From positions 53,134,001 through 53,198,000 of the forward strand of contig NC_135817.1 in the NCBI RefSeq assembly GCF_964213995.1: a DNA stretch of 64,000 bases, written 5' to 3'. Of this stretch, positions 1 to 64,000 are shown piece by piece. This DNA comes from Mustelus asterias (taxonomy: Eukaryota). The notes beneath the pieces are model-generated. The model was not told the origin of the DNA, made no database searches, and was given only the letters and a program-made list of their open reading frames with translations. Both the position numbers and the translations under genes were made by a program. Numbering within the stretch: the stretch's first letter is position 1; every line of letters begins with the position of its first letter.

Positions 1-1
1 T

Positions 2-2530
2 GGCCTGGGCCTCCTTCTCCACCGCTGAATGCCGAATTTCGGGACCTTGAAGGGTGCAGGAAAAAAACGCGACGGGCCTGCTTGCCTGGTTCAGTGTGGC
101 GGCCAGGGCGAAATCAGATGCATCACTTTCCACCTGAAAAGGGATGGATTCATCCACCGCGTGCATCGTGGCTTTCGCAATGTCGCTTTTCAAAGCCTTG
201 AAGGCCAATTGGGCCTCTGGCGTGAGCGGAAAAGTTGTGGACTTGATGAGCGGACGGGCTTTGTCCGCGTAGTTGGGGACCCACTGCGCATAATAAGAGA
301 AGAAGCCGAGGCATCTCCTTAGTGCTTTTGCGCTAGCGGGCAAGGGAAGTTCAGTAAGGGGGCGCATACGGTCTGGATCAGGGCCAATGACCCCGTTTTC
401 CACCACGTATTCCAGGATAGCTAACCTGCGCGTACGGAATACACACTTCTCCCTGTTATAGGTCAGATTCAGGCGAGACGCAGTGCGCAAAAGGTTCTGG
501 AGGTTTGTGTCATGGTCCTGCTGGTCATGGCCGCAGATGGTGACATTATCCAGGTACGGGAAGGTAGCCCGCAACCCGTTCTGGTCCACCATTCGGTCCA
601 TAGCACGCTGGAAGACCGAGACCCCATTGGTGACACCAAATGGAACCCTAAGAAACTGATACAGACGACCATCCGCCTCAAAAGCCGTGTATTGTCGGTC
701 CTCTGGGCGGATGGGGAGTTGGTGGTAGGCGGACTTAAGGTCTATGGTGGAGAACACCCGGTACTGCGCAATCTGATTGACCATATCAGATATGCGCGGG
801 AGAGGATACGCATCCAGCTGCGTATAACGATTAATGGTCTGACTGTAGTCGATGACCATCCGGGGTTTGTTCCCGCTTTTAACCACCACGACCTGTGCTC
901 TCCACGGACTAACGCTGGACTGTATGATCCCTTCTTTGAGGAGCCGCTGAACCTCAGATCTGATGAAGATCCGGTCTTCAGCCCTGTAACGCCTACTTTT
1001 AGTAGCGATGGGCTTGCAGCCTGGTACCAGATTCTTAAATAGAGAGGGTGTGGTGATCTTTAGTGTGGAAAGATTGCATGCGGGGCGCTTTGGACGATTT
1101 GGAGGCTGCGGCTGATTCCCTACTGCCAGCGAAGGGAGTGGCCCACCGTACTGTAGGATCACACTCTTCATGTGGACCATAAAGTTTAGTCCGAGGAGAA
1201 TTGGCGCGCAAAGATGCGGCAACACAAGGAGCCTGTATCGCTCGTAAATTGTGCCCTGCACCTCCAGAGTTACCACACAATGTCCTTGGATCGGTACAGA
1301 CCGGGACCGTGATGCCATAGAAATTGTCTGTTTGGCAGGTAGAACCCGGAGTCCACACCTCTTTGCAGTGTCAGGGTGAATAAAACTCTCGGTGCTCCCA
1401 CTGTCAAACAGACAATACACAGTACGACCATTTACCTTGATGGTCATCATTGAACAGTCAAGTCTGTGATGCTTAGCCTGGTCCAGGGTGATCGACGCCA
1501 CCGTTGGCCCTTGGACGTCACTGCAGGCAGCCGAGGTTGATGCTGAGGACCCCTGCTGGTCGCTCCTGGTCGTCGTCGACCAAGATGGCCGCCCCCATGA
1601 ATCGCACGTGGGTGAGGGCGCCAAGCGTAGCGACTCCTGGTGGTCATCCTCCTCCTCCGCCAGCCACAATGGCGTCGTCCTGGGCTCGCACGTGGTCGGA
1701 CCTCGTGGGTACTGCAACGCCGATGGAGATTGTCTCCGTTCTGGAGGGTCACAGGCTGCACTGCCGTTCTTGGGCTTCGATCTGCAGACTTTCGCGTAGT
1801 GCCCCTTTTTACCGCACTGACTGCAGATCACCGTTTTAGCTGGACACTGTTGCCGTGGATGCTTGGCTCCTCCGCAAAAATAGCACCGCGGGCCGCCTGG
1901 GGCTGCCGCCGTCGTCGGGTCGATATGGGAGCGCGAGCCCGTGGGGCGAGGAGGGATTTGTGACTGCTCCTGCCACGTTGTCTCCACGTGGTCTTCTGGA
2001 TACAGGGCCAAGCTTTTCGACGCCGCCTCCAGCATCTCAGCCATCTCCATCGCTTGGGTCAGGTTGAGATTCCCCTTCTCCAACAGCTTAAGCCGGATGT
2101 ACGAAGACCCGACCCCTGCTACAAACGCATCTCGGGCGAGGTCGTACATGTACTGCTCAGCCGACACAGCTTTGCAGTCGCAGCCCCTGGCAAGCTGCAA
2201 GAGCTCATTGGCGTAGTCCTCCATGGTTTCGCCCGACTGCCGACGTCGTGTAGCGAGGAGGTAACGAGCGTGGATCTCGTTGGGTGGTCTCGTGTATCGC
2301 TTTTTCAAGAGCTTGAGGGCCCTCAGGTAAGTGGTGGCCGCACGAATCGCGAGGTAGACAGTGTCGCTTACCCTCGCATGGAGGACCTGGAGTCTGTCGT
2401 TATCCGTAGTAACTGCTGCAGAGGCTGCCAGGTAGTCCTCGAAACACTTCAGCCAGTGGTCGAAGGTGTTAGAGGCGCCGACCGCACGTGGGTCAAGCGT
2501 CAGACGCTCTGGTTTCAGCATTTGCTCCAT
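2..2530 (-). CDS. Gypsy (Ty3/Metaviridae) LTR-retrotransposon gag-pol polyprotein, partial (runs off window start)
   Basis: ATG at 2530 (MEQMLKPERLTLDP..). Motifs: two Cys/His knuckles (CYFCGGAKHPRQQC, CSQCGKKGHYAKVC), protease LFDSGST (~1405), RT FPYLDNVT (~556), LRRCLGFFSYY (~322), RNase H PFQVESDASDF..RPVAFFSR. Protease and RT motifs checked as in frame with the ATG. Absent from the ORF track, consistent with no stop before the window edge. Confidence 0.93.
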   Translation of the reverse strand, partial: MEQMLKPERLTLDPRAVGASNTFDHWLKCFEDYLAASAAVTTDNDRLQVLHARVSDTVYLAIRAATTYLRALKLLKKRYTRPPNEIHARYLLATRRRQSGETMEDYANELLQLARGCDCKAVSAEQYMYDLARDAFVAGVGSSYIRLKLLEKGNLNLTQAMEMAEMLEAASKSLALYPEDHVETTWQEQSQIPPRPTGSRSHIDPTTAAAPGGPRCYFCGGAKHPRQQCPAKTVICSQCGKKGHYAKVCRSKPKNGSAACDPPERRQSPSALQYPRGPTTCEPRTTPLWLAEEEDDHQESLRLAPSPTCDSWGRPSWSTTTRSDQQGSSASTSAACSDVQGPTVASITLDQAKHHRLDCSMMTIKVNGRTVYCLFDSGSTESFIHPDTAKRCGLRVLPAKQTISMASRSRSVPIQGHCVVTLEVQGTIYERYRLLVLPHLCAPILLGLNFMVHMKSVILQYGGPLPSLAVGNQPQPPNRPKRPACNLSTLKITTPSLFKNLVPGCKPIATKSRRYRAEDRIFIRSEVQRLLKEGIIQSSVSPWRAQVVVVKSGNKPRMVIDYSQTINRYTQLDAYPLPRISDMVNQIAQYRVFSTIDLKSAYHQLPIRPEDRQYTAFEADGRLYQFLRVPFGVTNGVSVFQRAMDRMVDQNGLRATFPYLDNVTICGHDQQDHDTNLQNLLRTASRLNLTYNREKCVFRTRRLAILEYVVENGVIGPDPDRMRPLTELPLPASAKALRRCLGFFSYYAQWVPNYADKARPLIKSTTFPLTPEAQLAFKALKSDIAKATMHAVDESIPFQVESDASDFALAATLNQASRPVAFFSCTLQGPEIRHSAVEKEAQA

Positions 2531-2571
2531 ACTCTCTTTACTGTCGAGAGTTTCGTGTTTGTCAATAAAAT

Positions 2572-2889
2572 TGATGCGCGACAATCAAGCACGAAGTACA
2601 AGGCTTCAGCGATTGAAGGCTTTTATTGACAAACAATGGAACTATTTAAACACGAGTACACCATTCCAGACTGGAGGGGTCCCGCCTGAGCAGAGGGTCT
2701 TATACCTCTCCCAGGAGGCGGGGCCCGACCGGGATGTGCCATAACAGCATCCACCACAGGTATATTAATCCCACAGTGTAAACACCCTAGCCCAACAACA
2801 ACATTATAACAACCCCACAGTGTCAAAACCCTAACCCAACAGCAACATTGGAATAACCCCACAGTGGTAACCAACGATGGTTCACCACA
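2572..2889 (-). mobile_element. 5' LTR of the Gypsy element (~318 bp)
   Basis: On - strand begins TGTGGTGAAC and ends CGCGCATCA (TG..CA); TATAA at 2704-2700, AATAAA near 2627-2622; ~44-bp imperfect tandem repeats in U3 (~2780-2866); lies just upstream of the gag ATG. Confidence 0.85.
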
Positions 2890-3043
2890 GTACTTAAGTC
2901 ATTTTCATTGGGAGGAGTGATGCTGTTGCTTTTGTTCACACGTTTGTTCAATATTAGGAGTGCTGCTGGAGAGCTGGGTTCTCATATCAGTCACACACAC
3001 ATTCACTCTCTCTCACACACTATCTCTCAGACACACTCACTAT

Positions 3044-3814
3044 GGGTGATTCTCCCAGCCCGCTGCGCTGCTCAAGCAGCAGACCCGGGACTGAAGTCTC
3101 CGAGTCTGCTAGCCTTCCCCGCCCCCTGCCCCCTGCCAGAAGTGGTTCACTCCAGCGGGGTTTACAACAGCTCCCCACGAATGGGGAGCTGGCAACCCGA
3201 TCCCGCTGGAGTGAAGGGAGGCCATGGAGACCACACGCCCCCCCCTCCCCAGGAGGTCAGGGGTAAGGGGGTGGTGCCCCCTGGGTAATGCCAACCTGCA
3301 TGGGGAGTCCCACTGTCATTCTGCACTTGGGATCGGTGGCAATAGGGAGGGCAGGGGCTGATCGGGACTGGGCATCAGTGGGGGGTGGGGGGAGGGTTCG
3401 GGGAGAGGGGGTGGGGGGTTGGGGGGGAGATCAGGCTAGCCCGGACAGGTCCGGGAACCCAGCAATCGGGAGATGGGGGGGGGGTCGCATGGCCAGTGAT
3501 GGAGGGTTGCTGTGCTGGCCAGCGATCGAGCTGGCCAGCAACCGGGAAGCCAGCATTGTGGGGCTACTGCACATGCGCCGATCTCAGCACTGACAGATTG
3601 GCGTATGTGCACTGGCCCGCTCAGCGCTATGCTGCTGCCCTCTCCAGTGGGAATAGGCCCCTCCCACTGTTGTTCAACATGAATCTCCCTGAGACACTCT
3701 GCAGTGCACAGACTGCGAGATTCATTTTGAAAATCCAGCCTACAAAAAACAGCAGGAGATGCTCCAGTTTTAACGCAAATTCGGCACTTAGATATTTTTG
3801 GGAGAATCCCGGCC
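3044..3814 (-). mobile_element. Harbinger-type MITE / non-autonomous DNA transposon (related to 36159 and 42150 copies)
   Basis: Ends GGGTGATTCTCCCA..TGGGAGAATCCCGGCC; internal sequence matches the reverse complement of the 36159/42150 copies; sits in a (TC)n/(CA)n tract. Confidence 0.7.
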
Positions 3815-3882
3815 ACTCTCTCTCTCTCTCTCTCCCACACACACACACACTCCCTTGCACACACTCTCTCTCTCTCTCTCTC

Positions 3883-4203
3883 TCATAGAATCATAGAATC
3901 CCTACACTGCTGAAAGAGGGCATTCAGCTCATCGAGTCTGCACCGACCACAATCCCATCCAGGCCCTATCGCTGTAACCCCACGTATTTACCCCTGATAG
4001 TCTGCCTGACACTTAATGAGCAATTCAACATGGCCAATCCACCTAACCCACACATCTTTGGACTGTGGAAGGAAACCGGAGCATCTGGAGGAAACCCACA
4101 CAGACACAGGGAGAATGTGCAAACTCCACACAGACAGTGACCCAAGCCAGAAATTGAACCCGGGTCCCTGGCGCTTTGAGGCAGCAGTGCTAACACTGAG
4201 ACA
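3883..4203 (-). mobile_element. HE1-type tRNA-derived V-SINE
   Basis: Reverse complement of tRNA-like head (TTAGCACTGCTGCCTCA..GGGTTCAATT), V-domain GTGTGGAGTTTGCACATTCTCC and (TTCTATGA)n tail. Confidence 0.9.
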
Positions 4204-4394
4204 CTGATTATACTTTGTCCAGTCAGAAGCTAGCTTCTCATTGTATTGGCGGTTGATAGGCTCACTAGTCAACGGGGTTTCCTGTTGAATGCACCCCTCA
4301 GTGTTAGGAAACCCGCAGCGGAGGTGGGCCGATGGCAGGACTGGAAGATCCTGCCAGTGTGAATAGCCAGGAAGATGTGGCCACAGTGTAAAAG

Positions 4395-4612
4395 TAACAG
4401 GTCTCCCGTTTAAGATGGAGATGAGGAGAACATTTTATTCTGAGAGTCAGGTGGAATTCTCTTCCACAGAGAACAGTGGAGTCAGGATCGCTGTATATTT
4501 TTAAGGCTGAGTTAAATAGATCATTGACTAATAAGGGAGCCAAAGGTTGTAATGGGTAGACAGGAAAGCAAGTTTGAGGCCAAAATCAGATCAGCCATGA
4601 TCTTATCAAATG
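4395..4612 (+). mobile_element. CR1 LINE 3' fragment
   Basis: Decayed ORF2 C-terminus (RRTFYSLRV..WNSLPQ) followed by the 3' UTR ATCAGCCATGATC motif. Confidence 0.7.
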
Positions 4613-4816
4613 ACAAAATCTGAACTTATCTCAGCAGGGTGTACTGAATTCAGTTCGATTGACAGCTTAAAAGAACATTGAAGACTTTTGAACTGAAGTT
4701 TGTTTTTATGAGAGATTAACCACTTGAGATTTCAAAAATTCATGAATTGGAGCCAAGTCTGTATAGTGGGAGCAATATTAGATTTTTAGAAGTTTACTTT
4801 TTTTTATCTCCACAAG

Positions 4817-5254
4817 TAAGTAGTCTCACAACACCAGGTTAAAGTCCAACAGGTTTATTTGGTAGCATGCGCTTTCGGAGCACTGCTCCTTCATCAGCTG
4901 AGTGCAGGATTTGTTTCACAAAGCGGGCATATATAGACACAAACACAATTACAAGATAATGGTTGGAATGCGAGTCTTTACAAGTAATCAAGTCTTTACA
5001 GGTGCAGACAATGCAAGTGGAAAGAGGGTTAAACACAGGTTAAAGAGGAGTGTATAGTCTCAAGCCAGGACAGTTAGTGAGATTTTGCAAGCCCAGGCCA
5101 GTCGTGGGGGTTACAGATAGTGTGACATGAACTCAAGATCCCGGTTGAGGCCGTCCTCATGTGAGCGGAACTTGGCTATCAGTCTCTGCTCAGCGACTCT
5201 GCGATTCTACTTACTGTGCCTACCCCAGTACAATGCCAGCATCTCCACATCATC
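4817..5254 (-). mobile_element. Penelope-like element 3' fragment with short inverted terminal piece
   Basis: - strand encodes a GIY-YIG C-terminus (EQRLIAKFRSHEDGLNRDLEFMSHYL*) then a 3' UTR with a mutated hammerhead motif (~4866-4900); 11-bp TSD ATCTCCACAAG at 4806-4816 and 5255-5265. Confidence 0.85.
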
Positions 5255-6245
5255 ATCTCCACAAGGCTCCTGAGGACTGTCCATGGTGAATATTGGGTGA
5301 GTTGGCATGAAAGATTTGAGGATCCATGGGGTGAGGGAATGAGGGCTACAGGGCCTTCAATCTTCTAAAATAACTGGGACCAAATCCTAGGGAAGTGAGG
5401 CAGGCCTTCTAACCAGCCTACCTCTGTATCTGCCCGCCACCATATCCTCCTTTGGTTCCAGGGTCAATGGGACTGACTTCATCCTGTCCCTGCCCACTGC
5501 AGAATGAAAATGCCACAAAACCAAGGAGGATTTTGAGGTGAGCTACCTGGCTGGTTAGCCAAATTCCTGCCCTAAGACTGAATCTGATCCAGATGGAAAT
5601 GTCTATTTCTAACTGTCCAGTATGTCAACCAATGACCATGGCTTGAAAGGCATAGAGGGTCTCGGCCGATGACTTTTGGTTTACATTTAGAATACGCAAA
5701 TAGATCTCTTGGTGCTTTGTTTGTGTGTTTGTTCAGTCAATAGCTGTGCCACACAGGCCAGATCTTGTAGTACATGCAAAGTTTCAGAGTGGTTCTGTAT
5801 GTGCTGTTAGGAGGACTCCACCTGCAGTGTCCTGTCTGGCATTGATATAAGTGTCGGCATCAATGTTTGAAACTTTAGAAATAAAGGACTTGACTGCAGC
5901 TGATTCAAAACCCACCCACTTGCACAATGTGTTTTTAACAGCTAGATTCTCAAAATCTCTTCACTCAAGACACAATACTACCTGACCTTCCTTCTGTCAA
6001 TGTTGTCTTTCTAGTTCCACCAGTTGTGTCTCCTGCTCAGTTGCATTCGTTCTGCGTACCTCCACACTCCCTCTGGAGTTCTTTAGCTCCCTTGATGTAA
6101 ACCCTCACTGCGTTTAGATGGTTGGTGCTCAGAAGTGCTGCCAAAGCTGGATGTGTTGGAACTTGCTTGCTCGTTCTCAGCAACATTAAGAAATAAAAAA
6201 GAAACAATGAGGCTTAAATGGTTTTGTCGCGAATAAAGTTCACAT

Positions 6246-6372
6246 AGTCATAGAGGTTTACAGCATGGAAACAGGCCCTTCGGCTAAACCTGCCCGTGCC
6301 GCCCAGTTTTTACCACTAAGCTAGTCGCAATTGCCCACGTTTGGCCCATATCCCTCTATACCAATCTTACCC
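6246..6372 (-). mobile_element. CR1 3' UTR fragment
   Basis: ACAGCATGGAAACAGGCCCTTCGG motif; same family as 43447-43652. Confidence 0.65.
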
Positions 6373-9300
6373 AAATGCCATCTAACGTACAATAGTGGGA
6401 ATTGCCTGAGGCTCTCATGATGTGGTTTGCTGACAGTTAAAGTGGGCCACAATAGGATGAGAATGAAAAGAAGCAGGTTTTTATTCTGAACCCACAGCTG
6501 CCACGTCCCCTTTTAATTCCCAGTCTCTGAAACCCAGTATGGGCTCCCTTGTAATGAATTGCTGCACTTTTAGCATATCAAATATGATAGTGCAGGGTTG
6601 CCATCTGTTGCAGTTCACTGTAGCATTATGTGTAGACTGCATCTTTAAAAAGAATGGAAAAGGTTCTAATTCTCCTTTATTATTATAATATGCAGTGAAA
6701 CACAGGTCTTGTAATTTGAAGATAGGTGCACACAAGCAATAGCATTTCATTCAGGTGTTTGCAGAGTGCATGTGATTGAGTTAAAGAGAAATTGTTGGTT
6801 ATGGTTGGGGCTGTCATGTACTGCTTCACCTCGTGGACATTTATAGGTTATGAAAACGGTTTTTAGAGTGAGGTGGAGAAATCATTGTGAGTGATGGTCA
6901 TGCATATTACAATACATTCTTGGAAGATCTTAGAGCCTTCTTTTATTTGGTCAATGGACTAAAGCTATCAACCTCAGAAAAGACTTGGTTGACTGGCATG
7001 TTGTAGAGTTGATATTCATTGCTTTTCCAATCTCCAACCATTTCTTGAGCGAAACTATCCTGGGAACCTGCAGCACTCAACATCAAAATGTTATTGCCTA
7101 CCTATGTCTTATTTTATGTAACAGCATTTCTACTTTCCCATTTTATATGACGGGTATAATTGCCATGCTAACCAAATCCCAAAAGGAAACTTGGACATGT
7201 TACCATGACGATTTTCAATTCATATTTTACTATGAGAGGATACGTGTGCTGAAGTCAGGAATTGCAAATTCCAATTCCACTTTTGGAGGTTTTAAATAGT
7301 AAATGAAAACATTTATTAACAAAAGAAAAGACTATTTAAATTCACGATTACATTTACACAGCTAACATTAACCTTGCAAAATCTATATCCAAAAAGATTT
7401 TTACTTGGTTAGACTCACAAGTAAACACCCCTTCAGGCAACAATCCCTATGGATATTTAATCTATACAAATTCCAGTTATATTACCAAAATGCATCCAGT
7501 GCTGCCAAAGGGAAGATGCATCACAGAGCTTCTCTCTCTCGCACTCTCTCCCACTCTATGCTAGGGAGAATTCCGAAAGCTTTAGAACAAAACCCTGCTT
7601 TCTGGAGACAAAATGCACTCTTGTGAGTGGCTGAAGACTGCTTCATTTCACAGTTCTGACCCAGTACAGAACAGCGTCCAGCATTAAATGGCCATTCCCC
7701 TCAACAGAGCTCTGAGTTGTGTTTAAATGTTTTTCATCTTTAAAACCATTGTTCACAACATCTCTCTGAATTTAACTGTCTTCAAAATGTAAAAACCTTT
7801 CATATTCTCTACTGCCCCCACTCTTGGGTAAATTTTAAAACTTAATAACCTTCCCCAATTTTACTTATGACCTTTCCTTATGTTGTAAGCTCCGCCTTCT
7901 TCCTTTTGAAATTCAACTGCTAAAAATCCAAACTCTCACTTATCTCCTAATGCAAATTTCTACCCTTATTGTGTTTACTTGTAGGACAACCACCTTGGTC
8001 CTTTTCACTTCAGAGGTCTGCTTTTCATACTTCGCCCCTTTGATGGTCTCAATTCCGCAGACACTCAAATCCACAGCTTAATTTAGTTATTCACACACAC
8101 ACAGGGCAACACAATATCATCAAAAATATTTAAATAATAATATTTTCGTTTCACCCAACAAAGGACAACAAGGCTCTTTACCCTCCTGAAAATCTGGCCA
8201 TCTTTCTGTAAGATCATACATTTAACTGAACAGATGAAGTAATGATGGTCCCTATCCCTTTAAGTTGCAGTATACATCTAAATCCTAGAGCTTTGCTATT
8301 GCTTGCCCTGAACTGGACGGAATCGCAGAAAAAGGTTTATCTGACGCTGACCATTTCTGAGACTAACTTTGGAAATGATAGCAATGTTGGCACTCATCAC
8401 CTTGGTCAGATGGACTGTCAGCCCGCTCTCCTTCTAGTTGGGCACAGACCCAATCAGAAAATCCAAGCGGAAAGGCCTGTTACAGAGAAATGTCTCACAG
8501 CTCTTTAAACCCTGTTCAATCAACCATGCAGCTTCGAAATTTGGAAAGCAGGCTTGATTTGGGCATTTGCTTCATTTATATTTTTCTTTAGCAAATTACT
8601 CAGCTGCGCTTGAAGTTAATGGAATGTCACCCAAGATCACTGCCGGATGTGCGTGACTTTCTGTAACAGTGATTTCTTGGAGAAAGAAATTCAGGATCGC
8701 AGCTGTGCATAACTCACTTCATTCCCAACTGCAGTGTTTTCACTGTAGTTCAGCATCAGGATTAACATCAGCAATTGAATACGCTCTCAATTATTTATAC
8801 AGTCTAATTTGTGAGGCATTCTGGAGTGCTATTTGTGGACAAGGTGTTGATGTTGTACATAGAATATGTATTAAAGAGTTACTGATCATTAATTTGCATT
8901 ATTAGGTAATTTGTTCTATTTTAATCACTCAACAGTGTTTTATTGAAAACAAGGTTTTGTAGCATTAATGGAGGGGGGAGGGGGGCGAAAAGGAACAAAT
9001 AAATGGAGGTAATGAACATTAGATAGAATCTAAAATGGACCATTTAATTTACTGCCACTAAATATCTGTCATTTCAAATGCCTTCATATGTGCAACTGCT
9101 TCACTTCCTTCTCATCCTGTTATACTCTATTTATTATGATGACTTCAGATTTTGCTTTGAGTAAAACAACAGCTCTAATTTATTCTGTGAAGGCAGTGTT
9201 TTTATTTGGATGATTTCTTGAAGACAAATTCTGCCCATGGCTTTCCATGGCTCTTGATGCCACTCCTGAGAAGACCCAGTGCAACCAAGGAGAAACGTAA

Positions 9301-10296
9301 TGAAGCTCACATGAGTACAGGAGTTCCTGGGGTGCAATTCTAGGGATGCTGAAAGAAGGGTTCTCTGGATAACTCACAGGGGTCCCTCAAGTATGCTCCA
9401 CATGTGATATCACAGATTTTGATAGCCTGTTGCATCTTGCAACACTCTGCAATACAAAAGGACATACAATTTGTCGTGCCGGAGAAGACTGCTGACCCCC
9501 ATGGAGAATGAATATCAGGCTAAGCAAAAGCAAATGAACCAAAACAACTGGAGAGATGTGACTGCTTTATTCAGGACTCATTCACTGAAGTATAAAAGCA
9601 CTGCTTATCAACACACACTTACAAAGAGAATCTTTGTGCTGCACAACAAACCTTTATATGAATTCCATTCAAAACTCTTTAAGAATGGGAGTTAGTAAAG
9701 TGCTCAAAGTCACTATATTAGTAACTACAAAGTATAACATCATATTTACTATTTCCTTAAGGCAGAAAACAGCATGAATCATTCCCCAAACAAAAGAAGC
9801 CATTTACTGTGTGTTTTTTATAATGACGCTTCACTGTATTCTGGTGAACTTCCCATTTTTTTGAAGACCTGTATCAAACGTTCTATTTAAGTGCAACCTG
9901 AGGAACCGGGACTGTGGGTGCGGCTGGCACCTCAGGAAAATCGAGAACCTTGTGGGATGAAGGTGTCCATGAATGCTGAGGTCTGCAGTAGACTGCAATG
10001 GGCTGTGTACTGAACATCAGCTCAGCCAAAGGCTGGCTCTGCTTGGACCATTTCACTTGTGAAGAATTCTTGGGGGAGTCGGGGGCGGGGGGGGGGGGGG
10101 GGGGGGGGGTTGAGGGTTGAGGAGGTGGTTGTAGGACAGTCAATAGCTAAATGTCTGAGAAGCTGTCAAAATCTTGAGATCATCGGCTACTTGCTTAACA
10201 GCAACAATACTTTGAACTCCGCTCAGTAATATCAGGCCCTACTGTCAAAAGTTTAAACCTCTGGATTCTTTGTGCTCTGTGACTAACTTTTTAAAA

Positions 10297-10560
10297 ATTT
10301 ATTCATTCATGGGATGTGGGAATCGCTGCCTGGGCCAGCAGTTATTACCCATCCCTGACAGCATTTAAGAGTCAACCACATTGCTGTGGCTCTGGAGTCA
10401 CATGTAGGCTAGACCAATTAAGGACAGCAGATTTCCTTCCCTAAAGGAGATTAATAAACCAGATTGTTTTTACCATATTTAGCAATGGTTTCATGGTCAT
10501 CATAAGACTTTTAATTCCAAATTTTTATTGAATTCATATTTCACCATTGGCTGTGGTGGG
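10297..10560 (-). mobile_element. tRNA-derived SINE family 2, partial
   Basis: Reverse complement of the body and tail of 11556-11890. Confidence 0.75.
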
Positions 10561-11555
10561 AACATTTCACCATCTATATTACATTGCTGATTGCCAGTCA
10601 CTTTATCTGGACAGGTGAGGGTGTAAGTAATGGGATGGGTGAAAGTCTAAGGCCACTGTCAGCCACTGCCTCACTTCTTGGCTCTTGGCTTCCTAATTCG
10701 GAAAAAACAAAAGGAAAGCTTTCGTTATCAGTTTTCTGCTGCCACTCATTGCTATCTTTATCATCTTTTAGTCATAGTTCTGTCATGCGTGTCTCTGTTT
10801 CCATAACTACAGTCTCCATTAGAAGAATTCTGCATCACAAATTGATTTTGTGCCTCAAAGCCTCCAGGTTTTCCAGCTCCCGAGGAGTTTACTCTTTGGA
10901 TGGGCTTGGCATTTTCCTCTAACTGGGTCACTTGCTTGGCTCACAAGCAGCTTCCACCTGTGACCTGCTGCTCTCTGACAACTCTCTGTGCCAACCTCTA
11001 ATGGAAGAAGAATTCATGAATGTTAAATAGCAGCAGCACTCTTTGATGTTTATCACATTTGACTGTCAGTGTGTAGTGAAATAGAAGGATGTAACATTGG
11101 AGATGAGCTTCAAAGGGCTAGCATGTATTGCAAGATGTGAGGGAATGTTAAACAGAAGGGACTATGACAGACAAGCTGACTCATAGAGAGAACAATATGT
11201 ATTCTTTGTAATCCCAACGATGTTGAATCTCAACTTTGAGCACAGACAGTGTTGCATCTTCTCCGAGGGCATCAGCAAGTTGGCAGTGTATTTAATTGGC
11301 AGGTCACATTCCCTTGCTGTCACAGTGAGGTTGTTAAATTTCTTCCTACATATTCGGGGGTGGAGGGGTGATGGTTCTTGTTATTATGAAGGTGCTGTTA
11401 CTTGCCTTTCCAGCTCCTTCCACGTGACATGGCGAGACTCCATCCCTCCTTTTAGTAAGCACCACTTCCACAGTGTAGTCTACAATGTTTGAAACTCTCA
11501 TATTCTTTTGTAAGGAGCCACCTTCCTCTCCCCTTCATGAACCATATGCAGATAA

Positions 11556-11890
11556 TGGCCTGGTGGTATTATTGCTAGACTATTAATCCAGAAACTCAGC
11601 GAATGTTCTGGGGACCTGGGTTCAAATTTCGCCACAGTAGGTGGTGGAATTTGAATTCCAATTTTAAAAAACTGGAATTAAGAATCTAATGATGACCATA
11701 AAACTATTGTCGATTGTCAGGAAAACCCATCTGGTCACTAATGTTTTAGGGAAGGAAATCTGCCATCCTTACCTGTTCTGGTCTACATGTGACTCCAGAG
11801 CCACAGCAATGTGGTTGACTCTCAACTGCCTTCGGGCAATAAATGCTGGCCAGCCAGGAATGATCATGTCCCATGAATGAATAAAAATAA
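11556..11890 (+). mobile_element. tRNA-derived SINE family 2
   Basis: A-box TGGCCTGGTGG, B-box GGTTCAAAT, body shared with the 10297 and 27575 copies, tail GGGCAATAAATGCTGGCC..CCCATGAATGAATAAAAA. Confidence 0.8.
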
Positions 11891-12683
11891 TTCCTGCTCT
11901 GAGTCTGCTTGTGACCTTCCTTCAGCATCCCTGCACCTACCCACTCCTCCCTCCACTCCTATCCTTGGGTTTTAAGGCCTTCTGGTTACTGTCCTGGTTG
12001 GACAAGACTCTCATTCTATTCCAACACAGTTACTTAAATGAACTAACCTCAGGACATTGACAAGATCAACCCCCTGTTGTACCAGGAATTCAAAGTCCTG
12101 CCCATCACACCTCTACCTCTGAAACAGAGCAAGGCTCATTTCAGGCCCTGTATCTTTAATTCAGTATAGATTAGCCATTTGGGCCATGACAACATTCCGG
12201 CAATAGTACTTAAGAACTAGCTCCAGAACTAGCTGCACTTCTAGCCAAGCTGCTCCAGTACACTGGCACCTACCCGTCAATGTGGAGAATTGTCCAGGTA
12301 TGTCTTGTCGATAAAAAACAGGACAATCTAACTCGGCCAGTTGCCACTCATCAGTTTACTCTCAATCAACAGCAAAGTAATGGATGGTGTCATCGACAGT
12401 GCTATCAAGTGGCACTTACTTAGCAACAACCTGCTCAGTTTGGGATCCACCAGGGCCACTCAGATCCCAACCTCATTACAGCCTTGATCCAAACATGGAC
12501 AAAAGAGCTGAACACCAGAGGTGAGATGAGAGTGACTGCCATGACATCAAGGCAGCATTTGGCCAAATGTAACATCAAGGAGCCCTAGCAAACCTGAGGT
12601 CAATGGAAATTGAGGGCGGGGGGGGGGGGGGCTGGGGAGGAGAGAGAAACTCTCCATTTGTTGGAGTCATACCTAGCGCAAAG

Positions 12684-13037
12684 GGTGGCACGGTGGCACA
12701 GTGGTTTGGGGCAGCACGGTGGCACAGTGGTTAGCACTGCTACCTCACAGCACCAGAGACCCAGGTTCGATTCCCAGCCTGGGTCACGGTGTGGAGTTTG
12801 CACATTCTCCCCATGTCTGCCTGGGTTTCCTCCGGGTACTCCGGTTTCCTCCCACACACCAAAGTAGTGCGGGTTAGGTTGATTGGCCATGCTAAATTGA
12901 ACCTAGTGTCAGGGAATTAGCAGGGTAAATTTGTGGGGTTACGGGAAAAGAGCCTGGGTGGGATTGTGGTCGGTGCAGACTCGATGGGCCGAATGGCCTA
13001 CTACTTCTGTACTGTAGGGATTGTATGATTCTATTAT
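12684..13037 (+). mobile_element. HE1-type SINE with duplicated 5' head
   Basis: GCACGGTGGCACAGTGGTT occurs twice (~12688 and ~12714), followed by V-domain and tail. Confidence 0.88.
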
Positions 13038-13654
13038 TCAAAGCAAGATGGTTGTGGTTGTTGGAGGTCAGTCCTCTCAGTCCTGGAACATTGATGCAGG
13101 AGTTCCTCAGGTTAGTGTCCTGGGCCTTTTCAGCATTTTCAGCTGCTTCATCAATGACCTTCCTTCCATCATAAGGTCAAAAGTCCGCAAATGACTGCAC
13201 AATGTTCAGCACCATTCAAGACTCCTCAGACACTGAATCATTCATGTCCATATGCTGATAAGTGGCAGTCACATCACAGAAGCGCCAGGCAATGGCCATC
13301 TCCAACAAGAGAGTCTAACCATCTCTCTTTGAAATTGGCATTACCATTGCCGAATCCTCCACTATCAACATTTTGTGGTTACCATTGACCAGCATCCGAG
13401 CTTGATCAGCCAAATAAATACTGTGGCTATCAGAGCAGTGCAGAGGTAAGGAATTATGCAGCGAATAACTTACCTCCTGACTCCCCAAAGCTTTCCCATC
13501 ATCTACAAAACACAAATCAGGAGTGTAATGGAATACTCTCAATATGCCTGGATGAGTGCAGTTCCATCAACAATCAAGAAACTTGGCACAATCCAGCACA
13601 AAAAAACAATACTACTTGATTGGCACCCCACGACATCCACTCCATATCCTTGAA

Positions 13655-14220
13655 GCTCAGAGGAACAGATGAATCTTGGGGTACTTATTCACAGATCCCC
13701 AAAGGTGGCAGAGCAGTTGAATATAGTAGTTAAGAAGGCAAATGGGACACTTGCTTTTATCAGTTGTAACATAGAAAATAAGAGAAAGGAGGTTATGTTG
13801 GAGCTGTATAGAATGTTGGTTAGGCCACCGCTGGAAAACTGTGTGCAGTTCTGGTCACCTCACGACAGGAAGGATGTGAAAGCACTAGACGGGGTACAGA
13901 GAGTCACCAGGATGTTGCCTGGAATGGAGCATTTGAGCTATAAGGAGAGACTAGGTGGGCTTGGATTGTTTTCTTTAGAGCAGAGAAGGCTGAGGGGGAC
14001 ACGATTGAGGTGTATAAGATTGAGGGGTTTGGACAGGGTGAATAGGAAGCAACTACGCCCCTTGGATGAGGGGTCAATCATGAGGGGACATTGTTTTAGG
14101 GTGAGGGGCAAGAGATTCAAAGGATTTGAGAAAAAAAACAGTCAGAGGGCGGTGATAATCTGGAATGCGTTGCCTGGGAAGGTAATGGAGGCTGGAAGCC
14201 TTACAACCTTTAAAAAGTAT
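13655..14220 (+). mobile_element. CR1 ORF2 C-terminal fragment
   Basis: ORF 13669-14337 contains LYRMLVRPPLENCVQFWSP..RRLRG..WNALP; followed by a MITE-like end at ~14220-14325. Confidence 0.88.
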
Positions 14221-14564
14221 CACCCCAAGACCGGAAAATCCCGCCCAAGGTCAACCCACCTTTGTATGGTCTGTCCCCCGCCCACTACGATTCCTGTGGC
14301 GGGCAGGACAGGAAAATTCCACCCGATGACTCTATGACCATGACTCCCTCCACCACCGATGCACAGTGGTCGTAGTGTGCACTATCTACAAGATGCACTG
14401 GAGCAACACATCAAGTCTCTATCCACAGCACCTTCCAAGCTCGTGACAACCACTACTCAGAAAGAGAGGGACAGCAGACACATAGAACATAGAACATAGA
14501 AAGCCACAGCACAAACAGGCCCTTCGGCCCACAAGTTGCGCCGATCACATCCCCGCCTCTAGTC

Positions 14565-17486
14565 CTATCTATAGCCCTCAATCCCATTAAATCCCATGTA
14601 CTCATCCAGAAGTCTCTTAAAAGACCCCAACGAGTTTGCCTCCACCACCACCGACGTCAGCCGATTCCACTCACCCACCACCCTCTGAGTGAAAAACTTA
14701 CCCCTGACATCTCCTCTGTACCTACCCCCCAGCACCTTAAACCTGTGTCCTCTCGTAGCAACCATTTCAGCCCTTGGAAATAGCCTCTGAGAGTCTGCCC
14801 TATCCAGACCTCTCAACATCTTGTAAACCTCTATCAGGTCACCTCTCATCCTGCGTCTCTCCAGGAAGAAGAGACCAAGCTCCCTCAACCTATCCTCATA
14901 AGGCATGCCCCCCAATCCAGGCAACATCCTTGTAAATCTCCTCTGCACCCTTTCAATGGCTTCAACATCTTTCCTGTAATGAGGTGACCAGAACTGTGCG
15001 CAGTACTCCAAGTGGGGTCTAACCAGGGTCCTATAAAGCTGCAGCATTATCTCCCGACTCCTAAACTCAATCCCTCGATTAATGAAGGCTAGTACGCCGT
15101 ACGCCTTCTTGACCGCATCCTCCACCTGCGAGGCAGATTTAAGAGTCCTATGGACCCGGACCCCAAGGTCCTTCTGATCCTCTACACTGCTAAGAATGGT
15201 ACCCTTCATATTATACTGCTGCTTCATCCCATTGGATCTGCCAAAATGGATCACCACACACTTATCCGGGTTGAAGTCCATCTGCCACTTCTCCGCCCAG
15301 TCTTGCATTCTATCTATGTCTCGCTGCAACTTCTGACATCCCTCCAAACTATCCACAACACCACCTACCTTGGTGTCGTCAGCAAACTTACCAACCCATC
15401 CCTCCACTTCCTCATCCAGGTCATTTATGAAAATGACAAACAGCAAGGGTCCCAGAACAGATCCCTGGGGCACTCCACTGGTCACTGACCTCCATGCAGA
15501 GAAAGACCCCTCCACAGCCACTCTCTGCCTTCTGCAGGCAAGCCAGTTCTGGATCCACAAGGCAACAGCCCCTTGGATCCCATGCCCTCTCACTTTCTCA
15601 AGAAGTCTTGCATGGGGGACCTTATCGAACGCCTTGCTGAAGTCCATATAGACCACATCCACCGCTCTTCCTTCGTCAATGTGTTTGGTCACATTTTCAA
15701 AGAACTCAACCAGGCTCGTAAGGCACGACCTGCCCTTGACAAAACCGTGCTAACTACTTTTGATCATACTAAACTTCTCTAGATGATCATAAATCCTGTC
15801 TCTCAGGATCCTCTCCATCAACTTACCAACCACTGAGGTTAGACTCACCGGTCGGTAATTTCCCGGGCTGTCCCTGTTCCCTTTCTTGAATATAGGGACC
15901 ACATCTGCAATCCTCCAATCCTCCGGAACCTCTCCCGTCTTCATCGACGATGCAAAGATCATCGCCAAAGGCTCCGCAATCTCCTCCCTCGCCTCCCACA
16001 GTAACCTGGGGTACATCCCATCCGGTCCCGGCGACTTACCAACCTTGATGCCATTCAATAGTTCCAACACATCCTCTTTCTTTATGTCCACATGCTCGAT
16101 CCTTTCTGTCCACCGCAAACCAGCAGTACAACCACCCAGATCCCTTTCCACCGTGAATACCGAGGTAAAGTATTCATTAAGCAGCTCCGCCATTTCTAAC
16201 GGTTCCGCACAAACTTTTCCCCCTTCACCTTTTAAGGGTCCTATGCCTTCACATCTCATCCTTTTACTCTTGACATATTTGTAGAAAGCCTTGGGATTCT
16301 CCTTAATCTTACCCGCCAAGGCCTTCTCATGACCCCTTCTCGCTCTCCTAATTTCCTTCTTAAGCTCCTTCCTACATCCCGTATACTCCTCTAAATCCTT
16401 AACACCTCCTAGCTCTCTGAACCTTCTGTACGCCTCTCTTTTCTTATTCACCAGGTTCATCACAACCTTCGTGCACCACGGTTCCCGTACCCTACCAACA
16501 CCCCCCTGTCTCATCGGAACGTTGTCATGCAGAGCTCCAGACAAACATTCCTTGAAAATCCTCCACTTTCCTTCGGTACTTTTCCCCAAGAATGCCTCCT
16601 TCCAATTTACCCGTCTAATTTCCTCCCTGATGACACTGTATTTCCCTTTACTCCAGAGAAACACTTTCCTAGCCTGCCTGATCCTATCTCTTTCCAATGC
16701 TATCGTGAAGGAGATAGAATTATGATCGCTATCCCCAAGATGCTCACCCACCGAGAGATCCTCCACCTGTCCAGGTTCATTAGCCAGCACCAGATCAAGT
16801 ACAGCCTCTCCTCTAGTAGGCTTATCCATATACTGTGTCAGGAAACTCTCCTGGACACACCTAACAAACTCCTCTCCATCCAAACCCCTAGCCCTAGGGA
16901 TATTCCAATCTATGTTTGGGAAATTAAAATCTCCCATCACGACAACTCTGTTATTCCTACATCTCTCCAGGATCTGTTTCCCCATCTGCTCCTCAACATC
17001 TCTGTTACTATTGGGCGGCCTATAGAAAACACCCAGCAACGTTACCGACCCCTTCCTGTTCCTAACCTCCACCCACAGAGACTCCGTAGTCAATCCCTCC
17101 ACGGCGTCCACCTTCTCTACAGCCGTGACACTATCCCTGATCAACAGTGCCACTCCCCCCCCCTCTCTTGCCTCCCTCCCTGTCCTTCCTGAAACATCTA
17201 AAACCCGGCACCTGAAGCACCCAGTCCTGTCCCTGAGACATCCAAGTCTCCGTAATGGCCACCACATCACAATTCGAAGCAGCAATCCACGCTCTAAGCT
17301 CATCCACTTTATTCACTACACTCCTGGCATTAAAATAGACACATCTCAGACCTTCAGCCTGAGCACTTCCCTTCTCCATCACTCGTCTAACCTCCCTCTT
17401 ACCCTGTTTACATTCCTTATCTATTTGCGAGCTAACCTCCTCGCTCTCAGTCCCCTCATTTCGATTCCCTCCCCCCAATCTTTCTA
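14565..17486 (-). pseudogene. CR1 ORF2 (APE endonuclease + reverse transcriptase) with two lesions
   Basis: YFNARS, ITETW, GDFN, SDH (APE); GVPQGSVLGP, KFADD (RT). +1 frameshift in the C9 run 17155-17163 and TAG at 15752-15750 where CAG of SQHGF is expected. Confidence 0.92.
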
Positions 17487-18401
17487 GTTTAAAGTCTCTC
17501 CAGTAGCCTTAGCCAACCTTCCCGCCAGGATATTGGTCCCCCTGGGATTCAAGTGCCACCCGTCTTTTTTAAACAGGTCACACCTGCCCCTAAAGAGGTC
17601 CCAATGATCCAAGTACCCAAATCCTTGTCCCTTGCTCCAGTCCCTCAGCCACGCATTCATTCTCCACCGATTCCTGTTCTCACTCTCCCGCGGCACAGGC
17701 AGCAATCCCGAGATTACTACCTTTGCATTCCTCTTTCTCAGCTGTCTACCTAACTCCCTATATTCTCTTTTCATGACCCCTTCCCTCTTCCTACCTATGT
17801 CAGCAGTACCTATATGCATCACGACCTTCGGCTCCTCTCCCTCCCCCTTCAGGATTTCTGGGACTCGACCAGAGACATCCCGGACCCCTGCACCAGGGAG
17901 GCAAACCACCATCCGAGAGTCCCGTCTGTGTCCGCAAAAACGCCTATCTGACCCCCTCACCGTAGAGTCCCCAATTAGCACTACCCTCCTTTCCTTACCC
18001 TTTTGCACTACTGGGCCAGGCTCAGCTCCAGAGACACTGCCACCGCTGCTTCCCCCAGGTGGGCTGTCCACCCCAGTAGTACTCAGACAGGAGTACTTAT
18101 TATTAAGGGGCACATCCACCGGGGTGCTCACCATCAACCGAGCTTTCTCCTTCCTCACTGTTACCCAGTTACCCTCCTCCCGTGGTCCCGGTGTGACCAC
18201 CTGCCGATAGCTCCTGTCAATGACCTCCTCACTATCCCTAACCCGGCGAAGGTCCTCGAGCTGCAATTCCAGTTCCCTAACATGGTCCCTTAGGAACCGC
18301 AGCTCAACACACCCAGCACAGATATGGTCGTCCGGGAGGCTAGGAGCCTCCAGGACCTCCCACATCCTACATTGGGAACAACATACTGGCCTCACACTCA
18401 T
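17484..18401 (-). CDS. CR1 ORF1 protein (Cys-rich finger/coiled coil + SGNH/GDSL esterase-like domain)
   Basis: Uninterrupted ORF: CCSQC..CAGC, leucine-heptad segment, LIGDS, HIGTAD, DGWH; ends ..ETLN*. Confidence 0.9.
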   Translation of the reverse strand: MSVRPVCCSQCRMWEVLEAPSLPDDHICAGCVELRFLRDHVRELELQLEDLRRVRDSEEVIDRSYRQVVTPGPREEGNWVTVRKEKARLMVSTPVDVPLNNKYSCLSTTGVDSPPGGSSGGSVSGAEPGPVVQKGKERRVVLIGDSTVRGSDRRFCGHRRDSRMVVCLPGAGVRDVSGRVPEILKGEGEEPKVVMHIGTADIGRKREGVMKREYRELGRQLRKRNAKVVISGLLPVPRESENRNRWRMNAWLRDWSKGQGFGYLDHWDLFRGRCDLFKKDGWHLNPRGTNILAGRLAKATGETLN

Positions 18402-18589
18402 AATTGCCCCTTTAAACACACAGGGAAAAAAAAAAGTGAATGAAAATTTTAAACTTACCTTTCCTCCTCCTGTTTTCTCCAAAGCCCTGCTCTCACTGGG
18501 TCTTTTTTTTTAGGTTAGAGGAGGAGGGAGGGTGGGATACTCTACAAGTGTAGAGTATCGGGATTCCTCTCTGTTCCAATTTATTGGGA

Positions 18590-18942
18590 AAAAAAAATCT
18601 CTCTCTCCCAGACCTCCCTGCGCGACCACTTCCGGGTTTAGATATTTTTTAAGAAAAAACCCGCGAAAAAGTAAGTTAAAAAATAACAGCGCTTACCCGC
18701 AGCACTCCTCTCGCGAATCTCTCCCTCTCTGCTGCACTTCCAAGAAGCAATGAGGCCGATTCACTGAGGTGAGTAACTTTTTTTAAAAAAAATCTCTCTC
18801 TCCCAGACCTCCCTGCGCGACCACTTCCGGGTTTAGATATTTTTAAAGAAAAAACCCGTGAAAAAGTAAGTTAAAAAATAACAGCGCTTACCCGCAGCAC
18901 TCTCGCGAATCTCTCCCTCTCTGCTGCACTTCCAAGAAGCAA
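18590..18942 (-). promoter_or_regulatory. Tandem ~160-190-bp monomers in CR1 5' UTR (putative internal promoter)
   Basis: 18590-18751 and 18786-18942 are near-identical, CpG-rich, and each has CCGGAAGT (ETS/GABP consensus) on the - strand. Confidence 0.65.
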
Positions 18943-19589
18943 ACATGGGAAAACCACCTTCAAGCTCTCCTCAAAGCCATACACCATCCTCACTTGGTAC
19001 TATATCTCCATTACTGCAGCTCAGCTGGATCAAAATTCTTGAACTCCCTTCCTAATAGCACTGTGGGTGAATTACACTAAATGGACTGCAGCACATGGTT
19101 GAAGAAATCAACTCACCACCACTTTCTCAGTGACAATTAGGGATAGATAATAAATGTTGGCCTAGTCAGCGATGCCCACATCCCATGAATAATTTTTCTA
19201 TTTTAATTTGCATGTCAAGAGTAAAAAATTTATAATTACAAATTACTGATGGTGTAAATTGTTGGAATAATTTGAGGTAATGAATTTAGTATCAAGCAAA
19301 AAGAACACAACTGAAGCCTTTTGCCTTAAATACAATATTTCTTGTAACATGTTCATAACAAGAAATTAAATAATCCCAGTGACCACAATGGCATTCTAGT
19401 TTTCTGATATACCTATCCTAGAGTTTAATGACCATTTTAAAAATTCAATCAGTTTTTTTGGTACATTCAAGATGATGCCAGAGCGTGGCAACTTCTTGCA
19501 AGCTGTTCCCAGCAAACAGTCTAATCCTATCTTTTACTCTTGTTCTATGCTTTTAAAACTGCACTCCATCTCTTTTAAACTCTCTAATA

Positions 19590-19750
19590 ATGTTCTCTAA
19601 ACCCTAGCTATGACTGTAACACCATATTCTGCACCCTCTCCTTTCCTTCTCCCCTATGTACTCTATGAACGGTATGCTTTGTCTGTGTAGCGTGTAAGAT
19701 ACAATACTTTTCACTTTATCCCACTACATGACAAAAATACATCAAATCAA
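19590..19750 (+). mobile_element. LINE 3' UTR fragment (probably Rex1/L2 group)
   Basis: Similar to 58685-58900 and to the reverse-complemented 3' end of 54690-55540. Confidence 0.6.
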
Positions 19751-20577
19751 AGATGGAAACAGTGGCCCCAAATTTCCTCAGGGATGGGTAATGTCAGCAA
19801 ATTACAGCGTTGTCTCTCAGTTGTGCCATTTTTTGTTAAATAGTAGATCCCATGTTTCCGGCTCAGCAGGAACCGGGTGGATTCTGGGCGGACGGTACAC
19901 TGAGTAAGATGAGGTGCACTGAATCCCAGGTGGCACAAGTGAACTTGTTCTGTGGGGGAGGAGCATCCATGCTCGTAGAGCAGCCTGGATCTCTGAAGCA
20001 AGGGTGAGGTTTTTTTAAAAGATTGGACAAAGGGTCAAGTTGAGTCCTGGGGGATGGTGGGAAGGGATGGAGATTGCCTCCAGGCAACCATAACCTCACA
20101 CCCAGTGGAGAGTAAGAACCTGATCTCCCAGCTGCACGGAAGAAGCAGGTACCAAAGGTGTGCCTATGGACATTTTCAATCAAATTTGCAAACTCCGGTT
20201 AGCCCTGGATGGCAATGGAACACTTACATGACATTGCTGAAACTAATGCCTATTCCTTTCAGCAGAGCATCTGATTAGACCTGGGACCTAGCGGTTTTAA
20301 AATCTTGCTGGGCCTCAGTGATCCATAACACACGGACATTAGATAGCAAAATGTCCTGGAAAGCTGCCGTGACCATGTGGAACTTAATGCTTTTTACTTA
20401 GAGTCGTGTATTGGAATTACAGCATGAGATAAAAATACACAAATACTTAATGCATTTGTCTGAAATCTCTCTCTCTCTCTCATTTTAGAAAATGTATTAA
20501 TATCTATTGATAGTTTCAGTGCATGCATGTGTTAACATCAATGATGTCATTCTTAGAAAATGAAAGAATATGAATAT

Positions 20578-20866
20578 GGGTGGCGCGGTGGTTAGCACTG
20601 CTGCCTCGCAGTGCCGGGGACCTGGGTTCGATTCCCGGCTTGGGTCACTGTCTGTGTGGAGTTTGCACATTTTCCCCGTGTCTGTGTGGGTTTCCTCCCA
20701 CAGACCAAAGATGTGCGGGTTAGGTTGATTGCCCCTTAGTGTCAGGAGGACTAGCTAGGGTAAATACATGGGTTTATGGGGATAGGGCCTGGGTGGGATT
20801 GTGGTCGGTGCAGAGTCGATGGGCTGAATGGCCTCCTCGTGGACTGTAGGATTCTATGATTCTATG
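20578..20866 (+). mobile_element. HE1-type SINE
   Basis: tRNA-like head, V-domain, ATTCTATGATTCTATGA tail. Confidence 0.9.
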
Positions 20867-21324
20867 AACCTAATACCACTGTTAAAACAAGTCCATTGGT
20901 TGATTTCACCCTCCCTCCCAGTCCCCACCACCCCGTGAATAATGCAAACCTCCATCTCTTCCCTAGTTTCTCACTCAATGTATTTTTCTCACTCAACCTT
21001 CATATCCCAGCTATAACATTCCTTAACCATAAAGAAGAGTATTCACCTGTGAGCACTTCCATGGTGAGGATCAATGGTCCTATAATCAATCTCCAGGGGG
21101 TTTAGAATTCAGTACATTTCAGAGTTGTGAGACAGGCTGTTCCTGTTTTACTTCCGCGAGCCTGCAAAGTGTACTAGCATTGCTCATCTGAGAAATTAAA
21201 CAAACCTTATTCTCAAATTATTAGGAATCGAACTCTCAGGTACTCCGGCACTAACTTCACTTTTTTCCATTGATGTTGGAGATGTGTGCACCCCATTGTT
21301 CATTTTTGTCTCTTTCTCTTCCAG

Positions 21325-21732
21325 TCATTCCAGACACGCTGAGTGCAGTATCGGTACCACAGACCCTGAGTAAAGTAGAAGGTGACTCCCTGGAACTGGT
21401 CTGTGAAGTATCCAAGCAAACATTCCAGCACACGCACGTGGCTGTCGCATGGTACCTACAGAAGGGAGATCAGAATCTCAAGGTCATCTCTCTAACTCGA
21501 GATTTCATCCTACGTTCTGGAGAGTCATTTAAGCAGAGACAGGCATCGGGAGATGTACGACTGGATAAGATTGGAGTGACTTCATTCAAACTCACCATCT
21601 ACCAACTGCAAGCATCTGATCAGGGAGAGTTCTATTGTGAGGCTAGAGAGTGGATCCAAGACCCGGACAGGTCTTGGTACACCATAGCTACCAAACGCAC
21701 TGACAAAACAATGGTGAATATAAAAGCTACTG
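21325..21732 (+). CDS. IGSF3: IGSF3-like exon, Ig-V domain (equivalent to IGSF3 domain 2, EWI motif)
   Basis: ttccag| acceptor, G|gtaagt donor, 408 nt, phase 1-1; VIPDTL..LELVCEV..VAWY..DQGEFYCEAREWIQDPD, recognisably like vertebrate IGSF3. Confidence 0.92.
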
Positions 21733-21796
21733 GTAAGTAGTTACCACTCAAAGGCAGTGACCAGTATAGCTATTAAGTTAATGTATCGAGAATAGT

Positions 21797-22290
21797 GGGT
21801 AAAATTTTATCCTTCTCCACCAGCATGTGGTCTGCCTGCCTACCTGGCTGGCCTTGATCTGAGGCCCTTAAGTGGCAGCTTTAGCTGCGCTGGCTGGTGT
21901 CGGGCAAGGAGGGAGGGGTTTTACCTCCTTTTGGAGTCCCTTGTACCCATCGAAGGCAATCGCTTTCACACTTTCTCCTCCCTGCCAACCCAGGTTGTCA
22001 AGCACAGCCTCCCATTCCACTTATTCCTCTATCTGGGCCTCACCAATATGCCAAATATATCTTCAGCCAGGCCTTCTGTTAGCTCCTCTTTTTCAGGGAC
22101 TGGCTGTAGTCCCACCCGTGGCCACCACTCGTACCCAACATTGCTGGGACTACAGAGGGACTATTCCCTAAGGTGACACTTCTCCTCTCAGATGGAGACA
22201 GAAACCTTGACCTTAGCCAATTAGTGCCCCACTGAATGTTTAAATGGCTGCAGTATTGACACTTTAGCTGGCAGGGCAGGACACCCTACC
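21797..22290. mobile_element. Decayed non-autonomous DNA-transposon-like repeat
   Basis: GGGTAAAATTTT start; shares short motifs (CTGGGACTACAG, AATT.GTGCCC) with 50940-51290 and 63820-64000. Confidence 0.4.
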
Positions 22291-23139
22291 ATCCAAAAAC
22301 TCCTGTCCAGTGTGTTCTTAGCATATAATATAAGTTGTGAAAAGGGCAAAGCTAGCAGGTCAAAGTAAGGGTTCCAGAGCAGCAAAGGATGGTTATCTCC
22401 TGATTGTTGTGTGTTCTGAAATTCAGACCATGTTGGCCATTGATGCCAAGCAGAGGCTAAGCAAGGGACTGGAGAAGAAATATTGGACGATGAATCCAGT
22501 TCAGTTACTTGAACAAATGCTTGGTTTAGATGGTAGCGCACTTGCCAATTTGGGTCACTTTTAGTTGTACTCAACTATTGAGAGACACTGCCATTCAACA
22601 GCTCAGGGAAGGGTCTCTGTTCCTCATTGCTGTTTCAGTGACACTGGCTGGTTGGTGTGTATGTAAGTGGATGAATTGACTTCCTGTTGCTTTAGGAGGC
22701 TAAATGGATGCAGCCTCCCAGGGGGTGAAGGGGGAGAGTAGGTGGGAGTGCTGGGTCGCTTTGTTAAAGCAGAAGAGGCGGGGGTCTCAAGCAGGATAGG
22801 CAGTTCCTGCAGTCCCATCAATCTTCCTGGAGCACTCAGTACTGTCTTTTTAAAAATATATTTGTGCCTATCTCATGTAGGTTGCAAGGCCCCTGGCTTC
22901 ATCAATCATGTCCATATTTCCTGGTGCCACTGCAGAAGGCTGGCAGCTTTTGATCTGTAGCCATGAATTGGCTGCCACCTGTGATGTTCAGAGGGCAGTC
23001 CCACTAACCACCCATGTGTACAGGCACCATGCAGTTCCTGCCTACATCAGGCCATCTGCGTAATCGGAAAAGCTCAGGCCTGTTAGTTCACACTTGCTGT
23101 TTGGCTGATTCAACCGGAATGGCCATTCCAATAGCAATG

Positions 23140-24070
23140 CAAATGGGATCTTGTACTTCATAAAAATAGAGGTGTTGCAGAGAAGACATGCTGAACCTTC
23201 ATAAAGCTTTTGTTAGGTCACAACTGGAGTATTGCGTCCGTTTCTGGTCATCCCACTTTAGAAAGGAGGCGATTTACCAGCATGATTCGGCAGGGGCGGC
23301 ATGGTAGCACAGTGGTTAGCACTGCTGCTTCACAGCTCCAGGGACCTGGGTTCGATTCCTGGCTTGGATCAATGTCTGTGTGGAGTTTGCACATTCTCCT
23401 CGTGTCTGCGTGGGTTTCCTCCGGCTGCTCCGGTTTCCTCCCACAGTCCAAAGATGTGCGGGTTAGGTTGATTGGCCATGCTAAAATTGCCCCTTAGTGT
23501 ACTGAGATGTGTAGGTTCGAGGGATTAGTGGGTTAATATGTAGGGGCATGGGGGTAGGGTCTGGGTGGGATTGTGGTCGGTGCAGACTTGATAGGCCAAA
23601 TGGCCTCTTTCTGCACAGTAGGGTTTCTATGATGATTCCTGGGATGTTAGCGACAAGGTCAGGTGGGAAAAGCTGGGATTGTTCTCCTTGGAGCAAAGGA
23701 AATTGGGGGGACATTTGATAGAGGTGTAGAAGATTATGACAGGTTTGGATAAGACAACAAAACCTGTTCCGACTAGCTGATGGTACAAGGACAAGTGGAC
23801 ACCGATGTAAGGTTTTGTGCAAGAGATACGGTGGCTGGGGGGGAAGGGCGGGGGTGTGATGTGAGGAGGAACTTTCTTATGGAGCGAGTGTAATTATTTG
23901 GAACTCGATGCCTACGAGGCTGGTGGAAGCAGAGACCGTCAATGACATCACAAGGAAATTGGGTAGACATTTGAAGGATGGGACTGAGCGGATTGCTCTA
24001 TTGGAGAGCTGACATGGACTCAATGGACTGAATGGCCTCCTTCTGTGCCATAATGTCTATGACTCTATGG
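23140..24070 (+). mobile_element. CR1 3' fragment interrupted by an HE1 SINE
   Basis: LEYCVRFWS-like and FLMERV..WNSMP-like remnants; TCTATGACTCTATG tail. Confidence 0.75.
23293..23635 (+). mobile_element. HE1-type SINE
   Basis: Complete head, V-domain and tail; ATGATTC on both flanks. Confidence 0.9.
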
Positions 24071-24290
24071 CAGTGCTACACTGGAGAGCAGGTGTAATAT
24101 CCCAGCAAGAGTCAGAACCTTTTGAAGGGAGGCAGAGAGGCTTTGAAGTTTGGGAGGACAAACTGCAGTCTGCAGATATGGGGAACAATCTGAGACAGTC
24201 TGGGGAGTGACAAACCAGCTTTTGGTTGCAATTCTTCACTGCTGAATTCCCATGCTCTAATGTTATCTGCATGTCCACATTCTGTTACAG

Positions 24291-24680
24291 ATAAGAGCTT
24301 CAATGTTCAGCTGGAGAATGAAAGGAGAGTTTTCACAGCTGGAGATACCATGGAATTAAGATGCGTCATTGAGGCTCAAAACATACAGGACCGATATTTC
24401 TCTGTGCTGTGGATTTTTAATGGCACGCCGATTGCCAACATTGGCCGTAACGCTGTACCGACAGTCAAGGTTGAATACACAGCCAGAGATCATCTGGGAT
24501 ACGTGAGGTTTGCAAAGGAGACAGATACAACCTACCTGCTGAAAATCTACCATGCGCAACTGGAGGACAGCGGCAAATACCATTGTCGAGCCACTGAGCA
24601 TGAGAAAACGGTTACAGGAGAGTTCATTGCCAGGCACACCAACAAATCTACTAAAGTTTTAATCAATGTCCAGCCTGTCA
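24291..24680 (+). CDS. IGSF3: IGSF3-like exon, Ig-V domain (domain 3 equivalent)
   Basis: ttacag| acceptor, A|gtaagt donor, 390 nt, phase 1-1; DKSFNVQLE..LRCVIEAQN..DSGKYHCRATEHEKTVTGEFI. Confidence 0.92.
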
Positions 24681-25282
24681 GTAAGTGACTGTCCAAAAAT
24701 TGCTTCTGTCCCTTGAAGAATTGACAGTATGTGATCTTTTGGTAGCTTGGAATAACTGCAGAGCAATTCCAGCATTCTTTTGTGTACATTTTCAGTCGGA
24801 CAAAGAAGTTGATTTGAGGCAGCAGTGCCTCCAGTCGGGGTGCTTTTCGTCACAAGCGGTCTTTCTCTGCAACTAATGTTGTCTCATATTTTAAACTGAA
24901 AGTATCTAATCAGAGTTAAGTTGCGGTTATCACACTGTCAAGGCTGCTTCAGGCTGTGTGGAAATACTGTTGCTTAGTGATGCAGCTCTTATCAGTACAG
25001 AAAGAAACTGTTAAAAAAACTTTCCCATGGTTACATAAGGGTCTGCTTGTTTCTAACAACTCTTCGCAAAGGAATCTGGGTTTAGTATGGCCCAGTTATC
25101 AGATCCAGAACATATTTGAAAAACAAATGTATAATTAAAGGAAGGGGGTAATTTGGACCTTTTTAGAGAGAGGAATGAAACACAACCAATGTCACAGGGG
25201 CTAAAAGCTCACCCAATCATTTTTATTACTAGAGTTTTGCTGTTATGCAGCAACCTTATTACAAAGCATGTGTTTATAAGAA

Positions 25283-25780
25283 CTCTGGTCACCACACTAC
25301 CAGAAGGATGTGGAGGCTTTGGAGAGGGTACAGAAAAGATTTACCAGGATGTTGCCTGGTATGGAGGGCATTAGCTATGAGGGGAGGTTGGAGAAACTTG
25401 GTTTGTTCTCACTGGAACGACAGAGGTTGAGGGGTGACCTGATAGAAGTCCACAAGATTATGAGGGGCATGGACAGAGTGGATAGTCAGAAGCTTTTTCC
25501 CAGGGCGGAAGAGTCAATTATTAGGGGGCACGGGTTTAAGGTGCGAGGGGCAAGGTTTAAAGGAGATGTACAAGGCAAGTTTTTTACACAGAGAGTGGTG
25601 GGTGCCTGGAACCCGCTGCCGGGGGAGGTAATGGAAGCGGATACGATAGTGACTTTTAAGGGGCGTCTTGACAAATACATGAATAGGATGGGAATAGAGG
25701 GATGTGGTCCCCGGAAGGGTAGGGGGTTTTAGTTTAGACGGGCCTGTTCCTCTGCTGTAATTTGTTTTGTTCTTTGTTCT
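25283..25780 (+). mobile_element. CR1 ORF2 3' fragment
   Basis: ORF 25310-25732 ALERVQKRFTRMLPGM..FFTQRVVGAWN; T-rich tail. Confidence 0.9.
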
Positions 25781-25797
25781 TTTGTTTCTGAGTGACT

Positions 25798-28528
25798 GGG
25801 GCAGGGATTTAGTGACCACCCTCGTCATGGCCGCCAAATCTCGCAAGAGGCCAAAAATGGGATTTGTGCCAGCGAGCTTGCGATCACGATCTTCCCAGGC
25901 CCTCTCCGATGACGTGATCAATTTCACACTCAGGAAGGGTGCGAACCTGATTTGCATGAATTTGAATCTATTACCATGTGTTTAGCATGGTTAATCTCGC
26001 ATCTTCAGCCCTCGTGGAATCTTCACGCCAGTGCAAATTGCTACTGCTTTTTAAAAATGGAAACCAGGCGCCATAACCCCTGAGAGGGAGGAAGGAGTTA
26101 TAAATACGGGCTGTGGAGGGGCACAAACCCTGGAGGAACTGTCCTGGAGTCTTAAGTATAGAGGCAATGACAGCAATGAGATCTTGGAATGATGCCGCCT
26201 GGGTGAGAAGGGTGCCATTAGATTGTGCCCTCTAACATCCCTGAGACTCATGTTCATCAAACTCATTGGCCATCCTTAACAATATCAGCTGTCTACAGCC
26301 TCAAAGCCAAGGAAGAGGATGAGTACTCATGATTCAGGGTTCAACACTTGGTTGCACAGCATCAAGAGGCTTCTATGTCAGACCCCTATGCCTGCCATTC
26401 AGGAACCATTATTCCCAATGGGGTCATCACCGTCCAGTTTACCCTGCCCATTGGCGATGTGTGAGCATCTCACCCCCTGTCAAAACCACCAGTGTTAGAG
26501 AGCATAAGGTAGGGCAAAACTAGATGGGAGGCTCAGGGCGAGTCTAAGTGGGCAAGGGCATAGGCCAAAGCCAATCCTGTCCTGGAGATGGGACAGCAAT
26601 GGTCCCAAGGACTGACCAATGTTTCCGAGTTCTCCCATCATTGATCTGACCTCTTGCCCCAGGATTTCCACTGTGGACGCTACCATTGCACTGCTGGCCT
26701 GGGTGCCATGTAGTGCCAGCAAATTCTCCTGTGATAGAAGGCTTTGGGACGCATCCCACAGCAATCACAGGAATGTAGCTGACAGTCCCTTCTGCTTTTT
26801 CTGGCTCTGCCTTTGCATCTGCAGCTGCTGAGAGACAAACATGTTCGGTGACACAGCACCTGGCTGGGGCACAGCTGTGTCCTGCGATCCAGCAGACCTC
26901 CGACTGTCTGATCCCTAGGATGTTCCTGCTTCCACCTGATGTGCATCAGAAGCTGCGTGGTGCTCACCAGATAGTGACCCAGAAGCCTGCCTGCTAAGGT
27001 CACTGACCGAGGTGTGAGTCACTGCATGGTGGATGGTGCAGGTGATGGCTGTGACGCTTTATCTGTGTCCTCCTTTGAGGTTGTGTCGAGGGTAGATGGT
27101 GGGATACCATTGGTGGATGGGCCAGGCTCTTCAGGTGATGTTCCTGCATGGCAAAGGACGTGGTTTTAGTACATGGCCAGGGCAGCAGTCTGGGATACAC
27201 AGAACCCACTTGAGTTTGGCCATCTGGATGAAGGTGCAAGGGCTCCTCACTTTTGTCCCACAGGCACACCTCGGTCACAGTACAGGCCCACTCCTGCTCC
27301 TTCCCAGTAAACTCCAGGGCTCTCTCCTCAAAAGGAGGCAGCATTGCCCGCTCGGGGATCCCACCGCCCATCTTCTCTCACTTGCAGCAGTTGTGGGCAA
27401 GCTTCTCCTGCAGGAACACAAATGGGGATAATGTGAACTGGATGCCTGGTGGGTCAGAGTTTGATGAAACCTGCTCATAGGCAGGGAGGGGTCTGTGGAG
27501 GAGTGCCAGGGGTTGGGGGAGGGTTATTCATTTGTGGGACAAATCCTGTTTTTGGCCCCTTGCAAGATTTGACGTCCATGACGAGGGCGTCGCTATCTGG
27601 CCAGCATTTATTGCCCATCTCTAGTTGTCCTTGGAGGGTAGTTGAGAATGAACCATATTGCTGTGGCTCTGGAGTCACATGTAGGCCAAACCAGGTAAGG
27701 ATGGCAGATTTCCTTCCCTAAAGGACATTAGTGAACCAGATGGGTTTTCCTGACAATCGACAATGGTTTCATGGTCGTCAATAGATTCTTAATTCCAGAT
27801 ATTGTTTATTGAATTCAATTTCCACCATCTGCCACAGCAGGATTCGAACCTGGGTCTCCAGAACATTAGTGGAGTTTCTGGATTAATGGTCTAGCGATAA
27901 TGCGACTAGGCCATCGCTCTCTTGGATGCTTGTGGGAGGTTGGGTGCTGGGGCACTGCAAGGTGGCAGCAATGGGATCAAGGTGACAATGAGGGAAGTGA
28001 TGGAAGGGTGGAGTACAGAGAGGAGACAGGGAGAACTTACTCTGGCTGATCGGAGTAGGTCATTCACCTTTTTTTCTGAATTGCAAACCCGTCTCCTTGT
28101 GCAGACCATTGGCAGTGGCCAGTGTTGTGCCCGACCATGTCCCAGGTGCGACTCAGTACCTTGCTAGAGGGCCACCTGCCAGCCCAATGGTATATTGTAG
28201 CCCGCCTCTCCTCTAGGGCATACAGCATACTGGTGAGGGCCTTCTCCGTAAACCGAGGAGTTGGTTTCCTCCTGGATTCAATGAGAGCAAACGCTGTGGA
28301 GCCGCTTAAATATCAATACCCCCTTCATTGATGTGCTCAGATGACCCTCGGGGTGGGTGAATCAGATGCTTCATGTCTCAAGCGTGGCACTTTTCACGTG
28401 AGAAAAAAAATCTTCTAAGTGCCTGAAAATTGTGGCCTGGATTGCCCAGCCAGGGCCAGCGGGGAATTGCAGCGATTTTCTCGCCAAAAATGACACCTTG
28501 TCATTTTTTTGTTGGGAAAATTACACCC
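25798..28528 (-). mobile_element. Decayed Harbinger-type element carrying a Myb/SANT-like (NAIF1/MSANTD-type) gene remnant
   Basis: - strand PTPRFTEKALTSMLYALEERRATIY (~28260), KKVNDLLRSAR followed by a GTAAG donor (~28035), GGGIPERAMLPPFEERALE (~27350); GGG..CCC termini. Confidence 0.72.
27575..27913 (-). mobile_element. tRNA-derived SINE family 2 nested in the Harbinger element
   Basis: Reverse complement of the 11556 element including the TGGCCTAGT head and GGTTCGAATCC B-box. Confidence 0.8.
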
Positions 28529-29587
28529 ATAGTTTTTTGCTCATCAAATAGTCGCTGTAGTGACAACCCAGTGTACAAGGTCTCGCTGATCCACCTGCAG
28601 CCTCTGATGTCAGTTTATTACTCATACAGACGCAAACAAAATCTGACCAGAATGGTTGACTGGAAATCATTAGTCAGTGTTGTTATTGAGAACATTTCCC
28701 TTTGATGTTTTTGCCTTTCATCTTTCCCCCCCCCCCCCCCCCCCCCCCCCCACTAAAAGTGATAGAAGCTTTACTTTCACAAAAGCAGCAAAACATTACG
28801 GTATTAATGTCAGATTTTTAATTTCTTTTGCATGAAAGTATGTGCTGCTTCTGTGAAGTAATGAAAAGGATCATGAAAGTATTTCACACTGACGTGCTTT
28901 CACTGGAAGTGCTCTGACTTCAGGTTTTCGAAACGATTAGATGGATAATTTAGACAGCAACATTAAAGCAATGTGCTGAGAATGAAGGGGAGGAATAAAG
29001 AGAGCTCCTGACCTCTTCCCCATCAGAACTTCTATCTGTCCCTCTTCAGTTGCTGATCATTTGAAATTCAGTTTCCAGGTTTATCATTTATGCTATAATT
29101 GCAGTTCAAAATCAAAACCAAATCTCAGTGAAGTCCAATTATTATATTTTAAAGAGCTAACTTCACAAATTCACCATTTAAAAGTCAGAAATGATGTGGC
29201 AGCAACTGCATTTATGATCATTTTTACTCTTAATTGCTTGCGCCAAGCTTTTATGCCATCCACAACATGCCCCCTTTTTGTGAGTTGATCTCTTCCTTTA
29301 AAATAGAATTTGGCATGAACATATTACAGTAACATTGCGCACATTAGCTTCCAGGCTTGTCCCTTCTCTTTGGTTAAATGTAAGAATTGCAAAGGAACTG
29401 TCCCTGTGAAGCACAAAGCCCAATCAAAACAGTTTACTCGAGTGTAACGTAAATATATTCTTTGCAACAGTTGTTATTTATGGTCAATACAGCAGTCAGC
29501 ATCTATATGTAACTGGATATTCTTTCTGATTTGAAGTTTCACTTTACCGAGGAAAATAATTTGGATGGTGTTGTCAAGAGCAGCAAA

Positions 29588-29858
29588 ATGGTTAGCACTG
29601 CTGCCTCACAGTGTCAGGGAACCAGGTTCGATTCCCGGCTTGGGTCACTGTCTGTGCGGAGTCTGCACGTTCACCCGGTGTCTACGTGGGTTTCCTCCAG
29701 CTGCTCCCACAGTGCTGGTTAGGTACATTGGCCATGCTAAATTCTCCCCCAGTATACCCGAACAGGTGCCAGATAGTGGCGACTAGGGGATTTTCACAGT
29801 AACTTCATTGCAGTGTTAATGTAAGCCTACTTGTGACACTAATCAATAAACTTTAAAA
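29588..29858 (+). mobile_element. HE1-head SINE with alternative 3' tail
   Basis: HE1 head and V-domain, then GGCGACTAGGGGATTTTCACAGTAACTTCATTGCAG..AATAAACTTTAAA. Confidence 0.82.
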
Positions 29859-30374
29859 TACTTGAAGTAAACTTTAAAGTGGTGAACTAGTAACTTTTCC
29901 ATTGTTGGGGTGCACATTGGAGATAAGTTTGCCCACCATTATGTGATCTCTATAAACCAATGAAACGCACAATATTATCAGACTATGTCATTCAGGCTAA
30001 AAAGTTAGAACAATTTTTTCTGGAATAAGATTATACCGAACCATAATTGAATTCGCAATTTTTGTTGAAAAATAACATTATTTTCCTGAAAACAGCAAAC
30101 TCTTATGTAGTATATTTAACTTAAATGCAAAGAGTAGCATATACAGTGTTCTGCCTCAATGCAACCATTACGATGAACTTCACATAAGAACTTAGAAAAC
30201 CACATTGTATTTGTGCCCAGATTTAGGCAGCTTCTGGCTAAACCAGAATAAAAAGAGTTGGTTTGTATACCATGTTGACTTAGCAGTAACTACTCTTTAA
30301 ACAGAAAAAGCTCACTCCAATGCAATGTGAACAGCAACAAGTATGCATATATATATAAAATATATATATATATA

Positions 30375-31435
30375 TATAGTACCTTTAATGTAATGAAATG
30401 TCCCGAGAAGTTTCACACAGGCCTTATAAAACAAAGTATGGCACTGACCCACATCAGGAGATATTAGGTCAAATGGCCAGGAGCTTGGTCAAAGAGGTAA
30501 ATTTTAAGGAGTGTCTTAAAGGAGGAAAGCAAGATAGAGAGGTGCAGGGAGGAAATTCCAGAGCTGGGGCTTAAGCAACTGAAGGCACAGCCACCAATTG
30601 TGGAACGATTCATTGAATCATATAATCCCTATAGTGCCGAAGGAGGCCATTCAGCCCATCGAGCCTGCACCGACAACAATCCCACCCAGGCCCTATCCCC
30701 GTAACCCCGTGTATTTACCCTGCTAATCCCCCTGACACTAAGGTTCGATTGAGCATGGCCAATCCACCTAACCTGCGCATTAGAGTGTGGGAGGAAACCA
30801 GAGCATCCAGAAGAAACCCAACGCAGACACGGGGAGAATGTGCAAACTGCACACAGACAATCACCCAAGGCGAATCAAACCCTGGTCCCTGATGCTGTGA
30901 GACAGCAGTTGCTAACCACTGTGCCACCGTGCCGTGGGAATTCACAAGAAACCAGAATTAAAGGAACGCAGATATTCCAGACGGTTGTGGGCTGGAGGAG
31001 ATTGCAGATAGGGAAGTGCAAGACCATTCAAGGATTTAAAAACAAGGATGAGTATTTTCAAATCAAGAACTTGCTTGACAGAAGCCCATGTAAGTCAATA
31101 AGCATAGGAATGATAGGGGAATGGGTCATAACGGCTGGGTTTTGGATGATCTCAAGTTTTGGAGGGTAGAATGTGGGAGACCAGACAAGAATACAATAGA
31201 ATAGCTGAGTCTAGAGGTGATGAAGGCAAGAATGAGGGTTCCAGCAACAGATGAGCTGAGACGGGCAAAGTCAGACAAAGTTATGGAGGTGGAAATTGGC
31301 AGTGTGTGATGGATACAAATATAAGGTTGGGAAGCTCATCTTGGAATCAAATATGGCACCAAGGTTGCCAACACACTGACTTAATTTCAAATTGTTGTCA
31401 GGGCAAAAGATGGAGTCAGTAGCTGGGAAACAGTG
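30375..31435 (-). mobile_element. Decayed L2-type LINE 3' fragment interrupted by an HE1 SINE
   Basis: Reverse strand resembles an L2 ORF2 C-terminus (TLILAFITSRLSYS; F.SSLKTLL) and 3' end; (TA)n at ~30348-30378. Confidence 0.6.
30613..30935 (-). mobile_element. HE1-type SINE
   Basis: Reverse complement of head GGCACGGTGGCACAGTGGTTAGC, V-domain and tail. Confidence 0.9.
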
Positions 31436-31580
31436 TTTGAAGTAGATAGCTTTTGAAAAAATGAAACCTTATTTTGGTGGTTTCCATTCAGGAAAATAAT
31501 AGTGTTTCTTCTCACAATAGCACTATAATATATGTTACTCGTGGCATCTGGCCAACCAATCTAGACCCAATCATAGATAA

Positions 31581-34500
31581 CCCATAGAACATAGAACATT
31601 ACAGCGCAGTACAGGCCCTTTGGCCCTCGATGTTACGCCGACCTGTGAAACCAATCTAAAGCCCATCTAACCTACACTATTCCAATATCATCCATATGTT
31701 TATCCAATGACCATTTGAATGCCCTTAATGTTGGCAAGTCCACTACTGTTGCAGGCAGGGCATTCCACGCCCTTACTACTCTCTGAGTAAAGAACCTACA
31801 TCTGTCCAATATCTATCACCCCTCAATTTAAAGCTATGTACCCTCATGCTAGCCATCACCATCCGAGAAAAAAGGCTCTCACTATCCATCCTCTGATCAT
31901 CTTGAATGCCTCTATTAAGTCACCACTTAACCTTCTTCTCTCTAACGAAAACAGCCTCAAGTCCCTCAGCCTTTCCTCATAAGACCTTCCTACCATACCA
32001 GGCAACATCCTGGTAAATCTCCTCTGCACCCTTTCCAATGCTTCCACATCCTTCCTATAATGCGGTGACCAGAACTGTACGCAATACTCCAAGTGCGGCC
32101 GCACCAGAGTTTTGTACAGCTGCAACATGACCTCATGGCTCCGAAACTCAATCCCTCTACCAATAAAAGCTAACACTCCGTACACCTACTTAACAACCCT
32201 ATCAACCTGGGTGCCAACTTTCAGGGATCTATGCACATGGATACCGAGATCTCTCTGCTCATCCACACTACCAAATATCTTACCATTAGCCTAGTACTCT
32301 GTATTCCTGTTACTCCTTTCAAAGTGAATCACCTCACACTTTTCCGCATTAAACTCCATTTGCCACCTCTCAGCCCAACTCTGCAGTTTATCTATGTCCC
32401 TCTGTAACCTGCAACATCCTTCCGCACTGTCCACAACTCCACCGACTTTAGTGTCATCCGCAAATTTACTAACCCATCCTTCTACGCCCTCATCCAGGTC
32501 ATTTATAAAAATGACAAACAGCAGTGGCCCCAAAACAGATCCTTGCAGTACACCACTAGTAACTGAACTCCAGGATGAACATTTCCCATCAACCACCACC
32601 CTCTGTCTTCTTACAGCTAGCCACATTCTGATCCAAACCGCTAAATCACCCTCAATCCCATGCCTCCGTATCTTCTGCAATAGCTAACCGTGGGGAACCT
32701 TATCAAACGCTTTACTGAAATCCATATACACCACATCAACTGCTTTACCCTTATCCACCTCTTTGGTCACCTTCTCAAAGAACTCAATAAAGTTTGTGAG
32801 GCATGACCTACCCTTCACAAAACCATGTTGACTACCCCTCATCAAATTATTCCTTTCCAGATGATTATAAATCCTATCTCTTATAATCCTTTCCAAAACT
32901 TTGCCCACAACAGAAGTAAGGCTCACTGGTCTATAATTACCAGGGTTGTCTCTACTCCCCTTCTTGAACAAGGGGACAACATTTGCTGTCCTTCAGTCTT
33001 CTGGCACCATTCCTGTAGACAATGATGACAGAAAGATCAAAGCCAAAGGCTCTGCAATCTCCTCCCTAGCCTACCAGAGAATCCTAGGATAAATCCCATC
33101 CAGCCCAGGGGACTTATCTACTTTCACACTTTCCAGAACTGCTAACACCTCCTCCTTATGAACCTCAATCCCGTCGAGTCTAATAGCCTGTATCTCATTA
33201 TTCTCCTCGACAACATTGTCTTTTTCCTGTGTGAATACTGATGAAAAATATTCATTTAGCGCCTCTCCTATCTCTTCAGACTCCACGCACAACTTCCCAC
33301 TACTGTCCTTGACTGGCCCTAATCTTACCCTAGTCATTCTTTTATTCCTGACAAAGCTATAGAAAGCTTTAGGGTTTTCCTTGATCCTACCTGCCAAAGA
33401 CTTCTCATGTCCCCTCCTGGCTCTTCTTAGATCTCTGTGTCCTTCCTGGCTAACTTTTAACTCTCAAGCGCCCTAACTGAGCCTTCACGTCTCATCTTTA
33501 CATAAGTCTCCTTCTTCCTCTTCACAAGAGATTCAACTTCTTTGGTAAACCACGGTTCCCTTGCTCAACCACTTCCTCCCTGCCTGACAGGTACATACTT
33601 ATCAAGGACATGCAGTAACTGGTCCTTGAACAAGCTCCACATTTCAATTGTGCCCATCCCTTGCAGTTTCCTTCCACATCCTATGCATCCTAAATCTTGC
33701 CTAATCGCATCATAATTTCCTTTTCCCCAGTTATAACTCTTGCCCTGCGGTATATACGTATCCCTTTCCATCGCTAAAGTAAATGTAACCGAATTGTGGT
33801 CACTATCACCAAAGTGTTCACCTCCCTCCAAATCTAACACCTGGCCTGGTTCATCACCCAGTACCAAATCCAATGTGGCCTCGCCTCTTGTTGGCCTATC
33901 TACATACTGTGTCAGAAAACCCTCCTGCACACATTGGACAAAAACGGACCCATCTAAAGTACTCTAACTATAGCTTTTCCAGTCAATATTTGTAAAGTTA
34001 AAGTCCTCCATAACAACTACGCTGTTACTTTCGCTCCTATCCAGAATCATCTTTGCAATCCTTTCCTCTACATCTCTGGAACTTTTTGGAGGCCTATAGA
34101 AAACTCCCAACGGGGTGATCTCTCCTTTCCTGTTTCTAACCTCAGCCCATACTACCTCAGTAGACAAGTCCTCATCAAACATCGTTTCTGCCACCGTAAT
34201 ACTGTCCTTGACTAACAATGCCACACCTTCCCCCTCTTTTGCCAACTTCCCTGATCTTACTGAAACATCTACACCCTGGAACCTGCAACAACCATTCCTG
34301 TCCCTGCTGTATCCATGTCTCCGAAATGGCCACAACATCGAAGTCCCAGGTACCAACCCATGCTGCAAGTTCACCCACCTTATTCCGGATGCTCCTGGCG
34401 TTGAAGTAGACACACTTCAAACCACCTTCCTGCCTGCCAGTACACTCCTGCGACCTTGAAATCTTATTCATGACCTCACTACTCTCAACCTCCTGTACAC

Positions 34501-34994
34501 TGGAGCTACAATTCAGGTTCCCATGCCCCTGCTGAATTAGTTTAAACCTTCCCGAAGAGCATTGGCAAATTTCTCCCCCAGGATATTGGTACCCCTCTGG
34601 TTCAGGTGTAGACCATCCCGTTTGTAGAGGTCCCACCTACCCCAGAATGAGCCTCAATTATCCAGGTACCTGAATCCCTCCCTCCTGCACCATCCCTGTA
34701 GCCACGTGTTCAACTGCTCTCTCTCTCTATTCCTCTCCTCGCTAGCACATGGCACGGGTAACAAACCAGAGATAACAACTCTGTTTGTTCTAGCTCTAAG
34801 CTTCCACCCTAACTCCCTGAATTTCTGCCTTATATCCCCATCCCTTTTCCTAGCTATGTCTTTGGTGCCTATGTGGACCACGACTTGGGGCAGGTCCCCC
34901 TCCCCCTTGAGGATCCCAAAAACACGATCTGCGACATCACGGAGCCAGGCACCTGGGAGGCAACACACCAGCCGCGAGTCTCTCTCGTTCCCCT
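31581..34994 (-). mobile_element. 5'-truncated CR1 LINE (second family; 3' half of ORF1 + disrupted ORF2)
   Basis: SGNH-like ORF1 remnant (34654-34968), APE/RT fragments (YFNARS, SDHN, KFADD), (CTATGTT)n tail, 8-bp TSD ATAGATAA at 31573-31580 and 34995-35002. Confidence 0.93.
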
Positions 34995-35372
34995 ATAGAT
35001 AAAGACAAAACAAATCAGTTGACTACCATTCTGTCCCCATCCTCTGCCACACTTGTATGTTAATCCCAAGCAGTTTACCCTAGATTTATAGCAATAAAAA
35101 TAATTAGATTACTGTCAGTATGAAAATAACATTGATCAAATAATCTATGCTATTACTTCTTCTGTCTGTTTCAAAGAGAATTACAATCTTATCCAGAAAA
35201 CATTCACAAAAGCTATTTGTAAAAGGTTTACTCATTGGCATTGCTACAAATTCTTACGAAACAAAAAATATAATGATTCTTATCATCCGAAAGAGGATAG
35301 ATCCTTGGCTCTGGTATAATTGTCATTCCACAGAACTACCAATTTCACCTAAATGTATTTTGTTTCCTGCAG

Positions 35373-35774
35373 AAAGTAGCCTGAGTACAACAGTTACCAG
35401 TAACACTACCAAGGTTTTGGAGGGCAACTCGCTCCAGTTCAACTGTGAGGTTCGTTCGGCCGTCAGAAGCCACAGTCGTCTTTCTGTCACTTGGCAGTTG
35501 ATCAACAAACAGAAACAGGTCACTGATATCATCAGCTTGGAACAGGACGGCACTCAGGTCATTGGTACACTGTACCGTAAGCGTGTCGCTAACGGAGATG
35601 TCAGGCTGACCAAACCACGGCCAGATTCTTTTGTGCTGCAGCTGCATAACTCGGCGATGTTGGACGATGGCGAATACGTTTGTACAGTGGCTGAATGGAT
35701 CATGAACGTGGGTGGAGATTGGCAACGAATAGGAGAGAAGTCTGCTCATATTGTAGCGATGGTAACACCTCTGG
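35373..35774 (+). CDS. IGSF3: IGSF3-like exon, Ig-V domain (domain 4 equivalent)
   Basis: ctgcag| acceptor, G|gtaagt donor, 402 nt, phase 1-1; KSSLSTTVTSN..FNCEV..VTWQL..DDGEYVCTVAEWI. Confidence 0.92.
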
Positions 35775-36158
35775 GTAAGTACTTGCATCAGAAAAGCCTG
35801 AGGTTTGTAAATTGTTCCCGTGTGCTAGTCTACTGCCTGCCTGATTATCTAAAAGGAGCATTTTCTTGTGGACTAGATTAACACTGGATATGTTGTGGTA
35901 GTTGAGGTATTGATGAAAGAAAGTTATAATGCTGGAATCGCAACTTATGAAGTATGTAATGGGGAGGAGGATACTGGGGAGTTAAAAATGAATGCAGCAT
36001 GATATTTTCAATGTGAGGAGCTCATTGGATTGGATTCAGCAGATTGAGTTGTGGAGGGACCAGCAAGCATCTTCTGAAACCCTGCACCTCCAACTGGTGG
36101 AAACTGGCTGTTGGGATATATTGTAATAAGGAGAACAATGCTAGCTCACTCACATACA

Positions 36159-37190
36159 GGGGGCGATTCTCCCAAAAGCACTGAATTGGCGAGAAAACTG
36201 GTCTTAATCCCGACTGTTTTCTCAGTTCAACTTCAGAACCGAATCTCCCACACTCTGTGCAATGCAGAGATCACAATCATGAATCTCATTAAAAATCCAG
36301 GGGAGGGGCGGGGCCTATTTGCGCCAGAGTCTGACAGTTCCGGAACTCTGCGTGTGCGCAGTGACCCCGATCTGTCAGTCTCCCTGTTTGCTGGCCAGAC
36401 CCGCACTGTTGCCGCTCCAGACCACCACCCCCCCCACCCCACCATGGCCCGATCACTGCCTCCCCCAAGCATTCCTGGGACAGCCCCAGCCCACCCCCTC
36501 CATCCCGAAGTGCCCTGCTGACCCTCCCCTCGGCAGACCCCCCCTCCCCAGTCCACCCTGATCACTGGCCTCCCTCCAGCCCCGACCGATTCCAATCCAG
36601 AGTGGCAGCGGGAATCCCCACCCCCACCGTTTGCCCTCAGGCCCGCCCCCTGGCCACACCCCTTGGCAGTGCCCTATGCCTGGTGGGCAGTGGCAAGATG
36701 CCCCCTGGGCATGGTGGCACAGGCTGGCACTGCCTTAGGTATCCATGCCCAGAGGGCACCACCCCTTCCCCCACCACCTGACCCCTTGTGGGACCCCAAT
36801 TGTGCCTTCCTTCACTCCAGTGGGATCTCCTGCTAGGTCCCCGAACATGGGGAGCTACTCTAAGCCCTGCCAGAGTGAAATACTCGTGGCGGGGTGGGGG
36901 ATGCTATCGGGCTCGGCAAATTCCGTGCCGGGCCCGATAATCATATTTAAAATAGATTTAAAATACATTAAAAGTATCCTTAAATCATTTACCTCTCATC
37001 CCGCCGGTTTCTGGCGCCGTCCCGACTGTGACTGTTCTCCAGCTCTGGGAGACGCGCATGCATCGGCAACGCGTGTGTGAATCCCGCGAAATGGGGGGAC
37101 GCATGCACAAACCCACGAAATGGCCGGCATGCGCAGCTCCCGACTCGACCCGCCAGAAAATTTGTGGGTTGCAATGGGAGAATCGCCCCC
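36159..37190 (+). mobile_element. Harbinger-type MITE (~1 kb)
   Basis: Perfect 16-bp TIR GGGGGCGATTCTCCCA / TGGGAGAATCGCCCCC; flanks ACA/ATA; homologous to the 42150 copy. Confidence 0.85.
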
Positions 37191-37769
37191 ATATTGTTTG
37201 CTAAGTTGAGTTACTCACTGTCATTCCTTAGGTTTTCCTGGTACAAATGTGGTCTAGTCCATGCTTGATAGCTGTTACATGACTAACTGAAGGCTATGGA
37301 CCAAGTGTTGGAAATGGGATTCGAATAGATTGGTGCTTGGACTCGATCATCCATGAGGTTGTGGGGGGAATCTGGGTGCGGTGGTGTTTGTTGGTGGGCC
37401 AGATGTAAATATAATCTTTCAGAGGTGCTTCCAAGGTGATGTGGAATTCCTGGAGATGGAATATTGTAACCAAATCAACAGATTGTATATAATTTGATAA
37501 TCCAAAATCTAACTTGGCTAAACTAAGATGTTCCCATGGTCAAATAAGATCCACTGGCTGAGTTTACATACAAAGATTGGTCACACAGCTAAGATGTTAC
37601 AGGGTGGGCAACATCTCTGAAACAATACCCCAGTATGAGTGGGTGCCTTCAGGAAGGGGAAGGTTGAGCAAGAAAAGATCCTGGAAACCTTCTGTGATGT
37701 AACAACTTTTGGGAAGTTTTGTTTAGATAATCTAAATTGAGACTAAGTTTTTTTTGGATTACTTCACAG

Positions 37770-38171
37770 AAACAGGCTTCAGTGTTACTGCAATAACACG
37801 AACACCATCCGTGATCTACAACAATGCATTTGAGCTCCAGTGTTTCATCAGACCCATCTATCCTTCCCGCGTGTCAGTCGCTGTAACGTGGAAATTCCAG
37901 CCAGCTGGATCGAGGAACAACTATGACATTGTCACCTTTGCACATGACACATCCATTTCTTGGGGGGACAAGGCGACAGATTTCGCAAATAAAACAATGA
38001 TAATAAAGGCAATGTCCAATATTGTCCGTCTGGTCATCTCCAAAGCCAGTGACTTGGAGGCAGGGAAGTACCAGTGCATCGCTGAACTGTGGCACCAAAA
38101 CCAGATGCACCAATGGGTGAAGAAAACCAATAAATCTTCAAATATTCTGGAGGTGAAGGTTAAACCCCCCG
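37770..38171 (+). CDS. IGSF3: IGSF3-like exon, Ig-V domain (domain 5 equivalent)
   Basis: tcacag| acceptor, G|gtaagt donor, 402 nt, phase 1-1; ETGFSVTAITRTP..LQCFIRP..VTWKFQP..EAGKYQCIAELW. Confidence 0.92.
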
Positions 38172-39120
38172 GTAAGTGAAGGCTCACTTGGTCAACACAA
38201 GTAAATATAGCTGTCAGCCAGGTTAGCCAAACAAATGTCTCTGTTCAATACATCAGTATGTCTGTCGATCTGTAATCTCATCCTTTAGTTGCCCTTTTCA
38301 ATTCTTTGAGGTTGAACAAGCTACTTAAGTTCCGAAGCAATTTGCCTAATGCCTTATTAGCTTACAGCCCAGAATATTTTGGTTTACAGTATTTGGATAG
38401 ACTAATATGAGTTGCAAGAATTCTTATTAAATTTTAAGCAGCAATCTCCTTGTGATTACTGAGGAACACAGTGCTCTAATCTTTCAATTGTGAGAAATTC
38501 AGCAGTATGAATTCGCTGTTTTTCACCTACACACACATTTATTGAACTGACGCATTGGTTGGCAATATGCATTTTAAGTATGCATCATTTACTTATGCCA
38601 GATCTTTCTCCTCCTCTTTCTTGAAGGCATCCATTCCTTGCTGAAGTAGTTTGACTGGTGCTGGATTGCACTCTGGTATCTTGCCCAGAGAGGCCGTTAA
38701 GCATGTGTGAACCTTGACAGTGAGCCTTTGCAGGTTGTTGTATGGGATTCCAAGGCTGGTCCCATGTTTACCCAACATGTGGATGAAAACATAAAAAACA
38801 TAGAAAATAGAAGCAGCAGTAGGCCATTCTTCCATTTGAGCCTGCTCTGCCATTATTATGATCATGGCTGATCATCAAATTCAATAGCCTGATCCCGCCT
38901 TCCCCCCCCCCCCCCACCCGCCGCCCCCCCCCCCCCCCCCCCCCATATCCTTTGATCCCTTTAGTCCCAAGAGCTATATCTAATTCCTAAATGAACTCAC
39001 ATGTTTTAGCCTCAACTACTTTCTGTTATAGTGAATTTCACAAATTCACCACTCTCTGCGTGAAGAAATTTCTCCTCATCTCAATCCTATGACCATTAGT
39101 TCTGGACTCCCCACCATTGT

Positions 39121-39412
39121 TTTAAAGTTTATTTATTAGTGTCACAAGTCGGCTTACATTAACACGGTAACAATGAAGTTACTGTGAAAATCCCATAGTC
39201 GTCACAATCCAGCGCCTGTTCAGGAACACTGAGGGAGAATTTAGCATGTCACGTCTTTCGGACTGTGGGAGGAAACTGGAGCACCCGGAGGAAACCCATG
39301 CAGACACAGGGAGAATGTGCAGATGCTGCACAGACAGAGACCCAAGCCAGGAATCAAACCTGGGTCCCTGGTGCTGTGAGGTAACAGTGCTAACCACAGT
39401 CCCACTATGTCA
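39121..39412 (-). mobile_element. HE1-head SINE with alternative tail
   Basis: Reverse complement of the 29588 type. Confidence 0.82.
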
Positions 39413-40774
39413 CCCCCAAATGTTGGGAAGATTCTTTCTGAATCTATCTTGTTCAATTCTGTTAGAAGTTTCTATGAGATTCCCTCTCACTCTTCTAAAC
39501 TCCAATGAATATAATCCTAACCAACTTAGTCTCTCCTCATATGACAATCCTACCATCCGAGGAATCAGCCTTGTCAACCTTCGCTGTATTCCCTCTGTAG
39601 CATGAACATCCTTCTTCAGATAAGGACACCAAAACTGCACACAATACTCCAGGTGCAGCCTCACCAATTCCCTATACAATTGCAGTGAAACATCCCTATC
39701 CTTATACACAAATCCTCTCGCTAAGGAGGCCAACATACCATTTGCCTTCTTTACTGCCTGTTGTACCTGCGCACTTACTTTCAGTGACTGATGTACGAGG
39801 ACACGAGGTCTTGTTGAGTATCCACCTCTCTCAATTTATACCCAATCAAATAATAATCTGCCTTCCTATTTTCTGCTACTAAAGTGGATAACTTCACATT
39901 TATCCACATTATTTTGCTTCTGCCATTCATATGCCCACTCACTCAGCCTGTCCAAATCATGCTGAAGCATCTCTGTATCCTTCTCACAGCTTACCTTCCT
40001 ACACAACTTTGTATCATCTGCAAATTAGGAGATAATACATTTAGTTTCCTCATCCAAATCTTCAATATATGGAATGTGAACATTTGGGGCCCTAGCATAG
40101 GTTCCTGCGATGCCCCACTAATCACTGCCTGCCAATTGGAAAAATACCCATTTATGCAAACTCTTTGCTTCCTATCTGTTAACCGGCTTTCTATCCATCT
40201 TAAGGTACTACCAGCAATCCCAGACGCTTTAACTTTACATGGTAATCTGTTATGTGAGACCTTGTCGAAAGCCTTCTCAAAGTTTAAATAAACCGGTTCT
40301 CCCTGGCCAACTCTACTAGTTACATCCTCAGAGAATTCCAGTAGATTTGTCAAGCATTATTTTCCTTTGGTAAATCCATGTTGACTTTGTCTGATTACGC
40401 CACTGCTTTCCAAATGCTGAGCTATGAAATCCTGGATAATGGATTCTAGCAACTTCCCCAGTACTGACATTAGGCTCACTGATCTATATTTCCCTGTTTT
40501 CTCTCTACCTCCCTTTTTGAATAGCAGGCTGAGCTACCCTAAATCTGTAGGAACCATTCACAAGTCCAAAAAATTTTAGAAAATGATCACCAATGGGCCA
40601 CTTCCTTAAGTACTCTGGGATGAAGATGGTCAGGCCCTAGAGATTCATCTGCTTTCAATCCCCATTAATTACTCCAAAATCATTTCTCTACTAATATTGA
40701 TTTCCTTCAGCTCCTCACTAAAACTTGTGTTTCTTAGAACTTCTGTTACATTATTCATGTCTTCCTTTGTGAAG

Positions 40775-41350
40775 TAAGAAGTCTCACAACACCAGGTTAA
40801 AGTCCAGCAGGTTTATTTGGTAGCACAAGCCACAAGCCTTCGGAGCGCTGCCCCTTCATCAGGTGAGTGGGAGTTCTGTTCACAAACAGGGCATATAAAG
40901 ACAAACTCAATTTACAAAATAATGGTTGGAATGTGAGTCTTTACAGGTAATCAAGTCTTAAATGTATCATAGAAGAATCATAGAAACCTTACAGTACAGG
41001 AGGAGGCCATTCGGCCCAACAAGTCTGCACCGACAATAATCCCACCCCAGGCCCTATCCACACAAATTTACCCCACTAATCCCACTAAACTACACATCTC
41101 GGGATACTAAGGGGCAATTTAGCATGACCAATCAACCTAACCTGCACATCTTTGGACTGTGGGAGGAAACCATAGCACCGGGAGGAAACCCACGCAGGCA
41201 TGGGGAGAGCGTGCAAACTCCACACAGACATTGACCCAAGCTGGGAATTGAACCCAGACCTCTGGTACAGACATGTGAGTGGACTTTAACCTGGTGTTGT
41301 GAGACTTCTTACTGTGCTTACCCCAGTCCAACGCTGGCATCTCCACATCA
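40775..41350 (-). mobile_element. Penelope 3' fragment plus inverted terminal piece, containing an HE1 SINE
   Basis: Same 3' UTR as 4817; TSD TTCCT(T/C)TGTGAAG at 40762-40774 and 41351-41363; hammerhead with GAAG instead of GAAA at ~40831-40865. Confidence 0.85.
40967..41263 (-). mobile_element. HE1-type SINE nested in the Penelope fragment
   Basis: Reverse-complement V-domain and tail; head truncated. Confidence 0.85.
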
Positions 41351-41644
41351 TTCCTCTGTGAAGACGGAAGCAAAGTATGAATTTAGTTCCTCAGCCATTT
41401 CTTTGTTCCCCGTTATGAATTCCCCCTTTTCTGACTGTAAGGGGTCTACTTTCATTTTTGTCAATCTTTTTCTCCTTACATACCCAAAAAAACTTTTATA
41501 GCCAGTTTTATGTTTCCCGCACGCTTACTTTCAGACTCTATTTTCCCCTATACATACATACTTGCAGCATAGTTTAAATAACGATAGGCAAAAGAACTTC
41601 TGTTATTTTCCCCTCTGTAACACAGGGACACGAAGACCACGTAT

Positions 41645-42015
41645 AAAGAAAGTCTTGCATTTATATAGCACCTTTCACAACCTTCTCCTTTACAGCCAGT
41701 ACTTTTGAAATCCAACTGTTGTTGTAATATAAGAAAAGCAGCAGCCAATTTCTGCACAGCAAGCTCTCCCAGACAACACTGATTATTTTTCCCAGTGGTA
41801 TTGATTGAAGAATAAATATCATACAGGCCATCATGGAGATTTTTTATATTCAGCTGAGAGAGCATAGACGAGGCCTTGTTTTAACATCTCATCCAAAGAA
41901 AGGAACCTTCAACAGTGCAGCACTCCCGCAGTGTCACAAGAGAGTGTCAGCCTAGGACCTGAACCCACAACTCTCTTACTCAGAAGCAAGAGCACTACAA
42001 ACTGACCCATGGCTG
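41645..42015 (-). mobile_element. DeuSINE (SacSINE1/AmnSINE1-like)
   Basis: - strand GGGAGTGCTGCACTGTTGAAGGTTCC..GGATGAGATGTTAAAACAAGGCC matches the Deu core as recalled; tail GCTATATAAATGCAAG. Confidence 0.7.
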
Positions 42016-42149
42016 ACACACACAGCTCCTACCTCCACACTACTGAAGTCAGCTTACGCAGCACAACTGGAGGTCATATCTCAGCCTTCTGTGGCTCAAT
42101 TACTTTGTAGGTAAATGTGCTGAGCTATCAGAAAGCCCATACACTTTGT

Positions 42150-43396
42150 GGGGGCGATTCTCCCAAAAAAATTCTAAGTGGGTCTGCATGGGTTTCCTCC
42201 GGGTGCTCCGGTTTCCTCCCACAGTCCAAAGATGGGCGGGTTAGGTTGATTGGCCATGCTAAAATTGTCTCTTAGTGTCCTGGGATGCGTAGATTAGAGG
42301 GATTAGTGGGTAAAATATGTAGGGATATGGGGGTAGGGCCTGGGTGGGATTGTGGTCGGTGCAGACTCAATGGGCTGAATGGTCTCTTTTCCGTACTGTA
42401 GGATTTCTATGATTTCTAAGAAGTGCTAAATTCGCGGGAAAAGTGGTGTAAATCACGATTGTTTTTTCAGTGCAACTTCAGACTCAAATCTCCCACAATC
42501 TGTGCAATGCAGAGGTCACAATCAGAAATATAATTAAAAGCTTGGGGGACGGGGCCTATTCACGCCAGAGTCTGACAGTTCTGGAACTCTGCACATGCGC
42601 AGTGGCCCCGATCTGTCAGCCTCTGGTTTGCTGGCCAGCTTGATCGCTGGCCAGCCCAGACCCCTGCAGTGCAGCCCTCCCCGCGCCCCCCCCCCCGCCC
42701 CGCCCCCCCCCCCCCTCCACCGCCACGGCCCGATCGTGGTCCCCACAAGCATTCCCGGGCCATCCCCGACCCGGAGCACCCCGATTTCCAGCCCCGCCAC
42801 CCCAGCAGAAAATCCTCCCTCCCCGATCACTGGCTTCCCTCCAGCCCTGACCAGATCCCAATGCAGAGTGGCAGCAGGACCCCCCACCGATCGCCCCCTA
42901 GGCCCCGCCCCTTGGCACTATCTGATGCCCAGTGGGCAGTGCCAAGGTGCCCCTGGACATTGACACTTTGCCACTTGAGCAGTGCCAGGAGCACAGGCTG
43001 GCACTGCCAGGGTGCCCATGCCCAGGGGGCACCAACTCCCCGCCACCCAACCCCCGGGAGCCCTGATTGCCCCCCCCTTCACTCCAGCGGGGACCCCCCC
43101 TAGTTCCCCGAAAGAGGGGAGCTAATCTGAACCTTGTTGGAGTGAAATACTCCTGGCGGGGTGGGAGATGCTAGCGGGCCTGGAGAATTCAGTCCTAGGC
43201 CCGATAATGACATTTAAATAACATAAAAAATGGATTAAAATGACTAACCTGGTCTTCCCGCCAGTTTCCAGTGTGGCCCCGACCACGCCGATTTCCGCCG
43301 GTGGGAGATGCGTGAATCCCATGAATCGGCGTACGTGCGCATCTCCCGACCCGATCCGCAAAAAAATTAGCGGGTCAGAATGGGAGAATTTCCCCC
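42150..43396 (+). mobile_element. Harbinger-type MITE with nested truncated HE1 SINE (42181-42420)
   Basis: TIR GGGGGCGATTCTCCCA / TGGGAGAATTTCCCCC; 3-bp TSD TGT (42147-42149, 43397-43399). Confidence 0.87.
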
Positions 43397-43446
43397 TGTT
43401 TCTTTGTTTATTGAATACGCCTGCATTTTTTTCCAACGTAGACTTT

Positions 43447-43652
43447 TAGAGATTTACAGCATGGAAACAGGCCCTTCAGCCCTACTTGTCCATGCTGCCT
43501 TTTTTTTAACCACTAAGCTAGTCTCAATTGCCCGCATTTGGCCCATGTCCCTCTATACCCATGTAACTGTCTAAATGTTTTTTAAAAGACAAAATTGTAC
43601 CCGCCTCTACTACTACCTCTGGCAGCTCGTTCCAGACACTCACCACCTTCTG
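43447..43652 (-). mobile_element. CR1 3' fragment
   Basis: Reverse RRVVSVWNELP plus 3' UTR. Confidence 0.75.
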
Positions 43653-44734
43653 TTATCTTCATAAAAAGACAATTTGTTTCAGAAGATTACTACTTCACAC
43701 AGATGACATTGGTTCATTTGCACTGCATCAGTAAATGCCATTCAGTTATCTTCCCTTTACTGCTATAAAAAAAGCTTATTTAAAAATAACATCAAACCTT
43801 AATTTTTATGAGTTGGTTAGACTCTGTCTTTCCCTACACTCTGTAGCTTAGACTTCATCTCTCTCTTTCCATTCATTCCCATTTCCATCATCTACTTCAG
43901 TGTCAACCATAGCTGTCCCTTGAGGTCCTTGAGTCATCTTTGTGCCAAAGCTCATTTCCTGCAAGTGGGATTGAATGGAGCCGATGGCCATTAATGTTCT
44001 TGCTGTTCTTTCACAGCACTAATTAGAGTCAGTGCGCTGTAGTAGCAATGAGTGTTCTTCCCCGAGTCACTCACCAGAATCACTTGGAATGGTGGATTTG
44101 TCTTTTAACTCTTAAGATCTTCAATCGTTCTCGTTAGATATTCTGAGGCATGCCTCAAATATTTTCAAATCATCTTTAACATAACGTATGTTTATTCATG
44201 ATGCTGAATGGGTCTTATTTTGATCTGAAGACATTTTCCTCCAAAGTAATGCACAGGCTCAGCATATTAGAAACACACTGCAGAGAAGAAAGGGGCTGAG
44301 AAACATCACAGTTTCCAATACACTGATGGGCTCAGAAATCTGATGAAATGGCAGCATTTACAGATGTAAAGTTGACACCAAAGCATCCTCTAAAGCAGGC
44401 AGTTGTTACTGATATATTAAAAAAAAGCTATCCAGTTCCTACACCAGAAGCCCATGTTTACCCTTGGCACATGTAACTAAGCAGCAAGACGCCTATTTGG
44501 TGTACTTTTAACGGATTAGTTGCCTTGAACACAGCTGGTGCTGGGCTAACTATATTCAGGAAAACCAGGTCTCCATTCTGGCAATCAGTGGATCTTTAAA
44601 GGAACCAATTTCCAGCCGCAGCCAAAAAGTGCATTTCTAAAAAGAAAATGGTGACCTCAACTTGGAACCAGAAGGTACAAGGGTGCTTCTCCCAGCTCTG
44701 TAACAAAGCCAGGGGCCACGACCAACCTCCAATA

Positions 44735-45075
44735 GCCACCAGCCCTATCCCAGCCACTGTCTCAACCTCCATGTCCTCTTCCTATCACTATCTCAAATCC
44801 CCATCATCCCCATCACTGTCTCAAATCCTCACCATCCACATCACTGCCTCAAATTCCCATCATCCGCATCACTGCCTCAACCCACTCCCATCCCCCATCC
44901 CCCGCCCCTTCACTGTTTCAAACCCCACCATGTACCCTATCCCATCACTGTCTCAAACTCCCTATCCCCCATCACTGTCTCAAACCCCTCCATCCCCATC
45001 ATTATCTCAAATCCCCACCGTCCCCATCACTGCATCAAGCCCCCACCACCCCCCATCCCCTGCTACCTCAAACCT
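44735..45075. repeat. Imperfect minisatellite, ~28-bp unit CCCCATCACTGTCTCAAATCCCCA..
   Basis: About ten degenerate copies visible. Confidence 0.75.
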
Positions 45076-45112
45076 ATCCAATTGCTACCTTGAGTTGCCC
45101 ATCCTTCACCCT

Positions 45113-45392
45113 TTAGCACTGCTCTCTCACAGCACCAGGGATCCAAGTTCAAATCCCGGTTGGGTTATTGTCTGTGTGAAGTCTGCACATTCTCCCCGTG
45201 TCCGCATGGGTTTCCTCCAGGTGCTCCAGTTTCCTCCCACAGTCCAATTTAGGTGTATTGGCCATGGTAAATTCTCCCTCAGTGTACCCGAACAGGTGCC
45301 GGAGTGTGGCAACTAGGGGATCTTCACAGTGAATTCATTGCAGTGTTAATGTAAGCCTACTTGTGACACTAATAAATAAACTTTAAAACTTT
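45113..45392 (+). mobile_element. HE1-head SINE with alternative tail
   Basis: Same structure as 29588. Confidence 0.82.
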
Positions 45393-47799
45393 ATCTCGAC
45401 CCGTCAATCCCCCATCCCGAACATTACATTGACATCCCATTCCAATTGCTGCCACTGTCCCTACATCCCTATAAAGCAAGGTGGTTTTTAAAAATTAACA
45501 AGGAGCAGAAAATATCTTACCAGCTTTACATTTCTTTTTAATTTAACTTTTTAATTTAGAATTTTTTTACCAGAAGATAACATAATTCAGTACAACTGAA
45601 GCTTTTGTGGGGGAATAAAGGAACACAAATCTATAGGAAGCCCCAAGAACCACATTTCAGAATTTGTGTCTTTGAAAATTTTTTTTGAGGTGAACATTTT
45701 TAAAAGCTGACCTGGAGTCAGTTTAGCATTTGCAATAAAAGGTAGGACAGAAGCTGGAAACATTACAAAAGTTACAGGAATTCCCTGTGCAATAGGAACT
45801 AGTCCTTTCTAGTTCCCTTCTCTTGTTGTGGGGACTGGTAATCTTTTTTGTTCTCACTCAATGTTCTATTAATTGCCATTAAACCTACACAGTGAATGCC
45901 AGCAGACATGGATTATCTTATGATTCGGCATTACCCTGTATTTCACAGGGAACAACTAACTCAAATGCATGTTTATCAGTGGGAATCATGGGATTATAAT
46001 CAGGAACTCGAACTGGATTTCCCCTCTCCCAACTTGTTATGATGGCTACGGCGGATCGTCAATAGATCTCCCCCTGGGCCTCGTAGAGTACGAGCTCCCC
46101 TACTAAGCGAGTGGAGGCTCGCCCAATAGGGAAAGAGCAGCGATGAACAACGTTCTACTGTCTTCACTTGGAAGAAGCAAACATTTGTTATGCTCCATTT
46201 TTGTAAATAAAATTTGACTGTCATTTGTGCTCAGAAAAAACCAAGCTGGGTTCTACTCAGGCTGGCAGTCGAAGAACTCTGGGACTCGATCTGTACACTG
46301 TAACCGCAGAAGCGGTACTCTATACATGTTATAAGTAAAGAGTGTGGTGATGGAAGACTGGCCTTGACAAGATTATTACACAACTCATTATCATTGAGTT
46401 CAATTTTGATACCACAATTGTGCCAGTTAAATTGGCACAAACTCAGAATGAAATTTAAGGTCTTTTGTTTTATATGGTGAGCTATCACAAGCCATGGAAG
46501 GGACTGGATGATCCTGGTCATTATGCAATAGCCTTCCTTGCTCACAAATATGACTCTTCTGTGATGAAAAGGTAAAAATCATAGAGTGATACAGCGAAGG
46601 TGGAGGCCATTCATCCTTTTATTCCTGTGCTGGCTCATTGCAAGGACTATCTAATTATTCCCACTCCCCTGAAATTTCCTCAAAATAATAAAGCTCTTGC
46701 TTGAGAGACATGGATGTAGCTTTTCTTCTTTGCTGTGTGTGGCGAGGAGGGGAAATTGGGCAAGAAGCCCTTTTATATCTGGTCTTTCCTCTGATAGCAT
46801 CAACTTGGGATTGCCTGGAATCCCCTCACTAAGCAAAACTGGACCAGAATCTGCTTTAGCCATAAGCCTAAATGAGGCAGAAGAATATGTTCCTACCAGA
46901 GATCTATTACAGATAAGGAGCATTTCAAAGGGAACAAAGCAAAGGAAAGCTGAAAGAATTAAAAATGTAAGCACACAAGCACAGGAAAAGAAATGAAATA
47001 GCTTGTGAATTGCTCAAGTAGAGAACAGGGAATAAAGAAATAAGAGGCACATCAGGTATAGTGAATATATGAGTTGCTAAAGGGGTGAGGTTAGACTGCT
47101 GAAAAGAACAGCATAAAAAACTGGCAAAGTGAAAAAGTTGCAGCAGCCATGAGCCTGATAGAAGAATGGAAATGGAAATGGGGCAGCAGCTCTAATAGGC
47201 AGATGCTTCATTCCACAGGTTTAGTGTTACTCTTTAGTGTTAACCTGCTTCTTTTTTCTGTCAGGCCCCTGGGTCATTGCTGCCTTTCCAGCATGCTCAC
47301 CGTACCCTTTCTGCTAGCCACGCACTATTTGTTGTCTTCTTCCAATTTACAATGGGTCACCACAATGCTGGTTCTTCGCCCTTCTCCACATCTCTCACCA
47401 CTGCATCCTTCCATCTGGCCTTGGACTTTCCTCTTCTCCTCCTCCCTGGCACTCCCATCTCCGTCACTCACCTTATCACATTTCCTCTCTCTATCTCCTG
47501 CGGCAGTGACCACACCATTTCAACCTTTTCTCTGTTACTTTCTTCGACGCTCCCATGGCCATCACTAACCCCCTGATGTGCTGATTCCTGATTTTGTCCT
47601 TTCGCGTTACTTCACACCTCCTTCTCAGCACTCACATCCCAGAAGTATTCAGTTATTGTTCCTCTTTTCTTGATGTTGCCCGAGTTTCTGCATTAAAAAA
47701 CAAGGCCGGTCTCATAACTGTCTTGTAGATTCTTTTTTTCAGTTTCAGCAATACTTTTCTATCGCGTAACACTCACAATGTTTGTGTCTTGTATACAGA

Positions 47800-48290
47800 G
47801 AAACATAGAAAATAGGAGCAGGAGGAGGCCACTTGGCCCTTCGAATCTGCTCCGCCTTTCATCGCAATCATGGCTGATTGTCCAACTCAATAGCCTAATC
47901 CTGCTTTTTCCCCATAACCTTTGATCCCATTCGCCCCAAGTGCTATATCCAGCTGTCTCCTGAATATGTTCAATGTTTTGGCATCAACTAGTTCCTGTGG
48001 TAATGAATTCCACAGGCTCACCACTCTTTTGCGTGAAGAAATGTCTCCTCATCTCTGTCCTAAATGGTCTACCCCGAATCCTCAAACTGGTTCTGGGCAC
48101 ACCCACCATCGGGAACATCCTCCCTGCATCTACTCTGTCTGTCCTGTTAGAATTTTATAAGTCTTTATGCAATCCCCCACCTCATTTGTCTGAACTCCAG
48201 TGAAAACAATCCGAACCTAGTCAATCTCTCCTCATCATCATTCCTGCCATCAGCCTGGTAAACTTTCGTTGCACTCCCTCGAGAGCAAGA
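47800..48290 (-). mobile_element. CR1 3' fragment
   Basis: AACATAGAAAATAGGAGCAGGAG tail; reverse strand resembles RRHFFTQRVVSLWNSLP. Confidence 0.8.
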
Positions 48291-48848
48291 ACACACAACT
48301 CTCATGCTTATGTTACTTCTATTTTATTCTTGCAGTTTTCAACTTCAGTGCTTTCCAAGTTATACAGTTTCATTTCCCACTTGTGTGGTCTCACCATGGT
48401 TTTATTATTTAATTTTTCCCTTATTTTGATTATTTTTATTGTTGTAATGGGAGTCAGTTAGCTCGCTTGGCTACATTGCCCATGTGTAGTTTAGATTAAT
48501 GGTAACAGTGTGGGTTCAATTCCCATTCCAGCTGAGGCGGACCTGGGGCCTGCCTCCTCGCCCTGACCCTGAGAGTGGAAAGCATTGTCAAAACACCACT
48601 GGCAAAAACTGCCATATAAACGACCCAGGATGAAGCACCAGCAGACAATGAGCCACGAACCTGCCTTCAGGCAGTACATACTGTTTTGTCCTGTGTTCAG
48701 GGTCTAGATGGGGTTCTTTGGGGTTGGCCTATTTTCCCTAAGTAAGCTACGCACGACTGTAGTTTATCAAAACAATTATTATTTATTTTCAGCTCTCTGT
48801 ACATCTTAGGAACTCTGCATGAATTTGGACTTCTCCTCCCTCCAGATC

Positions 48849-49165
48849 GGGGTGGCACAGTGGTTAGCACTGATTCCCCACAGCGCTAGGGACCCAGGTT
48901 CAATTCCGGCCTCGGGTGACTGTCCATGTGGAGTTTGCACATTCTCCCTGTGTCTGCGTCTGTTTCCTCCGGGTGCACCGGATTCCTCCCACTGTCTAAA
49001 GATGTGCGGGTTAGTAGGATTGGTCATGCTAAATTGACCCTTAGCGTCAGGAAGACTAGCGGGGTAAATACGGGGCGTTACGGGGATAAGGCCTGGGTGG
49101 GATTGTTGTCGGTGCAGATTGGGTGGGCTGAATGGCCATCTGCACTGCAGAGATTCCATGATCTC
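48849..49165 (+). mobile_element. HE1-type SINE
   Basis: Head, V-domain and tail. Confidence 0.88.
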
Positions 49166-49254
49166 TGTTTTAGGATTATGTCATTGCTTCATAGTTACAT
49201 CAGCATCCTGTGCTTCTGAAGTTAACCCTTTACTCTAAACACACATGAGATGAT

Positions 49255-49680
49255 GACATAACTGTTGTAATTTAGGAAACGCAGAAGCCAATTTGCATAT
49301 AAAAAGTTCCCACTAACCGAAATAAGATAACGACCATAGTATCTATTTTGGGCAGAGGGTGAGGGATAAATATTGACCAGGTCATTGGGAGAAGTCTCCT
49401 GTTCCTCTGTGAATGGCTCTTGCTACCAAATAAACCTGTTGGACTTTAACCTGGTGTTGTGAGACTTCTTACTCTGTGAATGGTGCCATAGAATCTATTC
49501 TATCCACTTGAGACGGTAGACAGAGTCGCAGTTTAACATCTCAGCTAAAAGATGGCATCTCGGATGCTCCAGCACTCCCTCAAATTGAGCTGAAGTGTCA
49601 ACTTAGATTACATGTTTAACCTTCAGGAGTGGACTTGAACCCACAACCATCTGACACAAAAGGCGAGAGTGCTGCCTATG
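49255..49680 (-). mobile_element. DeuSINE fragment
   Basis: Homologous to 41645-42015 (GTTTAACATCTC..AGCACTCCC). Confidence 0.62.
49417..49471 (+). mobile_element. 55-bp Penelope terminal micro-insertion
   Basis: TGCTACCAAATAAACCTGTTGGACTTTAACCTGGTGTTGTGAGAC with perfect 12-bp TSD CTCTGTGAATGG (49405-49416, 49472-49483). Confidence 0.85.
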
Positions 49681-51829
49681 TTGTTTATCTGTAATAGCTT
49701 CCAGTTCTCATGATGGATTTGTACCTGAAGTACTAACTTGTCTGCTCTCTCCACAGCGGCAGCCTCTCCTGCTGGGAGTTACTCACACTTTCTGTTCTAA
49801 ATTAAAATAGAATTTGAATTGAACATTTAATTAAAAATATTTTTTTCATATCTTATAAATTATTTATAAACTATTAAATATTGAATTTGCAATTTCCATA
49901 CAGATCATCATTCTACCCAAGATCAGGTTACCTGACACTTATTAACACATATCATTTTCCCCAGTTATGTTCAGCAGAACAATGGACGCAGTACTTTGTT
50001 TAATTCCTCCCTCACTCAGGGGCAAGATCTTGCTTTAGTCTTGACAATACAAGTCATTAGTGTTTCCAGTATAACTCTGTTGAGTTTTAGTTCTGATCCC
50101 TAAAGGGACTACAGAAAGGCATTCAAACTGAACACTAATGGAGTCAGAGCATAGTGTGCAAATAGCAGGAAATGGTGGCAAGTTATTATTTCAACTTTTA
50201 CAATCCCTTATGTATATATGGATTAACTTAATATCACTTCCCAAGGGGAAATGGTGGTGCACTGCTTTTCACTTCAATTGGATAATCATCTCTTTCAAGA
50301 AGTAGAGTTGAAAGTTACTGTGAAATACTTTTATTTATACATTTCTAATCAATTATAATCAGTTTTACACATTGAAACCGCTTCAGTCTCAGTGACATAA
50401 TAGTGTGGCAAGTTCAAAGAGCTCATCGACTTCATTAAACCTGAGAACATCTGATCCGCTGCCTTTACCATCTTCCTTCCACTAGCCTACCCGGCCAAAC
50501 TTCCTCTAAAGATCCCCCTCTGCACTAGCCCTGAGCTCACATCTTGCTCTAGTTTCTCTCCTATCCGAGCTCATCTGGTCCACAAGATTTCACCTTCCTC
50601 AACCCTATTTGCATGAAACTGCTAACATCCAAATTCCCTTCCTGCTCTTTATGTTAGTTGCTTTAGAGGTGCTCACTCTTCAGGTACAGTCCCACTTACC
50701 TTCGAATCTGCCATCAATAACTCTCTCCTTAAAAAAGGATCCTTGACTTCGCTACCATTCTTGCAAACTACCCCCCATCTCCAACCTCTCTTTGCTCCCC
50801 AAGTCCTTGAACATGTTGCGCCTCCCAAATCCATGCTCATCTTTCCCTCAACTCTGTGTTTCATTCCCTCCAATTAGGTTTCTGCCCCTGCCTCTGTACC
50901 AAAATGGCTCACATCAAATTAACAAATTACATCTTATGGGCGAACTTAGTGTCCTCCTCAATGGCGAGTTTGGTGGCAGGGAGTGCATTTAATCAGGAGT
51001 GAGGGTGGCGAATAGGGACATTGCCACCATCTCAACTTTGCCCCAATTAAGGCCATGGACAGTCTCCTGCCAGCCACCAAATGAGATCCTTCATGCTCAT
51101 TTAAGGGCCTCAACCCACCACCACTGGTATTCACCCAGCCACAGGCAGGGGACTCGCTTTGTGGGGAGCAAAGCAAACACTGTTATGAGCTCCTAGGGAG
51201 GTCCCTCCTTCAAAGACACTCAGTGCCTGATTGAGGGACTAATTTCAGAAGGATTTGGTGATGGTGGTGGTTGAGTGGGAGTGGTCACTGTGGGCCACAT
51301 ACTGCCCTTGCTGTCCAATTCCTGCTCAGCTGTCCCCTCATAAGTGATAGAAATCACAATAATAGCTCTGGGTGGTGCAGTTTTCCAGTTAATATGGAAA
51401 TTCATGTGTTTACCACATTCTCAACAGAAGTGCATAAATCGAATTCCAAAAAATGACACTTTTTTTCTCTTCCTTTTAAAATGACTTGCTAATGTTCTCA
51501 CTGTGAGCATTAACTATTTCTTGCAATACAGTTTCAAAGACAACCTTCAGTAACATGTCCATTAGTCATGTTTGAGCTTTGATAGTGAATATTGATGACT
51601 GTTTGACTTTAGAGGCATCACGGTCATGACCGTTGTCTAGCTAGTTTTACTTCGAAAGATATTAAGGCTAATTTACTGCCAACTACTAATTGGGGATTAA
51701 CTAAGGATTCAGCCGAGGGTCTTTCTGTTGTGTATGGCACAGCTACTCCTTGGGAAAGTTCATTGAATCGCTAAGGATGGACATCAATCTGTATTTCTGC
51801 AACCTTCAAATTGACATGTAAATGATCCT

Positions 51830-52265
51830 AGAATCAGAGAGTGATTACAGTAACAGAAGGAAGCCATTCAGCCCATCTTTCTGCTAGCTCACCTGGTCCT
51901 AGTCTCCTGCTTTTTCCCTTTGGCCCTGAACGTCTTTTCTCTTCAAATAATTGTTTAACTCTCTTTTGAAAATCATGATTGAATCTGCCTCCACCACAAT
52001 CCCAGGCAGTGCATTCCAAATCCTAACAACTTGCTACCTAAAAATGGTTTTCTTTATGTTGTCATTACTTCATTTGACAATAACCTTAAATTGGCGTCTT
52101 CTATTTCTGGATCCTGCTGCCAAGGGAAGCAATTTCTCCCTATCGACTGTGGCATGACCCCTCATGATTTTGAACACCTCTATCAAATCTCCTCTTAAAC
52201 TTATCTTCTCCAAGGAGACAGACCTCCAGTTTCGCCAATCTATCCACATAACTCATACTCCTTGT
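51830..52265 (-). mobile_element. CR1 3' fragment
   Basis: Reverse strand resembles L.GDLIEVFKIMRG and WNALPG. Confidence 0.75.
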
Positions 52266-53489
52266 CCCTATAACCGTTCTCATCTCCCCATGCATGTTTG
52301 CTTTAAGAGGAGGCAGGATGGAGGGCAAGGCGATACATAGCCGAGGTTGAGCTGAAGGTGGTGACGTGCACTTAAGGTAGAATGAATTTTCGCCTTAGAC
52401 TGTGTGGACGTTTTGTTGCTCTGGTACTCAGAGCCATTCCCTCGACTGGTACTGGTACATCCACAGATTGATGCAAAACATGTGAGTGAGAGGCAAACGG
52501 GCAAGCTGTGACCTCAGAGAGTGGAAGCTGGGATTCATGTCCCGGGAATCTTGGAGAAACCATTAACGTTAGGAGGGAGACCGGGTCTGGACACAGATCT
52601 GGAAAGGAGCTTGTACTGTTATTTGTGAAATAAATATTGAGGAAAACTGTTAAAAGTAACATCAGCTGGAAACAGGCACTAATATATCCCCATGAAGAAA
52701 TAGGAGTTCGTATGCAAACTTAAATTTTGTAAAATGTATATTAAAATAAAACATTTACTTATTTTTATGGGATCATTTTTATGGGATCATTTTCCTTTCT
52801 TTCCGTGGTTAACAATATTTTATTGATGAGACAGGAAGTGGCCTGTCAGTTTGGTGTGGACTGTGAAAGAGTGGGCAGGGAGATGAACACTGGTAGTCAA
52901 GGGACCAGGGTGGAAATAACCTGGAAAGGAGAGTGTTTGGGTTTGGAGACTGAAGCACAAACTGGCCAGAGAATGGTCTGGAGCACCGTGCAACACTATT
53001 GGGATGGTCACTGAGACCCAATACATAACTTCTCGCATTGTTGAAAGGTCCCTGGCAACCATCAGAGTGATCATACATAGACAATGAAAACAGAAAATGC
53101 TGGGTAAACTCAGTAGGTCTGGTATTTGTCAGGGACATTTTTATTTCAGATGTTCAGCATCCGCAGCACTTTGTGATCATTCGTTTCGTTTTCAGCTGTT
53201 TCCCAAAGACCAAAGTGAATTCTAGAGAGGGAATAAGATAAATCTGTTGGTTATTAATTGATCTTCCATGGTGGGCTGGGGGGGGGGGGGGGGGGGGGGG
53301 AGGGATGAACTGAGGCACTGTTGCACTCTTGACTCCTGACTAATCTCAGGATGTGCTTCCTCCTAGTCTGATTTAATGACCAATATTACATGGGTCTACA
53401 TTTAATTCCAGTTTCAGTTTCTGCAGGGTCTGGCCTTCTTACAGGTGCCTCACAACACCAGGTTAAAGTCCAACAGGTTTATTTGGCAG

Positions 53490-53526
53490 CACTAGCTTTC
53501 GGAGTCTCAAGCTCCTTCATCAGGTG
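53490..53526 (-). ncRNA. Minimal type-I hammerhead ribozyme motif (Penelope-associated)
   Basis: CAC-CUGAUGA-A-GGAG..CUCC-GAA-AGCU-A-GUG: core, stem II, palindromic stem III, stem I CAC/GUG. Confidence 0.75.
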
Positions 53527-53701
53527 AGTGAGGACTTGTGTTCACAAACAGGGCATATAAAGACACAAACTCAATTTACAAGATAATGGTTGGAATGCGA
53601 GTCAAGAGGCGAGTTACAGGCGAGTCAAGAGTTACAAGAAGATATCTTGTAAATTGAGTTTGTGTCTTTATATGCCCTGTTTGTGAACACAAGTCTTCAC
53701 T

Positions 53702-53738
53702 CACCTGATGAAGGAGCTTGAGACTCCGAAAGCTAATG
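53702..53738 (+). ncRNA. Minimal hammerhead motif on the host-gene sense strand (one stem I mismatch)
   Basis: CAC-CUGAUGA-A-GGAG CUUGAGA CUCC-GAA-AGCU-A-AUG. Confidence 0.65.
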
Positions 53739-54689
53739 CTGCCAAATAAACCTGTTGGACTTTAACCTGGTGTTGTGAGACTTCTTACTGTGGGGTACCC
53801 AGTCCAACGCCGGCATCTCCACATCTTCTTTCAGATGGCCATGTGGCTTCTCTTCTGCTAAACTTTCAGTTGCAATATAAACTCTTAAATCTAAATTATT
53901 AATTTAACGAAGCTAACATTTCCAGTCACAGCTTTTAAGTACTTAACGTTACTTCAAATTCCTCAATTTCCTGTTGCCACTGGATTGTTGCGTTTTTTCT
54001 GCTAGAAGTTGGTTAGCAAGCAAGTGCAGGGGAAGTCAGCAGATAATCCTACACTAAACATCTTGTCAGGAATGGAGATTGATGGATAAATAGATGCATA
54101 CCTGACCTGAGCTGCTACAGGATTACTACATTGGCATGCAGGAACTCTGAGCAGTTCACCATTGGGAAATCAAACACATTTCTACTAATTCTAGTATTTT
54201 ATTGCAGATCAGTTCTGCAACTGATAGGTAGTCCTATTTGGACTACCTGCCCCAAGTTAATAAAAGTTTAAGGGAAAGGGCAGTGTTGTGTGGATAAAAG
54301 AATGAATTCATTTCAATGCGGCTTGGAAGACCGCATTAGGATTTATCAGTTCTGTGTAAAAACTGAGCAACATTAATTGTCATATTGATTTTACTGTTTG
54401 ACTGTCCTGGATCCCTAGAAGCAGTTCAAAGCAGTTCATATGATTGACAAACATCATCTCAATAAAAACCTCACGCTTCTGATTTTACTTTTCCCTCGGA
54501 TATTTATTTTCTTATACTGGGCTTGCGCTTGGTGCATCCCATTACTGACAACCTGACTTAATCATTTAAAAAATATTTCTAGCATGTCTTAAAGGGCCAT
54601 ACTTTGCTGTCAAAATAATGGTGAGGATAGCAGTTTTCACTATTATGTGCAAAGATTATACCAGCTTCAGAAAATGTCAGATGTTGATT

Positions 54690-55540
54690 GTTTTTTTTAT
54701 TGTCACATGTATTGGGGTACAGTGAAAAGTATTGTTTCTTGCACACTATACAGTCAAAATATTACATCCATAGAGTACATAGGGGAGAAGGAAAGGATAG
54801 GGTGCAGGATATTGTGTTGCAGTTGCAAGTAGAATGAAGAGAAAGGTCAGCTTAATATATGATAGGACCATTCAAAAGTCTGATGACAGCAGGGAAGAAG
54901 TCTGTTGGAACATGTTTTCAGACTCTTGTATCTTTTTCCCAATGGAAAAAGGTGGAAGAAAGTATGTCCAGGGTGCGTGGGGTACTTGATTATGCTGGCT
55001 GCTTTCCTGAGGCAGCAGGAAGTGTAGACAGAGTCAATGGATGGGAAGCTGGTTTGCGTGATGAACTGGGCATTGTTCACAACCCTTTCTAGTTTCTGGC
55101 GGTCTTGGTCAGAGCAGGAGTCATACCAAGCTGCGATACATCTGAATAGGATGTTTTCTATAATGCATCTGTAAAAATTGAGTCGTAGTGGACATGCCAA
55201 ATTTCCTTTGGCTTCTGAGAAAGTAGAGGCGTTGGTAGGCTTTCTTAACCATAGTGTCTGCGTAGAGGGATCAGGACAGATTGTTGGTGATCTGAAAACC
55301 TAGAAACTTGAAGCTCTCGACTATCTCCACTTCATCACCAATGATGTAGACAAGGGCATGTCCACCACTACGCTTCTTGAACTCGATGACTATCTCCTTC
55401 ATTTTACTGACATTGAAGGAGAGATTATTCTCATTTCACCAGTTCATCTGATTCTCTATCTCTTTCCTGTATTCCGTCTAGTCATTGTTTGAGATCTGAC
55501 CCACTACAGTGGTATATCATCAGCAAACTTGAAAATTAAG
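54690..55540 (-). mobile_element. Rex1/Babar- or L2-group LINE 3' fragment
   Basis: FYRCIIENILFRCIAAWY..KLERVVNNAQFIT..HPGHTFFHLFPLGKRY; KFADD-like at ~55525. Confidence 0.8.
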
Positions 55541-56315
55541 TTGGAGTGGAGTTGGAGTTTGAAGCAGAAATCCAAAAGTTATTGCCTCAGTTGTATCTTT
55601 CCAGTTAGTTTCATTAAAAAAAACAACATCTGTCGGTCCCACTATTCAAATGCAATGAATGACCTGAAATTGTTATGCATGTACAGTAGATGCAAACTAA
55701 AGAAAGTTAAATCTTGTCATTGTCAGTTTAAGGATTTTTTAACAAAGTGATATGTCTTAATTACAGCTGAACAACTTATCTGGCACTGAAAATTGAACTA
55801 TTACAAGCATAAAGTCTCATTCTTTCAGGTTTTAATTGATTGGGATTTTTAAGATGCAACATTGTAAATCAAACATGTTCTTGCTTTTTCCTTGTCACTT
55901 TTTCAAGCTTTCTTTTAATCCAGTCTTTCTTTCCCTCTCGTTTAGTTCTCTTTCTGTACCTGATTTGGGATTGAATTTATCCAATGTTAATTTGCACTGC
56001 TCTTCATAACCCTGCAATCAGATGGGATAAGGAGATGTGCAGTTATTTACCCAATTCACCCAGGTTCCAGACATTGTCAGCTCATAGGTCCCCTAACTAG
56101 CAATGCAAAATGCCATTGCTGTTAAACACAACGGGTGGGATTTTGTGGCCTCGCTCGGTCAATGGAGATTTCTGTTGTCGGTGGTAGACTTCTGGCCTAT
56201 AAGCCTAACTAATGGTGAATGCCATTCGCTGCTCTGCGATAGCAAATTGTGGCTCATTCTTTTAAGATTTAGTCGGTTCAGGCACGAAGGGCTAACCGGT
56301 CTTATTCTGTGCTGC

Positions 56316-56463
56316 ATCATAGAATCCCTACAGTGCAGAAGGAGGCCATTCGGCCCATCAAGTCTACACCGACAACAATCCCACCCAGGCCCTATCTCCC
56401 TAACCCCGCGTATTTACCCTGCTAGTCCCCCTGACACTAAGGGCCAATGTAGCATGGCTAATC
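56316..56463 (-). mobile_element. 5'-truncated HE1 SINE
   Basis: Tail half only. Confidence 0.85.
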
Positions 56464-56599
56464 ATACTGTAATCAAGCTTTAGTTTACAGTAAACTGAAG
56501 TAAATTAGAACTCCTGTAAAACTGTTACCTTTAGGGGAGCAAAGCAATGAGATTTAGGAAAATCACCTCAGGAATAAGTGGATCCTTCCAGTCCATTTG

Positions 56600-57016
56600 G
56601 AGTTTAGACAATTAAATATTGTGGGTGTACTGAAGGGGGAATCTCATAGAAACCTATAAAATTATAACAGGGCTGGACAGGGTAGATGCAAGAAGGATGT
56701 TCCTGATGGTGGTGGTGTCCAGAAACGGGTCACAGTCTGAGGATACAGGGTAGACAGTTTAGGACGGAGATGAGGAGAGATTTCTTCACCCAGAGAGTGC
56801 TCAGCCTGTGGAAATTGCTACCACAGAAAGTTGTTGAGGCCAAAACATTGAATATTTTCAAGAAGGAGTTAGATATAGCTCTTGGGGCTAAAGGATTCAA
56901 AGAATCTGGGGGGGAAGGCAGGATCAGGCTCTTGAGCTATGATCATAATAAATGGCGGAACAGGTTCGAAGAACCGAATGGCATCCTCCTGCTCCTATTT
57001 TCTATGTTTCTATGTT
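56600..57016 (+). mobile_element. CR1 3' fragment
   Basis: RRDFFTQRVLSLWKLLP; TTCTATGTTTCTATGTT tail. Confidence 0.85.
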
Positions 57017-57037
57017 ACATGCTTGATATTTCAAATC

Positions 57038-57482
57038 CTGATGTGGAGATGCCGGCGTTGGACTGGGGTAAACACAGTAAGAAGTTTAACAACACCAGGT
57101 TAAAGTCCAACAGGTTTATTTGGTAGCAAAAGCCACACAAGCTTTCGAGGCTCTGAGCCCCTTCTTCAGGTGAGTGGGAATTCTGTTCACAAACAGAACT
57201 TATAAGACACAGACTCAATTTACATGAATAATGGTTGGAATGCGAATACTTACAACTAATCCAGTCTTTAAGAAACAAAACAATGGGAGTGGAGAGAGCA
57301 TCAAGACAGGCTAAAAAGATGTGTATTGTCTCCAGCCAGTGAAACTCTGCAGGTCCACGCAACTGTGGGAGTTACAAATAGTGTGACATAAATTCTGATT
57401 CTAGGATCGCATGATAAAGACTCAGGAGGAAAAAAGCAGAAATATTTATGTGAAATAGTGTGACATAAACCCAATATCCCGG
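57038..57482 (-). mobile_element. Penelope 3' fragment (second subfamily)
   Basis: Terminus TGATGTGGAGATGCC.. on + strand; reverse RDIGFMSHY C-terminus; TSD TTCAAATC at 57030-57037 and 57483-57490. Confidence 0.85.
57136..57172 (-). ncRNA. Minimal type-I hammerhead ribozyme motif, intact
   Basis: CAC-CUGAAGA-A-GGGGCU CAG AGCCUC-GAA-AGCU-U-GUG. Confidence 0.78.
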
Positions 57483-57859
57483 TTCAAATCTATTTAGTTC
57501 AAATCCAAGCAGGAATGGAGTTCATTGAGTACTCCTGGCCTGTTGTACCACCTGCCTCATTGTGCAATCCTATCCCATTGTGCTACCTGCTGTCAATGTG
57601 ATGCACATTGCCCTGGGGATCTAGCCTGGGAGTGCAAAGTGGGTACAGCAAATACTCCATGAACCTGAGCAGGTAACCCTGAGCAAACAAGATTTTGCAC
57701 CTTTGGTCCTCATTTGAGTGAGACCAGTGAGATGTGCACAAAGGCTGGGCATCCGGAAGCAGTCCAAACAGTGAAGAAACATTGTGTTTAGGGCTGCAAG
57801 AAGAAAGTATACTAAGTGACATGGGAATATTCATCAGTTTGCAGTGGTCGTAGTATTTT

Positions 57860-59060
57860 TTGGGTCTGCTGCCTGGTCATTTCCCTTTGTAACAGCCTAG
57901 TCCACTCCTCCATCGCCCCCAACACTTCATCCACTTCCCATGGCACTTCCCTATGCTATCACAGAAGGTGCAACACCTGCCCCTTTCCCTCCTCCCTCCT
58001 CACTGTTCCAGGGCCCAAACACTCCTTTCAGGTGAAGCAGCAATTCACTTGCACTTCCTCCAATTTGGACTCTGGGGAGTTTATTTTCTCTTATTTGGTT
58101 CCTCTGGCTTCTCCCAACACAACCCTACACCCTCCCCCACATAGCCACTGTTCCTTGTTGTTCAGTATTACTCCCACTGAGCATTTACTTTTGTTCTCCT
58201 TTTAACACATTCTGCTATCCTACCTTAGTCACTATTAACACTCTTCAGTCCCTACTGGCACCATTAACAACCTGGCACAGTGGTTAGCACTGCTGCCTCA
58301 CAGCGGCAGGGACCAGAGTTCAATTCCCAGATTGGGCCACTGTCTGTGTGGAGTTTGCACATTCTCCCTGTGTCTGCATGGATTTCCTCCGGGTGCCCCG
58401 GTTTCCTCCTGCACTCCAAAGATGTGTGAGTTAGGTGGATTGGCCGGGGTAAATTGCCTTTAATGTCAGGGAGATTAGCAGGTTAAATACTTGGAGTTAC
58501 AGTGATAGGGCCTGGGTGGAATTGTTGTGCAGGTTTGATGGGCCGAATGGCCTCTTTCTGCACGGTAGGGATTCTATGATTTTGATTCTATAATTTTGTC
58601 TCATTTCCATGACATCTTTGAAAATCTCTCCTCATCTCTGACCCATCACTGACTTTCCTGTCTTCCCCACCTCCTCTCTAAGTGTTCCTGCTGCTGTCAG
58701 ACTTTTGAATGGTCCTATCCCACATTAAGCTGATCTTTCTCTTCACCCTATTGGTAACTGCAATACTATATTCTGCACCCTACCTTTCTTTCTCCCCTAT
58801 GTACTCTATGAATGGTATGTTTTTTCTGTAATAGCTCGCAAGAAACAATCCTTTTCACTGTAACCCTATACACGTGACAATAATAAATCAATCAATAATT
58901 CTTCACATTTCTATCCCTTTTTAGTTCTGCACAAGAATCCTATGGACTCGGAATATTAATTGTGTTTCTCTCTCCACAGATGCTTCCAGGCCTGTTGCGT
59001 TTAACCAGCATTTTCTGTTTTTATTTCAGATTTCCAGCATCTGCAGTATTTTGCTGTTAT
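57860..59060 (+). mobile_element. Older decayed Penelope-like element (GIY-YIG region + 3' UTR) with nested insertions
   Basis: CYHRRCNTCPF..GPKHSFQVKQQFTCTSSNL resembles the region preceding GIY-YIG; 3' end CCAGCATTTTCTGTTTTTATTTCAGATTTCCAGCATCTGCAG. Confidence 0.7.
58273..58590 (+). mobile_element. HE1-type SINE
   Basis: Head, V-domain and tail. Confidence 0.9.
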
Positions 59061-59265
59061 TTGCGTGTTCGTATATAGTCTAGTGTGAACGTGGAACTGG
59101 GCAAAGATAGAGCAACAAGACCATTTGAGTTTCTGGGAGGGCTTTTAAACTAATTTAAATAAAACAATCCGTACAAAACTACCTGTAATAGGAAAGTCAT
59201 GATGTGGAGGTTGGAGCAACTAAAATGAAAATGCCTTCAGTTGCCCACTGTCAAGCAGACACTGA

Positions 59266-60098
59266 GGGTCCTATTTTACCATTTTGATTTTAAGTGCTGG
59301 GCGGACTTGAAACTGGGAGTGCTTCAGATCCGACTTTTAGACCCGTTCTCAGGCGCCCCCATACACACTCTGCCTGAAAAAATATCAGCGATTCCAAATA
59401 GTGCTGCAGAAGCCCGTGGGCAGGGCTTAACACACCCGAAACCCTGCAGCTCCGATCGGCGCCTCCAACTGCGCATGTGCAGAAGAAAAATAATAGAATG
59501 CTGCTCCCCTGCCACATCGCTCCCAGGCCGGATAATGTTCCCTCCTGGCCCCCAATGACATTGCCCCACCCCTCTCAACATTACTGACCCCCTATCCCCC
59601 CACCGCCACCCAGACCAATCGTGGGCCCCTTCCCCTCTTCCCCCCCAACTGATCTCAGGCAGAGTGGCAGCGGACCCCTCCTTCCCCACCACTGATCTCA
59701 GGAAGAATGACAGTGGACCCCCTTTCCCCGCACTGATCTCAAGCAGAGAGCTGTCCAATGCTCGGCACTTATCTCCTCACTAACTGGAGCGCCCGAATCA
59801 GACTTTTGTGGAGCATGTCTGTTTTGCGCCGATTCGGGATTGGTGAACGCGGTGGTAAAGGGGGAAGTGGCAGTAAGGTTGGGCCTGCAGCCCACTAAGT
59901 CAATTTAAATGCATGCAAATTCATTTAAATGGTCATCGCGCCCGTTTTGGGCGTGGTCTCGATCACGGCCATTTTTGAGCTTTGGTAAAGGGGGAACCGG
60001 CGTGGAGGCGGGCGCAGATCGCGCTACTCACCTCATGCCCGACTTCATCAAGTTTTCACGCCCGAAAGCGGACACAACTTGATGGTGAAATCGGGCCC
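59266..60098. mobile_element. Harbinger-type MITE (different subfamily)
   Basis: Imperfect TIR GGGTCCTATTTTACCA / TGGTGAAATCGGGCCC; no exact TSD. Confidence 0.7.
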
Positions 60099-60659
60099 TG
60101 CATGTCACCTGGGCATGAACTGCAGCTTAAATAATAGACAAGTAGTTAGGGGAAACCTGACCAGTGTTTTGATGTATTCTGGGCTGCAGGTGGCTGACTT
60201 GGCTGGGCCCAGGTGGTTTCAGTTCCAGATTATCCAGCTAGAAAATCAGAATTAGAACCAGTGTGAACTGAAATTGCTCTGAAGCACTGACATTCAACAT
60301 ATTAATTGCCTCAAGTTGTACTGTTTAAGACGTTAGATTTTGGTCTATTATAACTTGCAACAGCCATAACAAACAAGCACCACCTTTTCAGGTTAAATAC
60401 AGATTGTTTATTGGTCTTCAGTAAGACAAACTGATAGGCGGAGGCCATGTTCTCAAAATAAGAAACTCTAATCAATCTCCCCTGTTACTGTGAATAGTAA
60501 TGACCCAGGAGTGGTGTTTAGCTTCCAGACGATGTAACAATGCAGCCTACGGTGAATTTCACATGATATTGACAATCCTCTCATCACCTTCATGAGCACA
60601 GTTCTGAGAAACTTCGAATAATTGTACAGCATCCACACACTACTGGGCTAGGGCTCTCG

Positions 60660-61400
60660 TCATATCCGACCAGAGTCTTCAGGGAGTAATTCTCCTATCT
60701 CATTCCCAGCGAGTAGCAGTGTAGGCACCATCTCCATTTCGCAAAGGAGGTGCTCACTGAAATCTGCCATGTTTTTGCAAGAAGATCTTGTGGCCTCAGA
60801 GCAGGTCGTAAATGACATTGTCGGTGTGAAGGTGACTGTGGCCATAAACTTAGTGGCTTTCAGTTTGCAGCAAGCAACATCTCACACATCTTGCAGTTCA
60901 ATATCCACTCTTTTCTATAAGGGAGGTCACTGACTATCTGCATGTAAAAAGAGGGGAAACAATGCAGAAAGCGAGCACATGCCTTGCCAGAACAACTGGC
61001 TTCCCCATGCTTCAGGGAGCTGTTGACTGCACATACATCGCTTTGCAGGCACCACATGTAAATTCAGAAATGTACTAAATTGGAGTGTACCGTACCCTCA
61101 ATGTGCAGCTGGTGTGTGCAGCCCATGCCAGTCAATGCATGGCATCCTGACAGCAGTCATCATGCCTTTATTCTGCACCAGTTTGTTATGCCATCAGCAT
61201 TTGAGTCACCCACGGAGACCAGAAGGTCGTTGTTGGATGTCAAAGATTATCCACTGATAACCTGGCAACCTGCACACACAGCATTCATAAAACCGGAACC
61301 ACACTGCCACATGAAAAATCATCAAAAAGACCATTGGATATTTCAGCAATTCACCTACTGCTTGGACTGCTATGGAGTAATCCCGCATACTCTCACATTA
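60660..61400 (+). pseudogene. Decayed Harbinger (HARBI1-like) DDE transposase
   Basis: VKVTVA.N.., GFPMLQGAVDCTYIAL (cf. GFP.V.GAIDCTHI), WHPDSSHHAFIL (cf. PGS.HD.FIL), LLDVKDYPL (cf. LLGD.GYPL); many frameshifts. Confidence 0.75.
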
Positions 61401-61499
61401 TAAGTTGTCAAAATACATTGCACGCACTCTCTGATACATTTCCCTCTCTCTTACAAGACAAGCTGATGCGCAACCGAAGGGGAAGTGGGATGTGAGGAG

Positions 61500-62110
61500 A
61501 ATTAGGCATGTATGTAATATTTAGTTTCAGTCATGGCCTTTCCAAAGATGGTGAACACAATCTCCTTCATTGGGATGAGGTAGCCGTGTCTGTCCCCCGC
61601 TGGTTAGGTGCTGCTGCCTGTGATTCTGCATCACCGTGTCCTGTAAGAGAAAGGGAAATGTATTATTGAGTGCGGTGCAATGTATTTTGGTGATATGACC
61701 ATCATGGTTGAATAGCTTGCAGCAGTATGTGAGGGTGAGGTGAAGCAATGAATGTGAGGTAAGAATAAAGGTGAATAGAGCTGGTTAGTAGTCGAGTGAA
61801 GAGGATGGTGGTGATTGGCGCAGTGTGTGAGGCTGGTGGTTCATTTGTGGGGATTTGGTATTTGAAGATGCATTCACTGACCTTGACCACTCAGGTGAGG
61901 ACATTGAACTTCATGTGGAACTGCACCTGGAGTTACATTGCCTCAAAAGGTATCGGCTCCCATTACCTTTGCAGTATCGGTTTGGAGGGTCTTCTGATCT
62001 CCAGTGGGTAGGGGACCTCCCTCCTTCTCTCCATCTTCTGTATCACGGCCCCCATGCAGCACTATCCTGCTGTACCATCTTTTCCAGCCACTTTCAGCAC
62101 CTGCTACAGC
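61500..62110 (-). pseudogene. Possible convergent Myb/SANT-like remnant of the same Harbinger element
   Basis: Position and orientation typical of the Harbinger second gene; polypyrimidine-AG acceptor at ~61640; highly decayed. Confidence 0.35.
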
Positions 62111-63093
62111 AGGAACACAGTTGCCTTTTAAGTGGTGCAGACTGCCTTGAACTTGTGCAGGCAGTCTTTAAGCAGTGCTAGTTTTGCATGAATTTGCATA
62201 CCCTACTCAGCCTGCAGCCCCTGAGCAATATGCTCGGCGCTGGCTGTACTACAATGATGGATAATGAACGAGCAGCACAAAGTTTGTTTGCTGCCTGCAT
62301 CGGAGGCAAAGGGCAGAGGTTAATCGCACAACCCCCAATTTGTTTAGGGACCAAATTGAATTTCGTGGCCTGGGTTTTTGTAAAATTGAACCATTTTCCT
62401 TATTAAAACATGCGTTCAGCTTCTCTATGCAAATAAGCTGCCTTTGTCACCTCAAATCAGCCCCGAGTCACTTACTATATATTTCTTATTAATTGTCCAG
62501 AATACCACATGTCGGCTTTGATGATTGCCCAGCTGAAATGCTGTAAAGAAGAAAATAAGATTTCAGTTCTTTTCCTGTTCCTAAACTGGTTCCTAACAGA
62601 ATTCTGTTGAGTAGGATTTGAATGATAGCATCTAATAATGTGTTCTACCCAGCTCAGATTGTCTTTCTTGAACTGAAAAAAAACCCTTCTATTTAGTTTT
62701 CCCTTGATGGTCTAATTGGTGTATTTAATCTATTGCTATGTTGCCAGCCAACAGGGTGTCGCAATTAGGAATACAGATTGGCCTATTAATAGTCCATTCT
62801 CAAAGATCATTAACCCTTTTACTTGCTGGTTCGGATGATTCAGGAGCTCTGGAAATGTCACCAGCTTCTGGTTTTCAAAATCATTACTCAACGTTTCTTG
62901 TTGTCTCTTAAAAAAGTGAAAACACTCTGACTAATTCCATCGGTTTAATTCACAAAATGACAAACAATTGGGATGCTATAAATGTTGAAACAAAAATGTT
63001 AAAGTAGCAATGGAAACAAATCTAGGGTAATGCTTTCCCAGGTACGTTTTGTTCAAAGCTAAAGAAATGGATAGAAAATAGGAAAGTGGGGGA

Positions 63094-63413
63094 TCATAGA
63101 ATTCCTACAGTGCAGAAGGAGGCCATTCGGCCCATTGAGTCTGTATCAACCACAATCCCACTCAAGCCCTATCCCCATAGCCCCCCACATTTATCCTGCT
63201 AATCCCCCTGACACTGGGTCAATTTAGCATGGCCAATCCACCTAACCCGCACATCTTTGGACTGTGGGGGGAAACCGGAGCACCCGGAGGAAACCCACGC
63301 AGACACAAGGAGAAAGTGCAAACTCCACACAGACAGTGACTGAGGCCGGAATTGAACTTGGGTCCTTGGCACTGTGGGACAGCAGTGCTAACCACTGTGC
63401 CACCATGCCGCCC
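63094..63413 (-). mobile_element. HE1-type SINE
   Basis: Reverse-complement head, V-domain and tail. Confidence 0.9.
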
Positions 63414-64000
63414 CAAGCATTTGGGAATGTTTCTGCCCAGACCCGAACCGAGGACCTTTCACGTGTGAGGCAAACATGATAACCACTACACTACAGAAAC
63501 ACCGTGATAAAAAGAAGCAAGTAAATAATAATAAGGTAGTTAGGTAAAATACAAAGAAGTCTATTCATTTTATAAATGCTTCTATATTTCCATGTTTCCA
63601 TGTAATTCTGTCTATATCTATGTGTCTGTCTATGACTTCTTTTGACATGTTTGCATACCTATCTGTACTTGCGTGTTTGCTTATGTTACTTTATGGACTG
63701 ATTTGTACCATGGTCACTATGGCACTACCATCTCCCCCAACAGATTGTGGTCTGCCTACAATCCTGACAGCAACAATGTAAATGTTAATTGCTTTGAGGA
63801 GAGACTTCTGCCCCTTAGGAGGAGGTCCTGCCTTAGAGTCAAGCTGCCTTAGAGCCAATCAATCAGCTGACTGGCAACTCTGTAGTCTCAACAGTGCCAC
63901 CCAGAGTGATGGCTGCTACTGGGACTACAGGCAGTCCTATCATGACAAGGAGCCCAGGTAGTCCAGAGTCAGGAGTCTCACCAATTCTTGCCAACCTGTC

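Follow-up and report, generated by a model that had tools for sequence, protein, structure and literature searches.

The locus raises the question of how an LTR retrotransposon that carries no tRNA-type primer-binding site (PBS) primes its reverse transcription. The window analysed here is a stretch of 64,000 nucleotides from Mustelus asterias (contig NC_135817.1, positions 53,134,001 to 53,198,000), which contains the 5′ part of a young, chromodomain-less Gypsy element of 4716 bp on its minus strand. Positions given below are those of the window, and the features of the element are read on the minus strand.

The element and its putative priming site

The LTRs of the element are 318 bp each and 97.8% alike. 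The 5′ LTR (2572..2889; TGTGGTG...CGCATCA) was delimited by comparison with the 3′ LTR, which lies outside the window (L031), and its 3′ end was confirmed in 10 full copies. A 5-bp target-site duplication (TSD), AGTAC (2890..2894), has its partner after the 3′ LTR, about 1.8 kb before the window start, and the PPT of the element is AAAGGAGGGGTGAA. The 5′ part of a single gag-pol ORF (1324 aa in total) occupies positions 1..2530, with the integrase beyond the window start. The domains of this ORF follow the Ty3/Gypsy order (PR, aa 363-451; RT, 551-700; RH, 795-896; IN, 922-1083), two zinc-knuckle-like motifs were spotted by eye, and the best PDB matches of the protein are Ty3. With this domain order, a TG..CA LTR pair, a PPT, and a short TSD, the element belongs to the Ty3/Gypsy LTR retrotransposons. 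The 40 scored matches in the genome, out of 1798 candidates, were 99-100% identical, and the nearest named proteins in the protein search were from sharks and rays.

Several other features were seen in the window. The RT catalytic motif of the element is YLDN, not YxDD (minus strand, ~547-558, residues ~662-665), and YLDN, YVDN, or YMDN occurs in 28 of the 31 family rows of the clade described below; no literature combining 'YLDN' with 'gypsy' was found. U3 (2760-2870) contains a repeat of ~44-47 bp whose copy number differs among family copies. Elsewhere, an inverted repeat with 137-nt arms, 99% complementary and spaced by 57 nt, lies at 53449-53779, and long minus-strand ORFs with 72-77% repeats at 14565-18509, 25284-25981, and 31890-34636 are probably LINE copies. 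Many SINE copies, which we take to be of the HE1 type, are spread over the whole window.

The LTR ends in ..GCGCATCA at 2572, and in all ten full copies, with the boundary set by the 3′ LTR, the LTR ends and the PBS starts at the same base and no TGG follows. This agrees with the earlier note, which had read the site as lacking a tRNA-type PBS and had proposed comparisons with the 3′ LTR and with tRNAs. An alternative LTR boundary exposing a TGG was excluded by the 3′-LTR comparison in full copies together with the 5-bp TSD. When compared with 65 tRNA sequences of only 14 types, the PBS matched over at most 8 nt in this family and 6-10 nt in ten families.

The PBS position instead holds TTTTATTGACAAACA (2556..2570), an exact 15-nt complement of the LTR segment TGTTTGTCAATAAAA (2621..2635), hereafter the arm, which includes AATAAA at 2627-2622 and would form the 3′ end of the inferred primer. 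All coordinates that had been claimed for this pairing are correct on the minus strand. The proposed primer geometry was likewise borne out; one spacer A (2571) separates the LTR end from the PBS. The 50-nt loop between the two strands (2571..2620) consists of the rest of R, U5, and the spacer A and would be the minus strong-stop template; GCCT (2617..2620) stands directly 3′ of the arm, with the inferred cleavage between 2621 and 2620.

The region 2680-2530 folds at -40.7 kcal/mol (z = -3.87), and none of 200 shuffles was as good. The inverted-repeat score of 15 compares with a best of 10 in 130 shuffled upstream regions. TGG-PBS Gypsy copies of the same genome (n = 7, two other families) scored 3-5, and clade representatives (n = 32 families) 11-19. 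No Rfam match was obtained at E up to 1.

Two further pairings were considered. A second complement, TCGTGTTT (2648..2655), pairs with 2560-2553 and overlaps the main one at 2556-2560 as had been noted; it is probably incidental because it is not visible in the sequences of other families. In addition, GTTCCAT (2636..2642) is complementary, with one G-U pair, to the gag start ATGGAGC at 2530-2524, and the helix may therefore extend across the start codon. The gag-start pairing score was 14.7 against 10.3 in control windows for 10 related families of this genome, while the 23 metagenome families gave no excess (9.0 vs 9.2 in controls).

Covariation of the arm and the PBS across a clade

An alignment of 67 protein relatives was used to fetch 80 metagenome and 6 MAG loci, the protein search having given 950 matches among 7988 scored candidates, and a diverged relative used as query yielded 47 more elements in this genome. 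The gag start could be placed in 57 of the 86 outside loci, and enough upstream sequence was present in 56, so that 104 loci were examined with the 47 elements of this genome and the window element. We kept 82 loci with a score of at least 11 and a pairing that starts one base after CA. Among the 22 dropped loci, 14 show a decayed form of the pairing by eye, and the other eight have deletions, heavier decay, a contig without LTR, or an uncertain gag start; no TGG site was noticed among them by eye. At 72% identity, the 82 loci group into 34 families, of which this genome supplied 10 and outside sources (metagenome or MAG) 24.

The 34 families have 34 distinct arm 13-mers. Nevertheless, positions 1-13 from the junction are Watson-Crick pairs between arm and PBS in 32-34 of the 34 families; pairing then falls to 28 at position 14, 21 at position 15, and 16 at position 16, and is at background beyond. 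The pairing spans 13-19 nt, with perfect runs of a median of 14 nt. Among 442 pairs, 435 are Watson-Crick, two are G-U, and five are mismatches, and neighbouring predicted U5 stems have 301 Watson-Crick and 53 G-U pairs of 354; these counts are biased by the filter (score of at least 11, best copy per family), which inflates the Watson-Crick share at positions 1-11. When arms were paired with the PBS of other families, none of 1122 combinations reached 13 of 13 (mean 8.2), whereas 29 of the 34 self pairs did (mean 12.8). The compensatory covariation that the earlier note had asked for was thus found, and the arm/PBS pairing is kept through free sequence change across the whole Gypsy clade.

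The pairing has a sharp limit at the primer end, as the next three positions, which lie inside the junction, are non-Watson-Crick in 33-34 of the 34 families. The spacer is A in 33 families, the loop measures 24-69 nt, and RCC directly follows the arm in 33. A stem starting at +1 (hairpin of at least 4 bp) is predicted in 16 families against 6.0 expected. AATAAA is present in the arm of 14 families and ATTAAA in that of 11; three of the nine families with neither have a hexamer downstream.

As separate observations, arm position 10 (window 2630) is G in 30 of the 34 families, the rest of the arm being variable, and at four loci (L156, L165, L171, and L127) the 5′ arm, the 3′ arm, and the PBS carry different subfamily variants (GCG/GCT). 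These mixed variants may record recombination between co-packaged RNAs.

In an RT-RH tree of 93 rows (a quick tree with midpoint root), 31 families and 12 named animal proteins formed one clade with an SH-aLRT of 100 and a stem of 1.02. All 16 chromodomain-bearing polyproteins and the tRNA-primed elements fall outside this clade (43 rows), and a chromodomain search of 16 proteins from within it found none at E up to 0.05. The named members, whose PBS was not seen, come from sharks and rays, cnidarians, a sea cucumber, insects, an isopod, and trichurid/trichinellid nematodes. Four clade members (L121, L122, L124, and L125) lie in contigs of bacterial MAGs, probably as host contamination. Because references for Tf1, sushi, Mag, and Cigr-1 are not among the rows of the tree, we leave the clade unnamed and only infer that self-priming arose in it independently of chromoviruses. 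The clade may well carry the name of a known metazoan Gypsy clade (Mag A/B/C, CsRN1, Cigr-1, MolGy1-16, PolGy) or a Repbase name. Its motif had no match in the five of six supplements of one survey that were covered (PMC6238403). IMG/VR contained no relative, ESM Atlas gave generic RT clusters only, and a PF24626 search of this genome gave integrase-before-RT Gypsy pieces and retrovirus-like integrases, with no usable chromovirus reference.

Predicted transcription start and aberrant inverted insertions

The LTR has a TATA box, GGTATAAGA (2698..2706, first T at 2704), a motif that all ten families of this genome carry 82-96 nt upstream of the arm end. In the window element it is followed after 32 nt by a motif-predicted Initiator (Inr), CCAGTCT (2668..2674), with its start A at 2672. 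A search of the interval 27-36 nt after TATA placed an Inr at 30-34 nt in 31 of 33 reference copies, and its distance to the arm end is 50-55 nt in 27 copies and 63-64 nt in four; it is 52 nt in the window element. The 24 outside families share no TATA, and the predicted primer length is limited to the families of this genome.

Three other observations were set aside. Two contigs that begin at the arm (L046 and L111) were discarded as start evidence, because they hold 77 and 55 nt of LTR and these lengths are typical assembler word sizes. A sequence resembling a splice acceptor (TTAG/TCAG before arm position 10) was not taken as one, since the A is found in only 21 of 34 families and is absent from the window family. 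The contigs of runs X1, X2, X4, and X5 show no start, end, or strand-changing joint and bear neither way.

If the plus strand copies the primer, rare error products are expected to read LTR end, A, and the complement of the arm and upstream LTR in place of the normal leader. Searches with junction patterns gave 1, 39, 9, 0, 24, and 18 matches, and the reversed-pattern controls gave 0. These matches, all from one assembly, represent 58 different loci, or 56 after removal of two duplicated segments. These 56 aberrant insertions, which read exactly in this way, are new here.

As classified by script, 38 insertions have an inverted arm that extends to the U3 start; in the others the arm runs past the PPT (five) or stops at the predicted start (four), inside R (four), or inside U3 (five). 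The five that pass the PPT run through U3 and the PPT into integrase. One locus scored as an internal stop (L264) actually reaches U3, three inverted arms (L295, L301, and L356) are interrupted by apparent later SINE insertions, and another (L345) jumps within the LTR. The internal stops that remain after these corrections are at 38, 31, 167, and 176 nt. Three of the start-site stops (L267, L316, and L335) end at 52 of 52 nt, and the fourth (L287) ends at 53, where 52 was predicted. The four continue into four different sequences, three of them through 4-6-nt microhomology, and L267 and L287 have 5-bp TSDs. Four of eight stops in a 3-nt window of about 150 have a P of about 1e-5; by hand calculation, P is about 1e-4 if all 13 are counted. 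All four belong to one sister family group, and the window family contributed a single insertion, L264, which is of the two-U3 form.

Among 14 two-U3 forms, 11 carry a TSD whose copies agree at 4-5 of 5 positions, and L264 has a TSD too, so that integrase likely inserted them. L264 (G000:C72:7885544-7888571, locus 1294-1882) is a 589-bp inverted two-LTR insertion of the window family in satellite DNA, with the TSD CTAAC; the two halves have different numbers of the U3 repeat and disagree at variant sites, and two templates are therefore likely. Truncated LTR starts fall within -4..+2 of the arm/RCC junction in six of 26 measurable cases (P about 1e-4), which would fit an untransferred strong-stop end, and nicking at the hairpin base could also produce them.

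The start-site stops appear to map the RNA 5′ end, and a covalent primer is not proven by them. Taken with TATA and Inr, these four stops make it likely that the arm lies ~37 nt from the RNA 5′ end and that the primer measures ~52 nt. The earlier note had placed the arm ~35-50 nt downstream of a TATA-predicted start, and this position is backed by TATA in 10 of 10 families and by the four insertion ends.

Priming models and known self-priming systems

We consider it probable that reverse transcription of the element is primed by a capped fragment of ~52 nt from the 5′ end of its own RNA (2621..2672, as deduced from the Inr and the insertions). Transcription would start at the Inr (2672), and the arm would anneal to the PBS. 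Cleavage at the junction of the arm with the conserved RCC stem would free a 3′-OH; the cutting enzyme, by analogy with Tf1, would be the element's own RNase H. RT would then copy the A, U5, and the short rest of R and jump to the 3′ R. The plus strand would later copy the primer and overwrite the PBS with a Watson-Crick copy of the arm; such rewriting in each cycle would explain the tight covariation. Sometimes the plus strand would run on to the cap or anneal to another LTR copy, yielding the inverted insertions. As the poly(A) signal is usually part of the arm, this helix would also conceal it, in the 5′ LTR only. The conserved complementarity, the primer geometry, and the arm position support the earlier proposal of a self-priming variant that differs from Tf1.

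Some points weigh against the long 5′ fragment. A plus strand with a short tail could anneal to the arm of a different RNA and would then likewise run off at the cap. The long-primer reading also leaves unexplained how an unpaired tail of ~37 nt is avoided in normal second-strand transfer. Most inverted arms (the 38 that reach the U3 start and the five past the PPT) are also predicted if the 3′ end of the genomic RNA is the primer. In that case the 3′-LTR arm, annealed to the PBS, would be cut or trimmed to ..AAUAAAA-3′. The whole RNA would then be the primer, with the R upstream of the arm available for strand transfer and RNase H trimming the duplex to 13-19 nt. Such priming accounts for an arm 35-50 nt inside R, for a pairing of only 13-19 nt with no tail to be removed, and for the five insertions that continue into integrase. 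However, it gives no reason for the four stops at the transcription start, and runs past the PPT also arise if the plus-strand tail anneals to the 3′ R. No poly(A)-tailed copy ending at the arm was found, a weak negative that also bears on the earlier suggestion that an RNA simply ending in ..CAAUAAAA-3′ is the primer. An RNA ending at the arm is less favoured because a 5′ fragment agrees better with the stops at the transcription start, and we regard priming by the RNA 3′ end as unlikely.

Improbable, too, is plain Tf1-type priming, in which a packaged RNA from a second start at or just before the arm would be primed by its first 14-17 nt. The perfect runs with their median of 14 nt would suit such a primer, an Inr-like TCCATT lies at 2640-2635, and five of the 34 families have a BBCABW match with its A 17-18 nt from the arm end. 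Tf2 uses alternative starts according to the accessible part of one report (PMC5341516), and the TATA-less invertebrate families may prime in this way. Inr motifs at the arm are, however, not enriched over other 10-nt bins. A start at the arm is further weakened by the TATA and Inr conserved 50-64 nt upstream in the families of this genome and by the insertions, which copy far beyond the arm and in four cases end at the upstream Inr.

It is very unlikely that the helix only masks the 5′-LTR poly(A) signal, or the gag AUG, and that another RNA or a protein primes. In HIV-1, the AAUAAA is hidden in a 5′-end stem, the poly(A) hairpin, which limits premature polyadenylation; there the primer is tRNA-Lys3 and the stem lies inside R-U5, whereas here the partner strand is the PBS itself. 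Masking is favoured by the AATAAA or ATTAAA in 25 of 34 arms, by a complement present only behind the 5′ LTR, and by the possible AUG pairing in the families of this genome. On the other hand, masking needs neither the one-base LTR spacing nor the scarcity of G-U pairs, and no alternative primer site remains. The masking that the earlier note had raised is plausible as a second role; it is not the whole story because nine of 34 arms have neither hexamer and are still paired, three of them in families that carry a hexamer downstream. Finally, priming by a tRNA or tRNA fragment with the complement as a side effect is scarcely credible, for there is no TGG, the matches among the 14 tRNA types compared are short, and the PBS differs in every family and tracks the LTR instead of a fixed host RNA.

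The most far-reaching reading, to which we give an even chance, is that of an animal-wide Gypsy clade with independent self-priming, in which a long capped 5′ primer would end in the poly(A) signal, one helix would prime, mask, and re-template the PBS, and errors would leave a new class of inverted-LTR insertions from which the start and the cut could be mapped by genome sequence alone.

To our knowledge, Tf1 of fission yeast is the only element for which self-priming has been demonstrated, and predictions concern mainly chromoviruses and one plant copia lineage. In the accessible text of the work on Tf1, base pairing with the PBS involves the first 11 bases and the RNase H cut falls between bases 11 and 12 (PMC7175516), a three-duplex structure is required (PMC10085805), and about half of the cDNA keeps a copied PBS tail (PMC11042837), so that primer cleavage and primer copying into cDNA both have a precedent (PMC7175516, PMC11042837). 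As far as those sources extend, the present element shares the Ty3/Gypsy domain order with Tf1/Tf2 (S. pombe), Tj1 (S. japonicus), and the Tf1/sushi chromoviruses (PMC7175516, PMC10085805, PMC11042837, PMC4600332). It also shares with the Tf1/sushi group a PBS complementary to its own R region, a primer 3′ end that would abut the LTR end, a further predicted duplex that begins right after the primer, and probable copying of the primer into cDNA. A duplex downstream of the PBS, the third of the Tf1 'pretzel', showed no excess here (4.6 vs 4.8 nt).

In contrast to Tf1/sushi, the present clade is chromodomain-less (0 of 16) and forms a separate RT clade in a tree whose rows do not include Tf1 and sushi. 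The complement usually overlaps the poly(A) signal, and most members have a YLDN-type RT motif. Unlike in Tf1, where the first 11 nt pair, the complement here likely ends ~52 nt from the cap, as judged from motifs and insertions. The element thus probably works like Tf1 in self-priming and is not a member of Tf1/sushi.

Self-priming was also predicted from PBS/LTR complementarity for the TAR lineage of plant Ty1/copia elements (Houba, Osr-1) and plant Tcn1 chromoviruses, which in the accessible text implies that it arose more than once (PMC6317226); those elements belong to another superfamily or clade and are found in plants. The fungal GalEa Copia elements with their 'conserved hairpin site' and bivalve TRIMs resemble the present clade in having a hairpin at the PBS position and no tRNA PBS, but, as described in the accessible parts of both papers, the LTR there precedes both arms, whose sequence is conserved (PMC5445492, PMC6934838), whereas here one arm lies inside the LTR and the sequence varies freely. 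Within the accessible text of 13 articles (PMC6934838, PMC3601003, PMC6317226, PMC4600332, PMC6238403, PMC8556966, PMC11042837, PMC7175516, PMC10085805, PMC5341516, PMC3670739, PMC10680173, and PMC5445492), self-priming appears only for Tf1/sushi-type elements, Tcn1, and TAR, and for no chromodomain-less animal Gypsy clade.

Self-priming elements would escape tRNA-fragment control and go unnoticed in annotation that relies on the PBS. If true, a long capped primer that overlaps the poly(A) signal would widen the capabilities of RT-RNase H on RNA duplexes, and the inverted insertions supply exact, testable coordinates for the start and the cut.

Follow-up and report, generated by a model that had tools for sequence, protein, structure and literature searches.

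How does a retrotransposon translate a second reading frame that has no conserved start of its own? A CR1 element in the genome of Mustelus asterias raises this question. A previous examination of the letters alone (the sequence-only reading) proposed that the element's ORF1 ends in a slippery heptamer, at which a -1 frameshift would produce a Gag-Pol-like ORF1-ORF2 fusion. The survey reported here supports that proposal, and from it we infer the frameshift itself. Throughout, the window is the whole 64-kb stretch of DNA that was analysed.

The element and its ORF1/ORF2 junction

The element is a CR1 LINE with an esterase ORF1, lying on the minus strand. Its 5' UTR (18402..18942) contains two tandem units of about 193 nt and a C-rich stretch near 18540-18512, and alignment to the family copy L002 begins at 18941. 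ORF1 (17484..18401, ATG at 18401) is intact and encodes 305 aa, with a Cys-rich N-terminus and a GDSL/SGNH esterase (PF13472, E 9e-13). ORF2 (14565..17349) encodes an APE endonuclease and a reverse transcriptase, with domain matches to PF03372, PF14529 and PF00078 and structure matches to the L1 endonuclease; in this copy an extra G at 17163 and a stop at 15752-15750 disrupt it, and a structure-sequence search with a short fragment of this broken copy gave a chance match only. The 3' UTR (14481..14564) comprises a short stem and a tandem 7-nt tail. A 3' stem and a tandem short-repeat tail without poly(A) are traits of the CR1 family, and all of them are present here. The esterase ORF1, the APE-RT ORF2 and the tandem-repeat tail are likewise common to this element and the canonical vertebrate CR1 LINEs (PMC13343379); none of the terms "frameshift", "slippery", "overlap" and "reinitiation" appears in the main text of that paper.

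On the minus strand, the 3' end of ORF1 reads GAG ACT TTA AAC TAG. The heptamer U UUA AAC (17487..17493) has the X XXY YYZ form and is in phase with the ORF1 zero frame, and the ORF1 stop (17484..17486) follows it directly, all three stop codons being found in this position across families (TAG here, TAA or TGA in others). The -1 frame, in which ORF2 lies, is closed by a TAA (17509..17511) five codons 5' of the heptamer and is open from 17508, via an in-frame ATG at 17379, up to the endonuclease motif YFNARS (Tyr at 17337). Both the in-phase heptamer ending ORF1 and the UAA upstream of it had been described in the sequence-only reading, and both were confirmed. The heptamer followed by TA occurs four times in the window against 0.51 expected, a count reached in 0/100 shuffles. 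One of the three further sites, at 34546-34538, marks where ORF1 ends in a second, divergent CR1 copy, also on the minus strand, in which heptamer and stop (TAA; 34535..34546) stand at the ORF1/ORF2 junction in the same layout. Contigs from four of 15 listed sequencing runs, three of the four with a guessed RNA status, bridge the junction, and the two listed joints fall elsewhere; these contigs are uninformative on expression or its absence and count as neutral evidence.

Conservation of the heptamer

A survey of CR1 families favours the earlier proposal, with a fixed -1 phase, conservation of the heptamer at silent positions, an open frame to the endonuclease and, in many families, no AUG. 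Junctions were chosen by protein anchors with the heptamer ignored; the 72 rows, minus 18 with a broken ORF1 tail and one duplicate, left 53. In this heptamer-blind sample the exact heptamer was found in 46/53, the -1 phase in 46/53 and the open frame in 41/53, and no Met precedes the endonuclease motif in 28 of the 41 open junctions. Among vertebrate-type lineages, which are related, so that their counts are not independent, the last Leu codon of ORF1 is TTA in 15/15 (ORF1 background 18/173), the last Asn codon is AAC in 15/15 (background 28/61), and the codon before Leu-Asn has T as its third base in 15/15, though it encodes Thr, Ser, Asp, Gly or Ala. Genome-wide, 22,090 sites carry the silent first U (T) of the heptamer, as compared to 364 with another base; the 100 listed of these 364 are scattered over many families, and no amplifying family with synonymous heptamer changes is among them.

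The pattern extends to more distant elements. In an endonuclease tree of the loci collected in this survey, divergent metagenome relatives form their own clade (98/99), and the ORF1 esterase was confirmed in two of them. Two divergent metagenome relatives have U UUU UUA, another canonical slippery heptamer, in place of U UUA AAC, and in two other divergent relatives U UUA AAC is retained and the stop comes 2 or 10 codons later. For 126 distant ORF1 representatives only proteins were used, with codons inferred. In 68 of the 126 the C-terminus is LN, GN or KN and the residue before it is compatible, and 13 more have a slippery-compatible site one codon earlier; the background is 293/34,343 positions (0.9% per position). 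An LN end is found in 51/126, a class favoured because the search profile itself ended in LN. The residue preceding LN is Q, E, K, M or W in only 1/51, against 18% expected (P about 0.0005, relatedness ignored). Ends in FLG or FFR, or a continuation past SKN, occur in other relatives. The viral contigs searched yielded no relatives, and two contigs of the prokaryote collection matched, one of them a degenerate CR1-like piece.

The linker and the start of ORF2

The stretch from the ORF1 stop to the endonuclease (17338..17483, minus strand) is open in the -1 frame. In 22 representatives selected for intact linkers, the distance from the heptamer to the Tyr of the motif ranges from 111 to 366 nt across lineages, always a multiple of three, and the zero frame has 2-13 stops within the linker. 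The ATG at 17377..17379 lies 38 codons 3' of the heptamer. The sequence-only reading had cautioned that this AUG precedes the APE domain; the caution holds for this copy's family, and the AUG is not conserved across families. Starting at the heptamer, the downstream ORF runs open in the -1 frame, and it lacks a conserved start of its own. Because the Pfam endonuclease match begins at the YFN motif, restart at the first AUG would truncate the endonuclease domain in 12 of the 22 representatives. An absent AUG does not by itself exclude restart, since the start of mammalian L1 ORF2 is thought to be AUG-independent (PMC5009743).

We note that the linker shows no visible amino-acid constraint, the two closest families differing by 17 non-synonymous and 2 synonymous codon changes; in this it resembles an untranslated spacer, which counts against the frameshift reading. 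A weak search for natural in-frame ORF1-ORF2 fusions found none, with two host gene models giving partial matches only.

A G-rich motif at a fixed distance

Downstream of the heptamer, at +11 to +20, lies a G-rich motif (17467..17476, minus strand) that is a candidate frameshift stimulator: five purines, mostly G, then two free bases, then GGG. Genome-wide the motif stands at +11 in 22,090 sites, 3 nt further in 25 and 3 nt nearer in 356, one poly-G family supplying 95 of the 100 listed of the last group. At each of the two Gly positions concerned, GGG is the codon in 14/15 lineages against a background of 33%. The junction has a short unstructured motif at a fixed distance of 11-14 nt, as for arterivirus-type stimulation.

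No stem-loop or pseudoknot 5-9 nt downstream is conserved among 16 vertebrate-type lineages; in divergent lineages, 2/6 have stems, of 6 and 8 bp, at +9 and +10. Local fold z-scores run from -2.0 to +1.2 in the vertebrate-type lineages (-1.5 in this copy), and an Rfam search returned one chance match (E 0.88). The weak GAUU/AAUC stem noticed earlier does form in this copy, via an A at 17479, but this A is private to the copy, G being present in 27/28 readable family loci. Folding and G-quadruplex prediction, which had been put forward as checks, gave no conserved fold, and a G-quadruplex, predicted in only 7/16 vertebrate-type lineages, was rejected as a general stimulator. Nor was there support for a long-distance element of the plant-virus type, in which the bases 3' of the heptamer, or the G motif, would pair with the element's 3' tail: in none of 14 elements was the tail the best partner, in this copy 256/587 windows pair better, and cognate preference is absent. 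For the G motif, the C-rich stretch of the 5' UTR is the best upstream partner in this copy's family (-22.8 kcal/mol). Such pairing cannot be a general device because 5' UTRs vary by family and many families with the G motif have no C-rich stretch.

A frameshifting model and its alternatives

Taken on these comparisons, it is probable that a programmed -1 frameshift yields an ORF1-ORF2 fusion: the slippery heptamer is kept and the G motif stands at a fixed distance, so slippage likely makes the copying enzyme as a fusion. The sites U_UUA_AAC, G_GGA_AAC and A_AAA_AAC are listed among the most shift-prone in eukaryotes (PMC5009743). On this model the majority of ribosomes would terminate at the ORF1 stop and release ORF1p, and a small share would slip back one base at the heptamer, the Leu- and Asn-tRNAs presumably moving from UUA AAC to UUU AAA, and continue into ORF2. 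The product would be a single ORF1-linker-endonuclease-reverse-transcriptase protein of about 1,280 aa. The adjoining stop and the G motif at +11 may lift the rate beyond the roughly 0.6-0.9% that the heptamer alone is reported to give in vitro, the motif most likely acting as a protein- or ribosome-binding site and not as a stem. No protease domain was found, so the fusion would presumably remain uncut, and its ORF1 part might recruit the enzyme to the ORF1p particle on its own RNA. Where a family has a linker AUG, as this copy's does, some restart at the AUG may occur as well. It is tempting to speculate further, as a possibility we hold only tentatively and think rather doubtful, that CR1 LINEs across animals make an uncut Gag-Pol-like fusion and that in vertebrates a G-tract at +11, bound by a host G-run-binding protein or by ORF1p, replaces the stem. 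This would be a protein-switched frameshift in a host-genome retrotransposon, the mirror of the C-rich arterivirus motif.

Alternatively, ribosomes might stop at the end of ORF1 and begin again at an AUG or near-cognate codon close by, the G motif holding on to the small subunit like motif 1 of the calicivirus TURBS. Termination-reinitiation has its precedent in L1 and SART1 (PMC5972666, PMC3894237), this copy's family has the AUG at 17379, 13/16 vertebrate-type lineages have an AUG or near-cognate codon within four codons of the stop, and UGGGA is found at +17 to +21, downstream of the stop, in 6/16. However, a near-cognate codon falls within four codons by chance with a probability of 0.61, and neither the codon nor its position is constant; motif 1 of TURBS precedes the stop, whereas the CR1 motif follows it. 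Nor does restart need an X XXY YYZ heptamer, its replacement by other slippery heptamers, or a heptamer that is fixed in place while the stop shifts 2-10 codons away. We therefore regard reinitiation as unlikely.

The other explanations that we weighed fare worse. Constraint on the proteins (a C-terminal Leu-Asn of ORF1p and a Gly-x-Gly of ORF2p), together with shared descent and no RNA signal, would agree with the LN end of 51/126 distant ORF1 proteins and with the common ancestry of the lineages, but it leaves the fixed silent-site codons (TTA in 15/15 against a 10% background; GGG at two Gly positions in 14/15 each against 33%) and the avoidance of Q, E, K, M and W before LN (1/51 against 18%) unexplained, and in other relatives the end is FLG or FFR, or the protein continues past SKN; it appears highly improbable. 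We give no more credence to a separate ORF2 message, whether spliced from a donor-like site in the 5' UTR or made from an internal promoter (the TTTAAA as a TATA-like box, with a G box). A donor-like site and a U-rich tract do lie just 5' of the ORF1 AUG in many families, and several families have CAG/G at +9 to +12, yet the CAG is absent from this copy's family and from amniote-type families, AUG-less families would still be without a start codon, and an internal promoter needs neither the ORF1 codon phase nor an open frame from the heptamer. That the frames are joined by stop-codon readthrough or transcriptional slippage is scarcely credible: readthrough conflicts with the 2-13 zero-frame stops in the linker, and although the length of the G run differs between copies, which speaks for this explanation, the run lies 3' of the ORF1 stop and slippage within it cannot bypass that stop.

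Comparison with known systems

A programmed -1 frameshift in CR1 would have close counterparts in viruses. The HTLV-1 pro-pol (PMC7075266) and IBV (PMC5009743) sites have the identical heptamer in the identical phase, set between a structural gene on the 5' side and a polymerase on the 3' side. At retroviral and coronaviral sites a stem-loop or pseudoknot follows 5-9 nt downstream, whereas none was seen in vertebrate-type CR1, and, unlike those systems, the CR1 element has no detected protease domain to cut the fusion. Another likeness is the nsp2 frameshift of the arterivirus PRRSV, in which nsp1-beta and PCBP act on CCCANCUCC, 11 nt 3' of the shift site (PMC5009743): in both, a short single-stranded motif stands at a fixed distance (+11) with no stem. 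The CR1 motif differs in being G-rich and not C-rich, in having no known binding protein, and in belonging to a retrotransposon and not a virus.

Among non-LTR elements, a -1 frameshift is stated to be required for ORF2 of Dictyostelium TRE5-A and TRE3-A, in a figure legend of a review that gives neither a slippery site nor a measurement (PMC5911963). These are likewise APE-type elements, of another lineage and in another host. L1 and SART1 share with CR1 a bicistronic LINE message and low ORF2 output; their ORF2, however, is translated by termination-reinitiation (PMC5972666, PMC3894237), across a 63-nt spacer in L1 and at a UAAUG stop-start in SART1, both giving a free ORF2p, whereas in CR1 a slippery heptamer is present and an AUG is often lacking.

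Significance

The literature searched contained no proposal of frameshifting for CR1; Repbase and Dfam notes and subscription journals lay outside the search, so an earlier proposal is possible. In the studied LINE cases of ORF2 translation, L1 and SART1, the mechanism is restart. In most vertebrates the dominant group of retrotransposons is CR1 (PMC13343379). If CR1 uses retrovirus-type frameshifting, annotations of its ORF2 begin at the wrong place and the active enzyme is a fusion. A 27-nt signal would then determine the ratio of ORF1 to ORF2. The G motif at its fixed distance, of which this genome has over 22,000 copies, would represent a natural frameshift stimulator, and no stimulator of this kind turned up in the literature searched.

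The CR1 junction in the window

A CR1 LINE of the ordinary esterase type lies, near full-length, on the minus strand of the window (about 18942-14481). Its ORF1 (305 aa, ATG at 18401) encodes a GDSL esterase domain and closes with GAG ACT TTA AAC TAG, with the slippery heptamer U UUA AAC at 17493-17487 and the ORF1 stop at 17486-17484, both on the minus strand. A TAA five codons 5' of the heptamer shuts the -1 frame, which is then open past an in-frame ATG at 17379 up to the endonuclease motif of ORF2 at 17337; re-reading the window sequence bore out the positions that the sequence-only reading gave for heptamer, stop and TAA, as well as its ATG ahead of the endonuclease. Compared with L002, a copy from the same family, the window copy has a private A at 17479, and its ORF2 is broken by an additional G (17163) and by a stop (15752). 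The G run in the endonuclease (17171-17163, minus strand) seems to be a recurrent break point. The family is young, since its best 40 matches are ~100% identical across 501 nt, its exact 22-nt junction occurs at 1,093 sites and in the majority of retrieved copies the open frame runs on from the heptamer for more than 581 codons; at four of 28 family loci (L001, L006, L026 and L028) the -1 frame is shut at 120 codons. The window also contains another, divergent CR1 with an identical junction layout, at 34546-34538. A further heptamer and stop (59144-59152, plus strand), with CR1-like sequence upstream and neither the downstream G-rich motif described below nor ORF2, is either a CR1 remnant or chance.

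Conservation of the heptamer and its phase

What the sequence-only reading described for one element recurs among junctions sampled blind to the heptamer. Own-genome loci were anchored on endonuclease- and esterase-motif patterns, ignoring the heptamer, and metagenome contigs (at least 30 loci) on the endonuclease pattern. Scripted pairing found both anchors in 72 rows, of which 18 were left out for an ORF1 tail that was broken or of different length; among the 54 kept, the window copy appeared twice, and removing one leaves 53 junctions. TTTAAAC lies immediately 5' of the ORF1 stop in 46/53, ORF2 is in the -1 phase in 46/53, and the frame from heptamer to endonuclease is open in 41/53, with no Met ahead of the endonuclease motif in 28 of these 41. 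The stop itself varies (TAA, TAG or TGA), and the seven junctions with another sequence are three own-genome single-base variants and four divergent metagenome elements.

We compared vertebrate-type lineages, 15 in all: 11 are own-genome ones, and four, from contigs, are putatively amniote-type by motif resemblance. The final two ORF1 codons are TTA and AAC in 15/15, against an ORF1 background of 18/173 for TTA and 28/61 for AAC, although such counts overstate independence because the lineages share kinship. The preceding codon ends in T in 15/15 and encodes Thr, Ser, Asp, Gly or Ala. Genome-wide, the heptamer followed by TRR and the G motif occurs at 22,090 sites (control pattern, 7), as compared to 364 sites where the first heptamer base is A, C or G; the 100 listed of these 364 spread across many families, as would be expected of scattered mutations. 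Linkers between heptamer and endonuclease are mostly unalignable between lineages past +21 (nt past the heptamer; 18-85% identity). In an endonuclease tree of 20 of 22 representatives (two were too short), the amniote-type elements form one supported clade (99/98) and the divergent ones another (98/99), while the remaining branches are weakly resolved.

Three of six divergent metagenome elements retain U UUA AAC, in two of which the stop of the zero frame comes 2 or 10 codons later; two, both with an esterase ORF1, carry U UUU UUA one codon ahead of the stop, and the sixth offers several A-rich slippery candidates. Of the best 150 matches of a profile search over 50%-identity protein representatives, 126 combine the esterase His motif with a complete tail. 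Of these, 68 end LN, GN, KN or another core pair (51 with LN, including one whose preceding residue is incompatible; 13 with GN; 4 with KN), although the profile itself ends LN and so favours LN matches. Another 13 have such a site one codon earlier, and compatible residues elsewhere in the same 126 proteins run at 0.85% per position. Slippery codons were here deduced from residues alone; Gln precedes 9/13 GN ends, which makes G GGA AAC possible. Heptamers fitting these ends are among those named most shift-prone in eukaryotes in a 2016 frameshifting review (PMC5009743).

A G-rich motif as candidate stimulator

A purine- and G-rich stretch begins at +11, with G invariant at +11, +12, +14, +18 and +19 (16/16 vertebrate-type lineages) and shared by 15/16 at +13, +15 and +20. 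It encodes Gly at two positions, each written GGG in 14/15 lineages versus a background of 114/346, which indicates constraint at the RNA level. The distance from heptamer to motif is fixed: 22,090 sites have it at +11, 25 have it 3 nt further and 356 have it 3 nt closer; among the 100 listed of these 356, 95 are a long G run of one family. The G-rich downstream sequence noted in the sequence-only reading is a conserved motif, whereas folding found no conserved downstream stem in the vertebrate-type lineages; stems of 6 and 8 bp occur at +9 and +10 in two divergent elements. We rejected a G-quadruplex as general stimulator (predicted in only 7/16 vertebrate-type lineages), pairing of the motif with the element's 3' tail failed, and pairing with a C-rich stretch of the 5' UTR works in the window family and not generally. 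The nearest analogue is a motif of PRRSV, likewise 11 nt 3' of its shift site and bound by nsp1-beta and PCBP (PMC5009743); we infer that the G motif may be a protein- or ribosome-binding site.

Other features of CR1 records

In many CR1 families, the ~60 nt preceding the ORF1 AUG contain a splice-donor-like site, then a U-rich tract and AG. This arrangement (window 18460-18411, minus strand; 5' UTRs of loci L033, L051, L128, L173 and others) is independent of 5' UTR type and retained in genomic copies. The 5' UTRs appear modular, as close ORF1s bear unlike types and distant ORF1s have one in common (L002, L041, L051, L033, L195); that of the window element starts with two near-identical ~193-nt units (18942-18590, minus strand). 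A CR1 ORF1 protein under a Pseudomonas aeruginosa label (P0018) and CR1-like sequence within a bacterial MAG (L111) look like eukaryotic contamination, and pieces of the window element's ORF1 in two cartilaginous-fish gene models (P0032 and P0033; an Ig-domain and a DMBT1-like protein) reflect exonisation or an annotation artefact. A derivative family (L053, L078, L079, L134, L136, L146) keeps ORF1, heptamer and open linker and departs from the endonuclease directly past its first motif; it is probably a non-autonomous, ORF1-only CR1.

Alternative explanations

The heptamer is real and conserved, and is probably the site of a programmed -1 frameshift. The main rival, termination-reinitiation close to the ORF1 stop, we regard as improbable: near-cognate codons lie close to the stop in 13/16 lineages, but one is expected there by chance at 0.61 per lineage, and restart leaves the heptamer and its swaps unexplained. 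In 22 representatives picked by hand for intact linkers, the distance from the heptamer to the Tyr of the endonuclease YFN motif is 111-366 nt and a multiple of three in 22/22, with 2-20 stops in the remaining two linker frames. Twelve lack a Met ahead of the motif, and in the other ten its position ranges from codon 3 to codon 83. Restart on the first AUG would truncate the endonuclease domain, since the Pfam match starts at the motif itself, the Asn of which is essential in L1. By shuffling, the chance of an open stretch up to the first AUG is 0.001-0.44 per lineage, a significance inflated by the selection of intact copies.

Between the two closest families the linker is free of visible amino-acid constraint (17 non-synonymous versus 2 synonymous codon differences), a point against a coding role that suits a flexible tether and an untranslated spacer equally. 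Protein constraint on the conserved bases, ORF2 from a separate message, stop-codon readthrough and polymerase slippage all fit poorly.

A probable minority ORF1-ORF2 fusion

The junction would operate similarly to retroviral gag-pol sites; unlike these it has no structured stimulator and so fails one classical feature of a frameshift site. No frameshift proposal for CR1 emerged from the literature searched, though an earlier remark may exist. The first 300,000 of 449,034 characters of the 2016 review leave CR1 unmentioned and class LINE ORF2 under unusual initiation (PMC5009743), and ‘frameshift’ is absent from the main text of a 2026 CR1 survey (PMC13343379). According to a figure legend in a review (PMC5911963), Dictyostelium TRE5-A and TRE3-A require a -1 frameshift, so frameshifting is not novel for non-LTR elements as a class.

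We consider it very likely that the conserved heptamer is the site of a -1 frameshift yielding a minority ORF1-ORF2 fusion. The majority of ribosomes would terminate ORF1p at the ORF1 stop, and a minority would slip at U UUA AAC, producing a single protein of about 1,280 aa that joins ORF1, linker, APE and RT. PMC7075266 gives about 0.6-0.85% shifting in vitro for this heptamer in the absence of a stimulator, which could already be enough for a low-abundance enzyme. A domain search found no protease domain in the element's proteins, so the fusion would remain uncut, and through its ORF1 part it should assemble with free ORF1p on its own RNA.

Follow-up and report, generated by a model that had tools for sequence, protein, structure and literature searches.

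The window analyzed here is a 64,000-nucleotide stretch of the 3.68-Gb genome of Mustelus asterias, and its minus strand carries a CR1 LINE of ∼3.4 kb that extends from position 34992 to approximately 31583. The element consists of the end of an esterase-type ORF1 followed by an ORF2 with an APE endonuclease and then a reverse transcriptase, the domain order of the CR1 clade, and it finishes with two copies of ATGTTCT (31599-31586). Such an end, with short tandem repeats and no poly(A), is presumably of the CR1 type. It runs in antisense orientation to a plus-strand gene and is situated between two of that gene's exons. Three Ig V-set exons of the gene were seen (21255-21740, 24194-24688, and 35144-35881); the last of these contains an EWI motif that suggests what we take to be the IGSF3/CD101/PTGFRN group. 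The features that concern us are as follows.

34540..34992, minus strand: 3′ remnant of CR1 ORF1 with the SGNH esterase domain (Lipase_GDSL_2, E 1e-6, under the curated cut-off)
34540..34546, minus strand: slippery heptamer U UUA AAC, in the X XXY YYZ register with the ORF1 frame
34537..34539, minus strand: ORF1 stop codon UAA, directly after the heptamer
34510..34538, minus strand: 7-bp hairpin of an earlier note (arms 34538-34532 and 34516-34510), weak and family-specific, rejected as a stimulator
34520..34529, minus strand: G-rich motif after a 10-nt spacer, family form GGGGGAUGGG, with a private C at 34525 in this copy; candidate 3′ stimulator
34409..34536, minus strand: stop-free −1 linker between heptamer and endonuclease, 46 codons long up to the Y of YFNARS
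34469..34471, minus strand: in-frame AUG, 25 codons past the heptamer; the corresponding codon of sister families is UUG or CUG
31890..34420 (end approximate), minus strand: decayed ORF2 (APE endonuclease, reverse transcriptase), disrupted by stops and frame breaks
31583..31599, minus strand: 3′-terminal short repeats of ATGTTCT, read from the sequence
17484..17493, minus strand: counterpart of this junction, U UUA AAC UAG, from a young CR1 family, with its G-rich motif at 17476-17467

The flagged ORF2 matched the Pfam families Exo_endo_phos (E 3e-4) and RVT_1 (E 3e-14), and ExoIII and L1 endonuclease matches were obtained for a related family. Lipase_GDSL_2 was matched above its cut-off (E 7e-13) by ORF1 of the copy at 17.5 kb, and the closest named ORF1 protein homologues came from rays, skates, and sharks. 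The flagged copy is 5′-truncated near 34992, where homology ends in 15 of 29 loci of its family, and a premature TGA interrupts the ORF1 remnant at 34656-34654. Because its 5′ end is missing, ORF1 contains a stop, and ORF2 has both stops and frame breaks, this copy cannot use the signal described below; it is a dead relic in which the signal is preserved. None of 24 in-place copies of the flagged family retained at least 250 open ORF1 codons, versus 23 of 30 in the 17.5 kb family. The latter (17484-18500 in the window, L031-L060) is very young: its 40 best matches were 99.8 to 100% identical over 451 nt, and ORF2 was open for at least 400 codons in 24 of 30 copies, the window's own copy having a frame break near 17300.

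On the minus strand, the ORF1 remnant ends with GAA GGT TTA AAC TAA (TTTAAAC at 34546-34540, TAA at 34539-34537), exactly as it had been read in the earlier note. The same note described an open −1 frame and an AUG within it, and both are present: RFKLIQQGHGNLNCSSSVQEVESSEVMNKISRSQECTGRQEGGLKCVYFNARS is read without a stop into LKCVYFNARS of the endonuclease, and the ATG at 34471-34469 sits in this frame. Its further observation of a second site is also borne out, since TTTAAAC TAG occurs in the same phase at 17493-17487 in a family that is 67 to 68% identical to the flagged one over the final 240 nt of ORF1. Within the window, TTTAAACTAR occurs on the minus strand at these two sites only; the plus strand has a single occurrence, at 59144, and no ORF1 end was matched there.

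Conservation within the flagged family (0.986 for the heptamer; 0.986 and 0.983 for its flanks) was uninformative, so the comparison was made between families. Most own-genome loci had been fetched with queries that contained the junction, and a separate unbiased sample was therefore taken from 80 arbitrary 10-kb stretches, in which 6 of 6 ORF1 ends carried TTTAAACTAR. Copies of further families were fetched using the sampled ORF1 ends and two protein queries, and junctions were located with a profile that lacked the last 8 ORF1 residues. This finder returned 260 own-genome junctions; the stop lay within 4 codons of its expected place in 233, and TTTAAAC preceded it in 210 of these, while 19 of the remaining 27 junctions retained TTTAAACTA nearby with an indel or a stop close by. 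Once duplicates had been removed, there were 217 copies whose stop lay precisely at the expected place, and 204 of them had the exact TTTAAAC. Clustering yielded 10 multi-copy own-genome families, 57 to 95% identical in the ORF1 tail, and all 10 had U UUA AAC UAR. Among 30 metagenome loci, those intact to the junction provided six bird-type lineages with U UUA AAC UAG, which resemble a stork sequence (P0062), along with one distant lineage, L261, with G UUA AAC UAG. The form G UUA AAC is listed as the shift site of equine arteritis virus in the accessible text of a frameshifting review (PMC5009743). The 10 families, the six bird-type lineages, and L261 make up the 17 lineages counted below; they are related (F5/F7 by 95% and F0/F2 by 83% in the ORF1 tail) and thus do not represent 17 independent events. 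Left out of the counts were F9, F10, and F13-F17, which are decayed or chimeric members of families that the counts already include (three of them with the variant heptamers TTTAAAA, TTTCAAC, and ATTAAAC), F23 (a single decayed copy with TTTAAAT), L266 and L282 (frame breaks beside the site), and those metagenome loci that stop short of the junction. In a subfamily found on small contigs only (L295, L303-L305, L315, L317-L320), the stop after the heptamer is TGA rather than TAR, and the downstream G run is expanded.

The claim that conservation acts at the nucleotide level withstood a synonymous-site check: synonymous variants of the terminal Leu and Asn codons occurred in 0 of 17 lineages. 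The terminal Leu was TTA in all 17, versus a TTA share of 0.165 among Leu codons elsewhere in the region, and six other conserved Leu columns used 4 to 5 codons each. Likewise, the terminal Asn was AAC in 17 of 17 versus 29 of 74 elsewhere, and another invariant Asn column was divided between AAC (8) and AAT (9). The first base of the heptamer was T in 16 of 17 lineages, with the codon that it ends encoding G, T, D, A, S, or C; the sole exception was the G UUA AAC of L261. Among the 10 own families, a single codon was also used in 3 of 37 other scored columns and in one Glu column, and relatedness accounts for some of this codon fixation; these four columns specify two- or three-codon amino acids, and none was fixed over all 17 lineages. 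Ten bases upstream of the heptamer, 15 of 17 lineages have a T, which is usually the first base of a −1 frame stop located 5 codons ahead of the heptamer and which may have been selected to close the frame overlap.

In the 16 lineages with a visible endonuclease motif, the motif was always in the −1 frame relative to ORF1, over 11 different linker lengths (37 to 97 codons). The −1 linker was stop-free to the endonuclease in 15 of these 16, versus 1 to 12 stops in the other two frames, and the chance of an open linker was 0.002 to 0.26 per family. The linkers are under weak purifying selection, with pN < pS in 5 of 6 pairs and equality in the other. At the level of single copies, 33 of 192 with a visible motif had it in another frame, mostly in older families. 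Family F3 (L171-L200) had the motif in frame 0 in 8 of 30 copies, perhaps through a shared linker indel or as a non-autonomous subfamily. Of the 10 own-genome families, 7 lack an AUG ahead of the first endonuclease motif, and the same is true of 103 of the 159 single copies that are in phase. In all 10 families, the −1 frame is closed by a stop 1 to 6 codons upstream of the heptamer, so no upstream AUG is usable. Family F0 has its first AUG at codon 166, and the Asn and Glu aligned with N7 and E34 of ExoIII, which we take to be catalytic residues, lie before it. The linker of family F7 contains none of ATG, CTG, GTG, TTG, or ACG. The junction combines a heptamer in the zero-frame register, an open −1 frame into a conserved domain, and synonymous conservation, three of the features expected of a frameshift site. 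Because ORF1 ends with U UUA AAC and a stop and ORF2 follows in the −1 frame, mostly without an AUG, ORF2 of these CR1 LINEs is likely made by programmed −1 ribosomal frameshifting, as an ORF1p-linker-endonuclease-RT fusion.

The open −1 linker would also be accounted for by termination and reinitiation, in which ribosomes that have terminated at the ORF1 UAR resume translation in the −1 frame, either at an AUG or at a non-AUG codon (e.g., the CUA overlapping the stop), and make ORF2p as a protein of its own; such a mechanism has been proposed for L1 and SART1. Three of the 10 own families have an AUG before the endonuclease, among them the flagged family with its AUG at 34471, and an AUG is found 2 nt past the stop in three of the six bird-type lineages; furthermore, near-cognate codons are present in most linkers. 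According to the accessible parts of the respective papers, the L1 ORF2 AUG can be replaced by any sense codon (PMC1965478), and start-codon changes are tolerated in calicivirus reinitiation (PMC5972666). However, the AUG position varies between families and is lost in sisters, and the bird-type lineages that lack it have GTG, TGG, or TCG at that codon. The AUG at 34471, which the earlier note had drawn attention to, is well kept within its own family (T in 26 of 30 and G in 29 of 30 copies), yet as a start codon it is not conserved: the aligned place holds UUG in F0 and CUG in L354 and L365, both of them near-cognate starts, and the AUG of the 17.5 kb family is missing from its sister L351. 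An AUG of the SART1 type, overlapping or adjoining the ORF1 stop, was found in 0 of 10 own families and, outside these, only in the three bird-type lineages. Reinitiation predicts neither the fixed U UUA AAC upstream of the stop (TTA and AAC in 17 of 17, T in 16 of 17) nor the LN/GN/KN pattern of ORF1 ends described below. We regard it as an unlikely source of ORF2p in general, although it may coexist with frameshifting in bird lineages.

For frameshifting at this site, the earlier note had invoked an adjacent hairpin. The two segments, AAUUCAG (34538-34532) and CUGAAUU (34516-34510), are complementary as stated, but a stimulatory role did not hold up: the stem is weak (−3.6 kcal/mol), its pair probabilities are at most 0.32, it is not part of the minimum-energy fold, and the 7-pair stem was found in only 1 of 17 lineages. 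It also begins 1 nt after the heptamer, inside the stop codon, and a stem starting so close would be covered by the ribosome. The 80 nt from the flagged stop onward folded no better than shuffled sequences (z +0.83), and no conserved hairpin or stable fold was detected after the site in the 17 lineages (z −1.7 to +1.6, in a model of local, nested pairs), so the classic stimulator seems to be missing. A G-quadruplex was rejected as well, being predicted by ViennaRNA in only 5 of 17 lineages, the flagged family not among them.

What is shared is a G-rich motif that starts 11 nt after the heptamer, at positions 18 to 27 from the heptamer's first base. G occupied successive conserved positions of the motif in 17, 17, 16, 16, and 15 and then in 16, 16, and 13 of 17 lineages, versus 34% G further down. 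The pattern GGGKRNNGG, which was defined after the data had been seen, occurred at the motif offset in 15 of 17 lineages versus 0.0015 per position elsewhere in the linkers, and L261 has a similar G run 3 nt nearer to the heptamer. The Gly codon was GGG in 15 of 16 cases versus 37% usage. The motif could also reflect a need for Gly-x-Gly in the fusion linker.

We also looked at the ends of more distant ORF1 proteins. LN was the terminal dipeptide in 37 of 59 ORF1 homologues, many of the others appearing to be partial. From a profile search, 146 representatives were examined; the match extended close to the C-terminus in 120, and 91 had their end at the expected place. The terminal dipeptide was compatible with a slippery heptamer in 64 of these 91 (LN 44, GN 15, KN 3, NL 1, GF 1), versus 6% of internal dipeptides; 67 of 91 ended in Asn, and 27 had incompatible ends, including EN, SN, or FN in five. 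LN, GN, and KN are the dipeptides spelled by U_UUA_AAC, G_GGA_AAC, and A_AAA_AAC, three of the four heptamers that are named as most shift-prone in the accessible part of PMC5009743. A DNA locus for the GN- and KN-ending lineages was not found in viral, prokaryote, or plasmid collections, so the covariation stays at the protein level; for this reason, and because the profile was built from LN-ending proteins and favors such ends, the LN/GN/KN pattern is only a lead. Several distant ORF1s (P0108, P0126, P0198, P0175, P0170, P0177, P0092, and P0194) have FF-x or GF-x before the stop, which would fit a heptamer of the form U UUU UUY or G GGU UUY placed one codon earlier. One sequence filed as a Pseudomonas aeruginosa SGNH hydrolase (P0023) is 54% identical to CR1 ORF1 and ends in GLN; it is probably host DNA in a bacterial assembly. 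Natural long ORF1-ORF2 fusions gave 3 matches among 7998 scored candidates, none of them a clean full fusion. Two predicted proteins, P0036 (stingray) and P0062 (stork), continue in a single frame from ORF1 into the endonuclease by way of FKL and the linker, and they probably represent copies with a one-base loss or joins made by the gene models.

The heptamer might have been kept for another reason, such as a Leu-Asn C-terminus required by ORF1p or an RNA or DNA signal (protein binding, or a splice or processing site), with ORF2 being made from a shorter or spliced RNA. The LN ends of the ORF1 homologues and the Asn ends of the distant ORF1s fit the first possibility, and the adjoining G-rich motif could be part of a non-translational signal. 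Protein constraint, however, cannot fix synonymous positions, and this explanation leaves the single phase across 11 linker lengths and the AUG-less families unaccounted for. Sequencing runs bear weakly on the splice variant: 24 were listed, with one on record as RNA, and the comparison covered assembled contigs only; the contigs of four runs that are putatively RNA contained neither a joint nor a listed heptamer indel at the 17.2-17.8 kb junction and attest to its presence only. We consider this explanation very improbable. Transcriptional slippage at TTTAAAC, which has T and A runs and where the gain of one base in some transcripts would fuse the frames at the RNA level with the same product, is extremely improbable, as the runs are only 3 long versus the runs of 9 cited for bacterial slippage in the accessible text of PMC5009743. 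A base gained in a transcript would, moreover, return to the genome when that transcript is copied, yet the heptamer is exact in 204 of the 217 copies whose stop is in place. Uses other than frameshifting or reinitiation are, taken together, quite improbable.

Frameshifting therefore stands as the preferred reading, and from the earlier interpretation we retain the −1 recoding signal deduced from nucleotide conservation while setting aside the hairpin and the AUG at 34471. In the predicted mechanism, a tandem one-base slip would move tRNA-Leu from UUA to UUU and tRNA-Asn from AAC to AAA. Most ribosomes would halt at the adjacent UAR and release ORF1p, whereas a minority would read on (..G-L-N-L-I-Q..) through the variable linker, setting a ratio like that of Gag to Gag-Pol. 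The pause would probably be caused by the G-rich motif 11 nt downstream, through a bound protein or a local G structure, and perhaps by the stop codon, rather than by the flagged hairpin. A broader reading, which we offer tentatively and consider somewhat doubtful, is that esterase-type CR1 LINEs, the dominant retrotransposons of most vertebrates, have kept a Gag-Pol-like ORF1p-ORF2p −1 frameshift since before the split of sharks and birds, that the heptamers were swapped (U UUA AAC, G GGA AAC, A AAA AAC) in distant lineages, and that the shift is driven by a G-rich motif at the ribosome entry channel and not by an RNA fold, mirroring the C-rich, protein-stimulated signal of arteriviruses.

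Frameshifting by −1 is itself a known mechanism. The CR1 junction is a real, family-wide signal, 27 nt long. How LINEs produce ORF2p is a long-open question that has been studied mostly in L1 and SART1, for which reinitiation was proposed. If CR1 uses a frameshift, its reverse transcriptase would be tethered to ORF1p at a set ratio, ORF2 annotations that start at a late AUG and lose endonuclease residues would be corrected, and CR1 retrotransposition assays would have to keep the junction; a G-rich motif that stimulates the shift without an RNA structure would represent a kind of cellular frameshift element that is new. We found no description of a CR1 frameshift in the literature searched; older chicken and turtle CR1 papers (1990s), Repbase notes, and supplements, which lie outside that search, may mention it. 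In their accessible text, the 2026 CR1 survey (PMC13343379) and the paper on the esterase structure (PMC3905857) do not mention a frameshift or address the translation of ORF2, CR1 is absent from that of the 2016 frameshifting review (PMC5009743), and the corresponding portions of PMC5006619, PMC5972666, and PMC11835228 describe no CR1 frameshift. A chicken report applies the term frameshift to retroviruses only.

The domain order of the elements studied here is that of canonical vertebrate CR1 as outlined in the accessible parts of PMC13343379 and PMC3905857, with the same SGNH-esterase ORF1 followed by the APE endonuclease and RT. The L1 and SART1 systems, as far as the available text of PMC5972666 and PMC1965478 describes them, resemble CR1 in having a bicistronic LINE RNA with low-level ORF2 after ORF1; L1 differs in its 63-nt spacer and SART1 in its overlapping stop and start codons, and both make a separate ORF2p with no slippery heptamer described. 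TRE5-A and TRE3-A of Dictyostelium are APE-type non-LTR elements for which the accessible text of a review (PMC5911963) states that a −1 frameshift is necessary for ORF2; these elements belong to another clade and have an unrelated ORF1. The U_UUA_AAC sites of the coronavirus type share both heptamer and register with CR1 and, according to the available portion of PMC5009743, are among the most shift-prone in mammalian ribosomes, but they are followed after a short spacer by a 3′ pseudoknot, whereas in CR1 the stop follows at once and no conserved fold was detected. In the arterivirus PRRSV, the same portion of this review places a CCCANCUCC motif 11 nt 3′ of the shift site, the distance at which GGGKRNNGG is found in CR1; the PRRSV motif is C-rich and bound by nsp1-beta with PCBP, whereas that of CR1 is G-rich, so the likeness is one of analogy only.
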